Source of the DNA: Dimorphilus gyrociliatus
Lineage: Eukaryota; Animalia; Annelida
Reading direction: 5' to 3'
DNA length: 64,000 bases
NCBI GenBank assembly: GCA_904063045.1
Contig: CAJFCJ010000030.1
Location: 124,001-188,000 of the forward strand
Under the pieces are notes generated by a model, which saw only the letters and a list, made by a program, of their open reading frames with translations, searched no databases and was not told the DNA's origin. This document shows positions 1 through 64,000 of the stretch, piece after piece; positions within the stretch are counted from its first letter, which is position 1; each line of letters begins with the position of its first letter. The translations under genes and the position numbers were made by a program.

Positions 1-477
1 GTGAAAATATTTGAGTGAAAGGCAATATAACAAACTTAAGAGAATGTTGTTACTTTAAAGTTTTGCCAAATTTTTCAGTACAATTTTAAATGAAGCAGCT
101 AAAAGAACTTTTGATTTACATAAACAATACTTTTTAAGTGTAGAATATTTCAAGTATAAATGTTATATTTTTAAAAAAAGTGATCAATAAAGTTACATCA
201 AAGTGTCATTCTGTTAAATTACTTGAAAAGAACATGTGCATATCATCATTCATGCATGAAAGACCTTTATACTCATTATCATTAATTCATCAATATGGTC
301 AGAAAAGATAGAGTGAAGTATCTCTAGCTCAAAGCGTTAATTTTTATAATGAAAAAGCCATTGACATAATAACTATTTCATCATATAAAAATAAAAGGAA
401 AAAAGTAACAAAACAGTATCGTTTCAATTTCAATTGAATGATTAAAATATGTTCACTCTATGTCAAAGAACTATACT

Positions 478-481
<4 letters not shown>

Positions 482-512
<31 letters not shown>
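482..512. repeat. (CT)n microsatellite
   Basis: Perfect CT run. Confidence 0.95.
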
Positions 513-518
<6 letters not shown>

Positions 519-2269
519 ACTCTATATAAAAAATGTGTTTGAAATTATAATAAAGTAGGGAAAATTGTATGATATTAAAGAAGTTCGTAATTGTTTTATT
601 GAGAAGAGAAATATATTAAAAGGGAGGAAAAGGTCGAAAGTAGGAGGGCAAGGTTTACTTTTGGATGATCTTTGAGTAAATTGAATAATTGGTCGGCCAT
701 CTGACGGCAAAAAATATGACGATAAAACGATATTCTTCAGGAAATGGGTTAAAAAATTAATTTCTTTGATTCTTAAAGCGATATATGAAATATAAGCGCG
801 TGCTTGGAATTCTTATATATTGTTTGTTCTTTATACAGCCATATATCATGCATGATCGAATTTCAGCTTTGATGATTGTACTATGAAATATGCATTGAAA
901 ATTCTTAATTATAAATATTTTAACTTTATATAACTCGAATTATATTAAAAGATATGGAAAATTTCAACTGTATGGAATAAATATAAAAGAAGTATAAGTA
1001 AAGAAATTAACAAGCTATCTATATCCATTTATTCTTCTTTTATTTTTCCTATTCATTCTACCAGCACTCCCTCCTTTTATCCCCTTCCCCCCCACCCACC
1101 ATGCCAGCTCACCCTCCTCTCTAAGTACTTCTAATACATGTGTTTGTTGTTTTTTTTTCTATGTAATTCTTTTATTTTTCTTTTTGAACTTGATCTTTTT
1201 TTCTTCTTTTTCTATCTATTCCTTTTTTTTTGTTATACCGCAGCAAGGGAAAAAAAGCGAAAACTCTTTGTTGCGTCAATTAAGTTTTGTGCAAACACGT
1301 TTCGTCATCTAGATAATGCTATGTCAATGTGCTTTCGAGTCTTTGATGTTGGGAGCGAAGCATTGATGTAGAATATCTGAAGAAACGAGAACAAAAGGTG
1401 GAATGATTGCAGGCCTAGTAGTTAAAGGCAGTGCCAACTTCTATCAAGATCTTTTGTTCGTTACCTTTGAAGACGTCGTTTATGCTTATATGCGCTGCAA
1501 TATCGCTGTAGCTCAGCGCATATTGTGTACGTATATGCGAATATATATATATATTATTATCTCTATACTAAGATATCTAAAAATGTAATATGTACTCATA
1601 TACAAAAAAATGAGAATATGTGAAGATATTTTTAGATAACTTTCAATTGAAGAAGTTAATAATATATAGTGTGTACTGGCAGGCGGTTTACTTTCACATT
1701 CATCATATAAGTGAATAAATATTATTATATAATAAGATAATGATAATATAAATATATCCAAATGATTGAATCATATCGTTGCATTTATGAATACAGTATA
1801 ATAGGCAAAAATATGATAATTTGTATGTTCATATACTCGGCGGCGCGAGTCGCAACAAAGAGCAGTTTGGTACGCGACTCTTTCAACATCAAAGCGAGCA
1901 TCAACTGAACAAAGTTGCTTTGAAAATGTAGTTGGTAGCCTTTGAAGACTTTCGCGATGGGCATTTTATTTATTTTTCAAAGAGAAAGTCGTAAATTAGT
2001 CGCTTGAGACTCTACTACTCCACTTATCTTTGTTTTTTATTCTCTTCGATGTACTCTATACAGCATTTATGTATACATAAGAGTGTGTATACATGTATCT
2101 TACAACACTTTGGCCAATATATACAATATAGACCTCAAACGCATCCGTAATTTATTGCCAGGAATCTCATTCATTAATTCGAGATAAATGATGTATTTGT
2201 ATAAATGTAAAGTTATATTAATGAATACAAATGTATTTTGTTATAAAGATGTATAAAAATTCATATATG

Positions 2270-2272
<3 letters not shown>

Positions 2273-2315
<43 letters not shown>
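2273..2315. repeat. (TA)n microsatellite
   Basis: Perfect TA run. Confidence 0.95.
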
Positions 2316-2321
<6 letters not shown>

Positions 2322-3420
2322 TTGAATATATAGATATTCATATATAAGAATGAATATATATACTTTATGTATGCGCTATCCATACATATTGTTAGTTATG
2401 ACTAGATATGTATATATTAATATACATTTTTATTTATATATATACAGTATACATATAAATATATATATATATATAATATATATATAGTGTACATCTGGTA
2501 CATCTAAACTCTTGCACCGTCGCAAATGAAATAATTGAATTAGATAGCGAATACAAAGGAAAAAATTGCAGGAAGAAAGATAAACGAGACAGGCTACAAA
2601 GCAAGAACAAAGTGACGCCCAAGTCCTTGGAATCAAAGGCGTCAACGCCACATGAAAGCGCCGACTAATTTAACGTCGTTGTTTGAGGATTAGTGTTCGT
2701 ATAGGGCAATAGGTGGCGTTCAGAAACACGTAATGCCTTTGATGTTTGAAGAGCATACGCGCAAACCGTAGCATTTGAAAAAGCGAACAAAGAGAAGCGC
2801 GCCGTTTACGCTCTATATAAACGTTAAGTTTTTCTTCCATCACGTGACTGAGTTTATTTCCATTTTCCTCTTACATCGCAACTTCGGATATCTCCAAACA
2901 AGTTAAATGGCGGCAATCAAATGCAATTTATTAATTTTTTTCGCACGATTGAACTGACAGAATGCTGATATTTTCAATCTCTTTTACGAGGTCATTGAAA
3001 GTAAAAGTGTTTCGCCTTTTGCAGTTACTTTATCATTACTTTTCCATCTTTCTTTCACATAGTCTCTCCCGCTCTCTCTTTTATTCAGTTTTGCGGTAGG
3101 TAAAAGAGAGAAAGACTTTGATTAGAGATTATAGATTTTTGCAAAAAGAAAAAAAAGAGAGGGGAAAGCTATTGGGATTATCATAGATTATTATTAGAGT
3201 GAAAGATTAAACGCCAGTGCACTCGATGTGGTCTTTATAATCGTCACGACCTTCTAAGTTTTCATCGTCACTCTTTTTCTCTCATTCTCCATAAGAAGTG
3301 CTTATAAAGGCGTATAAAAAGTCTCTTTTTCTTAGAAACAAAGGACAGTTCCATTTCTACTTATTTCATGGCCAATAAACTGGAATAGCAAAGGAGGCGG
3401 GAGAGTGAGGCTATTTAGAC

Positions 3421-3465
3421 GTCACGTGACCGAAACCAATACGCGTATTAGCCAATAGATGTCAG
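3421..3465. promoter_or_regulatory. Dense promoter-like motif cluster just past the Axin stop codon
   Basis: GTCACGTGAC palindromic E-box (3421-3430), CCAAT at 3436 and 3452, perfect palindrome AATACGCGTATT (3438-3449), and CTCF-like CCAATAGATGTCAG (3452-3465). Confidence 0.5.
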
Positions 3466-3478
3466 AAACTTTTCGCGT

Positions 3479-5005
3479 TTAATCGAGTTTATTTATAGTC
3501 AATACAATTTTACCGTCGAACAGCGGAAGAGGTTCATTTTCATTTGTGACTTCTTCGTGAACGACGCCAACGCCAAACTCTTCCGAGTGTTTCTTGACGA
3601 AAAATCTGTATTAAAAAATGAATCCGCTTTAATAATGAGCGATTAAATGATCTAACGAACAAAGTGACTAATCAGAGAGGGTTGGAGGTAAGGAAAAGGG
3701 AATAGCGTGAAGCGGTATGAAGCGGGTAGACAACTTAAAAATGAGAGAAGAAGGAAGCGAAGTTGCGGCAACTTCAAAGTACGGCTACAAAGCTGTAAGA
3801 TCAGAGAGCGGCACAATTACAGACAGGCGGCGCACGGTAAAGGCGTTCTTTCATCTTCGATTTGTTCACCACTTTCTTCTTCCTAACCGCGTACGATAGT
3901 AGGCCGTCAGTTTATGGGCGGCGGTCTGCACATTCTTCAGCATTGTTCGACAAACAACGTAATTTTTAAACTCCTGTCTTTTCTCTGATCATAATAGACG
4001 TTATCCTTTCTTGTATAGTTTACCTATAAAGCCATCTAATGATAAAATGCTACAACTATCAAATGGCTGTGATATTATTTAAGCAAATGCAAGGTGAAGG
4101 GTGAAGGTTTTGACCAAGACAAGACTGGCTAATTGCTTATAAACGCTTTTTAACGCTTAAGGTATTTTTACCCACGCTACAACTAATAATACCTGCAGTT
4201 TGCTCCCCTTCTAATATGCTCCTTGATCTGGGCTAGGGTTATATTTCGGCCGGGCATTCGAAACTTGTATGGGATTTCCTCGTTGAATAAGAAATAACCG
4301 ACTACTGTTGATTCTTCTTCTATTTTCGCTTTGTTCATCATCCATTCAAGGACTCTATTTCGTGTGGGAAATATTTTTAAATGATGATCGGAAGAGTAAG
4401 AGAAAGGAAAAGATTCGATTGGGGAGATTAATCTTTTCATATTATCGTAGCCGAGAGATACTCCTGAATCCGTTCCTCTAGCCGATAGCGAGGCTTCTTC
4501 CAATTCCCTTTTGGAAAATACCCTAAAGACATGCTCATCCAAAATATTTTGGGGATCATCGGGATGAATTAATGAATTATCTGATGATGAGTAATCAACA
4601 GTAGAATTTTGTAGAGGTCTGTCGTCTTCAGATTCGTCTTTTAACCTCCTTAGATGATCTCTGCTCTCGCGACTTCGCCGTAGGTAATCATTTAAACGAT
4701 CCGTTACTCGCCTATGAAATTCTGCAGGATTTGTTTCAGCTAAATTAGGCTTGAAATTTTGAGTAGCCGGTAAACGTTGTCTCTATTGATTAGTTATAAT
4801 ATTGATTAATTAGCGTAATTGATTAACATACTTTTATAATCAATCGATAAAATACCTTTAAACTTGATATTCTTTCAACTATTTTGAATATGAGTTGGGA
4901 AGTTGTTGGTTCATCGGAGCACGGACAAGCCAAACAACATCCTGGACATGAGTCGTTCGTGGCTCTCTTAATAATAGCCGATTCGGTATTGCACAATGTG
5001 CACAT
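3479..5005 (-). CDS. AXIN: Axin-like scaffold (GSK3-binding helix, beta-catenin-binding motif, C-terminal DIX domain); no RGS domain found; about 288 aa if started at ATG 5005
   Basis: Exons (minus): 5005-4856 (tentative, Cys-rich), 4782-4193, 3605-3479, all GT-AG and in frame. Exon 2 encodes NPAEFHRRVTDRLNDY (like the Axin GSK3-binding helix PxxFAxxLIxRL), DDPQNILDEHVFRVF (like Axin PESILDEHVQRV) and the DIX start TVVGYFLFNEEIPYKFRMPGRNITLAQIKEHIRRGANCR. The last exon completes DIX: FFVKKHSEEFGVGVVHEEVTNENEPLPLFDGKIVLTINKLD*. The 5' end is uncertain. Confidence 0.85.
4025..4074 (-). ncRNA. Candidate miR-2/miR-13-like hairpin in the Axin intron
   Basis: Minus strand 4074-4053 reads TATCACAGCCATTTGATAGTTG, resembling miR-13 (UAUCACAGCCAUUUUGA...). 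It forms an imperfect inverted repeat with 4025-4044. The seed-bearing arm is 5', which is atypical for the family. Confidence 0.3.
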
Positions 5006-5874
5006 TCTCACCGTCTTGCACAAACTAAACACTTAACTTTTACGCAATCGGCCGATGGGTGGCGCTACTCGTAACTAGGCAGTTAAAGTACCCTTTCTGC
5101 CCTCCCACCAACCTATCAGCGAGAATGTCTTTTGTGTCTCATGTTGATGAACAGGATATTATTTCAAACATAGTCCAGTCTAGATGCAATTTTGGGAAAT
5201 TATATAATCTTTAGGCTTTAAGGAGACAGCGTTAAGATTTCTATTTGATTTATAAACTGGCTTTTAATAAAAAAACCTTGACAAACATTAAAGGTTTTTT
5301 GATACCTTTACAGACGTTATATATTCTTTTTTTATTCATAAAAGAGAAAACGTTGTATAATTACGCTACAGGAATAAACAGTTATAAGGAGATGTAACGC
5401 CTGGCACTTATTAGAATATAAAAGCGTCTTTATTATACATTTTACACCTTTTAAAGGAATTAGGAACGCCCAAAAAATTCTGCCTAACCATCTTTAATGG
5501 TTATTATTATTCTTTTACTTTTTAAAGCAAAAGGCAAAAGATTTTAGGAGATGAAGGAATTAATTAAAGCCGAAATGAAACTAGGAGGGATGCTGTAAGT
5601 GTCACCTGTTATGCAGTCTGTTTCTATATAATTTGTTAAGAGGGTGTGGCCTATTCAACCCTTTCCTTTAATATATGCTTGCCCTTAGGTGCTACAGGAG
5701 TTAACTGGTGGCTTTTCCTTTCGCGTGTTATTGCTCGATTTCACATACAACTAACGTTGCGTGCCAGTCAAATAATTCAATATCACACATTATCGCCCCT
5801 TTTACGCTGTCTTTTTTTCTCATTTTCCCTAATCTATCTGTTCTGTTGTGGGGAAAACTTTAATTAGTTTATTC

Positions 5875-5877
<3 letters not shown>

Positions 5878-5919
<42 letters not shown>
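5878..5919. repeat. (CT)n microsatellite
   Basis: Perfect CT run. Confidence 0.95.
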
Positions 5920-5925
<6 letters not shown>

Positions 5926-6452
5926 TATTTAATACTGATTGCTAGGTTGGTCTTTGGCGCATTTATAGTCATTTTTTTTAAATACTCCTCTTAATAGTTT
6001 ATGAATAGGAGAGGGGGTTGAAATATTAATTTATTTTAATTAATTACCATTGACCATTTGAAAGTTTTTCAGAGGAAAATACTAAGAACAAAGCAAAACT
6101 AATAGGAATAAGATGAGAAAAGATTGTAAATACGCCTTTAGCGCAACTCGAACTACAACCCTTGAAGTTCCAGCCTCAAGGCTAGCTATCATCTACCGTT
6201 TGCTGATTGGACGAAACCTTTTCCTTCTTTTAATACCCTACCAGAATATATTAAGCGTTATTTCGGCACTAGAAGCAATTTTACCTTGATCTTGAAATAA
6301 GAAAGGTTCGTCAAATAGCAAGGAGGATAGGCTCAAAAACAGGGTATTTGAGGGAGGTAGGGTAAATTTTCAGAAATGGAAAAAGGAAAGAGTTGCGAGT
6401 TAAAAAAAAATGAACAGGAGGAGAATAAAGGGAGGCTGGTAAATCGCGAAAG

Positions 6453-6466
6453 ACGCCATCTGCTGC
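6453..6466 (-). promoter_or_regulatory. CTCF-like motif
   Basis: Minus strand GCAGCAGATGGCGT matches 12 of 14 positions of the CCASYAGRKGGCRS consensus, inside a GC-richer island upstream of Axin. Confidence 0.4.
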
Positions 6467-9219
6467 CCGAAAGAAATGACTGTACTGCATCGGTACGCCG
6501 CTCTTTTTCCACGCACCATTGAGTAAGATGAGAGAAAAAGGACGTACCACAAAGGAGCGGACACTGTATAGTAGACGCTCGAGTGTAACACCTGCCCAGC
6601 GGCATCATCAAAGAACCTCACACCTGGCGTCACCTTAAGATTTATTTTGTTCAAGAATGACCCGACCGGGCTTCGTCTTTCACCAGGAAATTGTCGGCAA
6701 ATGGTTCAAAAGCGTGCCTGAACAAACCATTGCGCGTTGCTACACAACGCCAATGCTCATTAGACGCTTTGAAGCGCGTGGGATATATCGTTTTACGTCG
6801 ATAGCAACAAACTTAAAAAAACTCATCAAACGCTCATATTTGCTTGTATAGGTAAGCTTATATAGATACAACGTACACGCACGCTAGAGTAGAAGCGTTT
6901 TTTTCATAAAACGTCTACATTTTCCTAAACATTATGATATTATCGTACAAATCCTGTTAAAACACTCTCAAACGCTTCTTTCTTCCCCTTTCCTTTTCGT
7001 TTACTTGACGAGCTTGTACAATTAGTGAAATTTATCGACGTTTTATTGTCATCGTCGAGTATGGTGGCGGCAAGATAAAAGCCGGCGGTCGAGGGGCGAC
7101 AATTTAAAAGACGTCAGTTTTTTCTCTCACCCTCACCACCCCCTCCCTCTTTCTCTCCACCTCGCACCCTTTGCCAATTTTTTTCCCAACTAAACAAGTG
7201 TTGTCAATAATTTGAGAAAGTTTTTTTTATATATAAAAAAAGAAAATATTATCCTATTAATTTACTTGAAATAAAGTTTTTGACCTCGTTTTTTTTGTTA
7301 ATGTATATAAAAGGTTTTATAAATTTATGAAAGGATTCTAAATATGGCCCCAGAAGAGAGAGAGAGAGAGAGAGAGAGACAAAGAGATCGTTTTACTGAT
7401 AGATGAAAATAAAGAAAGTTAAGATCGAATGTTTCTTTCTTCTTAGTTCGATAAGTTAGATATAGGCAGAAATATGCTCTTTTCTCCCCTCTCCTACTTT
7501 CTTTCATTACTCTATTTCCACCTTTGCCGTTAGAACATTCCGTTTGATATTAGAAATTCAAAAGAGTCTCAATAGTCCTCGTTAAAGAACGTAAAAAATG
7601 GAGAATAAAGAAAATAGGGAAGAAATAAAAGTATGCAATCTCTCTCTTTCTCTCCTTCTTTTCTTTTCTTTCTTTCTTTTTACCTTACAAGGAATGGAAT
7701 CTGAAGTTGAATCACAAGAAAAAGAAAAAAATTTGTTCTTTATAATGTAAGAACTTTATATCTTTTCCATACACCTCTTCTTCTTTTATTCAGTCCGTAC
7801 CCCCTACCCTCCACCATCCTCCCTCCTTCACCTCTTTCTCTATTCTTATTGTGGAATGTTATAATTTTAAGAATAATTGGTTTAGCACAACAGAAAAAGA
7901 AAGGGAAAAAAAAGGTAAATAGAAGAGAAGAGAAAAATACTAAATTGACTATTTTATCAAGTAGTTATTAAGTTTATTGAAAAAAGATTGTCTTATTTAT
8001 TTTCCAAGTGTCAAAGTCCTGTATTAAGCTACTTTTTTCTTCTTTTTTTTATATATAAACATTTGACATTTAACGTATAAACTTCAAAGAATCGACAAAC
8101 ATTAAAGAAGGCAGTCGACCCATACGCTATTCTCTATATGCTATTCAAACTTTTTCCTCTTCATTCCTCCTATTACCTCTCTTTCTATAGTCCTTGTATC
8201 AAATACAATAACGTTGATATCATATTTTCTTTCATTTTTCATTCGGCTCTTTTTATTAAGAACGATGTTTTTACTAATAAAATATTTTACAGATAATGTT
8301 TTTTTGTAAATTAAAGTAAAAACGGATTAAAAACGAAAAATTAATAAGTTTCGTAAAAAAAGATAAGATAAGAGTTTATAAGTTTTTATATATAGAGACA
8401 GATTTTTTTTTTATTTCAATGTCAAAAGTATTAAATTGCTTTATGTTAAAAGGAAAAGTCGCTATTTTATTATTATTAGCATTTTTCTTTGAATTAGTTT
8501 TTTCCCATCGTACGCTTAATTAGAGACAACAGCTAATTATATCTTTTATTGCTTAATAATTATATTCCTTTAGATTAGAAGGTTATAATATATTATTTTT
8601 TTAAATTAGAGCTTATTTTTTCCCATTTTACTTCTTTCTTCTTCCTTCTTTTTCAAGCATCCCATTTTTTTATCTTTCTTCTTTCACTCTAGTGTTTGAA
8701 CTACATACAAACGTAGTTAGCGTATGTGTATACACAACACCTAATACCTTCTATGTTCCCTTGTTTAAACAACAAGTGACACAACTAGCGACATCTGTTT
8801 TAATTAAATGTCAAATTTTTTAGAAGATCCCTCTCGTCTCGTTCTAAAAAGGTTCGAGATTGCAATGGTTACATATCAAAGTTAAATTTCTGCTTTAGGG
8901 GGGCGTTTGCGGTTTCTTTAAATTTCTATTTACTACGAGTTTTTAACGACTTAGAGCGGGGCCGAATGTATTTCTTTTATTTTTAGGGTGGGTAGGGAGA
9001 GGGGTGGATAAGAATGCGAGTCCTAAGGGAGGTTACTTGCCAACTTCTAATCCCTGAGGCAACATCCGCTAACAAACGTTTAAAAAAATCAAAAATATTT
9101 AAATGATCCTTTACGATTCGGTTTCTTTGAATGAGGTCTAATAAAATTCTTTTATATCCTTTTTGTAACCAAATGTCACCTTATAGAGCAAAACAAAGCA
9201 AAAAAAATACCAGAGGAAG

Positions 9220-9230
9220 AGTGAGTGAGT

Positions 9231-9268
<38 letters not shown>
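9220..9268. repeat. Compound (GAGT)n(GA)n microsatellite
   Basis: GAGT units followed by a GA run. Confidence 0.9.
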
Positions 9269-10785
9269 AGCATATCCTCATATAAACGGAAAAAAAATAA
9301 CAATAAAGCGTCTGATTAAGTAGATCTATTGAATCACTAAGATAGATCGGTATGTTTCCTAATACTAACCAATTAATAGATTAATTAGCTAGTCTTTCTT
9401 TTTAATTAAGAAATTGACTTTTGCTTAATTACAGGAGAGATAAAATCGGTCACTTCAAAGACGGAAAATGCTCCAAATTATCAATTAATAATAATCAAAT
9501 CTAGCAATCTAATTCGTTAATCCAGTAAATAACTAATAGGAAACTCTTTTCTAATTAAAATCCGTCGAATTGAATCACTTCATTTATGTTTCAAATGTTC
9601 ATTTGTATTCTTGACACGGGGGTACACATGGGCATTATGATATGAATGATACAATACATTATATGGAGGTGACATCTACTGTATAATATTGAAATTAAAC
9701 GGATTTTTTTTAACCAAAAGAAATTATGTTAAATAAAATAAGAATTGTAGGAAAAGCCAAGGGAAAGAGATTACGACAGATACGGTTATCCTAGCTAAAA
9801 AGATTTACCCAGGAGCTTGCCCCTATTTCTGCTGGAGAAATTGTAAGATTTACTCTGTAGCTAGGCCTATGAATGGGGCTAAAGCGATGGACTGAAAGAG
9901 AAAATCTTTTCAGCTAACAAACTAAGGAATGTTTCTTTTTTTTTTGCAAAAAATTAATCATATCTCTATTCACATTCGTTTATTTGATGCAAGTAATTGT
10001 ATGGATAAGCTTTCAAGCTAAATAAGACTAATTAGGATATATATTTAAGCCTATAATTGTTACCTTCCCCGCCTCCCCTCCTTTCCTCTCATAAATGAAA
10101 ACAACCAATAAAAGCAGTGTTAATTCTAGGATGTTGTTTTTTGTTATCTACCCATTCTTGCCTACTCTTTCCTTTCACCATCTTCCTCTCTCTCTTTCTG
10201 TCCCTACTTTATTTCTTAAGTTTTCTTTTATTCCAGTTGTGTATACATCTACTTCACTTGTATTGTATAAAGTGGAAGAAGGAAGGATAAGTACATTGAA
10301 GCGTGAAAGGAACAAAAAAGATCCAAATATGTCGTGTTTACGCAACAACTCCTCTTGACAATCTTAAATAAATCAATGGTATTTAATCAAAAGGAAACGA
10401 TCAGTATTGATTTTTTTTAAAGGATATGTTTTTACCATATAAAAAGAAGCAATAGATGGAAAGATATATATATATATATATACATTATCTCTTGTATGTA
10501 TTAGGGAGAGGAAAACGGAGAGATAGAGAACGAGCTAAAGTGAAAATGAGAAGACTAAGATTGCTTTTTTTTTTATATCAAGATAAATACGCTTGTCTTA
10601 GACTTTAATCGAACAATCAACGCATAATTTTTATATATAAGCTATATAAATATAATATTTATTGATAAATTATATATATATATATACTGTATATATATTA
10701 ATATATCAAGATATAAAGATATAACGGAAATGGAAGAAATAGATTTTGATAGCACTTTTGGAAGTGGGAGGCATAATTTATCATT

Positions 10786-11460
10786 TCATGATATTGAACA
10801 TATTGTTGATTTAACTGGTTCCTTTGAATAGACAACATTCTTTTTAACTTTGATTTGAATATCTTCAATTACTTGTTCATCAGTGTTTACATCTTTTATC
10901 TCTTGCAATTTCTCCTCGCCTAGTTCTCTTTCTAGTTTAATATTCCAAGCTCTCTGCAAAAGCAACTCGGCTTCGTAATTTCGTAGTTTTTTATCCCTGT
11001 CACTCTCTTCCTTTGCTAAAGCTTTTAATCTGTCCTGTAAATGCCTAATTTCGTCATTCAGCTGTCGAAATTCTTCCGAGCTGGACGCTCCTGATCTAAG
11101 AATTTCTAGTTCTTCTTTTAGACTAGATAATTCCGATGTTAATAATTTATTAAGCTGTTTTTCCTCTTTTAAATTATTTTCCAATCTCTCCTTTCCCTCC
11201 TCTAATTCTTTTATTCGACCATCTCTGTCTTCTTTTTCTGTTGTCAATTTAACATTTTCCTTAATCAGCTCGTCAAAAGCTTTATTTTCACTTTCACGCA
11301 TCATTTTTAATTCAGAGTTAACGTTAGTTTTTGGCATATCAGCAATCTCTATCTTCCTCTGTTCGCTATTCTTGCTCTTCCTTTCTGACACCGATTCTGA
11401 CCCTGATTTCGATGTATTATCCTTATCATTATCAGTAGGTTGGCCCGTATTTCCTTCCAT
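10786..11460 (-). CDS. Uncharacterised coiled-coil protein (224 aa ORF; upstream exon possible)
   Basis: Long ORF in AT-rich DNA with an E/K/L-rich heptad-like stretch (FDELIKENVKLTTEKEDRDGRIKELEEGKERLENNLKEEKQLNKLLTSELSSLKEELEIL) after a disordered N-terminus. No family recognised. Confidence 0.7.
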   Translation of the reverse strand: MEGNTGQPTDNDKDNTSKSGSESVSERKSKNSEQRKIEIADMPKTNVNSELKMMRESENKAFDELIKENVKLTTEKEDRDGRIKELEEGKERLENNLKEEKQLNKLLTSELSSLKEELEILRSGASSSEEFRQLNDEIRHLQDRLKALAKEESDRDKKLRNYEAELLLQRAWNIKLERELGEEKLQEIKDVNTDEQVIEDIQIKVKKNVVYSKEPVKSTICSIS

Positions 11461-13834
11461 AGTGAAACTATCGATTTTAAATCTTAATTAGCCAGATATT
11501 ACAATTCCTCTAGCTAAAAAATTAACAAGAGCGTAGGAACGGAGTTATTTTCTTTTTGTATTGAACACTGCTTATTGATTCTTTGTTGCATAGGATTGAA
11601 TATAAACTTAACCAAAGTCTGTTTATAAGGCAGTTGCGCATGCGTACCGAAAAGTTTACAAAAGACATTAATCAAAATTGATAGTTTTTGGACAAACTCA
11701 TTATTGTTTTTCTTCCCTGATTACCAGCCTAAGGAGAATATAAAGAAGGAATATGATTATATAAGAAATTGTTTATATAGCTTTACTCTTCAGTTTTCAC
11801 TTATGTTTTAATTAAAATAATTAAAAAAACTATAAATTGATATTAAGCGAATACTTGATTAGTAAATTATTTGTTCTACTTATTGACTGCAATTGTGTTG
11901 GCTCGGATATTCATTGGCTATTTTTGTCGAATAAATTAAATAAACCGGAAATTGAGTACCGTCTAATAACGACGCTTTAGATGAAGGATAAGATATAGAT
12001 AGGAAATAATAAAAACGATAAAAAGAAGATAAAGGCGATTTTTAGATCATTTTCTACTACTAGGAATTCGCAATCTGTACAATAGATGGCGCCGACATTC
12101 ACACTCAATTTGGTTATCATGGAAACTATCGTTTCTCCACCAGACTTAACGCTCTCTGTATTGATTGCTTGGTCGAAAGAGCGCGAAAAAAAAACAGGAA
12201 TATTGATTGATCAATTATTTGTAAACGAACGATGGAGAACTAAATTTTCCGGCTCAATTCTTAGAATAGATAAACATGCGGAAATACTAATAACAACAAT
12301 AAATAATACCAAACAAGGCTATAATTTAATTATCCCTGTTTAAATATGATATATAAACTAATCAAAAATTCAACGTATCTACCAATCGTATTAATAAGAA
12401 CCGAGTCCAATTTTTTTCGATTTCTACCATATATTAACGAGGGAAGACGCACTGCTACTTGAAATGAAGGTAATTATCGTAATTCCAGACTTCTATACCG
12501 AGCATACGACAACGCTTAACAAAGTGATGTCATTTAAGGTTTCTTTTTTAAATAATATTTCTGAGTACAATGTAAAAATACTGCAAAAAGAAATGAAACA
12601 TATTTAATATACATATGTATAAATATATATATATACTGTATATACATCAATATTTTGTTTATTAATCTAATTTCTCTTCATTTCTCTTCATTTCTCTTCC
12701 ATGTTTTCGTACACTTACTCAAATGCATACATATATTCTATCTGTCTATCTCTCTCTCTCTCTCTGCCTGTCTCTTACTCTTTCTAGTACCCCCTACCTC
12801 TTCTTATATCTTCTCTTGCACCTTTCTTCTTTATGTACTCTTTTTCCTAAAATCGAATATAGCTAAGCGGATAAGGGTAGAGTGCCATACAAAATAAGAG
12901 TAAAGAATAGAAAACGCTGACCGGTTGTTGGAATTGGAGAAAATTTCTTTATCTTAGTTTAAAGTTAAGTAAGAGCAAACATAAATAATAATAGGAATTG
13001 TTTTTTTAAAAAAAACTGTTATATTACTTTATTTACATATATGAATATTCAGAGATTAGATATAATATGAAAATGACTGTATTAGTTTAAAATCATAATG
13101 ATCTTAATTATAATAGTACTAATAGTAAATCGTAGTAGTGTACTTCTCTATCATTGTATTATTTTGCACTGTGTTCTATTTGGTCCTTTACGATTTATTG
13201 ATCAGACAACATTCGCATTTGCTTTTCTGTTTCTCTCTCTCTCTCTCTCGACCTCACTCTCTCCCTCCCTTTTCTCTTTTAGAGTTTTCAGTCTATTTTA
13301 TAAATATATGCTCATGAATAAAATATTATTGATTTTCAACATCCGTAAACAGCTTCGTAAACCCTTTTCTCTCTTTTTTGCTAACCTCACCAATTCGCGC
13401 GTTAAGTTATTTAAAACTAATTAGAAGGAAAGAGAGGAGCAGATAATGATTTCTTTTTTATCTTTAATGTTTACATGCTATTCACATTCTCTATATATAA
13501 ATATATACAGTGTATATAAACCAGTCGTTAAGATATAAATGATGATAAATGTATGTCTTCAAAATATAGAATATATGCAAATTCATACATTTATTTGTTA
13601 AAATATCAGTTATATGTTTTGTTTGCGGAGACGACCTCTCGAATTCCGCTCTTGGCACAACGCTTGTTTTAGAAATGAGCAGACAGTAGTTTCATATTTT
13701 ACATAGAAAAAAATGCGTATACTATTAAATAAACACTGGAGGTAACCAAACCTTGACTCTGAGGGGTGCTGACTAGGGAATCATAAGATACAACCATACA
13801 TTTTAAGTGTATATTTATTTGAATATTATTCAGT

Positions 13835-14333
13835 TTAAGTTTCGTTTGTTCCCTAAGTATAATCCTCAATTTTTGGGGTTGTTTTTAAGTCGTTAATGTT
13901 GCTTTTCTTCTTACTTACGTACTTCATCTTCGAAAGACTTGGATTTCTGTCCGGATGATCTTTTCTTCCGACCTTTTTCAAAAAAGCCTTTAGTAAATCT
14001 ACTGGAAGTGAGATTAGCCGATTTCTTCTCATCGTCTGTTCCGCTATGGTTAGCTCTAACATCGGAAGTGTTTGGAGAGGAACTCTGCTGAGCTACTTCA
14101 ATTGCTGGAGGTGAAGACGAATAGGCTTCCGAACCAAAGGAGACAGTTTCTATTTGTATACTGGAGCAGTCCGGGCTCATAACGACTTTCACCCTTTCTT
14201 CGTCATTCTGTATCGTAGCTGACAGATGGGAAAATTGAGTGTGAGAACGTCTAACTAGCGGATAATCGGCGTAAGTATTCTGTTTTCCATTCGAGACGGG
14301 TGTTGTATGGATGCGCGTAGAACCGCACCCCAT
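13835..14333 (-). CDS. Small, probably disordered protein with an N-terminal MGCGS lipidation motif (about 143-146 aa)
   Basis: ATG at 14333 gives MGCGSTRIHTTPVS..., S/T/P-rich with a basic tail (KGRKKRSSGQKSKSFEDE). Donors lie at 13922 (GTACGT) or 13918 (GTAAGT) with an acceptor at 13853 (66-70 bp intron), giving a final exon of only a few codons. Confidence 0.65.
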
Positions 14334-17300
14334 GCATAAATGAGGAAATGTGCTTGTTGCGCCATACAGCAAGCCGAAATTTTGATCGACAGATGGCGCT
14401 TTTTAATGTCCCTTTTGCAATTTGCTTTTAAGGCAAACTACTGTTGGCAGGAAGATTGAAAAATCTGATATCCAATAATTTTTCATCTCCATTCCCATCA
14501 TACTATCTATATATCAAAATACTATCAATTTTAGTACGTAATTGTTTGTTTAGCACGCAGGTGAATGATAAACAAACTGGCAAACTAAAAAATGTTTCTA
14601 TACCATTCATGTGAAAAACATTCTAGTATATTTAGTTAGGAGATTTTTTGTTATAGAATAAACTTGTGTAGTTTATAGAAGGCGTTTGATCTTATTTATT
14701 CAAAAATAAGGAATTTATATTTAAAAACAGTAAACTATTAACAATTACTATGAATATTGATAAATAGCAGACATTTCTTTCAATACTATATTTATTCAAC
14801 ATTTGCTTTTCCAGTATAATCTCTTTCTTCTACTTCTCATAAAAGATGACATTGCAAAAAACCGAATTCAATTATCACAATTAACCGGAAGTTTCAAAAT
14901 ATAAAAGATAATTGGATTATTTTTATAGTTCAAGCATTATATCATAAATCTTTTGTTTAATGCTTTTGTTTCTAAAGAAACAGAAATCTTTTCATCTTGT
15001 AAATCGTTTTACATGAGAGAGGTAAAGCAGAAAAGAAAAATAGAGCACTTGGGAAATTTTTCCCTTCCTTTCTAGTCTGAAAAGTCTTATAAAATTAATG
15101 AAGTTGATATGCTAAAACTTAATTAAAAATGATTGTAAATTGAAATTTTCTACTATATTATCTAAAGAACAATGTAATAGGTTTTTGTTAAAATAATATA
15201 TTCAGATTGTAACGACAACAAGAGTAGAAATTTTGAAAGGAATGTTAAAAAGACACTATTAGGAACTATTTAATAAAAGTCAAGTAAAATTAACCAAATT
15301 ACTTATAAATATAAATGGATAGAAAGGATAGAAATTATATGATTTGGAGTAAAGAGAACAAGAAGTCAGCTTTATCATGTTATGCATGACTGATAGATCG
15401 TTTTCTATAACGATTTTTCGTTTCTTAATAATTTGTTAGCTACTTGACGTTGTACTGTATTCTTTTATACTTTCTACTGTACTAATCGTAATGCTCTCCG
15501 TATTATTTACTTTCCGGCTTCTAAAAGCTTTTGTTGTGGCGTTTTCTATAATTGTACTGATTTCGATGGTGTCCTTGTTTTATATATAAGATTTACTGTA
15601 TGCAATTTATATAGTAGACGCTATATATCTATAAATGTATGTCGTATATGAATACTTGATTACATTTATAGCCTTTTGCACTATTAGAATATATATAAAA
15701 TACTAATTATGTAGATTTATCGATTTAGGCAATATTGTACTAATTGTAAATTCTACCAAAACTGCAGAAATGTATTATTTTCTAGGAATTTTCTCTCTTT
15801 CTAACCTAGTTTACTCTTTTCCCAACGAAATGAAATAAATAACGATTATTCAGTATAGATAATTCATTTATTTGCATACTTTAAATAGACGTATATGGAT
15901 GTTACATTTCTCTTCATTGTAAATAAATAGTGCAAGTATTACATTCGTTTTTAAACTTATTGATATACACATCACCCTCTTTAGCAAAGAAATGCCTTTA
16001 ATCTTCACCATTTGATCATATGAATGGCACTGATGTAAGAGATTTCATGCACTGACTCATTTCTTTGCAAGTCTGGCATCCTGTAAGAGTTTCATCATTT
16101 CTCGCTTACTCGTCTTAGAAATACTTTAATTAACCAGTTTATAGGTGTACAAGTATATTCAATTGCACAAATTTATATGTTATAGTACATAGGTGAGTAT
16201 ATCTTTCTTTAGAATGGCAATTCTTTGTAAATGTCAATGCAGTTCTTTTGGGGGAATACATCAGAAATATGTGAATTGGTTATTTTATATTAGTAAATGT
16301 AATTGAATGATATCTCGTCTTCAGAAGAATACGAGTCAATGACAAAAGAAGATATCCATGCTACTTGTGTAAGAAGAAAGTTGATGTATGGAATTAGTGG
16401 AATGAGGAGAAGAAGAAGAAGAAGAAGATAATAATGACTATGATAGTTTCAAGTTATAAAAATATATTTTATTTATATATCGTTTATTTTTATAATTGAT
16501 CGTGCGAATATATAATTTCCCTGCTATTATAGGCTAACAGATTTCTGAACAAACGTTCCAATGAGCCTTTCTGCTTCAATTAGGGTTTGGTAACAAGGAT
16601 GGATGCATTGGACTGTATCTAATGATCAATATAACCTTAGGCACTATTTATTATATAGTAAATTATATATTATTCACGTTTCGGAAAGAAGGATTTGGTA
16701 TATATTGATTTTGTAAATATAAAAATTAAGTGTGATTATATAAATGATTATAGAAGGAGAGAGAGAGAAAGAGAGAGAGTGAGAAAAAGCGAAAATGCAA
16801 TGAAAAATTAATCCAACTAATAGGAAATGTTTGGGAAAAGAAGACGCCTTATTAGAAGCTCTGAGAAAATTTCTATATGATCTAAAATGAACAACGTCTA
16901 TTACGGCTAAGTGCTTCAAAAATAAAAGAGAAACAACTAGGTTTATCTTCTCTTCCAGGAAAAATGCTAAATTGACATTGAATTTACTATCATTATCCTC
17001 TATTCTAAATTGTTTGTTCTTTTTTACTTTTGTTAGACTATATCTATAAATGACGCTAAATTATAATCATATTAGTATTTAGATGAACTTGAAAATGTAC
17101 TATTTATACATTTATATAAAATATATACGAGTATTCATTTTATTAATACATTAGAATAATAAGAAAGGAGGACAGTAAAGTCTGTTTCTTTAGTAGAACA
17201 CCTTATGCTTTCTTTATTGATTCCTTCCTTTACTTTTTTTCTTCTAGTTTTATCATGCATAAGTAATTGTTTCATTGTATGGATACGCCATCTTCAGTCT

Positions 17301-17927
17301 CGCAGAAGCTAAATAATTGCTCCATATACATATACTGTTTATATATAAAAGTTAAATATAAACAGATAATATACTATGTATACTGTATGTTAAATATAGA
17401 TTTTACTCTTAACTACTTACGTCATGTTTATGAGAAATTGTAATAAGGAAAAAAGGATACTATACAGCTACATCGTATTCTGAATGATAATAATATATTC
17501 ACTAGTGTATTGTTACTAATTGACATTCCTTATTTTTACATTTAGAATAATATGAATTAGAACATGTGAACAAGCTATTCAAGCATCATTACATTTTAAA
17601 GTATTTAATTAAAAGTACAAGAATCGCATATCAATTAAACAATTAAATACTTGTAATAATACATTAGATATCTTTTTCAGCTACTTTAGTATACTCTATC
17701 TATATACAGCATATGTAAATAATATCAACTGTATACAAAAGCAGAAAACAACAATGCATATCTAGTTATTTTTATCTTGATTTTCAACTGTTTATTGGAC
17801 AAATTAATTAAAAAAAATTAAAATATAAATAAGTTAATTAAGTTTATTACTTCATTAAGTAATTTTATTTTTAATATTAGTTTGATATTCTCTGAATGTT
17901 TCAGCGTTTATTCCTTTTATTTTCTTA

Positions 17928-18845
17928 TTAAATGTTCTGTTTTTTAAAACGACAATGATTTATTATCAAGGTTATTTCCTGACGTATTGAATGTCTACTA
18001 TATCCGTATATAATTGGATCAAAAATCGGTGTTAATAGGACAACTATTCCACCAAATAGAAATGATTGATTAGTGTGTGTAATCCACTTTTTTTTCTCTA
18101 TTGTTTTGTTGAAAAGAATCAAGAATTGGGTTATTAAGAAACTCCAAGAAAGAAAATTATAAATTAATAAAGTTATTAACGTATAGACATTTTTTAAATG
18201 TATTCCTTTTGTTGAGTTTGTTTGAGATGCTACTTGTTTCTTTTGCTTAATTACTTCTCTTATTATTGGAATGTGGAGAATAGTGCAAGCTACTATAATA
18301 GTTATCATATGAGACATCCAAATTATAGCTTGCCTTTCTGATTGATATGTAAAGAAATTGCAATTCTGACTAGTATAATTCCAAGAATATCTGGGATCGG
18401 TTATATATGACGAAGCATAAGGTAAAGATGCCAAAATGACACTATAAACCCAAAATATTAGTAAAGTTAACATAATTTTCCTTGGAGTGACGAATTGAGA
18501 ATATTTAAAGGGATAAACAACAGCGAAAAATTTATCAAATGTCATAAGAAACAATGTTAAAAACGACACTATAATAGCTCCAATTATAGCTTGATAAACT
18601 GCACAACATTTCCAATAGGTATTAGCCCAGTTGTATTTGTCAAATACTCCAAGAGCTGGAAAACTTAAAATTCCATAGATTGTATCGGATAAACATAATG
18701 ATACTAGTCCATAATATCCTACTGATCTTAATGGTTTACGAAATATAATTAAAACCATAACAAAAACATTAAGAAATATGCCAACGATGATTATAAATGG
18801 TAGAACGAAATTTTTAATCACTTCAAAAAAGTTATGATCTGCCAT
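17928..18845 (-). CDS. Intronless class A (rhodopsin-like) GPCR, 305 aa
   Basis: Seven hydrophobic segments; TM1 GIFLN, TM2 SLCLSD, Cys at the top of TM3, TM3 end FDKFFAVVYPFKY (DRY variant), TM4 W, TM7 DPIIYGY, helix 8 IRQEI. Confidence 0.9.
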   Translation of the reverse strand: MADHNFFEVIKNFVLPFIIIVGIFLNVFVMVLIIFRKPLRSVGYYGLVSLCLSDTIYGILSFPALGVFDKYNWANTYWKCCAVYQAIIGAIIVSFLTLFLMTFDKFFAVVYPFKYSQFVTPRKIMLTLLIFWVYSVILASLPYASSYITDPRYSWNYTSQNCNFFTYQSERQAIIWMSHMITIIVACTILHIPIIREVIKQKKQVASQTNSTKGIHLKNVYTLITLLIYNFLSWSFLITQFLILFNKTIEKKKWITHTNQSFLFGGIVVLLTPIFDPIIYGYSRHSIRQEITLIINHCRFKKQNI

Positions 18846-19084
18846 AATGTTTCTGTTTTTGCTATTTCTAGTCTAGCGAACAAACTTTCTCTTGCTATTC
18901 TTAATATCTGAGGAAAATATGCGGAGATGGATCCGATCTAATTGTCGCAACTTTATATTAGATAGATTTGACTGCATTAGGAATATGCATCTTCATATTT
19001 TATATAATGTATAGAATAGATCTTAATATATTAAAAATTCATATAGTAAGTAATTTGATGTCGAATATTTTCAATATTTAATCA

Positions 19085-19984
19085 TTATTTACATGATTTT
19101 AAAGAAATTTTGCGTAGAATTGTTACCAGTTCACACCTGAACGAAGGCCTACCAAAGCCATAGACTATCGCATTAAATAATGGTTTAAATAGTAATAAGC
19201 TCATCGTTATGATTATAAGTTCATCTTTATCCACTTGATCTACCCTCCTTTCTATCGACCAATGTACTACGCGTAACGAGTTGATAACTTGAAAAGTTAT
19301 TACTATAAGATTATAGAATACAAATATTACAAACATTATCGAGGTTTGTCTAAATCTAACAACATTTCCCATAGGTTGTATAATGTTTCCTCGCTTTTCG
19401 ACGATATTTTTAAAGGTAAATAGGTATAAAACCAGAATCAAGCAGGCAAGGATTAGTGCATGAAAAACTCCTGTTAGAATATATCCATTTGGTTGATACG
19501 TAAAATAATTGCAATAGATACTGCTACTATTATTTGGTATTTCCAATTTTTTAAACAAGCCAAAAATAGGTACAATACCATATATAGTTGGATAAATCCA
19601 ACATACGGATAAAGCGATTATCACTCTTCTTGATGTAATTAACGTTGAGTATCTAAACGGATATCGAGTTGCGATAAATCTTTCTAAAGTTGCATAAAAT
19701 ACCGTTAAAATATTTGTAAAATACGTAACGGTGATAAATTGATAAATTATAGTGCAAAGAAGATGATTATTTAACCAAAATGCAGTACCGTATGAATTTA
19801 TAGCAGGAAGGACCAAACAGCAGAAGATAATATCGGATATACATGTTGATATTGTGCAATAATTTTGTATAATTTGTAATTCCTTTCGAAAAATGAATAA
19901 TAAAATTAGACCACTGTTTAGACCAATAGAATTAAATATGACAAATGGTATGATATAATCTCTAGAAATATCAAATAGAGACAT
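19085..19984 (-). CDS. Intronless class A GPCR, 299 aa, probable tandem paralogue of 17928-18845
   Basis: Seven TM segments; GLN in TM1, CISD in TM2, LERFIATRYPFRY at the TM3 end, shared ECL2 C-N-[FY]-F-T-Y-Q motif, TM7 NAIVYGF, helix 8 FRCEL. Confidence 0.9.
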   Translation of the reverse strand: MSLFDISRDYIIPFVIFNSIGLNSGLILLFIFRKELQIIQNYCTISTCISDIIFCCLVLPAINSYGTAFWLNNHLLCTIIYQFITVTYFTNILTVFYATLERFIATRYPFRYSTLITSRRVIIALSVCWIYPTIYGIVPIFGLFKKLEIPNNSSSIYCNYFTYQPNGYILTGVFHALILACLILVLYLFTFKNIVEKRGNIIQPMGNVVRFRQTSIMFVIFVFYNLIVITFQVINSLRVVHWSIERRVDQVDKDELIIITMSLLLFKPLFNAIVYGFGRPSFRCELVTILRKISLKSCK

Positions 19985-20020
19985 AGTTCTTTTTTATACT
20001 GTTTTAGTATCAAATAAAAT

Positions 20021-20051
<31 letters not shown>

Positions 20052-20366
20052 TACGATACCATAACATTTAGATGTGATATAGTTTCTGCCAGTATCTCGA
20101 ATCATTTACATAACTTATCCAATTTGTAAAATTATGCTATATGGTTTTTATATCAATAAATTATATTGAATTAAAGATAATAAATTAAGTGATCTCTTTC
20201 TCTCTCTCTCTCTGTTTGTCTTTATCCTCCTTTTATCCTTCAATTTGTTTTTTCAATTAGACAGCCGTTACATAAAAAGATATTTGCCTTGTTTAAAAAG
20301 GCCAACATAAAAAAACGCTTAAATTAAATTACCAGGGTTTGAGTTGTGTATGGAAATTTCTTTAGA

Positions 20367-20369
<3 letters not shown>

Positions 20370-20422
<53 letters not shown>

Positions 20423-20438
20423 GACAGAGAGAAAGAGA
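20370..20438. repeat. (GA)n microsatellite with GACA interruptions
   Basis: Long GA run upstream of the tandem GPCRs. Confidence 0.95.
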
Positions 20439-22674
20439 GTAACACGATTAAAAGAGTCTGTTTTTAATTGTTTTTCTTTTAGTCGTTTTTATTTTCCCAG
20501 GGTTCGAATCTATTTCGTTTTAGCCAATTTATAACTAGACTTCAAACAACAACAACAACAAAAACACTAATTTCTAAACGAAAGAACTATTCAAGATATT
20601 GAACTTATTTATAAAATAAACATATAGTTTATGTTTATGAGGGGTTTTTTTTGTATATTTTGCATACTTTTATCAGGACTAGTTATATAAGTACTTTGGC
20701 TTATAAATTGAGTTTTTTTTGTTTTTTTGTAAGCGTACATTAACAGTGTACAGTAAAATTTGTTTAAATATACTGTATAATATAGGTATTACTTGGTAAA
20801 CAACATTTCGACAGCTGTATATATACAGTATATAGCTTTATATGGAAAGTTGTATAAATACATAAATTTAAGCTTTATTTTGAAAGAAAAGCCATATTGC
20901 ATATTTTTAATGTATAATTAATTAAATTATTATTAAAGAACAAAACATAACTGAACAAATCTCATATTTTAGGCTAATAGATTTAATTATAATACGATAT
21001 TTATACTAATATGTGATGGAGTATTGAATTCTTAGTTTTCGCTATTATTCAACAACATTTCTCTTATTTTAATTATTAAAAGTAAAGAAATTAAATAGTG
21101 AATTATTTATATAAAATGAAATATCTTAATTATTAAAAATTGCAATTTTATTTTCAGTAAATCCTTAAGTATCACATGACCTTTAAGAGACTTGATCTAA
21201 TAAAGCCTCTCAAAGATTTATACAATATACAGCAGTTTAAGCCTTGATATCAATGTTGTGCAACCAACAAAAGAAAAAAGTAAAAAAAAGCTTTTTAAGT
21301 AAACTATTTTTCTTAGTTTGTCATTCTAAAAATAGACCAAGTAACGATTAGCATAGCCTTGGCAAACGTTACGTATTTACTTAATGTGATTTCCAAGCCT
21401 GTATTGTGGTACGTGCAAGTATGCATCAATTTTCAAGGTCGATTAAAGTAAATATAGTCTAAATACAATAGTTTTGACATTTTCTAGTTCATATCAGAGA
21501 AAATCAGCAGAAATAAAAGTTTTATAATAAAAAATAGAGTATTTGCAATTATTTCATACAATATAGATTTACTTGTTATTATTAACATCATTGTTATTAC
21601 TAATTTTCATCTTGGCATTAGGTCGAATATGCAATAAGATATATAATAGAAAGAGAATAGAAATCAATAAACGCTACCCTAATTCTTTTCAATTATAAAT
21701 CGAGAGTTTAGTAGATTATTCTTTGTGAAAGATTATTCATGCTGATAACAGCTGTCACGACCAAATAGTCTATACGAAGGATTACACCATTAACAGATTG
21801 GTCTGGAAAGGGAGATAGATGGGTAGGAGAGGGAGAGTGCGAGAGACTAATAGCAGAATATAGAATAAGAACTAGATAAATATACAGAAGGCATAGGAAA
21901 AGGGTTAATAGGATAAAATTAACCAGTCTTGTTACTAAAAAGAAAAGTAAAATAGAAGTCTTTTTTTTTTCTTCTTTTCTGTTTCTGGTAAATTGAAAAA
22001 AGCTTACGTAATCTGAAAGGATATAAATGGGTTCAAAAATAGAAAGGAAAGGATTAGGGTAGGGATATGAAAAGGGAATTTAGTAGATGACTAATACATT
22101 TAACAGAAAGGATAGCTTTTTAAGTTTTAATGAAGTATTACAAATGATTCTATTGAGGCGTATGGAATTGTAAAATCTGATTCCATATATGTATTTTTGA
22201 AAGTTATTTGTATGTAAATCAGTGACGGTATGTTTCAGTAAATTTTCAGACATCATAATATATGAATGAACTGTAACAAATATACAAAGAATTTCTATAG
22301 AATATAGAATAAAAACAAAGACTCGAATGTGTATATGTTGTTGTGTTAAACGAAAAAATAAACGCATGCGCTAAATTGAATCTATAAACAAAGACGAATG
22401 AACAGTGGCAAAAATTTAAATCAGTAAAATTTTAAACACTAGCGGGAAGGAAAGAAAGGAGGTTAAGAGAAGTTGGCGTGGAGGGGGTACGGGGTGGGAC
22501 ATTGGCTACAAGATTTCTAGTCTCTTCGGCCGAAGTATATGCAGTTCACTAAAATGTTCGTAAACTAAAATAGTCTGCTCACTCATTGTAACTAAAAAAT
22601 ACGGCATAGTAGCTTCAGCGTAAGTTTAACAAGCGAAATTAAGCCTACCATAATTTTTTTAAAGATAATATTTG

Positions 22675-25600
22675 TTAGATGTCCGGATTAGGCTTTTGTT
22701 TAAGATTCGCAACTGGAGATGAATCACCATCTCGAACTGGGTCCATGGGCTTTGTGTCACTTTCGAGGATGTTAGACTGTTGTAACTTAGATGAGCTATC
22801 TATCCTTGTTCGTTCAATGTTCAAAACGTTGCTTAAAGATTGTCTCAAATTATCTATCGTATCAATAGGCTGAGTTGGCGGTTGAATACCTTGAGCACTC
22901 ATAAAACCTTGTCCCACAGGATTTTTCGACATAGGAACTTGATTGTAGCCCGTAACCTGATTCGGCATAAAATTCATCATTGCTGGTGGCACTTGTCTAA
23001 CCGGAACAGTATTGTTAAAATAGGCCTGATTCTGTGGTAGTTGAACATTCGAGGGTTTTTGCATTCCTATTGTTGGTGGTGTCTGTCGAACCGGCTGAAA
23101 GGAATTACTGGTCACAGCAGCCGAATGTGGAAAAGTTTGTTGACTATAAGCTTGCATATTTGGAGCATTCTGGCTAACAATAGGGGCTTGACTTTGCTGA
23201 GGTGTGCTTTGTCCATTTCTCGAATGACAGGCAACGCCTGTTAATTGCATACTTGATAGCTGAGAACCCGGTGTAACACCCATTTGCATTGAAAAAGCTG
23301 ATTGCTGATCTATCAAAGGTTGTTGAACTGGGTTTAGGCAAGAGATGCTGGTATTCTGTGACAAGGGAGGTGAGGTTTGCTTAGCCAATGTATTTGCAAT
23401 ATGAGGCATATTCCTTAGTATAGCTTCTGCGAAACGTTGTTTAAAAGATGAAACATACTGTTGGTACTCATGTGTATGCCTAGCTTCCATATCAGCATAA
23501 GTAGGATCCTGTTGCATGGCTTGCCTCATTGCAGAATTCATTAGATCTTGAGACTGAAATTTGAGATATTTTAATTAGAAATTAATCCAATTGTAGAACA
23601 AATAACATGCTATAGAATATAGTTTTGAATACAAATAATATACATTCAAGATAATATATAAATATGCTATTTTAATGCAAAAACCATATAAAAATAAAAA
23701 AATCAATATTTTAATCCAAGCGTTAGGCAATTAGCACTTTATTTACATTTTTTCTCACCGGTATATTTTGTAGATTCATTTGAAACTTAAACAAAGGAAG
23801 TTTTGCTAGAGATGGGATGATGGCAATGGACATATACAAAGTGAATAACGTTGAACGTTTAGGTCAGAGTAGAAAAGTGAGAAAATTTTTAAAACTCATT
23901 TAAAGCTTTTCCGTTAGAGAATAAAAAAAAATACACAACTCGCTTAGATTTTTTGAACGCGGTTCAAAAGTTCACTAAATGTCCTTTCTTTTTGTTTTAA
24001 ATAGAAAAAAAAGAGAACGATTAGCTTAAATAATAGGTACTTCTTATACTTTTTTCAATGTGTTTTTTAAGTTGATGGATCTCCCCCTTTAAACAAAAGT
24101 TCAAAAAATATCCCTTTTCAAGCAATATTAAACAAATAAGGAAAAAAAACTACATCAAAAATAAATAGTATAAAAAAAAACAATTTTCAATGCTAAACAG
24201 AAGAGAGCTTTGTCATAATTATAGCACATTTTAATTGTATAGAGTAAGTAAATATATATATATATACTGTATATAGATGTAAAAGTAAAGATAAATATAA
24301 ACTGATAAAATGGAAAAAGCCTAAAACTAACTAAATTTTCTCTCAAAACAGACTATCGTATTTAAATATATATATATATTCTTGTTTCTAAAGAAATTTC
24401 AATGACAAATTTCTTATTGTCATATTCAAATAGAATATGTTTACAATAGAAATTCACGCTTTTGCCTAAAACTTTAAAATTGGCTGAAGGATCTTCGGTA
24501 AATAGCTCAATATGTGTAACAACAAGTATACGTACATACTTTTCTTCCACATATATTACGTACAACCGCTTAATTTCGTGTATAATTGGTCATCAAAACC
24601 TTTTGAAGTATAGAGGCTATGTGCAAAAAAACCTACCCTTTCAGGATCATACAAAGGGTGCTGCATGAGCAAAGCGTCAAGCTCGGATAATTCTTTAATT
24701 CGATGCGAACTAGTAGTGGAGCCATAAGCAGACGAATTTTCAACAGAAAATAGTTGATGATTTAAAGCAGGATACGTATTATTGCGTGCAACCTGGCTCT
24801 CCTGTTGGGATTCCAAAGCATTGCTCTCAGCCTCCGATACGGAATCAAAATCAGTATTCTTTGTTGGACCATAGCCATTATCGTTGTCTGTATGATGGAT
24901 TACACTAGTATTTGCTGATAAGACTGTAGGAACACAATGATGATAACTATCGATGTTTGGTCCAGATTCCTTTTCCTTTTCAGCCCGTTCCCTTTCTCTT
25001 TCCTTATCCCTCTCTCTTTCTCTTTCTCTTTCTCGTTCTCGTTCTCTTTCTCGCTCTTTTTCTAGCTCTTTTTCTCGTTCTTTTTCTTTTTCACGTTCTT
25101 TTTCTTTACTCTTACCGTCGTCGGTCTCCTCTACCGCCGAAATTTTGAAACGTCCTAATTGCTTGTTAGGAGAGGATACCGGAGAAGTACTTTGAGGTTG
25201 TGGATGATCGTCCTTTCTAACAGGAACCGATCTTTCACTGCCGCCAGGTGAAACATTAATAATTTGTAATTTACTCCTTCGTGGTTTCTCAAGATTATCA
25301 GTTTCAGTAAAAGTTGGTTGATCTTCTACTTCACCTCCCTTTTGAGGAAATGCATGCATATTCATAGGCCTCGAATGTAAATTTTGTAACTTTTGATGTA
25401 AGTTTGCCAAATCTTGTGGTGGCATATTGTTAAAGGAAGACGATTGAGGATTGGCGTAAAAGCTATGCTGACTAGCAGGGTGAACAGGTGCACTCTCTCT
25501 CCTTTGTGGTACAACGGGTGGTTGTGTTGGTAGTTGACATGCTTTCACAAAATATAAGGCTTGCCCCATCAATGCTTGGGTATCAGGAGTATTCTCCAGC

Positions 25601-28600
25601 GGAAATTGAGAAACAAGCTGGAAGACTGTAGCTATCTGCTGAGTTATAGGATACAAAGCCGCCGGGTTATTTATAAAAGTAAACGCTTGATTTAATAAAT
25701 CTCGTAGTTGTCCCAAATAGGCTTTTGCTAAATCACCTCGACATTGATACACCGACAATTTAGTATATACGTCATCAAGGTTTACATTTGCCATACCGCT
25801 TGTCGCAGATGGAGTTGGAGGTAAACTACTACCACCTGTAACTGGTTGACTCGAAAGTGTGTTCCTATCTCTTTTATAATCTCCGTAATTGCCTCTGAAC
25901 ACATCGTCTTTTTTAACTCTCTGAACCGAACTATCATTACTTTCAAGGAAGAATTCTGTATGTTTATTCTCTGGTTCTTGACTAGCTTGTCTAGATCTGT
26001 CAGTATCATTCATGTTGGGAGCTGATGAAGTTTGCAGAGGAATGTTGTGGGCATCTCCGTCCGACATGAGTGGAGTTGGATGCGTTGGGGTTGGCAGTAT
26101 CTGGTTTTTGCACAATATTAGGTTTGCTTAGTTCGAAAGAGAAGAATATAGTAAAATATAAAAATTACGAACTTCTTGAACTTTAGATAACAATTTGGCA
26201 ATTTGACTTTTAAATTTATCTACTAGGCCCAAATCCAAATGCTTTGCTTCCACGAGAGACTCAGCCATCTCATCAGCATCCATGTCAACTTTATCGACCT
26301 TTTAATAGAACATATTTAGCAAATGATATCCTATATATAGTTTATAGACAATTTTTTTGCGTAAACCACAAATAACATCAACTTACTTCAAAAGTAACAA
26401 CTTCAGCATCTCTTTCTCCTTTCCCTCCTGACATTTCACATTCAATTTTTCCATGTTTTGTTCCCTTTAGCTCAACTCTTAATTCATTGCCAAGTTCGCC
26501 TGTTCTTCGTTTTTGTCGAGACTTAGCCTGTAAGAAGACGAAAAATCTATATGATGAATAAAAATGAAGCAGTTTTACCTTTTCTTTTTTTTGAGCAAGA
26601 GGAACAGGGGCTCTTTTAACTTCACTCGATTCAATATCTGAATCTCTCACTGTTTCTTCTACTGGCTGATGTTGCTGATCTGGACGTAAATCAACTGACG
26701 CCTGATGTTGAATAGGAGCATGTTGTGTAGTTACTGGTTGGGTGGTAACATCCGCCGGTTGTTCAGGTATCTGACCTTGTTCTTTGTTCTCCTGAACTGC
26801 TGTGGCATTAGGGTTTTGTTGTTGTTTCTCTTGATTCCATTTTTTAGTTAGGTCCCTTATCTAATCAAAAATAAAAGAAATAGTCATATTCTAAGCAGCA
26901 TAGAGATAAATATAATAGAATACAAATAAAAAGAAAAATAGAATAATTATCAACCTGTCTAACAACTGAGTTAAAGTCTGAATCTACAACATAGCCGGAT
27001 TTAAGCATTTCCTTTGCAACATCTTCAGGTGAATCAGTGTTTAAGCTATACTCAAATTCAATAGCCTCGTTTTCTTTATGCTTGTCTTTTCTCCGTTTTG
27101 CATCAATTAATCTGAAAAGAAAATATTTGATTAAATTTTCATTATCTAGACAAATCTATAACAGACAGATTAATGAATTTTTTTTTTTATTTAGGGAATT
27201 TTATATATATGAACTTGCAATCTGTTTCGTAAATGTATTATCACAACTATTTTTATTGGAACAAAAAAATTTTTAATATCAAATTGCGTAAATTGATCGT
27301 ATTTCTTATCTAACTGGAACATTAATCTTTTTTTATCCGAAATGTGCATTCTTTAAAACAATACTTACCGAAAATGAAGTTTAATTGTATTATTATCTGA
27401 TCCTACTTCTGAAAGTTCTAATTTTACTTCAGCAAAAAATGGATGTTGTAGGAGTTCCTTTGCAGAAAATCTATAATAAATATTACCAACAGTATAATAC
27501 ATGTAAATACTATGAAAAAATCCATTCTTCTTATTATTTTATCTCATTTGATTCACCTACATCTTTGAATCATTAAGTACACAGAAATAATAGTGTAATC
27601 ATTACACCCTCACCTGTCTTCTTTTCGACTCTTTGTGCAACCTTCTATAATTTCCTTCACGTCTGGATTGTCAATTTTATCGAAACTCTCTGGTTTAACT
27701 CCAGCAGTTACACGGCGAAAAATTTGTGCAGGATTTGTACATTCTTTGTAAGGATATTCTGATGTGCACATTTCTAACATGCACATCCCGAAAGCGTATA
27801 TGTCAACCGCTTCATCGTAATGTTCCTCATACATTTCGGGAGCCATAAACTCTGGCGTACCTGTGAGCATATATAGAATTAATAATTAGATTCAAGCGGT
27901 AAAGAGAAATTAAAGAAATAAACCTATAACACTCCTAGCAAAGCTCTTGTTTTTTAAAGTAGCTAGGCCTAAATCCCCGATCTTTACGGATCCCGTTGTT
28001 CCGGTAATGAAAATATTGTCACACTTCAGATCACGATGAATAACAGGCGGCATTCTCGTGTGTAAGAAGCATAATCCTTTAAAAAAAATATGCATCCTAT
28101 AAATTGCATGCATTTGAAGTATTAATTATATAATACCTCGCAGAATTTGCCTACACCAATTCTTAACAACTTTCAATTGCACTCTATTTTTAAACTTTTT
28201 GATGTATCTGTTGTAAAACAAATCATAACCCAAATCTCTCTAATCACTGTACGAACGTTTTCAAAGTTCCGGAGGTCATCATCTCTGTTACGAGAACGAT
28301 GATTTTTCTATTCCTCGTGTTGGTTTCCTCCCAGGAGTCATAAAATCGGACGATATTTGGATGTTGAAGATCCTTTAGCATGCTCGCCTCTTCTCTGAAA
28401 CGCTCTCGTTCTTTCTTATGCCATTTCTTGTCCTTCAAAATCATGTGCAATCATTTTCCTAAAAAATATATTTTAAGTGTTACCTGTAACTCGCACCATG
28501 CTACTTGAACACCTGTTTCTGTGTCTAATCCTTTATAAACTGTTTTGAATGATCCTCTTCCAATTTCTTGATTGAATTTAAGAAATCTGCTATCAGGAGA

Positions 28601-28996
28601 TGCATGTACACTTTTATACTCCTCATCCTCCTTCTCCCCACTCTTATCCTCTTTCTCATCCTCTAATTCTTTATCATTAACTCGAATACTAGGATTAGCT
28701 TCAGAAGACAGCTCTGATTTGTAATTTTCTTGTTCATTTACGGGTATACTTTCATAATACTTATTATCAGCAGAAGAAATCTTACGTTCAAATACTTCTG
28801 TGGTGTCTAGCGGTGGTGAATCTTCAATTGTAACCTGTTTTTTTACTTTACCACCACTTGACATACGTTTCAAAGCAGGTGGTGGGTGCTTCATACTGTC
28901 CGAATCATTCCTTCTGTCAATTGTTGCTGATACTTTAGGCTCGTCTTCTGGTAAAGAATTTTTTCTAGATGATGATCTACTGCTATTTTCATCCAT
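22675..28996 (-). CDS. WNK: WNK (With-No-lysine) serine/threonine kinase
   Basis: Kinase exons 28996-28484, 28432-28257, 28207-28137, 28076-27924, 27860-27614 join in frame. They show the WNK hallmarks [12 protein letters not shown] (catalytic Lys in subdomain I), [34 protein letters not shown] and [20 protein letters not shown]. Further exons encode the autoinhibitory/OSR1-C-like domain ([26 protein letters not shown]), a second CCT-like module near 26.2-26.5 kb, a large exon 26100-24637 containing RFKI, and a last exon 23553-22675 with a coiled coil and Q-rich tail. Confidence 0.96.
24975..25110 (-). repeat. Coding (GA)-rich low-complexity tract giving a KE/RE dipeptide run in WNK
   Basis: Protein reads [43 protein letters not shown]. 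Confidence 0.85.
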
Positions 28997-31329
28997 AACA
29001 ACTTAGCGAATGTTAAAAACCATTCGACAACATTTTACTAAAAATAAAACATTATTTCTATATTTTATTACTTTGCAGTCTTTTCAGAAAATAATAAAAA
29101 GATGACAAACCAAAATGGTTTCCAGCTGTAAATTAAGTATCCTGTAATAAATTGTCTTTATTCTCTCGTAAACACTCACAAAAAAAGTATTACTATAAAT
29201 CAGATATATTTTACTTTTCCTTTGGCTTATATGGGATAATCCAAATTAGAAAACTGCGCAGTTTTACAATCGATTACATACGCAAAAAAATGCTAAGTGT
29301 CAATGAAGTGCAGTAGACCGGAAATACAACACTGATGTTATTATTTTCGTATTCAAAATTTCGAAATATTAGATCTCCTTAAAAAAGAAGAATTAAAACC
29401 TTGGATAAGAAATAATTTTTCTCGCAAATCTTTAGAAAATATAATTATACGAAGAATAATAGGTTAGCAGTTCATTAGAGATATATGTTAAAAGGATATT
29501 TAATTAAATGGGGAAGGAGCAGGAACCACATAGACTTCTTGAAACAATATCTTTTCAAATAGTTATTACTAACTTATAAGTATATTTATTTCATAGACTG
29601 ATTTAAATTTATGAATATTTTAGTTGAAAAATATGTTCGAAAGTACTGAAAATTTTAATCGTTTGACGCAAGTGAAATTTAAGACAGGGCTAAAGGTCAT
29701 GTAAAGCTTTAGGTTTGTAATAAATTACGTAATAATTAGCCTAATTTAAATACCTTTATATAGTTTCCCCTTCTAGTTTATGGTAACGAAAAAATAATAA
29801 AGCAAATAGAGAATTAATTGATTCAAGCTGGGGGGGTTAAGCGGCGCCCATAAGATCATTATCCCTTGTCATTAAAGAAAAATCAATGGTCATTGTTTGT
29901 ACTTATTACAATAAATTATTTGGGTTTAGTGCTTAGCTTGGCGGGGAAAAAAACTTCCTTGAAGTACAAAAATTGCAGCTTTTACCAAAAAAAAATTATC
30001 AAATTGTACATTATCAAGTAATTTTGTAACAGTTCAAGCTCTATTCGGCCTATAAAGGACCTCAATCACAGAATTGAAAGAAAAAATCCACATTAGAATA
30101 ATACTATAATAAAACACGCATTATTAGTTGAATAGAAGATAAAATTACTAAATTTCTTCTATACAAGCTGTATAATATATTGGAAATAAGTTTAAATATC
30201 GAATAATAAGTAATAAACTCAAATCGACTTTTATATTCGAATATCGTTTCTCGTTGCCTTTGCTTTCAACCTTCAATAACCTTCTACAATCAAGGAGAGT
30301 ATGATAAAAAAGTGAAAGGGCCAAACCGAACTGCTATTTAACTGACATGACATTGCAAAACAGTGGTACTAATAGAACATCTGCATCAAACGTTATCATA
30401 AATATCACCGATAGATTTGTTAATGACTTTAAAGAATACTATGATAGTTTACGTGGACAGAACGTACACTTTTATACTATAGATATTTTGTGTATCCGAT
30501 CTTCATCATTTGCAAATTAATAACTTCTGTATTCTCATATTTACACTACAATCAAAGGAATTATCAAATACCATTGCCAATTTCAACATCAACTTGATTA
30601 GTTTAAGATTTTCTCTTTGTGTCTCCTTTGTAAAAATGGAAAGAATTATAAAATCTCTTTGCAATATCTATGACATTGACATATATTTAATATATTTATT
30701 CCAATAATTCTTTAATCTAAGAAGTTCTCTTAGATAGTATTTAGATTATTATGACTCATCCTTACCCCACGGTGTTTCTAGAAAATTTCTCTCCGCGATA
30801 GTTCATATACGTGCTGCTATGATAAGGAGCAGTTATTTTCAAGATAAAAATTTAAATGTTATTTTCATTAACACATTTGTCAAAATGGCAAATGTTTTCT
30901 AGCATAATTTAGCAACTTATAAAATAAACATGGTATTCGTTTTTCAAAACATAAGCTTTTAATAAAACATTAGCGTTAAATAATATTGCTTCAATTATAA
31001 TAGAGAATAAAATTGCAAAACTTAAAAATTAGGTAAAAACATAAAATTTCTATTTATAATGGTTTTTATTCAATCTGAAATACATATGGTGGAAAAATTT
31101 AACAAAATAAGCGTTGTCACTTTAAATCAGTAGCAAAGAAATATTAACCGGAAGTTAGGAATAGAATTTCTATGAAATTTTTTCGAATTTTATTGCAACA
31201 TATATACATGTATATTATAGAAAATACATGTAATGATAAATTATTTTTATAAATATAGTTGTTCTATAAAATTTTAGTATTTACGAAAGACTTAAGTGGT
31301 ATGTGTACCTGTGATTTATTCGATAGAAA

Positions 31330-31450
31330 ATCTTACCCGCCATAGATGCGGAAACGGAACCAGTCTACTTTTTTGAAACGATAACTTTTCAAATAACTAT
31401 CAGTAAATTGACGGCGTTTATCATCGGATTGTCCGACGGACTTGGCCAAT
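31330..31450 (+). promoter_or_regulatory. G2/M-type promoter elements upstream of KIF23
   Basis: CHR-like TTTGAA at 31372-31377 and an inverted copy near 31387, E2F-like CTTACCCGCC near 31332, and CCAAT at 31446 just before ATG 31454. CHR plus CCAAT is the established architecture of mitotic-gene promoters. Confidence 0.45.
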
Positions 31451-31453
31451 AAA

Positions 31454-34400
31454 ATGAAACCTACGTGAGTTAAAATATTGTCCATCATTTAGAATTATGT
31501 TTATCATATATAATGCAATATTCAGTCGTATATATGCCTTTTATGTTTGTTGCTCATTACTTAAAATGGCGCGCACCCTAAACTGCTCACATTTTTATCC
31601 GCAGGCGCGGTAAAACGCCAAGGAAAGCTCCAAAAAAGAGCAAGCCAACAGATCCTGTCGAGGTACAGACTTAAAATCTTCAATTTTACCTTTCTGAAAT
31701 ATTAGCATGTTAGGTTTATTGCCGGCTAAGACCGATTCACGAAAGCATTCCTCGATGCTGTCGATTCATATCAGAAGAAATTCTACAACTTACTCCAAGT
31801 GAAAATGCTATAGCTAGAAATGGCGATACGAAAGAGGTCATTATTCACACTCATAACATTAATGCAAAAGCAATTGGTTATAATGTTTTGCTTTTTCCAG
31901 ACTCAGTATTCTTTTAGCCGTGTATTCGATGAATATACCGGTCAGAAATCCATTTTCGATTACGTTGCTCTACCTTTGGTTGACGATGTCATACATGGAA
32001 AAAATGGTAAGGAGTTATTAATGTCTTTGATATTGTTATAGGTATATGTTTTATGTTATAAAATTCAGCACTACTTTTTGCTTATGGAGTCACATCATCT
32101 GGAAAAACTTACACAATGGATGGAATTTCGTCTGAGCAAGGCATTTTACCTAACTGTCTTGATGTAATTTTTAACTCAATTGGTCATTTACAAGCAAAAC
32201 GATATGTAAGTTGTTACCTCTCATTGCAAAATACGTAGTATTAATATTATTCTTAAAATATAGGTATTTAGGCCTGATAAAATGAATGGATTTGATGTGC
32301 AATCCGAGGCAGATGCAATGATGGAAAGACAACAAAGAGATATTTTACCAAAGATATCACAAAAGTTTGTTATTTAGTTGTGTTCTTTCATTTTAATAAA
32401 AATTTCCTTCTTTAGAAATAAAGAAACTATGAGTGATCACATGAAAAACAATAATAGAGATAAAAACATGACTAAAATAGCCGAAGTTGATGAGGACAAT
32501 GTGTATGCAGTATTTGTATCTTATATAGAGCTGTATAACAACTATGTGTATGATCTTTTGGAAGAACAAACTTATGATCCAATTACTGGTTTTAGGTAAG
32601 ATATTATTAAGGTTAATATTTTTTTGATTATATTCTCTATTTACTCAACAGACCTCCTCAAAGCAAGGTTCTCAGAGAAGATGCCGATCATAATATGTAT
32701 GTGTCTGGATGTGTTGAAGTACTAGTAAATAGTGCTGTGGAGGCATTCGATGTTTTAGAACGCGGAAAGAAACGCAGAAGAGTTGCTCATACTCAATTAA
32801 ATGCGGAATCTAGTAGAAGTCACAGTGTTTTTAACATTAGAATTGTTCAAAGTCCCTTGGATCCAACTGGGCGTGAGGTAGTCTATTTATGACCGTCTTA
32901 ATTATTTAATTTATTTCGAAATAACGAACAGGCTATTCAAGATAAAAGTCAAATTGCCACCAGTCAATTATCATTAGTTGATTTGGCTGGTAGTGAAAGA
33001 ACAGCTCGAACTGGAAATCAAGGAGATCGTTTAAAAGAAGCTAGTAAGTTGAAAGAAATATAAAACTATAGAATTTTATATTAAAGAGCTAATATTTCAA
33101 AAATTCAGGTCTCATAAATCAATCTCTTATGACATTAAGAATTTGTATGGAAAAACTTAGAGAAAATCAGCTGAATGATTCGAAACAAGTAGTTATGCAA
33201 TAATTAGTTTTTTATTCTTATTAATAAATATCTGATGTTTTCTTTCTTAAGATGGTGCCGTATCGTGATTCAAAATTGACACATCTTTTTAAAAACTACT
33301 TTGACGGTGAAGGTAAAGTGAGAATGGTTGTCTGCGTAAATCCAGACGTACAGGATTATGACGAGATATTGGTAATAATAAATATAAGTTTAATGAATCA
33401 TACAAGTATAATTTTTTTTTAAAAATCAAATAGCAAGTTATGAGGTTTGCTCAAACCGCTAAAGACGTTCAAATAACAAGACCAGAACAAGTTAAATTTA
33501 ACGTACACACGCCTGGACGCAGAAAGTTGGGACAATTACCATCGGACGAAGGGACATCAACAGAGACTCTTACCTCCAGTAGCTCTACTCAATCAATTAA
33601 TCCTCCTCCATTGGTACCTTGCATGAAAATGGCTGATATTCGCGATTCAGCGACGAACAAAGAACTGATAATGATCTTAAAAGCCAGTCGCAAATGGTTT
33701 AACCAATGTACAATGTCTGTAGATATTGGAAGTACGTAACAATTGCTTTAACGAAAGGGTTTTTTGTTAACATTATAACTAATGATATTTCGCCATTGGT
33801 AGGATCTCATTTTAGAGATAGATTAAGCAAGCTGGAAAGTCGTCATGCAGACTTGGTTGAAACGAAAGAAAATAATCATTCTAGGATGGCAACAAAAGAA
33901 GCCCAACTGAAGAAATTTGAACAACGAGTAAAAAATTTTCTTGAAAGTTATGTAAATATTTACAGTTATTTTCGCTTTTAAAAGATGAAAAAAATGAAGG
34001 AAAATAACGCTGCTCTTCAACATCAAAATGCACAATTGGCTCAAGAGAAGAGAGAAGCAGAAAATGAGGTATGAAGCGTATTGATTTAAAAGTGAAAAAT
34101 AGTTAAATATTTAGATACATATGTTTATAGTTTGTTTATGAATTATAAGTATCTGGTTGATGTGAAAAATTAGTTGATAAATTATAAATATGACAATACT
34201 AGCGAAAAAAAAAGAGGAAAAAAGAAACAAGTACAGAGTATAAGCGATCCAAATCAGCTGGAAACAAAAATCGTAGCAGTTTCTTCAAACCTCTATATAG
34301 AAGTTATAGCGATACAGGATTAGATGACGAAAACTGGAACAGCAGTACATCATATCAAGAAAGACAAGAGAAATTTTCAAGTTATAATAAATATCTATCT

Positions 34401-37018
34401 ACGGAAGAAGAAACTACGTCTGAAAGTTTTAGAACTAGAAGAAAAACTAGTAGTGTTCATTATTCCAGCTATACGCCTAGAATGTTTAGTCCGATTGACT
34501 CTGATATTTCCGATACCGATAGAGAAAATTTGATTAACTATAGAAAAGAAGTAAAAATGTCTCAAAAGAGAAGAAAAAATATTGGAAATCCAACTCCTTT
34601 AAAAGGTAAACTGAGTGAGGATGAAATAAATGATTCCTCTGAAACAGTACTTTATAGAATGGCTAGCGAAAGCGATTATGATATTCGAAAAACTTCACTG
34701 AGGTCTCGAAGAGATTTATTTGAGGTGGAAAAAGAAAAGAGGAAAAGTAGTAATAGAACCAGAAAGGTTAAAAAGAGATCGGAAATTATCGGAGAATCGG
34801 ATCATGTAAAAGAATATGAGCACTTTAGAGAGTCTGAACAATCAAAAGAATCGGAATTTTCCAAAGATTCTGAGATTTCAAGAGATTCCAATTTGTCAGA
34901 AGACTCACAAGTTATGGGAGAGGTGGGACGTTCAAGAAAGTCTGGACGTAAAAAGAAATCGCAGCGTTCTAGACGTACCAAACAATCAGAACGTTCAAGA
35001 CACTTGGAGCGAACAAGACAGTCAGGGCGAACAAAGCAAACAGAGCGTAATAGAGAGTTTAGGCGTACGAGACAGTCGGAACATGCTAGAGATTCCGAAA
35101 GTTTAGGAGAGTGTGACAGTACAGAAGAGTCACATAATATAAGACAGAGAGGAGATCGAGGTGCAGCAGGATTTATGAGAGAGTCAGTTGATAGGAGGGA
35201 ATCAGGGCGTATGAGAGAGTTAGCAGGTGCAAGAGAGGGCGGACGTATGAAAGAATCGGGATATATAAGAGATTCAGGAGACACAAGGGAAGGAAGACGT
35301 ATGAAAGAGTCGGAATATATAAGAGATTCAGGAGATACAGGGGAAGGAGGATGTATAGAAGAGTCGGGATATAAAAGAGATTCAGGAAATACAAGGGAAG
35401 GAGGACGTATGAAAGAATCGGGTTGTACAAGAGAGTCAGGAGATAAGAAAGAATCAAGACATTCGAGAGGGTCAGGTGGTAGGAGAGTTACAAGAGGGCA
35501 GAAAGGCAAGACAGATTTAGAGGAGAGAAGGGAGTTATCTGGCAACAAAGAATCAGGAGAAAGGAAAAAATCAGGAACTAGAAAAGAACGGAGAGGTAGA
35601 AAAGAAACAGGAAATTTTAAGCAATCGGTGATCACAAAAGAAGATCTCGCTCTCAGTGAGTTTGAAGATATGGATGGAACAGTAATGAAAGCAACAGGTT
35701 GTGTTCGTGGGGTGGGTGTAATGCAAGAAGCAAGATGTGTAAAGGAAACTGGTGTAATTAAAGAAGCGGGTGGTCTGAAAGGAAAGGGAGCAAAAAGAGA
35801 TATATCTGATTTAAGGGAAACAAGATCAGCTAGAGGATTGAGAGCCATGAAAGAAACAGATACAGAGAGCGTTACTAGTACTACTAGTGTTCATGAGCTT
35901 AAAAAGCATTTTGAAACGAAAGGGTATTGTAAACCGACTAAAGCCACTACACTTAAAAAAAAAGATGTAAGAAATACAATCCTGTCTACCACGGCAAATA
36001 TATTTAATATGCATGGCTTAATTTTTTTATCTTACATTAACATACTTAGATTAGATTCATTTGGTTTTATAATGCATGGCTATATTCCTACAATTATCAT
36101 ACTTATTAATTGTATATTAATATCTATTTTTTGTAACAGCAAACACGAATTAAGAGTAAGTTAAGACAAGTCATCGAAAATGAATCATCGAATGTCGACT
36201 ATACACCAAACGTTAAACCATCACATTGGAGAATGAAGAAGGAAGTACCTAGATCTGCACCACATATCAATCCAGCTAGGTCAGAACCAGATTTGACTGG
36301 ATCCACCAGATTGCATAGATATCCTGTTGCGACCCCTTCGCGGCATGCAAGATCTCCTCCTCCAACGAAACCAGTATGTCTATCATATTATTCATTATAG
36401 ATTTATGTATAATATTGTCATTTACACCACTTTAGAAACCACCAAGTGGTAGTGTAAGTAGGATGCATCGTAGGTCTAAATCTACAGATACATGGATAGA
36501 CCATAAACCAGCGTGTATTGTCGAAACTACAACGGTTATGCAACCTGTTATCAAAAAGAGAAAATCTGTTACAAATTTATCCGAAAAAGATCTCAAAGCA
36601 GATAAATATGCCCTAACCCACCAAGATCTTGACTCTGATGGCGATATAAGAACGAAATTAGTAAAGGTAATTAGCTTTTTAATTAAGAACTTTAATGAAT
36701 AATTTGTTGAAATTTGAAATCTTTAGGGTGATATTGTTCGTACTCGTTCCGGTGGAAAGGCGGTTGTTTTCAATGAAGTTGAAAATATTACTCAAAAATC
36801 ACCCGGTAATCGTAAACGTCGATCAAATCAAGAAGAGAATCAAGGAATTGTCGACATCCAAGATTTGGAAGATAGATGCCATATCGGTATAGAGGGACAC
36901 GATATGCGTAGAAAGTAAGTAAATGACTTTAAAATTGAATAAAGACTTACTTTAAAAAAAATCTATTATATTTTACTGTGTTTTGTTTTAAAGGAGATCG
37001 AAAGCCTCGCAAGTTTAA
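31454..37018 (+). CDS. KIF23: Kinesin-6 family, KIF23/MKLP1 (centralspindlin motor)
   Basis: Exon 31454-31464, exon 31605-31662 and the exon starting at 31714 give [30 protein letters not shown]. The motor has YGVTSSGKT (P-loop), [11 protein letters not shown] (switch I), LVDLAGSER (switch II), [12 protein letters not shown] and MRFAQ. The tail has HRRSKS..WIDHKP..VMQP and [19 protein letters not shown] (MKLP1 Arf-binding domain). The stop is at 37016-37018. Confidence 0.96.
34203..35966 (+). repeat. 1764-bp phase 0-0 exon within KIF23 encoding a degenerate hexapeptide (18-bp) repeat tract
   Basis: Acceptor TACTAG| before 34203, donor |GTAAGA at 35967, 588 codons without a stop. From about 34794 the protein falls into 6-aa units ([24 protein letters not shown] ... 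[18 protein letters not shown]), with an 18-aa higher-order repeat at about 35235-35450. Confidence 0.75.
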
Positions 37019-40000
37019 GTTTTCAAGTCTTATACCCTACATGCTGATTTTTTTTCCTTCTACATTTTTTTCTCCTTCTCTTTGGCTATTTTTTATTATT
37101 ATTAGAATTAGTCCTTTTTTCTGTGGCTTTTTTCTTACTTTTTTTGTTCAGAGGTTAATTTTTCTTTTATACCTCATCTACTATAGTTTTGATTTAAGAA
37201 CAACTCCATTCAGTCATCTTTTTGTCAACGAATGAACATATTCAATCAACTTTAAAAGTTAAAAAATGCAATTCTTAGTCATTTATTAAACAAAACGTAT
37301 TTTTATTGAAGTTGATCATGCATTTTCCAAATTCTGGACGTTTCCGAAGATATCAAAATAATCACTTTCTCCATATCAAAAAAAACATATCTAATTGAGT
37401 ACAGAAATGATGTAATAATTTTATTGATCATTATTTATTGTTTGTTTTGTACTGATAACTGCGTTCCTTGTTGTAATAGAAGAGGAGAAATTAAAATTAC
37501 TAAACATATTAGATAAAACAAGTGCTTTGTGTTATATTGTTAGGAATTTGTATTACATAACTTGTAGAATATCTTTATTTTTCACTTCCGTAAACATATT
37601 ATATGCGAAATACTAAGTTTAGGTTTAGTACATCAAGACAAATAGTTTTTTTCTGGTATTCACATCCACTTTTATCCACAGTCCATTTAGTAAATTAAGA
37701 AAAATTTTCTCATTACGATCGCAGAGAGCGGAAAGCTTTCTTAAGATAATTTAAACTTCACTATGAGAATGCGTCTGCAAAGAGACGAAGTTTGGCCTTG
37801 AGCTAAACGAAGAAAAAAATAGTCTATTGTCAAGAAGATCCAATATATAAGAGTCGTTTTGCCTTTAATATCAATAACAGGATATGTACTGTTTTCTATG
37901 GGCTATTTACACATAACATTTGTCATCTAAATCGGATCAATGAGCTATTATTGCAGAAGAAAGTAAACTTTTCTTATTAATTAAATATGTATTAACAACT
38001 TTTTTCGAGAAGAAAGCTACGTTTAAAACTACATGAGAAACATTTAACTCTAAATGCCATTGGTTATAAGAGATACAAACAAAACGTACCTCCTAAAGTT
38101 TTATACATTTATTACTATCATTGCGTGACATAAACTTTTTATAGTGTAGTTATATATAGCAGGTAAGATTTTTCCTGGAACTAATTTACTCCTATTAAGT
38201 ATTAAATTCTCCAGTATAAAGTAACAATTTCTTTTAGGTGAAAGATATATTATATATAAATATTATATATTAACATCAAATCTGTAATCGATATGTTTTT
38301 TTTTTCAGTGATATTTCGATTAGTCGTTTAGTTTTAAAGGCGTAATATCGTACAACATTCTACGTTGATTGGTTGAAACTTCGAACCAATGTTAAAGCTA
38401 TGTAACTTCGGACTCGCTTTCAATAAACTAGAAATATATTCAACATGTATATCTTCAATTACAAGATATTAAATATATTAACTATACTTTTACTTTAATG
38501 CTAGGATAGGAATTTGGTTACTTGATTAACCAACAGGGCTTTTGAACTATTCTCCGTATAAGGAAAGCTATAACGCACATCATTCTTCATCTCTCGTCGG
38601 AGGCATTTTTCAAATTAAAATATTTCTGTTATCTTCGATTATAGAACTCTCACTTTCGTATTTTTATAGAATTCCGAAATATTAATATTTTAACGAAATA
38701 TCTAGAGAGTCTTTGTTCTTTTTTTTTACTGTTATATTCTTTTTGATCTTTCTATTTTAGACTTTGAATGCGAAAATTTGAATAACTATAGTTTATAGCA
38801 TATAAAAATAACCAATAAAACCATAATCAAAAGTCTTATTATTTGTTAACAAGAACTGAATTGATACTAACGACAAGGTTTTTGTCTTGTTGAATTGTAC
38901 AATAGACAAAATCTTTAGATAGCCATAAGACTTTTTATGGCAATGATCAATTTGGATGACAGCAATTTGTTTCGACAAGCACTATCTTATTGGTTTTATA
39001 TCGAATCTATTTCTGTATACTGGATTATATTAGTATTAATAAAATAATCGTTCATATTCGAAATATCGACTAATAAACTTCCAAGATATAAATCTCTTTT
39101 AGATATCTTAATCATAATTATTTCCCTCTGCTTTGTAAGATTCTGTAATATCGTAGGTTCTGGTTCAGTGAACAAGACAAAAGGTTACGACCTACTCCGT
39201 GCTGAAATGCATATTTCAAGAATCTGTTTTAGTTTACATCAATATTGTTATTTACAAAAAGTAGATTTTTTTTATATCATTCCCTTAATCAATATAGCAT
39301 CTTTTCCAACCGATTTCTGGCATCCTGATTGAAAAAATTATATAGAATTAAAGTATTTTAAGCAAGGACAATAGAGTACATTTTTAAAGAGAGAATCAAT
39401 AATTGTTTTGTTTCTTTTAAAAGAAATTATCAACATAAAAATGTTGTTTAACTAACAATACAAAAATTATATTAATTAATTATTATAATTACAAAATTTT
39501 CTTTCCTTCAAAAATAATTCAATTGGAATGTTAAATTTCAAATGTTTACAACTAATTTAACACAACGAAATTGAATTTTTTCCAAACAAGTGGATTCTAT
39601 AATTGTAATTTATTTATTGTTTTTACTATACTTAGTATTATTAAGGTTGTAGAGATATTTGGAGGTAAAATATATACTCTTTTCTAGAGTTCTTTTGAAT
39701 AAATGATTCTTCAAAGTTGTATAGTTTAACCTTTTTCTTATTAATATTTAACGTAAATATATATGTTATATAAAGTTATTTCTGCTGTTAAGTTTATAAG
39801 TCATTCTATAGTTTTCGTTCCTAGTTAATATTTATTCTCAATCTCTTTTAGGAACTAAGATTGTGTTTGTTTCCATTGACTGAAACTCTTACTTCTTGAG
39901 CAAATGATAAAATGATACTATCTTTTAGTCATTCTCTAAACTTCTAGTTTGGATGCTTTAGCATTCTACTATTGAAACGATTGGATTCAGTTTAAATAGA

Positions 40001-41003
40001 TTTAAATATTCTATAGATAAAAATAACTTTTCTTCTTTAAAATAGTAGAATTAATTATATCTAATGTCCATACATCTAATATTGACACTAACTGATATAA
40101 ATGTTTGAATGCAGATATCTAATTCTAAGACAATATGCTTACATGTCTTTTGTTAAAAAATTAAAGAAACTCTCATCTAAAACTAGCAATATTTCATAAT
40201 GTTTACAGAATTTGGCTTTATATTTCTTGGAAAGGGTCATTGATATGTCACGATTAAAAGCATCTAATTTGATGTGAGTACTCTTTAATTTCCGATTCCA
40301 GTAAATTTCTAAGAATGTATACTGAAAATCGATTTACTGTGCATACCAAAGTGTATACTTTTTATATTAACTAAATCAAGTAATCAATATATTAACGCAG
40401 CCAGCATTTGAGCATTTCAGGAGGTTGGTGATTTTAATTGGTGATAGGATTATTTATAGAAAAACAATAGTGTTCTCCATCATAAAAATTATTTAGAATT
40501 TCTATATATGTATCAACATTTTTATATTAACATTGGAAAACTATAACATTTTCAAGATTGATAAAAGTAATCACTTTATGTCTTGAAAGAAGGTTAATTA
40601 GGGCAAAAAAAGAATCAAGTCTTTTATTTTTTATAATATTGTTTTGAGACATTTAATCCTTAATATGGGACATGATGAATAATAGGTTAAATACGCTTGT
40701 TCAATTTTGTTTCGTTTTCATCTAAAGTGTCAAGTTATATGTTTATTTTAATTGAAAAATCTGTAAAAAAGTTAAACATTCAAAGCATTTAAAATACTTG
40801 ATTTAAGATGGATCACAGTTAAGACTTATTTACTGTATACATTATACACTTAAGATGAGTACTATGTACTTTTTTATTTTTAAATATAAAAATAACTCCC
40901 CCTGGTGTAAGAATATTAACTTTTCCACTTTAATTGCACGGTAATGCCTGAATGTGATTGTTTGAAAGTATTTACTAAGTAAATAGTTCAAAATTTCAGA
41001 AAA

Positions 41004-42021
41004 ATGGCATTCAATTCCATATTAACATGGAAGTTCTTGTGCATATGTATGGTTGGATTAAGTATCTTGGCTCTGGTCTCGTTTCCCCCTCGTAATCCTA
41101 TTCCAACAACTACATTGATATTCGGCTCAGATAGAAGCTCTAGAGTGAAAACTTTCGATCTAACGAGTCGAAATAATGAAGTATACCAATGTCTACCACT
41201 TGTTCAGGCAGACATGGCAAAAATGTGCCTCTACAATGAGTCGTATATATCATCATTATTGAGGAATAATAACAAACATATATTTGATAAGGAAAATTTT
41301 GATACTTTATCAAAATTGCTTCAAAGCAATCCAGATGCAGGTTGGTAGATTATAAATATAAATTGCATTCAATTTACAAAGTATCTAATTATAATAATGC
41401 CATTTTGTTTTTACTTTAGGATTTATTGACATTGGAGCAAATTTAGGTCTATATACCATCTTTGTTTCTAAATTATATCAGAGACGCGTAGTAGCTGTTG
41501 AACCATTCCCTCCAGTAATTAAAAGATTTCAAAAGTCGCTTCAAATAAATGGGTTAACTGATTATGTAACACTTATAACAAACCCTATCAGCGACAGTCG
41601 AAAAACAAAATTCTTCCACCTACAAAAGGGAAATGTTGGCCAGAATAAACTTGCGACTGCTTATGAGAGATCTAATAAACCTATGTTGAGAGTAGAGACC
41701 ATAGTTATGGATGATATAGTCAGATTCATACCATTTAAAAGTGCTATTATGAAAATTGATGTAGAAGGTGAAGAGTCTAGAGCATTTAGTGAAGCAAGTG
41801 AATTGATTACGAGAATAGATGTTGTGGCAATTCTTATGGAATGGAGGCATGTTAAGTTGAGACAAGATGGAAATAGTGTTCAACTCATGTCAAAATTCCT
41901 TTATCTAATGACAACGAATGACTATTTGCCTTATTCAATGACTCAACAACCATTATCATACGGATCATGGGACAAATGGCCAATAGACGTTGTTTTCAAA
42001 AAGCGATCAATTTCATTTTAA
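41004..42021 (+). CDS. FkbM-family (Methyltransf_21-like) SAM-dependent methyltransferase with an N-terminal membrane anchor
   Basis: Exons 41004-41340 and 41420-42021 join to give ...NPDAGFIDIGANLGLYTIF..VVAVEPF...MKIDVEGEE..., matching the FkbM motifs DxGAN, AxEP and KIDVEG. The hydrophobic segment FLCICMVGLSILALVSF lies near the N-terminus. Confidence 0.88.
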
Positions 42022-42356
42022 TAGTACTGACAAACTAAGTTATCTTTAATAAATTCTATAAACCAAACTTATTAATTTATACATATATACATAGGAATTT
42101 TGTTTTTTAATCATTATCTATCTCTTCTATTCTAATATGGCAGAACTTTTATTGAACAACAGAATTAATCGAACTTTCGCGTATTTATGGATTTTTTTCG
42201 AATTCATTAATCAGCATATATCTATTTCATCACCAGTTGTGTCTTCTCTTAGCCTTTCTTCGATTGTTTTTCAAGCCAGCTTGAAGAACATCTTGAACAG
42301 TGATAAATTTATAATTCTTATAATCAATAACTGGGACATTTTTTTTTAAACTAAGC

Positions 42357-42360
<4 letters not shown>

Positions 42361-42400
<40 letters not shown>
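42361..42400. repeat. (TA)n microsatellite
   Basis: Perfect AT run. Confidence 0.95.
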
Positions 42401-42404
<4 letters not shown>

Positions 42405-44416
42405 GCATAATGTAAACGAATCTGTAAACCGGTTGTTGTCTCATCGAGAAAGAAGCACTAATTATAAATAAGTCCTAAATTTCTAACAATACTTTGGCTT
42501 TAACATAGATTAATAGCATCTTAGAATTTTAGTGTCTTTTGAACAATTTAAGCAATCCGCATAAAAGCCTAGGCACAAATTATTGAAAAGCTATTTAATA
42601 GGACTCATAAAAAATAACAAGAATTATAATCTATTTTATGGGACATCTTGAAAAGAAGCTACTTTAATGTATTCAATATATATTCTATCTAGAAAAAATG
42701 ATACGTTTTTAATTAATGGATATCGAACGGAAGATCAACGTGGACCAAAGAAAGCTGGTAATTTGTAAAGGAGAATAAGTTAAGCCAACTTTGTGAGTGG
42801 AAGTTATTGTATCTAGTCAAGATTGTTTAGCGATAAAGCGAACTAATAATTCTAGAACTGTGCTTGCCTATCTTTCTGCAAATATGTTTTGTGGCCTCTA
42901 TTTTTAAAACATAAAATTCCATCTCTTATTAGTATAATAGAGAGAAAAAGAACACACAATGAATAATTACCATGAGCTAAGATATGATTGAAAGAAAGGT
43001 ACTATAATTTATTAAGTAACATACGTCCATATTTTCCCTCATCATTGGCGGGTTATCTCACAGAGAATCTCGAGCTTAACATATCGATTAGTATAGTATA
43101 TTGATTGACTATATACTTCAGTCAGGAAGTTAAACTTAAATTCTATTACAGGTGCCAAACTTCCCAAAATTGGAAGATATATGACATATATATAACTAAT
43201 TAATTAATTTTATATAATATTTATTGAAAAGTTCCTACTAAAATCTTCATATTATGTAATCATCTAGTAAATTCCATATATTTTATATACTATAAATTGT
43301 GATAAAGAAAATTTATCTACGTTAATTCTCATCATATTTCCAAGTACATCAACACTTCCATCGAATAGTTTATAATATTTGATATAATCACAGTTGCTTG
43401 ATGTATAGATAGATGTTGGAAGAGCACACGGAATCCTAGCTACTTAAACTTGAGTTAAGATTAGGGGAGATCAACAGATGCTTTGGATGAAACCTAAAGG
43501 AATAAGTATTACCAGATTATCTATAAAGACGTTCTACGATACAGTGTCTTAAAAACACAATCTAATTGTAAATTTACAAAAATTCTCGAAACATATTATT
43601 ATTAACTGAGGATGTGATGTAAATATTTGAAATTCAGAATTAAAAACGTGTTTGTTGACAAAGAAATAACATCAACTTAAACCTATATTTAGATTTGTTA
43701 GCTAGGTATCTTTTTACAAACCACTAGTAAGCGTTTTCAAATCACAAATTTATCTTATCTTTATAAAAAAAAGATTTCTATAATCAAAAGATAAAGAAAA
43801 AAGATTTAAAGCCATAAAGAAATATTACTTCTTTCTCTTATAGACCTATTCTACAAATCAATCATTCTCTATTTTCCAATTAATCTTGGAGATTATACTA
43901 AAAAAATTTCTTATATAGTCTACTTATTGATTTATGCCACACGAGGACGCGATAAGTAGGAGCGTTTAAATTTATTATTATTCCATACTTTCTAAAAATA
44001 CTGTATTATCAATATGAAGGTATTTTGCAGGGAATTTCAAGGAAAATAAAAGATTACAATAAATTCCTAATCACTCAGAAATCTAATTAATTATTTATAG
44101 AAGGATATTTGATAAATCACCGAGTGATAATCATTGAACACGGTCAGTCAACACAGTCAAGAGACAGGCGTCAAATATTTCATCTACTTTTCTTTTTTAA
44201 AGTGGAAAGTGTAATAATGTTATAACATTATATAAAACTGCTTGAAACAAAACAGCTTATTAATAATTTAGTCAAGTTAAACATCAATGATGTTAATGTT
44301 ATACAAGGAAAATGAATTAGAGTCTAACGTTCTAACCGTTTTTTATATTTTATATAACAAAACATAGAGGAAATTTGAATATTACAGAAAAAAACATTCT
44401 ATTATTAATTATTATC

Positions 44417-46043
44417 TTAATCCTTTTTAGATTTTTTGAAAAATCTTAAACAACATTTCATTAAACAGAAAACAATTAGCTTTTTCATTAACCAAACAAT
44501 TAAAAGACATATAATTAATGCAATTAGCAATAAATCTAAATTATAAAGTTTATATGTTGGCATATCTATTGCTGAATGTCTCAAATGACTACCTCCAAAC
44601 TCTAATACATGTTCAATCCAATATACAGCATTCTCTAGTGGCGTAGGTTTCTGAGACTTGATAAGACTAGAAACTCGTTCTGCAGATATTTTATATGCAT
44701 TAGATTGCAGCATCTTTGCAATATACTCTTGAAGGAATGTCAAATCTTTTGTATGAAATGGTAGAAGTTCCAACATTCCATGCCTTTTCACTCGAATTGA
44801 GTTGTCCGTGCTATCCATAGGCATTGGAATAACTAACATAGGAGTTCCATGATACATTGCTTCGTAAACAGAATTTAAGCCACCGTGTGATATGAACAGG
44901 GCACAATTTTTCTTAGATAAAAGGTATGCTTGTGGAACCCATTTAAAAATATGAATATTTGGATAATCTTTATCTAAACTACATTTTAATGACCAAATCC
45001 ATTGAACATCTGGAAACTTAACAAGACTTTTACGTATGTCGTCTAATAAACTTGGATGATTGCAAAAATTCAAAGTACTGCCAAAGACAACTATGCCGAA
45101 TCTGTAAAATATGTGTAACTTGTCTATAGAAAACGTTCATTAATCAGCAATAGGTGTAAATTATTTACCTTTTAGATGTAATTTCCTCAATTTTAGGATC
45201 AATATCTGTCTTCTTCACAGGTTGAAATGCTAACATACCACCAATGTATATTATATTTGGGGTCAGAGGTCTAGGAAATTCAAAAATATTGTTTGAATTC
45301 ATAAAAAACAGTTCCGACTGTTTTCGAATTTGTGATATACTTTTGCCAGGTGAAATTTGTAATTCTGCTTTCAATTTCTCAAAGTTTTTATCTAATTTTG
45401 TTAAAAAATAGGACAAAAATAAACTGGAAATAACACTTTTCGCCCTGTCAGTTATTGTCATTTTATCTGTTAAAGAACTCATAAAAGGAGGAACCCAAGA
45501 CATTGGTGAAGGAACAACAGCTTCTGAATATGTTATGTATGAAGAACATTCAAACATAATAAACGGTTTTTTATACATTTCTGCTAAAATAAACCCACAA
45601 AAGTAAAAGTGATCGATAATTAATAAATCGAATTCTTCTAGTCTTTTCTTCATTGATGAATCTCTCAACATTTCTCTACAATCTTCAATTAAGCCGTTCC
45701 AAATAATTTTTCCATATTCATCCAAGGCAAACATTGAGATATTTTGATATAGCAAATCAACGGAAGACTTTTTTATAGTCTCTCCAATGATCTCAACTGT
45801 TTCATCCGATAGCGGAGAAGCGACATCAAAGAATGAGATATTTCCAGGATTATCTATTCGAACAGTTCCTTGACGCGAAATGCTAACATCGTGGCCAGCC
45901 TCAATCAACCCTTTTCCAAGGACAACCATATTATCTGCGTGACTCTTGGAAGCATACTTTGTAACTGGAGGTGTTAAAAGTAAAATATTCGACGCCGAAC
46001 CTAAAATTGCTAGGTGGCTAATAAACAATATTGCCTTAAACAT
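44417..46043 (-). CDS. UGT: UDP-glycosyltransferase (UGT / UDP-glucuronosyltransferase family)
   Basis: ATG 46043 gives signal peptide MFKAILFISHLAILGSAS. Exons are 46043-45169 and 45101-44417. The catalytic His is in SKSH, followed by FPRPLTPNIIYIGG, the signature WVPQAYLL..FISHGGLNSVYEAMYHGTPM, A.YWIEHV, a C-terminal TM helix and a dilysine-type tail KKSKKD. Confidence 0.95.
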
Positions 46044-47171
46044 CGATTTGATAACTGGTCGGTCTTGTTTAAAGAGTACTATGAATACTATTACTGCTGG
46101 CAACAACCTTTATATGATAGCCGAAGTTTTATCTAGACAAGATGTTTTTCTTACAGGCCTACGTTATTTTATCAGCTGATTGTGAAATATTCACTTATTT
46201 AGTGAAGATAAAATAGTTAAAAATTTCTCTTAGTTGTGCAATAAGACGGGTTTTAAATTGTTCAACTCTGAAGAATATTGTCCATTTCCTAATCTAATTT
46301 AAAGTCAAGGAAAAGCAATATAAATGAATTTAACAGATGCATAATGTCATATATTTGTTCTTAAAGTCAATTATTATGCATTTTCTAACAGTTTATGACA
46401 ATTTCTAACGTCTTTTTTATTAATAAATAACTATGCAGAACGTAATCTGCAATGTTTCTTAAATAAAGTCTACTCGTTAAAGATTAATAAATATTTAATG
46501 TATGACTTTGCAGACCACTATTTTATATAGACTTTACTCATTAATACTTAAATTACTAAAAAGAAATCGAATGATTGAGGAGTAACAAAAGGATTCATGC
46601 GGAACGTAAAGCTGCTGGATAATCATGTAAATTGGTAATCTCTTGTGCATATTATATCCCTTGACTCAGTCACGTTTCACTTACAGTCTTATCATTAGGA
46701 GAAATAATGAAATTATGCTTTTACAATGTATAATTATTTATTTTAATTAAAAAGATATATTAATGATCTATCTGAGAAAACTTTTCATTTTTTAATATTA
46801 TTAATTTCATTTGTATATTGAAAAGAGCGATATTAAACGTGGCGTATACGTAGATACTTTTTAACAGTGTTAAAGACATTGTAGCTTTGACATTTGTTAT
46901 ATAAATAACTAATTCTAGTACAGTAAATCTTTGTTTTATAACGGGGGAAAAACTGATTATACCTTTCATAAGAAAAAATTGAAAATGTACCGCAGAGTTG
47001 ACATCTGTCTCTTCAATTTGTTGATGGATCGTGTTCGATAGCTACTTTTTAGGGATTTTTATTGTCTTTAAATAAGAAAAAATTCATTAGTTTTTCATTA
47101 GTAGAAGATATAGAGTCGAAGAGAGAACGAGGAAATATAATAATTATAATAAAAGCATTTTAAAAAGTGCA

Positions 47172-48359
47172 ATGGCTCTAAGAAAATGGAGAAACTTCCT
47201 ATCCTCTTATGTATTAAGACGAAATAATAATGATAAATTAGACCATCGCATAGTTAAGGAATCAAACTCCAAAGAGAAAAGGGAAAAGAATTTATCAGAT
47301 TTCGTCAATGAAGGTGATAGCCGTTGAAACTTTAATATAGAACTTTTATATTTTCTCATTTCCTATGTAAAACAGAAAGAGAACCTTTAATAGAAGGAAA
47401 ATTTCATTTACATAATTCTTCGAATATAGATTTGGAGGTAAAACCGTAATTTCTGTAAAAGATTATAATTAATTACAAATTGATTATGGTAATTTACATA
47501 GGACTGTTACAATACAAAAGGACAGATGAAGGGTCGGATTGTTATTGTTAGTAATACTCATTTTGAAAAGAAGGAAATATTAAGGGATCGTACAGGAAGC
47601 CATTGGGATTGTCGTAATATAAGTGAAATTTTCACAACTTTAGGTTATGATGTGGAAATTTGGAATAATTGTACAAAGCCTGTAATTGTTTTCTATATAT
47701 GAAAAGAGAAATAGGAATAAAATACAGTTAATTACAGGAATTTGAGCAGAAATTAAGGAAAGAAATCAACTCGACGACTCACGAGATTGCTAATTCATTC
47801 TTCTTCGTTGTACTATCTCATGGGGATGAGAATGGCTTTTACTTAAAGGATGGAAATCCAAATAATAATAGATCTTCCGGTTTTTATGAATTTTCGCAGA
47901 TTGAAAGAAAATTTAGCAATGAAAATTGTGTAGGATTAAGTGGAAAACCTAAAATTTTCATCTATCAAGCCTGCCAAGGAAGTAGGGATAGAATCTATCT
48001 AAACTATTTTCCAGCTAATTATTTAATTATAGTCTTTTATTTTCAACTTGACAGATAGAAAGGTGAGCTGTAGCGAAGATCAGAGAGATGAAATTGACTT
48101 TTTTCACCATCCAGAATCAGATATATTAGTTGCATTTTCTACTGTTAAAGGATACGTTTCGTGGAGAAGTCCTACCCATGGTTCTTATTTTATTAGGACT
48201 TTGCTAATAGCTATCAAATATTACGCACAAACTGAATGTTTATTAACAATTTTATCAAGAACGCAAAGGTATATCGCATCAAGAACATTTAACAACTTAT
48301 ATTTGCAACAACCACTTATCAGCTGCAAGTTAAAGAAGAAATTCTACTTTTTATCGTAA
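47172..48359 (+). CDS. Caspase (peptidase C14A) with a short prodomain, 310 aa
   Basis: Exons 47172-47313, 47376-47437, 47502-47681, 47738-47981 and 48055-48359 (introns 56-73 bp) are in frame and total 933 nt. They contain RDRTGS..D, catalytic LSHG, KPKIFIYQACQG, and small subunit SDILVAFSTVKGYVSWRSPTHGSYFI. Confidence 0.93.
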
Positions 48360-48499
48360 ATAATAGTTCTCTTCGTATTTCACTTTTACACCGATATGCT
48401 GTTAAGTGATAGCAATACAAATTGTATTGATAAATGATTTAATCATTTACCTAAGCATGGTTGCATGGTTATATATATATATAACGTATTTTCATTATT

Positions 48500-48550
48500 T
48501 TCATTGGCTAATAGGATGTGGTCGCTTGTTAGAAATTAGCTCATTGGCTA
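48500..48550 (+). promoter_or_regulatory. Paired inverted CCAAT boxes upstream of the CARD-only gene
   Basis: TCATTGGCTAA occurs twice (about 48501 and 48541). A probable 62-bp 5'UTR intron (48600-48661) follows, then ATG 48671. Confidence 0.45.
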
Positions 48551-48670
48551 AAAAACTTAGCAGACGACGCAATTCCATTTTTTTGATTGATTGCTTGAGG
48601 TATAACTTTATTTTCGATTAATGAATATGCTGGATTTTATAATACTCGCTATAATATCGCAGGGGAAAGA

Positions 48671-49046
48671 ATGGAGATTAATGAAAAATCTGTGATAACT
48701 GGTAATCTTGTGTACTTAATGCAGAATCTAGATGCGGATATATTATTACTCGCAACTTGCCAAGAGAAACTAATTTTAAATGAACATGATGTTGAAGAAA
48801 TAAGGGTATGACGATTACATTTATTTCAAAGCTTTATCTAATTGACAAAAATTTGAATTTTAGAATTGTTCAACTACGTTAGAAAGAAATAAACTGTTTT
48901 TGGACAAGATTCAAAGAAGACCTGTTTTTGAACGCTTTTTACAAGTATTAAGGATCGTGCAGAAAGGTTTCATTGCTGAGAAATTACAAAATTACATGAA
49001 CGAACATCAGTTAGATGGACATTTTCAAAATGTAGATGGAAATTAA
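48671..49046 (+). CDS. CARD-only protein, 105 aa (not in the supplied ORF track)
   Basis: Exons 48671-48805 and 48864-49046 (58-bp GT-AG intron) give MEINEKSVITGNLVYLMQNLDADILLLATCQEKLILNEHDVEEIRNCSTTLERNKLFLDKIQRRPVFERFLQVLRIVQKGFIAEKLQNYMNEHQLDGHFQNVDGN*. This aligns by eye with RAIDD/caspase-2-type CARDs (ME..K.V, IL.E....EI, T...N..LLD, F..FL..L, EKL). Confidence 0.82.
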
Positions 49047-50714
49047 TTGAAGACGAATACAACATTTCAAGTACTATTACCGTAACAATTAGTATTAAAG
49101 TATGATTTTTACCTACAGCTCATTATACTTTATGTTTCTGACAAAAACGTATCGGTAATAAATTGACTTTAATTTAACGTGAGAAAAAGGAATGCTTTTA
49201 ATAGATCTCTTTGAAATAGTAAATGAATGAAGATAGAAAAAACAAACTTCTCATGACACTTTTAAATTAAAAATACAAAATAGAGTATTGCATATTAGAA
49301 AAATAGAATTTAATGATCAATCGTACAATAAGGGTTGTTTTCTTCGGTGTTAGCTAGTTTATTCTATTTGGATAAACATAAAAGAGAGACTGGCTGTATC
49401 AACTTGGAAAACAACTATCCAAGAAGATTCCTTGTAAAGAAGGATATAAGAAAAAAATCGTGCAAAATAGGCAATTTATAACGAGCTGTCCACCAATATA
49501 ATTGAAATAATTTATATTAATAACTTAAAAATGATACAAAAAATACTCTTTCATGTTGGCTAATGACTCAGCTTTCGGACACAAGTAATAACTTCTTGAT
49601 ATAACAAAATACGTTAAAGAACGGGAGAAGAATAAACTGAGGAATAGTCGAGAAAGGGGTCAAGCAAATGTATTTTCTAGAAGAATCAATATTGATGAAA
49701 GGATGCATACCTTTTATTATCATACATCACATGTATCCTATTTATATGTATTTCAAATAAGAAGGAGACAAGAATATAATATAAATTTTCAAACAATCTT
49801 CTCCCTCTTTTTCTAGATTTTCCATAACACACACTTTTATAAAGATATTCAATTTTACTGAACAGCAATTGAATAAGAGACATGAATTTTCTCATGATGA
49901 TTTATGCTTTCTTTACCACTATATCTATATTTTGTTAAATATGTATAAGAGAAATATATTTCAGAGTGTTTTGAGATTTATTTTTTCCCTTTGCAAAATG
50001 TCAATATACCACTCTCACATTTCTTATGCTCTATTGAGAAGAGGAAGTACAATTAAGACTAATGAAGAACTAGCTTCTACACCATACATGAGAAACAAAA
50101 ATCATCTATAACTTAAACGACAATTCAGAGAAAACATAATTTCTGTTTTCTTTTTGATCCATTTAATTACTTCAGAAAGAATTGGAAGAGTGACTGATTT
50201 TGTCTTTTAGGAAAAGGAGAAAACTTCAAAGGAATAAGAACTTGGGAAAAATCTAAGCAATAAACTACCTGGATGGTTAATATTAAAAATTATATATATA
50301 TATATACTGTATATATATATATATTGTATATATCTATGATTACGTAGGATAATTCTGTATGTTTTATAAATACAAAATGATTTTTAGCACATAAAAGGTT
50401 TGTTAAATATATGAAGTTTTCTTTCTTATGGATGTATATTTTGTATAAATAATTTGTCTTGTATATATAATATATATATATATATATATCACATATTATG
50501 TATTTATGTGACAGTTGTTCCAAGTTCAATGACCTTCTATGTTATATTTAAATTACACATCTCTAATTATAAAGTAATTTTAGCTCATCTTCCTCTTTCA
50601 AATCTGTTATTTTATCTAAACAACATATATATTTAAGTTTATTGAAAAAGCACACAAAAACACATAATACATAAGTAGTGCCATTTTACTTGAGTTAAAA
50701 GTCTCTGTTTTATT

Positions 50715-51113
50715 CTAATCTTTGGATGGATTGTTACTAATTCTTTCAGCAATCTTTTGTTTAAACTCTTTAACTGACCCCTCATTAAGAATATCATCGT
50801 CAACTACTATATCTGCAACGTCTATGACCAATTGAGCAATTTCCGTCTGTAAATGATCAGCTTCCGGTTTCTTTTCGCTCTTAAATTTATCTATGGTTAT
50901 TAGCTTTGAGATAAGAAGAGTTAAAAATGAAACAAATAAATTGTGCTCTTCTTTTAAAGAGTCCAAAACTTGGTCCAATTCTTCTTCATCAAAGACTGAA
51001 GTTGAGCTAAAAGTTGACGATGAATCAGAATTACAGCTTACTTCATTCCTCTCTTCCAATTTTCCTTCCGATTTTTCATCGATTGAAGAACATTCACCAA
51101 ATTTTGCCGCCAT
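50715..51113 (-). CDS. Uncharacterised acidic protein, 132 aa, intronless
   Basis: ATG in AGAATGGCG context; S/E-rich N-terminus followed by amphipathic helices (EELDQVLDSLKEEHNLFVSFLTLLISKL). Codon content is distinct from the AT-rich flanks. Confidence 0.6.
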   Translation of the reverse strand: MAAKFGECSSIDEKSEGKLEERNEVSCNSDSSSTFSSTSVFDEEELDQVLDSLKEEHNLFVSFLTLLISKLITIDKFKSEKKPEADHLQTEIAQLVIDVADIVVDDDILNEGSVKEFKQKIAERISNNPSKD

Positions 51114-51685
51114 TCTTCGTCAACAGAGAATGAATTTTTTCGTTATTTTTAAACACAAAATAAAACGTTTATAAAAAAATAAAGAATTACAACGTAACGT
51201 AACGTCAATATATATATATATATATATATACATATCTTTTGTTTTTGTTTATATGAATTTATCATTTGTATATTTGTTTTGTTTACATTCAATTGTTTTT
51301 TAAAATATCTGACTAATGACTCTATAATACATATGGAAAAATTGTTTCAAAATAGTCCACATCAATCGTCATATTCTTAAGAACTAATTCCAATTTTCAT
51401 TTAATTTTTTCCTGAAAAGATCATTTTATGATTTTTAAATTTTTGTCGTCATCCATATTTATTTTTTTGTTTTAATTAAGTTAATTAATATGTTTTTTGT
51501 TTATTTGTCTGTTTTTAAAATGTCTATTTATTATATTATTATTTACTATTCTTTATTTTGTTTGTTTTGTTTGTTTTTAATGCTAAAAGAAGTTAAGAAG
51601 TTTGGAAGTTTTTTTTTGCTTTATTTTTGGATTTTTGTCTTGTTTTTTTTGTTTTTTTTTAACTTTTATAAGTAGAAAAGTAACA

Positions 51686-54600
51686 TTACATAAGAGTATT
51701 GCCAGTTGTTGTAAGGCTGTGCTTTTTACATCTTTCAACCGAATCAAAAGGTACTCTAGCCTTCCTGCGAAATCTGTTGAAACAGAACATCCCGAAAAGT
51801 TCTTCTCGAAATCTTGCTCCGCAAACGGTGTAGAGTAGAAGATTAACACTATGATTAATTTGAAAAAGTAAAGATGCAATCTTCTCAAATAATAGGCCAA
51901 CTCCCCTGTCTTTCAATAGTTCATTTAAATCCAAGATCATCCAAATAAAATAGGGAAAAGTAGTTAGAAAATACGTTATTGAAATAGCCAGCAAAATATT
52001 TGTCACGTGTCTATATTTGTAAGAAGGAGCGTAATTCAGAAAGACTTTTTTTGTTTTATTCTGTATACCATTTGCTCTAACCCTTTAGATGTATACATAT
52101 TTCTAAGGTATGACAAACATTACCTGAAAGCTTAAAGAGTAAATTTGTATAATATATTATAAAACCTAACTAAGTATTGTGATAATTGAAAAGATCCTAA
52201 ACGCCTATATACAGTATATATACTGTATTTATATATGTGACTTTTTTACGCAAATACTCAAAATTTGGAAAGATTCATTAATTTTTTTCCCTCTTTTCAA
52301 TCTATGTTTCCAATTGTTGAAAAAGAAAAATATTATATTGATTAACTTAGGAAATTGCCAAGTTCTATATTATTGTACTGTATTTAGTCAATAATATTGT
52401 CTTTGTAATTGCTAAAGGATTATCAACTAGAGAGTTTTGTTTAATAAAAACTGTTATTTATACTAATAATAACTTTCTTCTTTAAGTGGTAAGGTAAAAA
52501 AGAAAAAAGGGAAAGTATAAAGGAAAAAATTTAGATAAGTGGGCAAAGGTATTATACTTGATAATTCTTTTATAGCTATAGTATATACAGTATTTATATG
52601 TATATAGTACATATTCTCTTGAAATTGAGTAGTGAAAACGATATAAAGGTAAGAAAATAGAAGTCAAATACCGAGAATTTTGTATATGTACTTAGTATAA
52701 GTTTTCACATAAAATCTTGTATAAAAAATATCTATTATTTACCTCAACTTTCTTAATGTTCTGTATTTTAGCTTATATGAATTTACTAAAGTGATGATAG
52801 CTGAAATGGTTTAGAATTAAATATAGCTTTTACTAGGTTGGTTGAAGCCGTTCTTTGCTTTATTCTCTCTACCCTTACGCTTTCAATTCTTTCCTTTTCT
52901 TATTTACTTAAACCCGAGATGGAACAGGAGCAAAACAATACGCCGTATATCTTAATTAGGCAAGAAAAATTTCTTCATTAGCAAGTAACTACAGAATGTT
53001 AATATGTCAAGTTGAGGTATATAAAATGAAAGAAACACTTTGTTTTTTTTTATATATAGAAGGTATCATGCTATGCTTTATATTATAGCAGCATAGATTC
53101 CGACATGTCTGTCAGTTCAATATAATAGATCTATAAAAAGGAAAAAAGGGGAATCTTTAGAAATAGCTAAATTGCTTGGAACTGGAAATGTTAATGACAA
53201 AACACAAATACAATAGAAAATTGATTAGCTAAGATAGAAAGAATGAATGAATAAGAAATCAATTACTACTTGTTAATATACACTATACAGTTTAATAGTA
53301 TAGAATATTGAAAAAAAATTTGATGTATAAATAGTCAAGGAACGAGACGTTTCGATGATCAAGTGATCAATTATAGTTAAAAACAATAACGATAATTGAC
53401 AGTTTATAAAGAAAAAACCTGTGAAATCACTCTCCAAAATGTAGAATATTTTGTATAACTATCTTAATTATATTAATAATTTCTCCTATCTTATATAATA
53501 ATTAGTTAGATTAATGAAAGAATTTTAACATTCTTATAATAAGACAGGGTAAACTATGATCAGACTATTGTATTTTATTTATCGACATTCACGCATTCAA
53601 AGATAATATATATTGTTCTTTACTAACCATGCAATCTTTGTATGAATTAAAGAAATTTTCTAGTTAATTATTTTATTAGATAGGCCTTAATCACCTGTGT
53701 CAAAGCGAAGAGGATTTTTTAATATCTCCGCTGGAGAATGTCTGGTTTACTCGCTCACTTTCGTAGATAATTAAATTCTTTAAGAAATGTGAGCCAGAGT
53801 AAGCTTTAAATTTAATTCGTTAGGCTACTTAGATATTTTTGATGAGAGAAACTTAGAATTTTTAATATTTTCGCTTATTCGCTTGATAACTTACAGATTT
53901 GCAATTTAGGAATCGTATATTATTCTTTTTTAACATTTTGACCTAAACCTCGTATGTTTTCACTTCCGTTTCCTAGTTTTAAACCATACCCGTTTATTAC
54001 ATTTTGCAATCTAATAAAAATGTACAATAGAACCCTGAGTCAGCTGTTGTGAGTTTATTTACTAAATAAAAATATCTTTCTGAATCACGTTCCTTGCTTG
54101 AGACTCTTTCAAGCTAGTACTCTTCACTTGCATTTTCCTACCCCTGAGCATACTCTGTCTTTCTTTCATACCAAGCACAACCACAGAATTTTTTTCCTTC
54201 CAATTTTTTCTTGATGTGCTTGGATAACAACCCAGTGATTTTATAATAATACTATGACCAATTAGCAGGAAAATATAGCAGAAAATATATAAGGATATAT
54301 GTAAATAGACTAGCCAATCAAGGACGCCTTCTGTTGTGCACTCTCTGTCCGTTATTTTGATGTGTACAACAGTAGGAGTAACGTATACGATGGTGAATAA
54401 TGCCATAGTCAATAAACTAACAAAAACAGCTTTCTTAGAAGTAAATAATTGTAGCGATAATGGTTTATAAACAATCCACACTCTTTCCGCAGTAACAACA
54501 CAAATTAATACCTCTGAGCTGGGGATGCTAAAATCGGCGAGGATATGTGCTGCGTAACATTTGAAAGGTGTGAATGTAGCATCGTAAGTATGTATAGCTT

Positions 54601-54808
54601 TCGACAGCAGACAAAAGAAATCGCATATAGCTATAAATGCCAAATATACATTAGCTGATAGATGACGGTGAGATTTTCGACAAAGCACTAGGAATGCAAT
54701 TACGTTAAATATCATTCCAACAATTTGTACAACAGCGCTGATATAATTTTCTACAATCGTCGCCCCTCGTAAAGTGGCATTCGATCCGGGATAAGAATAG
54801 TTTTCCAT
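51686..54808 (-). CDS. Class A GPCR (peptide-receptor-like) split by an approximately 2-kb intron in ICL3
   Basis: The ORF 54808-54062 encodes TM1-5 (GMIFN, FIAICD, TAERVWIVYKP); its true donor is near 54.13-54.18 kb. The second exon (about 52061 to 51686) encodes TM6 YFLTTFPYF and TM7 INHSVNLLLYTVCGARFREEL. The exact junction is uncertain. Confidence 0.85.
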
Positions 54809-56475
54809 CTTTTGAAAGGTATTCTGAAAATGTTTGACATTGAATAAACTAGGAAAATATAGTATACGATATTGGATCTTTAAAATGTCAAAAAGTTAAC
54901 CTTTAATAATAATAAAATTATTTAAGATGCCACTTTTAACTTTTTCATTGTTTTATTAAATAGACAGTAGGGTAAAAGGGGTCGAGAAAAAATAAGGACA
55001 TGATATTTTTATATACAATATTCATTGTTTAGCTCTTTATCTTTGCTAAAATCAATATTTCCTCCTTCTTACTGTCTATCTCTGTCACTCTGTATGTACT
55101 TTCCATCTAAGAATTATAATTTTAAGGAATAGCTTAAAGATTCTATTTATTAACTTTAGATCAAACTCTATAAGGAGAAATATGAAGTTGACAGCCATTT
55201 AATATCTTCATGAAACACAAATACTCTGTACTTTTACACAAGTAAAATAAAATGCTAGGAAAAAGGATCCTGTTTATCCTCGACATGTTTTCAGAAGTTA
55301 AATTTTTCTCAACTTAGTTAATTATACAATAAGTATAAGCTTAATAGAAACGTTTAGAATTTCCCGGGGATATGTTTACAGTTTCGCAGGCTCTAAAGAA
55401 AAAAGGAAGGAGAGAGACACCGAATGGGGTATAAGTAAAAGGCAGAGAGGAGAGAGAGAGAGAAAGAGAGGGAAGCAACAAGGAAGGAGTGCTAAATGAT
55501 ACTGCATAAAAGGCTTTTATAAAGGCTCATAGCTAATATCTATTAGTACTTTTAGAACAATTACCTTAATAAAAATTCAGGAATTAGAATCTGTATTAGT
55601 AACTGCTTCTTTTATCTCTTTTTGCATATGTTTTTGAAAAAAATAATAGGTGGTGGGAATAGACAAAGGTAGAACAGAGAGAGATAGATAGAGAGAGAGG
55701 TGGGTGGAGAAGCAATTTAAATAAATTTAGAGTACACAAGAGATTAAAGAAATATCATAATTTAAAATAAAAATACAGTGGAAATATACAAAAATAGTTA
55801 ACAAAACCATTTTTATTCAACGAAGATACGAAGATAAGCTAAAATTTCTCAAATGCTTTAACTATAACTATAAATTCTTTAAATATATTCAATTTTTAAC
55901 TTATATTAGTGCAAAATATGACAGAAAAAAACAAGAAAGAAAGACTTATTCGCATATGGTATAGTATTTTTTATCTATAGAATATTTTTTTTTGGCCAAT
56001 AGGCCTATTATAAACAAAAAAACATTCTCTAATTCTATAAGTTTTTACGGGTTTTATTCAATTAATAGTATTAGGTGGAAGAAATAAAATAGCAGTAAAA
56101 GAAATATATACCTACTAAATTTCTAATATCTTCATAGTTGACAAGAAAGAAAAGGAAGAATTTATAAAGAAACTAACCTGTTAGAACTTATGAAAATTTC
56201 CTCTGTAAAATTTTGGAAAGGATCACCTCAAGAAGATAAAGAGCAGCAGGTAGAAGGGGAATGGAGTTAAAATATAATTTTCTTAACAATATTTAATAAG
56301 CAAATCTCGATAAAGTAGATATTATTATTTTAAAGATGAGAAAGTAAGAGTATTATTTTCTCTTTGTTGTTAATTTATCTGTAATTCTCTCTTATTTGAA
56401 TAACTGGCAACGGAGATAGAAGCAAACTTTGCACTGTCTATGCCATACTATACTGTGGAGTAAATACATTCCATG

Positions 56476-56483
56476 TGACGTCA
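56476..56483. promoter_or_regulatory. Full CRE palindrome TGACGTCA
   Basis: Exact TGACGTCA in a locally GC-richer patch about 1.7 kb upstream of the GPCR start. Confidence 0.35.
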
Positions 56484-59400
56484 GTCTGCTGCTTGTCGTA
56501 ATTCGTAAACATAATTTATGAGAGCAAATGCGCTATCTTAGTTTTAGATCTTTCTTTTGAAAAGGGAAAAAAGTAATAGAATGAGAATTTAAATAAGAGT
56601 AGAAGAAACGAGGAGAATAATTTCAGACGCAAAAATTGACTTCTAAAATTAGAAACTTGAAAGAAAGTTAAAACTATTAGAAGATAAGCAACTAAGAAAT
56701 CTTTTGACAGTTACATTACATCTAAAAATTCTATTAAACCTTAAGAAACTATCTTCGAAAAGCCAATATACTGAAAACAACTGGAATCAATTTTCAAGCA
56801 ATATATTTCTTTCTAGCCATACTTAATCCCTTATTAGTATTCATTCAAGGAAAGAAAAAATACGCAATAATATTTTACTATAGAATGTTCTTATGTTAAA
56901 ACCTTACGCCTTTAACTACAACACGAAGGAATCTTATGAGAATGTAATACAATTTAACTTAACGATTAGAAATAGATATGATATTATTTTTAGGTAAAAG
57001 TTATCAACTATAGTATTCTATCTTTTTTCCTTGACTACAAACGAAATCGACTGCTTTGTTTGCCTTTTCTTGTTTTCTTTTGATGTAAACAGAAACAAAG
57101 TTATTATAAAACCAAACAGAGTGATATTATTATAACTGTGTTTGAAAATCTACACGTTAATTCGGAAGAAGATATTATCTTCTATGAGTATTTAAAAGTG
57201 TTATGGCATACATACAGTACATTTACAATACAGCATACGTACTTATAAATATATTAGTATATGCTGTATATATAAAGTATATGTTGCATGTGTATTATAG
57301 AGCAAATATATTCTTATTTCGTTCCTTATTTATTAAATATCATAGTCGATAAGATTAATTTTAAGTAGAAAGAAGGGAATCAATAAAAAAATGGTATCAA
57401 TAAAAGAATTAACAAAATAAACAGAATTAGTGTGTAAAAGAGAAGGGAAACACTTTTACAAGTTCAAATTATATTAATTATAACATTCGGGAATGTATAT
57501 AAATACATATACTACAGTATCTATATACAATATATATATATATTAGTATCTATATTTATACAGTATATAAAGCAAACTTTTCTATATTCTATTTTTAAGT
57601 ATAACTCAATTTTCTTGCTTTCCTCTTGTTAGCTTTGTTTGTATATATATTTAGAATTTCAATACCTCAATAATACTTTATTTTCTGTTTATAAAAATGG
57701 TAAATTTTTGATAATTGTATATTTCCTGTTATATAAAAAAGAGTCTTATACGAAAAAACTAATGTATTAAGACAATATAATTTTCATATATTGACAATAC
57801 AGTAACGAAAGACTTTTTTGTATAAAAAAAAGAAAGAAAGACTATGTAATACAAAATGCTATGTATAGTTTTTACAGTACATTACGTTTACTGTATATAA
57901 TAACTATTTTTTTTTACAGTTTTTGTTATTTTCGATTCCTTTTTTAGTTAGTTTGTAAATTTTCCATATTTATTCCGAGTAAACATCAATGTGTATTCTT
58001 TCTCTAATTAATATCATCTAATAAATTTACGAAGGATACTACTATACTAAATATATTGATATTTTCAATTAGCATACTGAGGTAGTCTATCAATTATGTT
58101 ATAATGGCAAAAAAAAGATCTCAATCTTAGTAGCTATTTATCACCTTCCTTTCTACGACAATTCACCTCTTTCACCTGATATTCTTCCTTTGTTCTTTTT
58201 ATATAATACTTTTAGTAATGATGATAAAATAATACTTTTAAAAAAATATCTTGTATTTGTTTAAATCATATTTTTCAGAATCTGAAATAAAACATAAAGA
58301 ATAATACAAAATTGACAATTTCCGCCTCTCTACTCTACTCAATCAAATGTTGGAGCACTTAGTTATCATTTTCATAGAAAATATGGAATGCACATATATA
58401 CTCTATATATAAATAAATAAATCTTTTTAAGAGAATCAGCATAAATCCTAAAGAGGTAAAATCATAATTTAGTGGATTTCTGAGATAATTTGCAACAAAG
58501 GAGTTTTAGAATGTATTTTCTTTAACTAAATATAAACTAAATAAATCTCTTATTTCTTATGAATGAAACGCGTTAGGAATGTTTTTAATAAATGAAGAAA
58601 TTGACTAGAATAGTTTTAACTGTGAAAGTCTGAATACAAAATTAAGTAATAAGACTACAGTGTAAAAAAAAAATACAATTTCATTGTATAAATCAAAGAA
58701 GTACACTCGTAATGTTCATTTTTTATATTGTATTACGTACTTATTAAGTACATACAAAAGTGCATTTTTCAACAATATCATCCAGAAACTTAAATGCTAT
58801 AAACTATTTTTATACACTTTAGATGACATTAGCGTAAAAAGTTACGTGTAGGCTATTTAGAATTTATAAATATATATACAGAGTAAAATCTATGTATTAG
58901 AGTATTACCTATTCTATTTTATAAACAAGTCTAATATGTTGATTAACCCCTAAAACATTTACATACTGGTAACAAAGTTTGTAAACAATTTCGTCTACCA
59001 AAGCGGAATAGCTTCCATAGAGCTTTTCAACAGCTTATTCGAAATGGAATCTTTTAAAAAAAGCTAATACAGTGCTTACTAGGGTGTAAAGCTTTTATAA
59101 ACAAATCTATTAGTTTATTCTCTTTACAAATAAATACAATATTTAAAAAGAAAGTACTGTTTTATCCTTTAAAAAAGTATTAAAGGAAGTATTAACAATA
59201 ACGACAAGGAGGAGGAGAAAGAAAGAGAAATAGACAGGTAGAGATTACCTGAAAGCTAGCCTTAAAAAAATTAACAAGCTCTATTATTATTACCGATATA
59301 ATTCAATTATTTAAAAGAAATAAACGATAACTTATTCGAAAACAATATGCTAGTTCATTATATAATAAAGTACATATTTTCTGAGTTTTCCCTTTCATCA

Positions 59401-62400
59401 CATTGATCAAAAAGGTTTTAAATATAGTAGTAATGAGTAAAAACTTGAATTTATCATATTTAGCATTTTTCTTGCATACATTTAATAGAATATCAACTAA
59501 TAAGCTCAGTTTTAAAGTAATATTATCTCTATAAACGATATTTATAAGGAGCTTTACCGTTTTGTTTATTGTTGTCTAAAAATAGGATATGTGTAACAAA
59601 AGAGACAATCTTATTAGAGGTATATATTTTAAATTTACAAACCTTCTGTTCTAACTCAATTTAGTCAAATAAACTGATATCGTCCATACATAATTTTTTT
59701 TAATGAATGTCAATTCAATCATTATTTTTGACACGTACGCTAAATCGTCCTTACACTAAAATGCGTTAGAATACAACCTACCCGCTTATTCATTAATAAT
59801 ATAACAGAATGGACAATATTTTTCCATGTAGATTATTCTATTTTTAGAGGATAATTAAATATCATTAAAGTATGTTAAAAGATATTTTCCATACAGACTA
59901 ATAATGCTTTGAATGAATGCAAACAAGATACGTTTTTCAAGTGAAAAAAGATGTATTTAGCAATTAAAAAATATTCCATTTTTACATATATAGTGTTGCT
60001 TATTATCCTTTAGCAGTTTGAATGAACTTATCAATACTTTAATTAGATTCTGATAAAGAGAAAGAAAGAAATATCCTCTTTGTTGAGCATATATTGAAAC
60101 GGAAAAAAAAATGGACAATAACGTATCTGGTTAATATAAACTGTACCTGTCACATAATATTTTAGGTTGTACTAAAGAGGTTATATTAACAATTTAATAA
60201 GAACAAATAGATAATATGTTTGGATTTTTTAAAAAATAAAAGAATAGAGAATTCTTCCTTCAATATAGTAGAATTTTTAAAAAGCTGTCTCTGCCATATT
60301 TTTAACTAATTTATTTAACAATTGCATTGTATTTGACTGTATTAGTCCAATCTATTAAATTAGAATAGCTACATGTATTTTTAGTAAAGAATTTAGTAAT
60401 GAGAGTAAGACTATTAATCTTATGTTAAATGCAATAAATAACTTAAACTTGCTTTTTATGCAGTTTATATTATCATAAAGCTTCTTTAGATGATACAGCT
60501 TGGCTATAAGTTAGTTGAATTTTCAATTTTAGCTTAAAAGTTGACTGATATTTGAACAATTATTAGAGATATTTCTGAAAAAACTGAAAAATTGACTGAC
60601 ATTGTAACAAAAAAGGACAGGAAATTGCAAAGTTCTAAATATTTGATATCTCTCATTCTATTTGTTTTAATATAAAATTGAATTTTTACTGTTATTTAGG
60701 TGTTTTGATTATATAATATACAGTGTAATGTGGCTATATTGATAATACAATATTTTTGAGTTTGGAAATCTGGCCAATGTTTTTCTAGTTTAAACGGATT
60801 ACTTTGCTCAACGCTGACTTATTCTCTCCCATGGGATTGTAATGAAAGTGAATTACAACTTACAAATCGATAATAAGCTTTCGTTTGAATGATTTGACAA
60901 AGATGAAATATGAAATTCTTTTCTTTTTTAATTAGAATATCATTACGAAGGAAAGTTGCGCAGTACATTTTGGAAACACAGTATAGTATTTCCCATAAGA
61001 TTTTCCATAATATTCATATGAATCAGCGGATTAAGATAACTGCTCCTAAGAGTTTTTAAAACATTGTATTGAAGAAATGACAAACTACAACTAAAGCCTT
61101 TGATATATCGATACTATCAAGGGTAGTCTACATTTTCACCTCTCTTTCTCCGTCTCTTTGCATTCGTCTCACTTTAGATGTTGTGAAATTCTCCTATCTC
61201 TTACCTTGAGTCTTGTCATCATACAACATTCCCGAGAAGAAAGAGCTAGAAATTATAGATGATAAAAGAAATTTATACAAAGAAAATCAATCGGATAGCT
61301 TTCTAGCCACATGACAAAATTTATTCTAGAAATTAAATCAGAGTCCAGAAGGGTAGTTTTGGCATGTTTTCCAACTTCAAAGTGTATTAAAATACTTTTC
61401 TTACTGCTATTATATCTTTTACGTTCGTCTCTATGGAAGTTACTTTATAATGAAAACAATAGGATAACGTTCTTATTAGAAGAAAATTTTATCAAAATCT
61501 GTTAAAACACCCTGAAAAACTTAACCTACATTTATTAAAATTCTATATGGCAGGATATATAGTCCATTATTAAATAATATCTTAAGGAATGAAGAAAATC
61601 TCTTAATATAACATATTTAAAAGATTATTTTATGATAATGGCAAAATAAAAAACAGCTTTCTATACACATTTTTGCTATTTGCTAATAAACCTTTTCTAA
61701 GTTCTTTTCCGACAGTAGATGGCGTAAAAGCATTGATTCTACGCATAATTCATCTTCTATAATCTTGACTAGAGAAAAAATTGGAAACAGTTGATACTCT
61801 TCTAACGAAAACAAATTACAGATTGTAAACAACTGTTAATTTGTATAAGAATTTTTCATATTTAAACAATTACGTATAGCAGATAACAAAATAATAGATG
61901 ATTCAGTTATTATTATTCTTACTTTTATAAATATATGACATATATATATATATATATAAATTACAAATTAACTATAGTACAGTCTACATATACAGTATAT
62001 TTATACAATGCACAATGTTTGCTTCAAATTGATAATTTACACTTTAATTAAGTTGATCTTTAAAAGAGTAGCATAAACAAAGTAGGAGAAAAGTTTTTAT
62101 TTATCCGGCTAAAATTCTAAGAAAGTAAAATATTGTTGAATAAGAAAAAATGACACACAGGGAAATATTGCTATTTTGAATTCATGAAAAAGGAGAGTAT
62201 AAAACTAACCTTGTGGGCCTACCTTTCAACTATTCATTGGCCAATACTGTACCTATTGTCTGTTCAGTAAAGTGTATGTGTGTGAAATTGGCATATGGAG
62301 GATTGTAGATATGTAGATACTGAATATTTTTTTCCTGAATTCATTTTTAATTGGTAATTAACGAGGAAATTAATGATTTGTTTAATAAAACGAGAAAAAT

Positions 62401-63012
62401 CAAATTATTGCAATCGTTGAAATAAAACTAAAAGGATATTTCGTTACTAACCTCACAAATTTTTTAAAAAATTCTTTAAGTAAGTAAACAGTTTGCAAAA
62501 ATAATTAAGAATCATCAGCTTATTTTTTTTAAATAAATGCTTTTTTTCTGCAAAAAGTCAATTGGTAAAACGTTCTACCCGACATTCTATTGATTGATTT
62601 CAGAAATAGTAATAACGGCAGATGCTCGCTAAACACATGTCTATTTAGGCCTAATAGTTTGCACTATAACTGTTCAAAAGATTGTATACTCTGGAATTTA
62701 TATACATTTATACATGTACATTTATACATATACTGTAGATACATATATATATATATATATATATACAAGTGAAGTTCATAAGAATTTCACGTGAAGATAC
62801 ATCTGTATATATTCTAAATATATTACAGAAAGATAGTATGTATATTAATTTGATATTATATTATTATTTTCAATAGTCTGCAATATAATGTATAGGCTAT
62901 TTCTATCTTATTAATATTTCTAACCTAATTAAAAAAGGGTTGAAAAAAATAACACTAGTAATTTATAATTGTTTAAAAAGTAACAAGGAAATCTTGTTGG
63001 AAGAAATGGAAT

Positions 63013-63417
63013 ATGACGAGTATGGAGACTGATCACACGAATTCATCATCCGATGAAGATATCTTCATTAAAACTGCTCGCTTCGGAGAAAAACGTGAAA
63101 GATTTGAAAGGAATCCGTCAATAGTTGATAACTTGTTAATTGATATTTATGAAAGGTATCTAAACTATTTTATATCTATCTGTAAAGATTCGTATTTCAG
63201 AATTAATCATATTGACATCACGTAATTATATAGTTGAAAGAGCGAAAATATCAGAATTCAACACATGTTTTTGATATGAGCTTGAGCTTACATATGTTGT
63301 TTACGTAACGATAGTCTTCTTTTTTTTTATCTAATTTTTAAGTAGACTTCCAAAAAAGAGGTTTTACTTTTTAAAAGTTCTACCACATGTTTGTTTTTGT
63401 TTCTACCTGTTCTCTCC

Positions 63418-63456
<39 letters not shown>

Positions 63457-64000
63457 TCTGTCTTACACATATACAGTCTTCACGTTACTTCTTTTTCGTT
63501 TCACCTCTTCCTTCATCTATTTCTAGTATTTCTACTTTACTATCCTCAGCAGATTACTTTCATTCATATAATGGCTTAAAAGAGAAAAAATAGAAAATTA
63601 GCTTGATATCTATTTCTCATTTCATTCTTTAATTATTTAAAAATTCTAGTTTAGGGCAAAAACATTTGATTACGAATTTCATTTTCTTTCGATATATCTA
63701 GAATGATTGGGAAACATTACCTATTAACGGAATAAATTGATATATTTCCATAGAAAATATTAATACATAGTCCATCTATTACCGATTGTATACAGTATAT
63801 CAAAATCACTGTAATAATTTTCATATTTATTGTCTATCGTATGTTTTTTTTTGGGAAATTTCTAATGCATTTCTCTTTATATCCTATAGATGGCATGGGA
63901 GTCGTACTGATAGCGTAGACAGCGATACTTTCACAGAATGTTCAAGCACAGATGCAACTTCATTAGGTGGCCATTATTTAGATGATCCTAGATTAACCGG
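63013..64000 (+). CDS. 5' part of an unidentified gene running off the window
   Basis: Exon 63013-63155 (donor GTATCT) and the exon starting at 63890 (acceptor CCTATAG) join in frame: MTSMETDHTNSSSDEDIFIKTARFGEKRERFERNPSIVDNLLIDIYERWHGSRTDSVDSDTFTECSSTDATSLGGHYLDDPRLT... Confidence 0.7.

Follow-up and report, generated by a model that had tools for sequence, protein, structure and literature searches.

An executioner-type caspase gene and an adjoining CARD-only gene in the annelid Dimorphilus gyrociliatus, probably merged in the public annotation

The window analysed here is a 64-kb stretch of DNA from the miniature annelid Dimorphilus gyrociliatus, and all positions given below are counted along it. 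On its + strand lies a caspase gene (47172-48359; five exons, 930 coding nt, 310 codons), followed on the same strand by a small ORF that encodes a CARD (48671-49046; two exons, 105 codons). The caspase stop codon (TAA, 48357-48359) and the CARD ATG are separated by 311 nt, in agreement with the gap of about 310 bp given in the initial annotation of this DNA. The public annotation treats the two as a single gene: its model DgyrCDS14119 (CAD5125939.1, 359 aa) joins caspase and CARD through a 482-nt intron. We compared these alternatives using sequence profiles, structure models and RNA evidence in the form of spliced contigs from one run, the library type of which is unrecorded. The locus probably consists of two adjoining but separate genes, first the caspase and then the CARD-only gene, with the public fused model being a likely annotation merger. 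The positions of the features are given in Table 1.

Table 1. Features of the caspase and CARD genes and of the public fused model, in order of position within the window
Feature	Position	Strand	Description
Caspase exon 1	47172..47313	+	Start codon in good ATG context and first part of the prodomain; donor joint in RNA
Caspase exon 2	47376..47437	+	Remainder of the prodomain; both flanking introns (62 and 64 nt, GT..AG) jointed in RNA
Caspase exon 3	47502..47681	+	Start of the large subunit, P1-pocket Arg (DRTG...D); PF00656 29.1 bits, profile 2-48
Caspase exon 4	47738..47981	+	Catalytic His and Cys; PF00656 38.6 bits, profile 51-129; joints in RNA
Caspase exon 5	48055..48359	+	Linker, small subunit (SWR, GSYFI) and stop; PF00656 54.7 bits, profile 152-233
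Annotated intron of DgyrCDS14119	48181..48662	+	Donor ATG/GTTCTT, acceptor ...TCGCAG/GGG; coordinates derived from the public protein
Paired inverted CCAAT, NF-Y-type boxes	48501..48551	+	Two exact TCATTGGCTAA copies, 40 bp apart
CARD 5′ leader	48578..48670	+	Unspliced in RNA; two out-of-frame upstream ATGs (48621, 48627)
CARD exon 1	48671..48805	+	45 codons, helices 1-3; positions 4-35 of the own-genome CARD HMM, 11 of 2000 shuffles as high
CARD exon 2	48864..49046	+	60 codons and TAA, helices 4-6 and a short tail
CARD 3′UTR	49047..49864	+	About 820 nt, unspliced in an RNA contig

All four caspase introns are of the GT..AG type (62, 64, 56 and 73 nt) and are jointed in spliced RNA contigs. 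Together, exons 3, 4 and 5 span positions 2-233 of the 233 in the Peptidase_C14 profile (PF00656, cut-off 21.4 bits), and each of the three passes the profile check that had been proposed for this gene. The catalytic His lies in SHG (codon 47819-47821) and the catalytic Cys (47972-47974) within QACQG (47966-47980). The P1-Asp pocket is kept as well; specifically, alignment to caspase-3/7 chains places the Arg of xRxGxxxD (DRTG..D) and the Arg of SWR in register. By both its Pfam profile and its catalytic residues the protein belongs to peptidase family C14A, and the earlier description of a catalytically intact caspase with QACQG agrees with the predicted SHG, QACQG and pocket residues. An Asp-rich inter-subunit linker can be read from the sequence as CSEDQRDEIDFF (...SED..DEID...).

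The prodomain of this caspase is about 62-78 residues long. Pfam finds no family and no death fold in residues 1-78, and a Pfam search with exon 1 likewise returned no family, in keeping with the prodomain of about 70 aa lacking CARD or DED that had been described initially. Upstream exons carrying a CARD or DED, which would have altered this picture, were looked for and are absent: an in-frame TAG (47088-47090) lies upstream of the caspase ATG within a colinear RNA contig (46963-47311), and a six-frame scan of 46100-47520 contains no CARD-like frame. In scans of this kind for gene relics, noise reached at most 4.5 bits, compared with 12-42 bits for true exons.

The class of the caspase bears on what it could have to do with a CARD. 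In the initial annotation, QACQG was taken as the mark of a caspase-8/10-type initiator, and this assignment is not supported: when residues 60-252 are compared with solved structures, every one of the best 60 matches is a caspase-3, a caspase-7 or Spodoptera effector caspase-1 (E ~1e-23). The QACQG pentapeptide is also found in insect effector caspases. When the small-subunit exon is used alone, caspase-9 and caspase-3 matches tie. Within the genome, the caspase is nearer to CARD-less caspases on contigs C12 and C5 (~80 bits) than to a CARD-caspase on contig C4 (44 bits). No close paralogue was found in the D. gyrociliatus genome, and a word search of protein databases with the caspase domain recovered, apart from the query protein, a single nematode match (30% identity). 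Judged by its sequence, this is a caspase of the executioner (caspase-3/7-like) type, with a short prodomain, a short Asp linker and top similarity to caspase-3/7. We therefore rejected an initiator of the caspase-2/8/9/10 type, given a prodomain with neither CARD nor DED and a catalytic domain that matches caspase-3/7 and Sf-caspase-1 instead. Because the catalytic domain is closest to caspase-3/7, the missing CARD is normal for this caspase, and because a short prodomain is the norm for the executioner class, the protein is not an initiator that has been stripped of its CARD.

With caspase-3/7 and Sf-caspase-1 the Dimorphilus protein shares the short prodomain without a fold, the His/Cys dyad, the P1 pocket, the short Asp linker and a complete small subunit. 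It is about 30% identical to them and differs by 9 residues inserted after SHG and by a prodomain that is a little longer. The product of the first gene would be a divergent, predicted catalytically competent executioner-like caspase of 310 residues, with its Asp-rich linker and complete small subunit. Its activation probably occurs when an upstream caspase cuts the linker aspartates, as in other executioners, and not by death-fold recruitment.

The second gene has a 58-nt intron that is confirmed by RNA, and its stop codon (49044-49046) lies inside an RNA contig that is unspliced over 48863-49864. The stop is therefore present in mature RNA with no further coding exon, and the CARD ends, as had been proposed, without a catalytic domain downstream. 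AATAAA or ATTAAA occurs in the 3′UTR at 49094, 49157, 49266 and 49631. A 5′UTR intron, which had been thought probable, was not seen; the RNA contig is colinear over 48578-48804. Within the leader, both upstream ATGs open frames that overlap the CARD start codon out of frame; the context of the start codon itself is strong (agaATGg), that of the first upstream ATG weak. The paired CCAAT boxes described at the outset are indeed present: 48501 and 48541 are the only two positions in the window with an exact match to TCATTGGCTAA. The pair sits 27-77 bp upstream of 48578, the first base of the CARD RNA contig, and is a candidate core promoter of the CARD gene. At this same contig start the mean word depth, a poor measure, rises from 27.7 to 491.5. 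The initial annotation had also allowed for a CARD that is unexpressed or pseudogenic; the CARD is expressed, free-standing in the dominant RNA, and its ORF is intact. The second gene thus appears to have its own promoter region and an abundant transcript, and would encode a 105-residue protein that is a CARD alone.

The identity of this domain becomes clear when the exons are joined. The whole CARD ORF, which corresponds to residues 255-359 of DgyrCDS14119, matches Pfam CARD (PF00619) with 26.9 bits (E 5e-6, profile 3-83 of 85), above the cut-off of 23.9 bits, so the profile search that had been suggested for the 105-aa product gives a hit. Neither exon alone has a Pfam CARD match, and a six-frame PF00619 search of the whole genome found 18 places, none of them at the CARD locus; exon-wise profile searches are too weak here because the intron splits the domain. 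On an HMM of this genome's own CARDs the two exons are colinear, exon 2 aligning to positions 38-78 with 2 of 2000 shuffles scoring as high. Pfam finds no other domain in the ORF.

Structure prediction points in the same direction. An AlphaFold2 model (pLDDT 89.6), biased toward the CARD fold by an input alignment made of CARDs, is a six-helix bundle with a split helix 1 (helices at 5-11/13-19, 24-32, 38-45, 50-62, 67-76 and 80-99). Its top Foldseek matches in the PDB are the CARDs of Apaf-1, CED-3/CED-4, CARD8, caspase-9 and RAIDD (TM 0.65-0.78). A single-sequence AlphaFold model was poor (pLDDT 48) and was discarded. An independent model from the ESM Atlas aligns to the CARDs of caspase-2 and CRADD (TM 0.81-0.89), and the nearest feature clusters in that resource are CARD-only proteins of 96-105 aa. 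By profile and predicted fold, the 105-codon product is a CARD and nothing else.

Relatives of this CARD are hard to find. No homologue outside the D. gyrociliatus genome was detected at E<=0.001. A word-based protein search with exon 2 returned nothing, and an exhaustive search of 1.84 billion representative proteins with the same exon returned only the fused public model and no orthologue; conservation therefore gives no sign of selection. A word search with three aligned ORFs of CARD-only size from this genome also found nothing, and word searching found no annotated small proteins for the two other candidate ORFs of this size. Neither the fused protein nor its 105-aa part was on record in public assemblies when looked up by exact sequence. 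Within the genome, a single-sequence search found no close paralogue; the best match is 31% identical and lies on contig C7, where no caspase is adjacent. A six-frame scan of 49040-50720 found no caspase relic downstream of the CARD. An origin of the CARD as a duplicate of the neighbouring caspase's CARD was rejected, given a neighbour without a CARD, the lack of relics and a best own-genome CARD that is the 31% match on C7.

The lack of an outside homologue would fit a reading in which the 105-codon ORF is not usefully translated and the abundant RNA is non-coding or decaying, the trace of a young or dying CARD remnant. The pair of upstream ATGs in the leader seen in RNA, whose frames run over the start codon, and the length of the 3′UTR (~820 nt) could be taken in the same sense. 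However, the ORF is intact over a correctly spliced intron, the CARD passes a curated Pfam threshold, the confident CARD model has a full hydrophobic core, and the start context is strong where that of the first upstream ATG is weak. We consider an untranslated remnant highly improbable.

If the CARD gene is free-standing, the public model that joins it to the caspase needs to be explained. Splicing at the annotated intron would cost the caspase its final 58 residues, the conserved block from GSYFI to the C-terminus, yet past the annotated donor the reading frame continues without a stop and remains caspase-like for 58 codons; these codons on their own score 17.8 bits against PF00656 (profile 181-233). 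The donor has a T at +3, where the five confirmed donors at the locus have A or G. The median intron of D. gyrociliatus is 66 bp (PMC7854359), and the 482-nt annotated intron is seven times that length. The joint 48180^48663 is absent from the RNA contigs of the one run, in which rare variants are dropped, and both of its ends lie inside colinear contigs. In the main transcripts, this 482-nt stretch is unlikely to be an intron.

Transcription does appear to pass from one gene to the other. The RNA contig of caspase exon 5 is colinear over 48055-48600, so that RNA continues, at lower depth, from this exon through the intergenic stretch as far as 48600 or beyond, and neither AATAAA nor ATTAAA occurs in the interval that separates the caspase stop from the CARD coding sequence. 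Read-through caspase-CARD transcripts therefore likely exist and, as contigs lose rare variants, a rare spliced fusion among them is conceivable. For D. gyrociliatus, PMC7854359 reports neither spliced leaders nor operons.

Such transcripts could make the annotated fusion a real isoform, in which read-through RNA started at the caspase promoter is joined from 48180 to 48663 and whose protein is made in addition to the two separate products. In this 359-residue protein the large subunit would be followed by a shortened small subunit and then, at the C-terminus, by a CARD; it might act as a catalytically crippled, CARD-tagged regulator resembling a caspase. This is exactly the structure of DgyrCDS14119, the splice preserves the reading frame, the intergenic RNA is continuous without a canonical poly(A) signal after the caspase stop, and the annotation pipeline weighted transcript assemblies ten times over ab initio calls (PMC7854359). 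Nevertheless, we regard this isoform as unlikely: its joint occurs in no RNA contig and both splice sites fall within colinear ones, the donor GTTCTT is weak and the intron far from the median length, the block that would be lost is Pfam-aligned to the end of the caspase profile, and the ESM Atlas gives the fused protein a model of mediocre quality (pTM 0.52). Annotations of compact genomes often contain, as an artefact, gene models in which overlapping neighbours have been merged. The splicing of the CARD exons into a longer gene, a possibility raised in the initial annotation, is thus what the public annotation depicts, but the RNA contigs are without that splice.

A merger of two genes has practical consequences. 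The record CAD5125939.1 / A0A7I8WCM3 is then a probable chimera, and surveys of lophotrochozoan apoptosis genes that use it could miscount one 'caspase with CARD' while overlooking two genes, one for an intact executioner-type caspase and one for a CARD alone. The pair is real and mostly ordinary, and its use lies in the correction of the annotation.

As the product of a separate gene, the CARD protein would most likely act through homotypic CARD-CARD binding to the products of CARD genes at other loci of this genome, putative targets being its CARD caspase(s) and its CARD-bearing adaptors, of the CRADD type or others. It may tune the assembly of initiator caspases as a small adaptor or decoy, and probably has no direct action on the CARD-less caspase next to it. 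In one published account (PMC11463336), annelids are reported to be without Apaf-1 but to have CRADD and CARD caspases, which makes abundant CARD-only proteins plausible regulators of initiator assembly.

A closer relationship had been suggested initially, in the form of an independently evolved two-gene module. In such a module the CARD would recruit the CARD-less caspase in trans, as a split initiator, or would be its dedicated decoy or adaptor, and the adjacency would be kept for co-regulation. The two genes lie on the same strand 311 bp apart, read-through RNA connects them, and neighbourhoods of this kind have a precedent in mammals, where CARD-only genes lie beside CASP1. A rough estimate of the chance of a caspase-CARD adjacency (~25 caspase loci x 2 sides x ~15 CARD genes / 14,203 genes) is ~0.05; this is only mildly unlikely, so that some link between the genes is possible. 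However, CARDs bind CARDs and this caspase has none, and its catalytic domain is executioner-like, not initiator-like. There are also no relics of a former CARD-caspase on either side and no close paralogues, the nearest CARD relative (31%) is on another contig without a caspase, and, as weak evidence, the two genes seem to be transcribed at very different levels. We find the module very doubtful, and neither its independent evolution nor a split initiator is supported. From the initial reading as a whole, the two ORFs with separate stops and the free-standing, expressed CARD are supported; the split initiator, the 8/10-type assignment and the 5′UTR intron are not.

Stated more broadly, a genuine functional unit of caspase and CARD could arise either through a spliced caspase with a C-terminal CARD or through a free CARD that escorts its CARD-less neighbour to a CARD platform. 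Both routes taken together, this seems distinctly improbable. We know of no caspase with a C-terminal CARD, and such a unit, if true, would be a new coupling of an executioner-type protease to death-fold signalling. For two separate genes, the close spacing is probably a consequence of the compact genome (~4.8 kb per gene), possibly combined with shared history or co-regulation.

Comparison with known CARD-only proteins places the second gene further. CARD16/COP, CARD17/INCA and CARD18/ICEBERG are likewise CARD-only proteins of about 90-110 residues encoded beside a caspase gene, and by analogy the Dimorphilus protein would be expected to modulate caspase assembly through homotypic CARD binding. 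The mammalian genes arose recently by duplication of the CARD in the CARD-caspase next to them and are very similar to it. In contrast, the caspase next to the Dimorphilus CARD is CARD-less and executioner-like, and the CARD itself has no close paralogue (best 31% identity) and structurally resembles the CARDs of caspase-2, CRADD and Apaf-1. Predicted CARD proteins from molluscs, placozoans and other invertebrates in the ESM Atlas (96-105 aa) have the same size and single-domain architecture. Their clusters are the nearest by language-model features (0.92-0.93), and a 103-aa mollusc cluster is a structural match (TM 0.82/0.83), with no detectable sequence-level orthology to the Dimorphilus CARD. 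Because these clusters are uncharacterised predictions, they are silent on CARD function. Invertebrate databases already contain many stand-alone CARD proteins of this length (about 100 aa), and the locus is not the undescribed system for which it had been put forward as a candidate; both genes are of well-known kinds, and the pair is a modest addition to the known CARD-only regulators. A viral example is GIV-CARD of grouper iridovirus, a 91-aa protein with a single CARD that is a reported inhibitor of apoptosis (PMC4457926). It resembles the Dimorphilus protein as a single-CARD protein and offers a precedent for a decoy; unlike the viral gene, the Dimorphilus CARD gene is cellular, contains an intron and has the composition of its host.

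The concrete new result at this locus is that its public model, P0001 (CAD5125939.1 / A0A7I8WCM3, 'DgyrCDS14119', Dimorphilus gyrociliatus), a 359-aa protein joining the caspase to the CARD, is likely mis-merged. The window was placed on contig C30 of a 77.9 Mb assembly in which the caspase/CARD locus is single-copy; the DNA is AT-rich, with a G+C of ~29% around the two genes. The published genome measures 73.8 Mb, with 14,203 genes, a 66 bp median intron and short intergenic regions, and operons and trans-splicing are reported absent in this species (PMC7854359). An exhaustive protein search with CARD exon 2 as the query returned P0001 alone and found no CARD orthologue. RNA evidence comes from X1, the sole run covering the stretch (library type unrecorded), in the form of spliced contigs; read mapping left out the (TA)n repeats in the table.

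The caspase coding sequence comprises 930 bases (310 codons) in five exons, and all four introns (62, 64, 56 and 73 nt, GT..AG) are exactly as read in the X1 spliced contigs. We examined the joined 310-aa protein exon by exon and via P0001 residues 1-252. In a PF00656-type check, Pfam Peptidase_C14 matched exon 3 (29.1 bits, profile 2-48), exon 4 (38.6 bits, profile 51-129) and exon 5 (54.7 bits, profile 152-233 of 233), and thus both the large and the small subunit are complete. Against solved structures, P0001 residues 60-252 found caspase-3 at the top (E 7e-24), followed by caspase-7 and Spodoptera caspase-1, and these effector caspases occupied 60/60 of the best 60 rows; the small-subunit exon by itself is non-discriminating (caspase-9 2.5e-11 vs caspase-3 5e-10). 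The RxGxxxD Arg, SHG, QACQG and SWR are in register with these structures in the printed alignments, which bears out the catalytically intact enzyme of the initial annotation. With effector caspases in all of those rows, the further claim that QACQG marks a caspase-8/10-type initiator does not hold. QACQG is also present in insect effector caspases, other caspases in the genome carry QACRG, QACQT and QTCRG, and the pentapeptide is not diagnostic for caspase-8/10. The described lack of a death fold stands: no Pfam family matches residues 1-78, an in-frame TAG (47088-47090) lies upstream of the ATG, and no upstream coding exon is seen in the sequence or in the X1 contig colinear over 46963-47311. 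The nearest own-genome caspase domains are CARD-less, on C12 (81 bits) and C5 (78 bits), with the CARD-caspase on C4 at 44 bits; no close paralogue was found in the genome. The protein has the features of peptidase family C14A and of the executioner class, and lacks the death-fold prodomain that defines an initiator. Judged from its sequence, it is an executioner in predicted architecture and affinities, a class in which the absence of a death fold is normal.

Features of the caspase/CARD locus and its surroundings (window coordinates)
Feature	Position	Strand	Remarks
UDP-glucuronosyl/glucosyltransferase (UDPGT) gene, upstream neighbour	44417-46969	minus	Pfam UDPGT 86 and 116 bits
Caspase exons	47172-47313, 47376-47437, 47502-47681, 47738-47981, 48055-48359	+	sequence reading
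CARD gene	ATG 48671; exon 1 48671-48805, exon 2 48864-49046	+	intron RNA-confirmed
(TA)n-rich simple repeats	50277-50338, 50455-50501		spacer between CARD 3'UTR and next gene
Acidic Ser/Glu-rich ORF, at least 132 aa, downstream neighbour	50610-51113	minus	transcribed, contig depth 146.5

The separate 105-aa CARD gene, described about 310 bp past the caspase stop, was recovered with its ATG 311 nt beyond that stop and a 58-nt intron supported by X1 RNA. Taken singly, neither exon reaches the Pfam CARD threshold, and scanning the whole genome in six frames for CARDs did not detect the locus. In a PF00619-type check, the joined ORF (P0001 residues 255-359) scores 26.9 bits with Pfam CARD (E 5e-6, profile 3-83 of 85), above the 23.9-bit cut-off. 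An HMM made from 11 single-exon CARDs of D. gyrociliatus is matched colinearly by the two exons, at positions 4-35 (exon 1) and 38-78 (exon 2); scores as high were reached by 11/2000 shuffles of exon 1 and 2/2000 of exon 2, and the scores lie within the low range of half-CARDs cut from genuine members. An AlphaFold model from the single sequence was of poor quality. The model made with a 12-row alignment of own-genome CARDs, which rests on CARDs and hence leans toward one, has a pLDDT of 89.6 and six helices, the first split as is typical of CARDs. Its top Foldseek match in the PDB is the Apaf-1 CARD (TM 0.76/0.86, rmsd 1.9), with further matches to the CED-3/CED-4, CARD8, caspase-9, NOD1 and RAIDD CARDs, at the modest E-values (0.01) usual with small helical bundles. 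The ESM Atlas's own model of P0001 is independent of the CARD alignment; there, residues 256-359 match caspase-2 (TM 0.89), CRADD (0.81-0.83) and a 103-aa mollusc CARD-only cluster (0.82/0.83), and in terms of language-model features the closest clusters (0.92-0.93) consist of CARD-only proteins 96-105 aa long. The CARD assignment of the 105-codon ORF is sound, and the small protein comes out as 'CARD-only' as well. The proposed 5'UTR intron (about 48601-48662), whose acceptor is the one used by P0001, is retained in the RNA contig. Two upstream ATGs (48621, 48627) in this unspliced leader begin a short reading frame, which extends over the main ATG in a different frame; the start context is stronger at the main ATG.

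P0001 tracks the caspase as far as ...SWRSPTHG and then reads ER-MEINEK... through to the CARD stop, using a donor after 48180 (ATG/GTTCTT) and an acceptor before 48663. Several observations argue against this fusion as the main product. Beyond the donor, the caspase frame continues without a stop for 58 codons (chance at local composition estimated at ~0.007), coding a GSYFI...FYF block that covers caspase profile positions 181-233; the block scores 17.8 bits when taken alone and also belongs to the exon 5 match. The X1 contigs are colinear over 48055-48600 and 48578-48804, so both ends of the P0001 intron are unspliced. That intron measures 482 nt, against the 66 bp genome median, and has a T at donor +3, where 5/5 confirmed donors of the locus have A or G. 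In addition, the paired CCAAT boxes described before the CARD gene are confirmed: TCATTGGCTAA, an inverted CCAAT box whose flanks are of NF-Y type, has only two exact matches in the 64 kb; the CARD contig starts at 48578, 27 and 67 bp past their ends. Finally, mean word depth in X1, a poor measure to which we give little weight, steps from 9.7 (caspase exons 1-4) through 27.7 (exon 5 with the spacer) to 491.5 (CARD contig).

X1 RNA is unbroken across the caspase-CARD spacer, and neither AATAAA nor ATTAAA occurs from the caspase stop to the CARD coding region; read-through transcripts therefore probably exist. The same facts would suit a real spliced caspase-CARD fusion isoform, as would the heavy weight that the annotation pipeline gave to transcript assemblies, which could reflect genuine evidence or else the chimeric assembly of neighbours that overlap. 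However, the joint 48180^48663 is in no X1 contig and, although contigs may miss a rare spliced form, we consider such an isoform unlikely and favour two separate genes.

The initial annotation saw in this pair an independently evolved two-gene module. Its description of the locus stands apart from the 5'UTR intron, and its interpretation is only partly supported. The caspase and the CARD gene each belong to known kinds. Mammalian CARD-only genes copy the CARD of a neighbouring CARD-caspase, whereas the D. gyrociliatus gene does not have that origin. Stand-alone CARD proteins of the same size are already numerous in mollusc, placozoan and chordate predictions, and inhibition of apoptosis is known for viral examples (PMC4457926). 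Six-frame scans, in which true exons used as controls score well, picked up neither traces of a CARD upstream of the caspase nor, over the 1.7 kb that follow the CARD, traces of a caspase; a recent origin by duplication and truncation, as had been favoured, is therefore not visible. Single-sequence searches of the genome found no paralogue of either CARD exon. The closest own-genome CARD (L012:1483-1788, on C7), with 31% identity over the CARD segment and 28% over the full-length ORF, is a single-exon ORF of 101 codons adjoining an unrelated gene, with no caspase nearby. Another single-exon CARD ORF, of 105 codons (L001:1483-1797, on C25), is 22% identical over its full length and 21% over the CARD segment. 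No small annotated protein matching either was found in the protein database, and each could be a CARD-only gene missed by the annotation or an exon of a larger gene. Because ~0.05 immediate-neighbour caspase/CARD pairs are expected by chance (a rough estimate for 14,203 genes), the adjacency is suggestive but weak evidence of a link.

CARDs pair with other CARDs, a domain that the adjacent caspase lacks; the simplest mechanism would therefore have the CARD protein act on CARD proteins from other loci of the genome. The death-fold repertoire is large (at least 18 CARD and at least 40 death-domain places), and caspase places number around two dozen. Reportedly, Apaf-1 is missing from annelids, which retain CRADD as well as CARD caspases of two types, caspase-2 and 'caspase-Y' (PMC11463336); the modelled resemblance to caspase-2/CRADD CARDs would fit this repertoire. 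The clearest CARD-caspase of the genome, L008 (C4:1823167-1824180), is a candidate partner for CARD-only proteins; it is a single-exon 361-codon frame with a CARD and then a caspase domain, with QRCRT in place of QACxG and AHG in place of SHG. Elsewhere, two identical CARD-bearing 296-codon frames (L010 and L011; C1:2360052-2360282 + and 2368982-2369212 -) lie inverted about 9 kb apart, with no PF00656 match at E<=0.001. On C34, three caspase-domain matches (95446-96078, 124915-125547 and 130408-131040) have equal scores and three in-frame TAA each; this caspase-like sequence is recently triplicated, and either intron-containing or pseudogenic.

No Pfam family matches the downstream minus-strand ORF. 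In the upstream UDPGT gene, an RNA joint at 45964/46963 (CT..AC, a minus-strand GT..AG intron of 998 nt) connects the gene body with a very short initial coding exon (ATGAAAG, 46969-46963). The strand-blind contig with this joint runs on into the caspase 5' region, and thus the 5' ends of the two divergent genes seem to overlap. At 48578-48584, where the assembly has a T7 run, one additional T is present in the contig that spans caspase exon 5 and the spacer; this difference may be polymorphic or stem from an assembly or homopolymer error, and it is exactly here that the low-depth contig gives way to the high-depth one.
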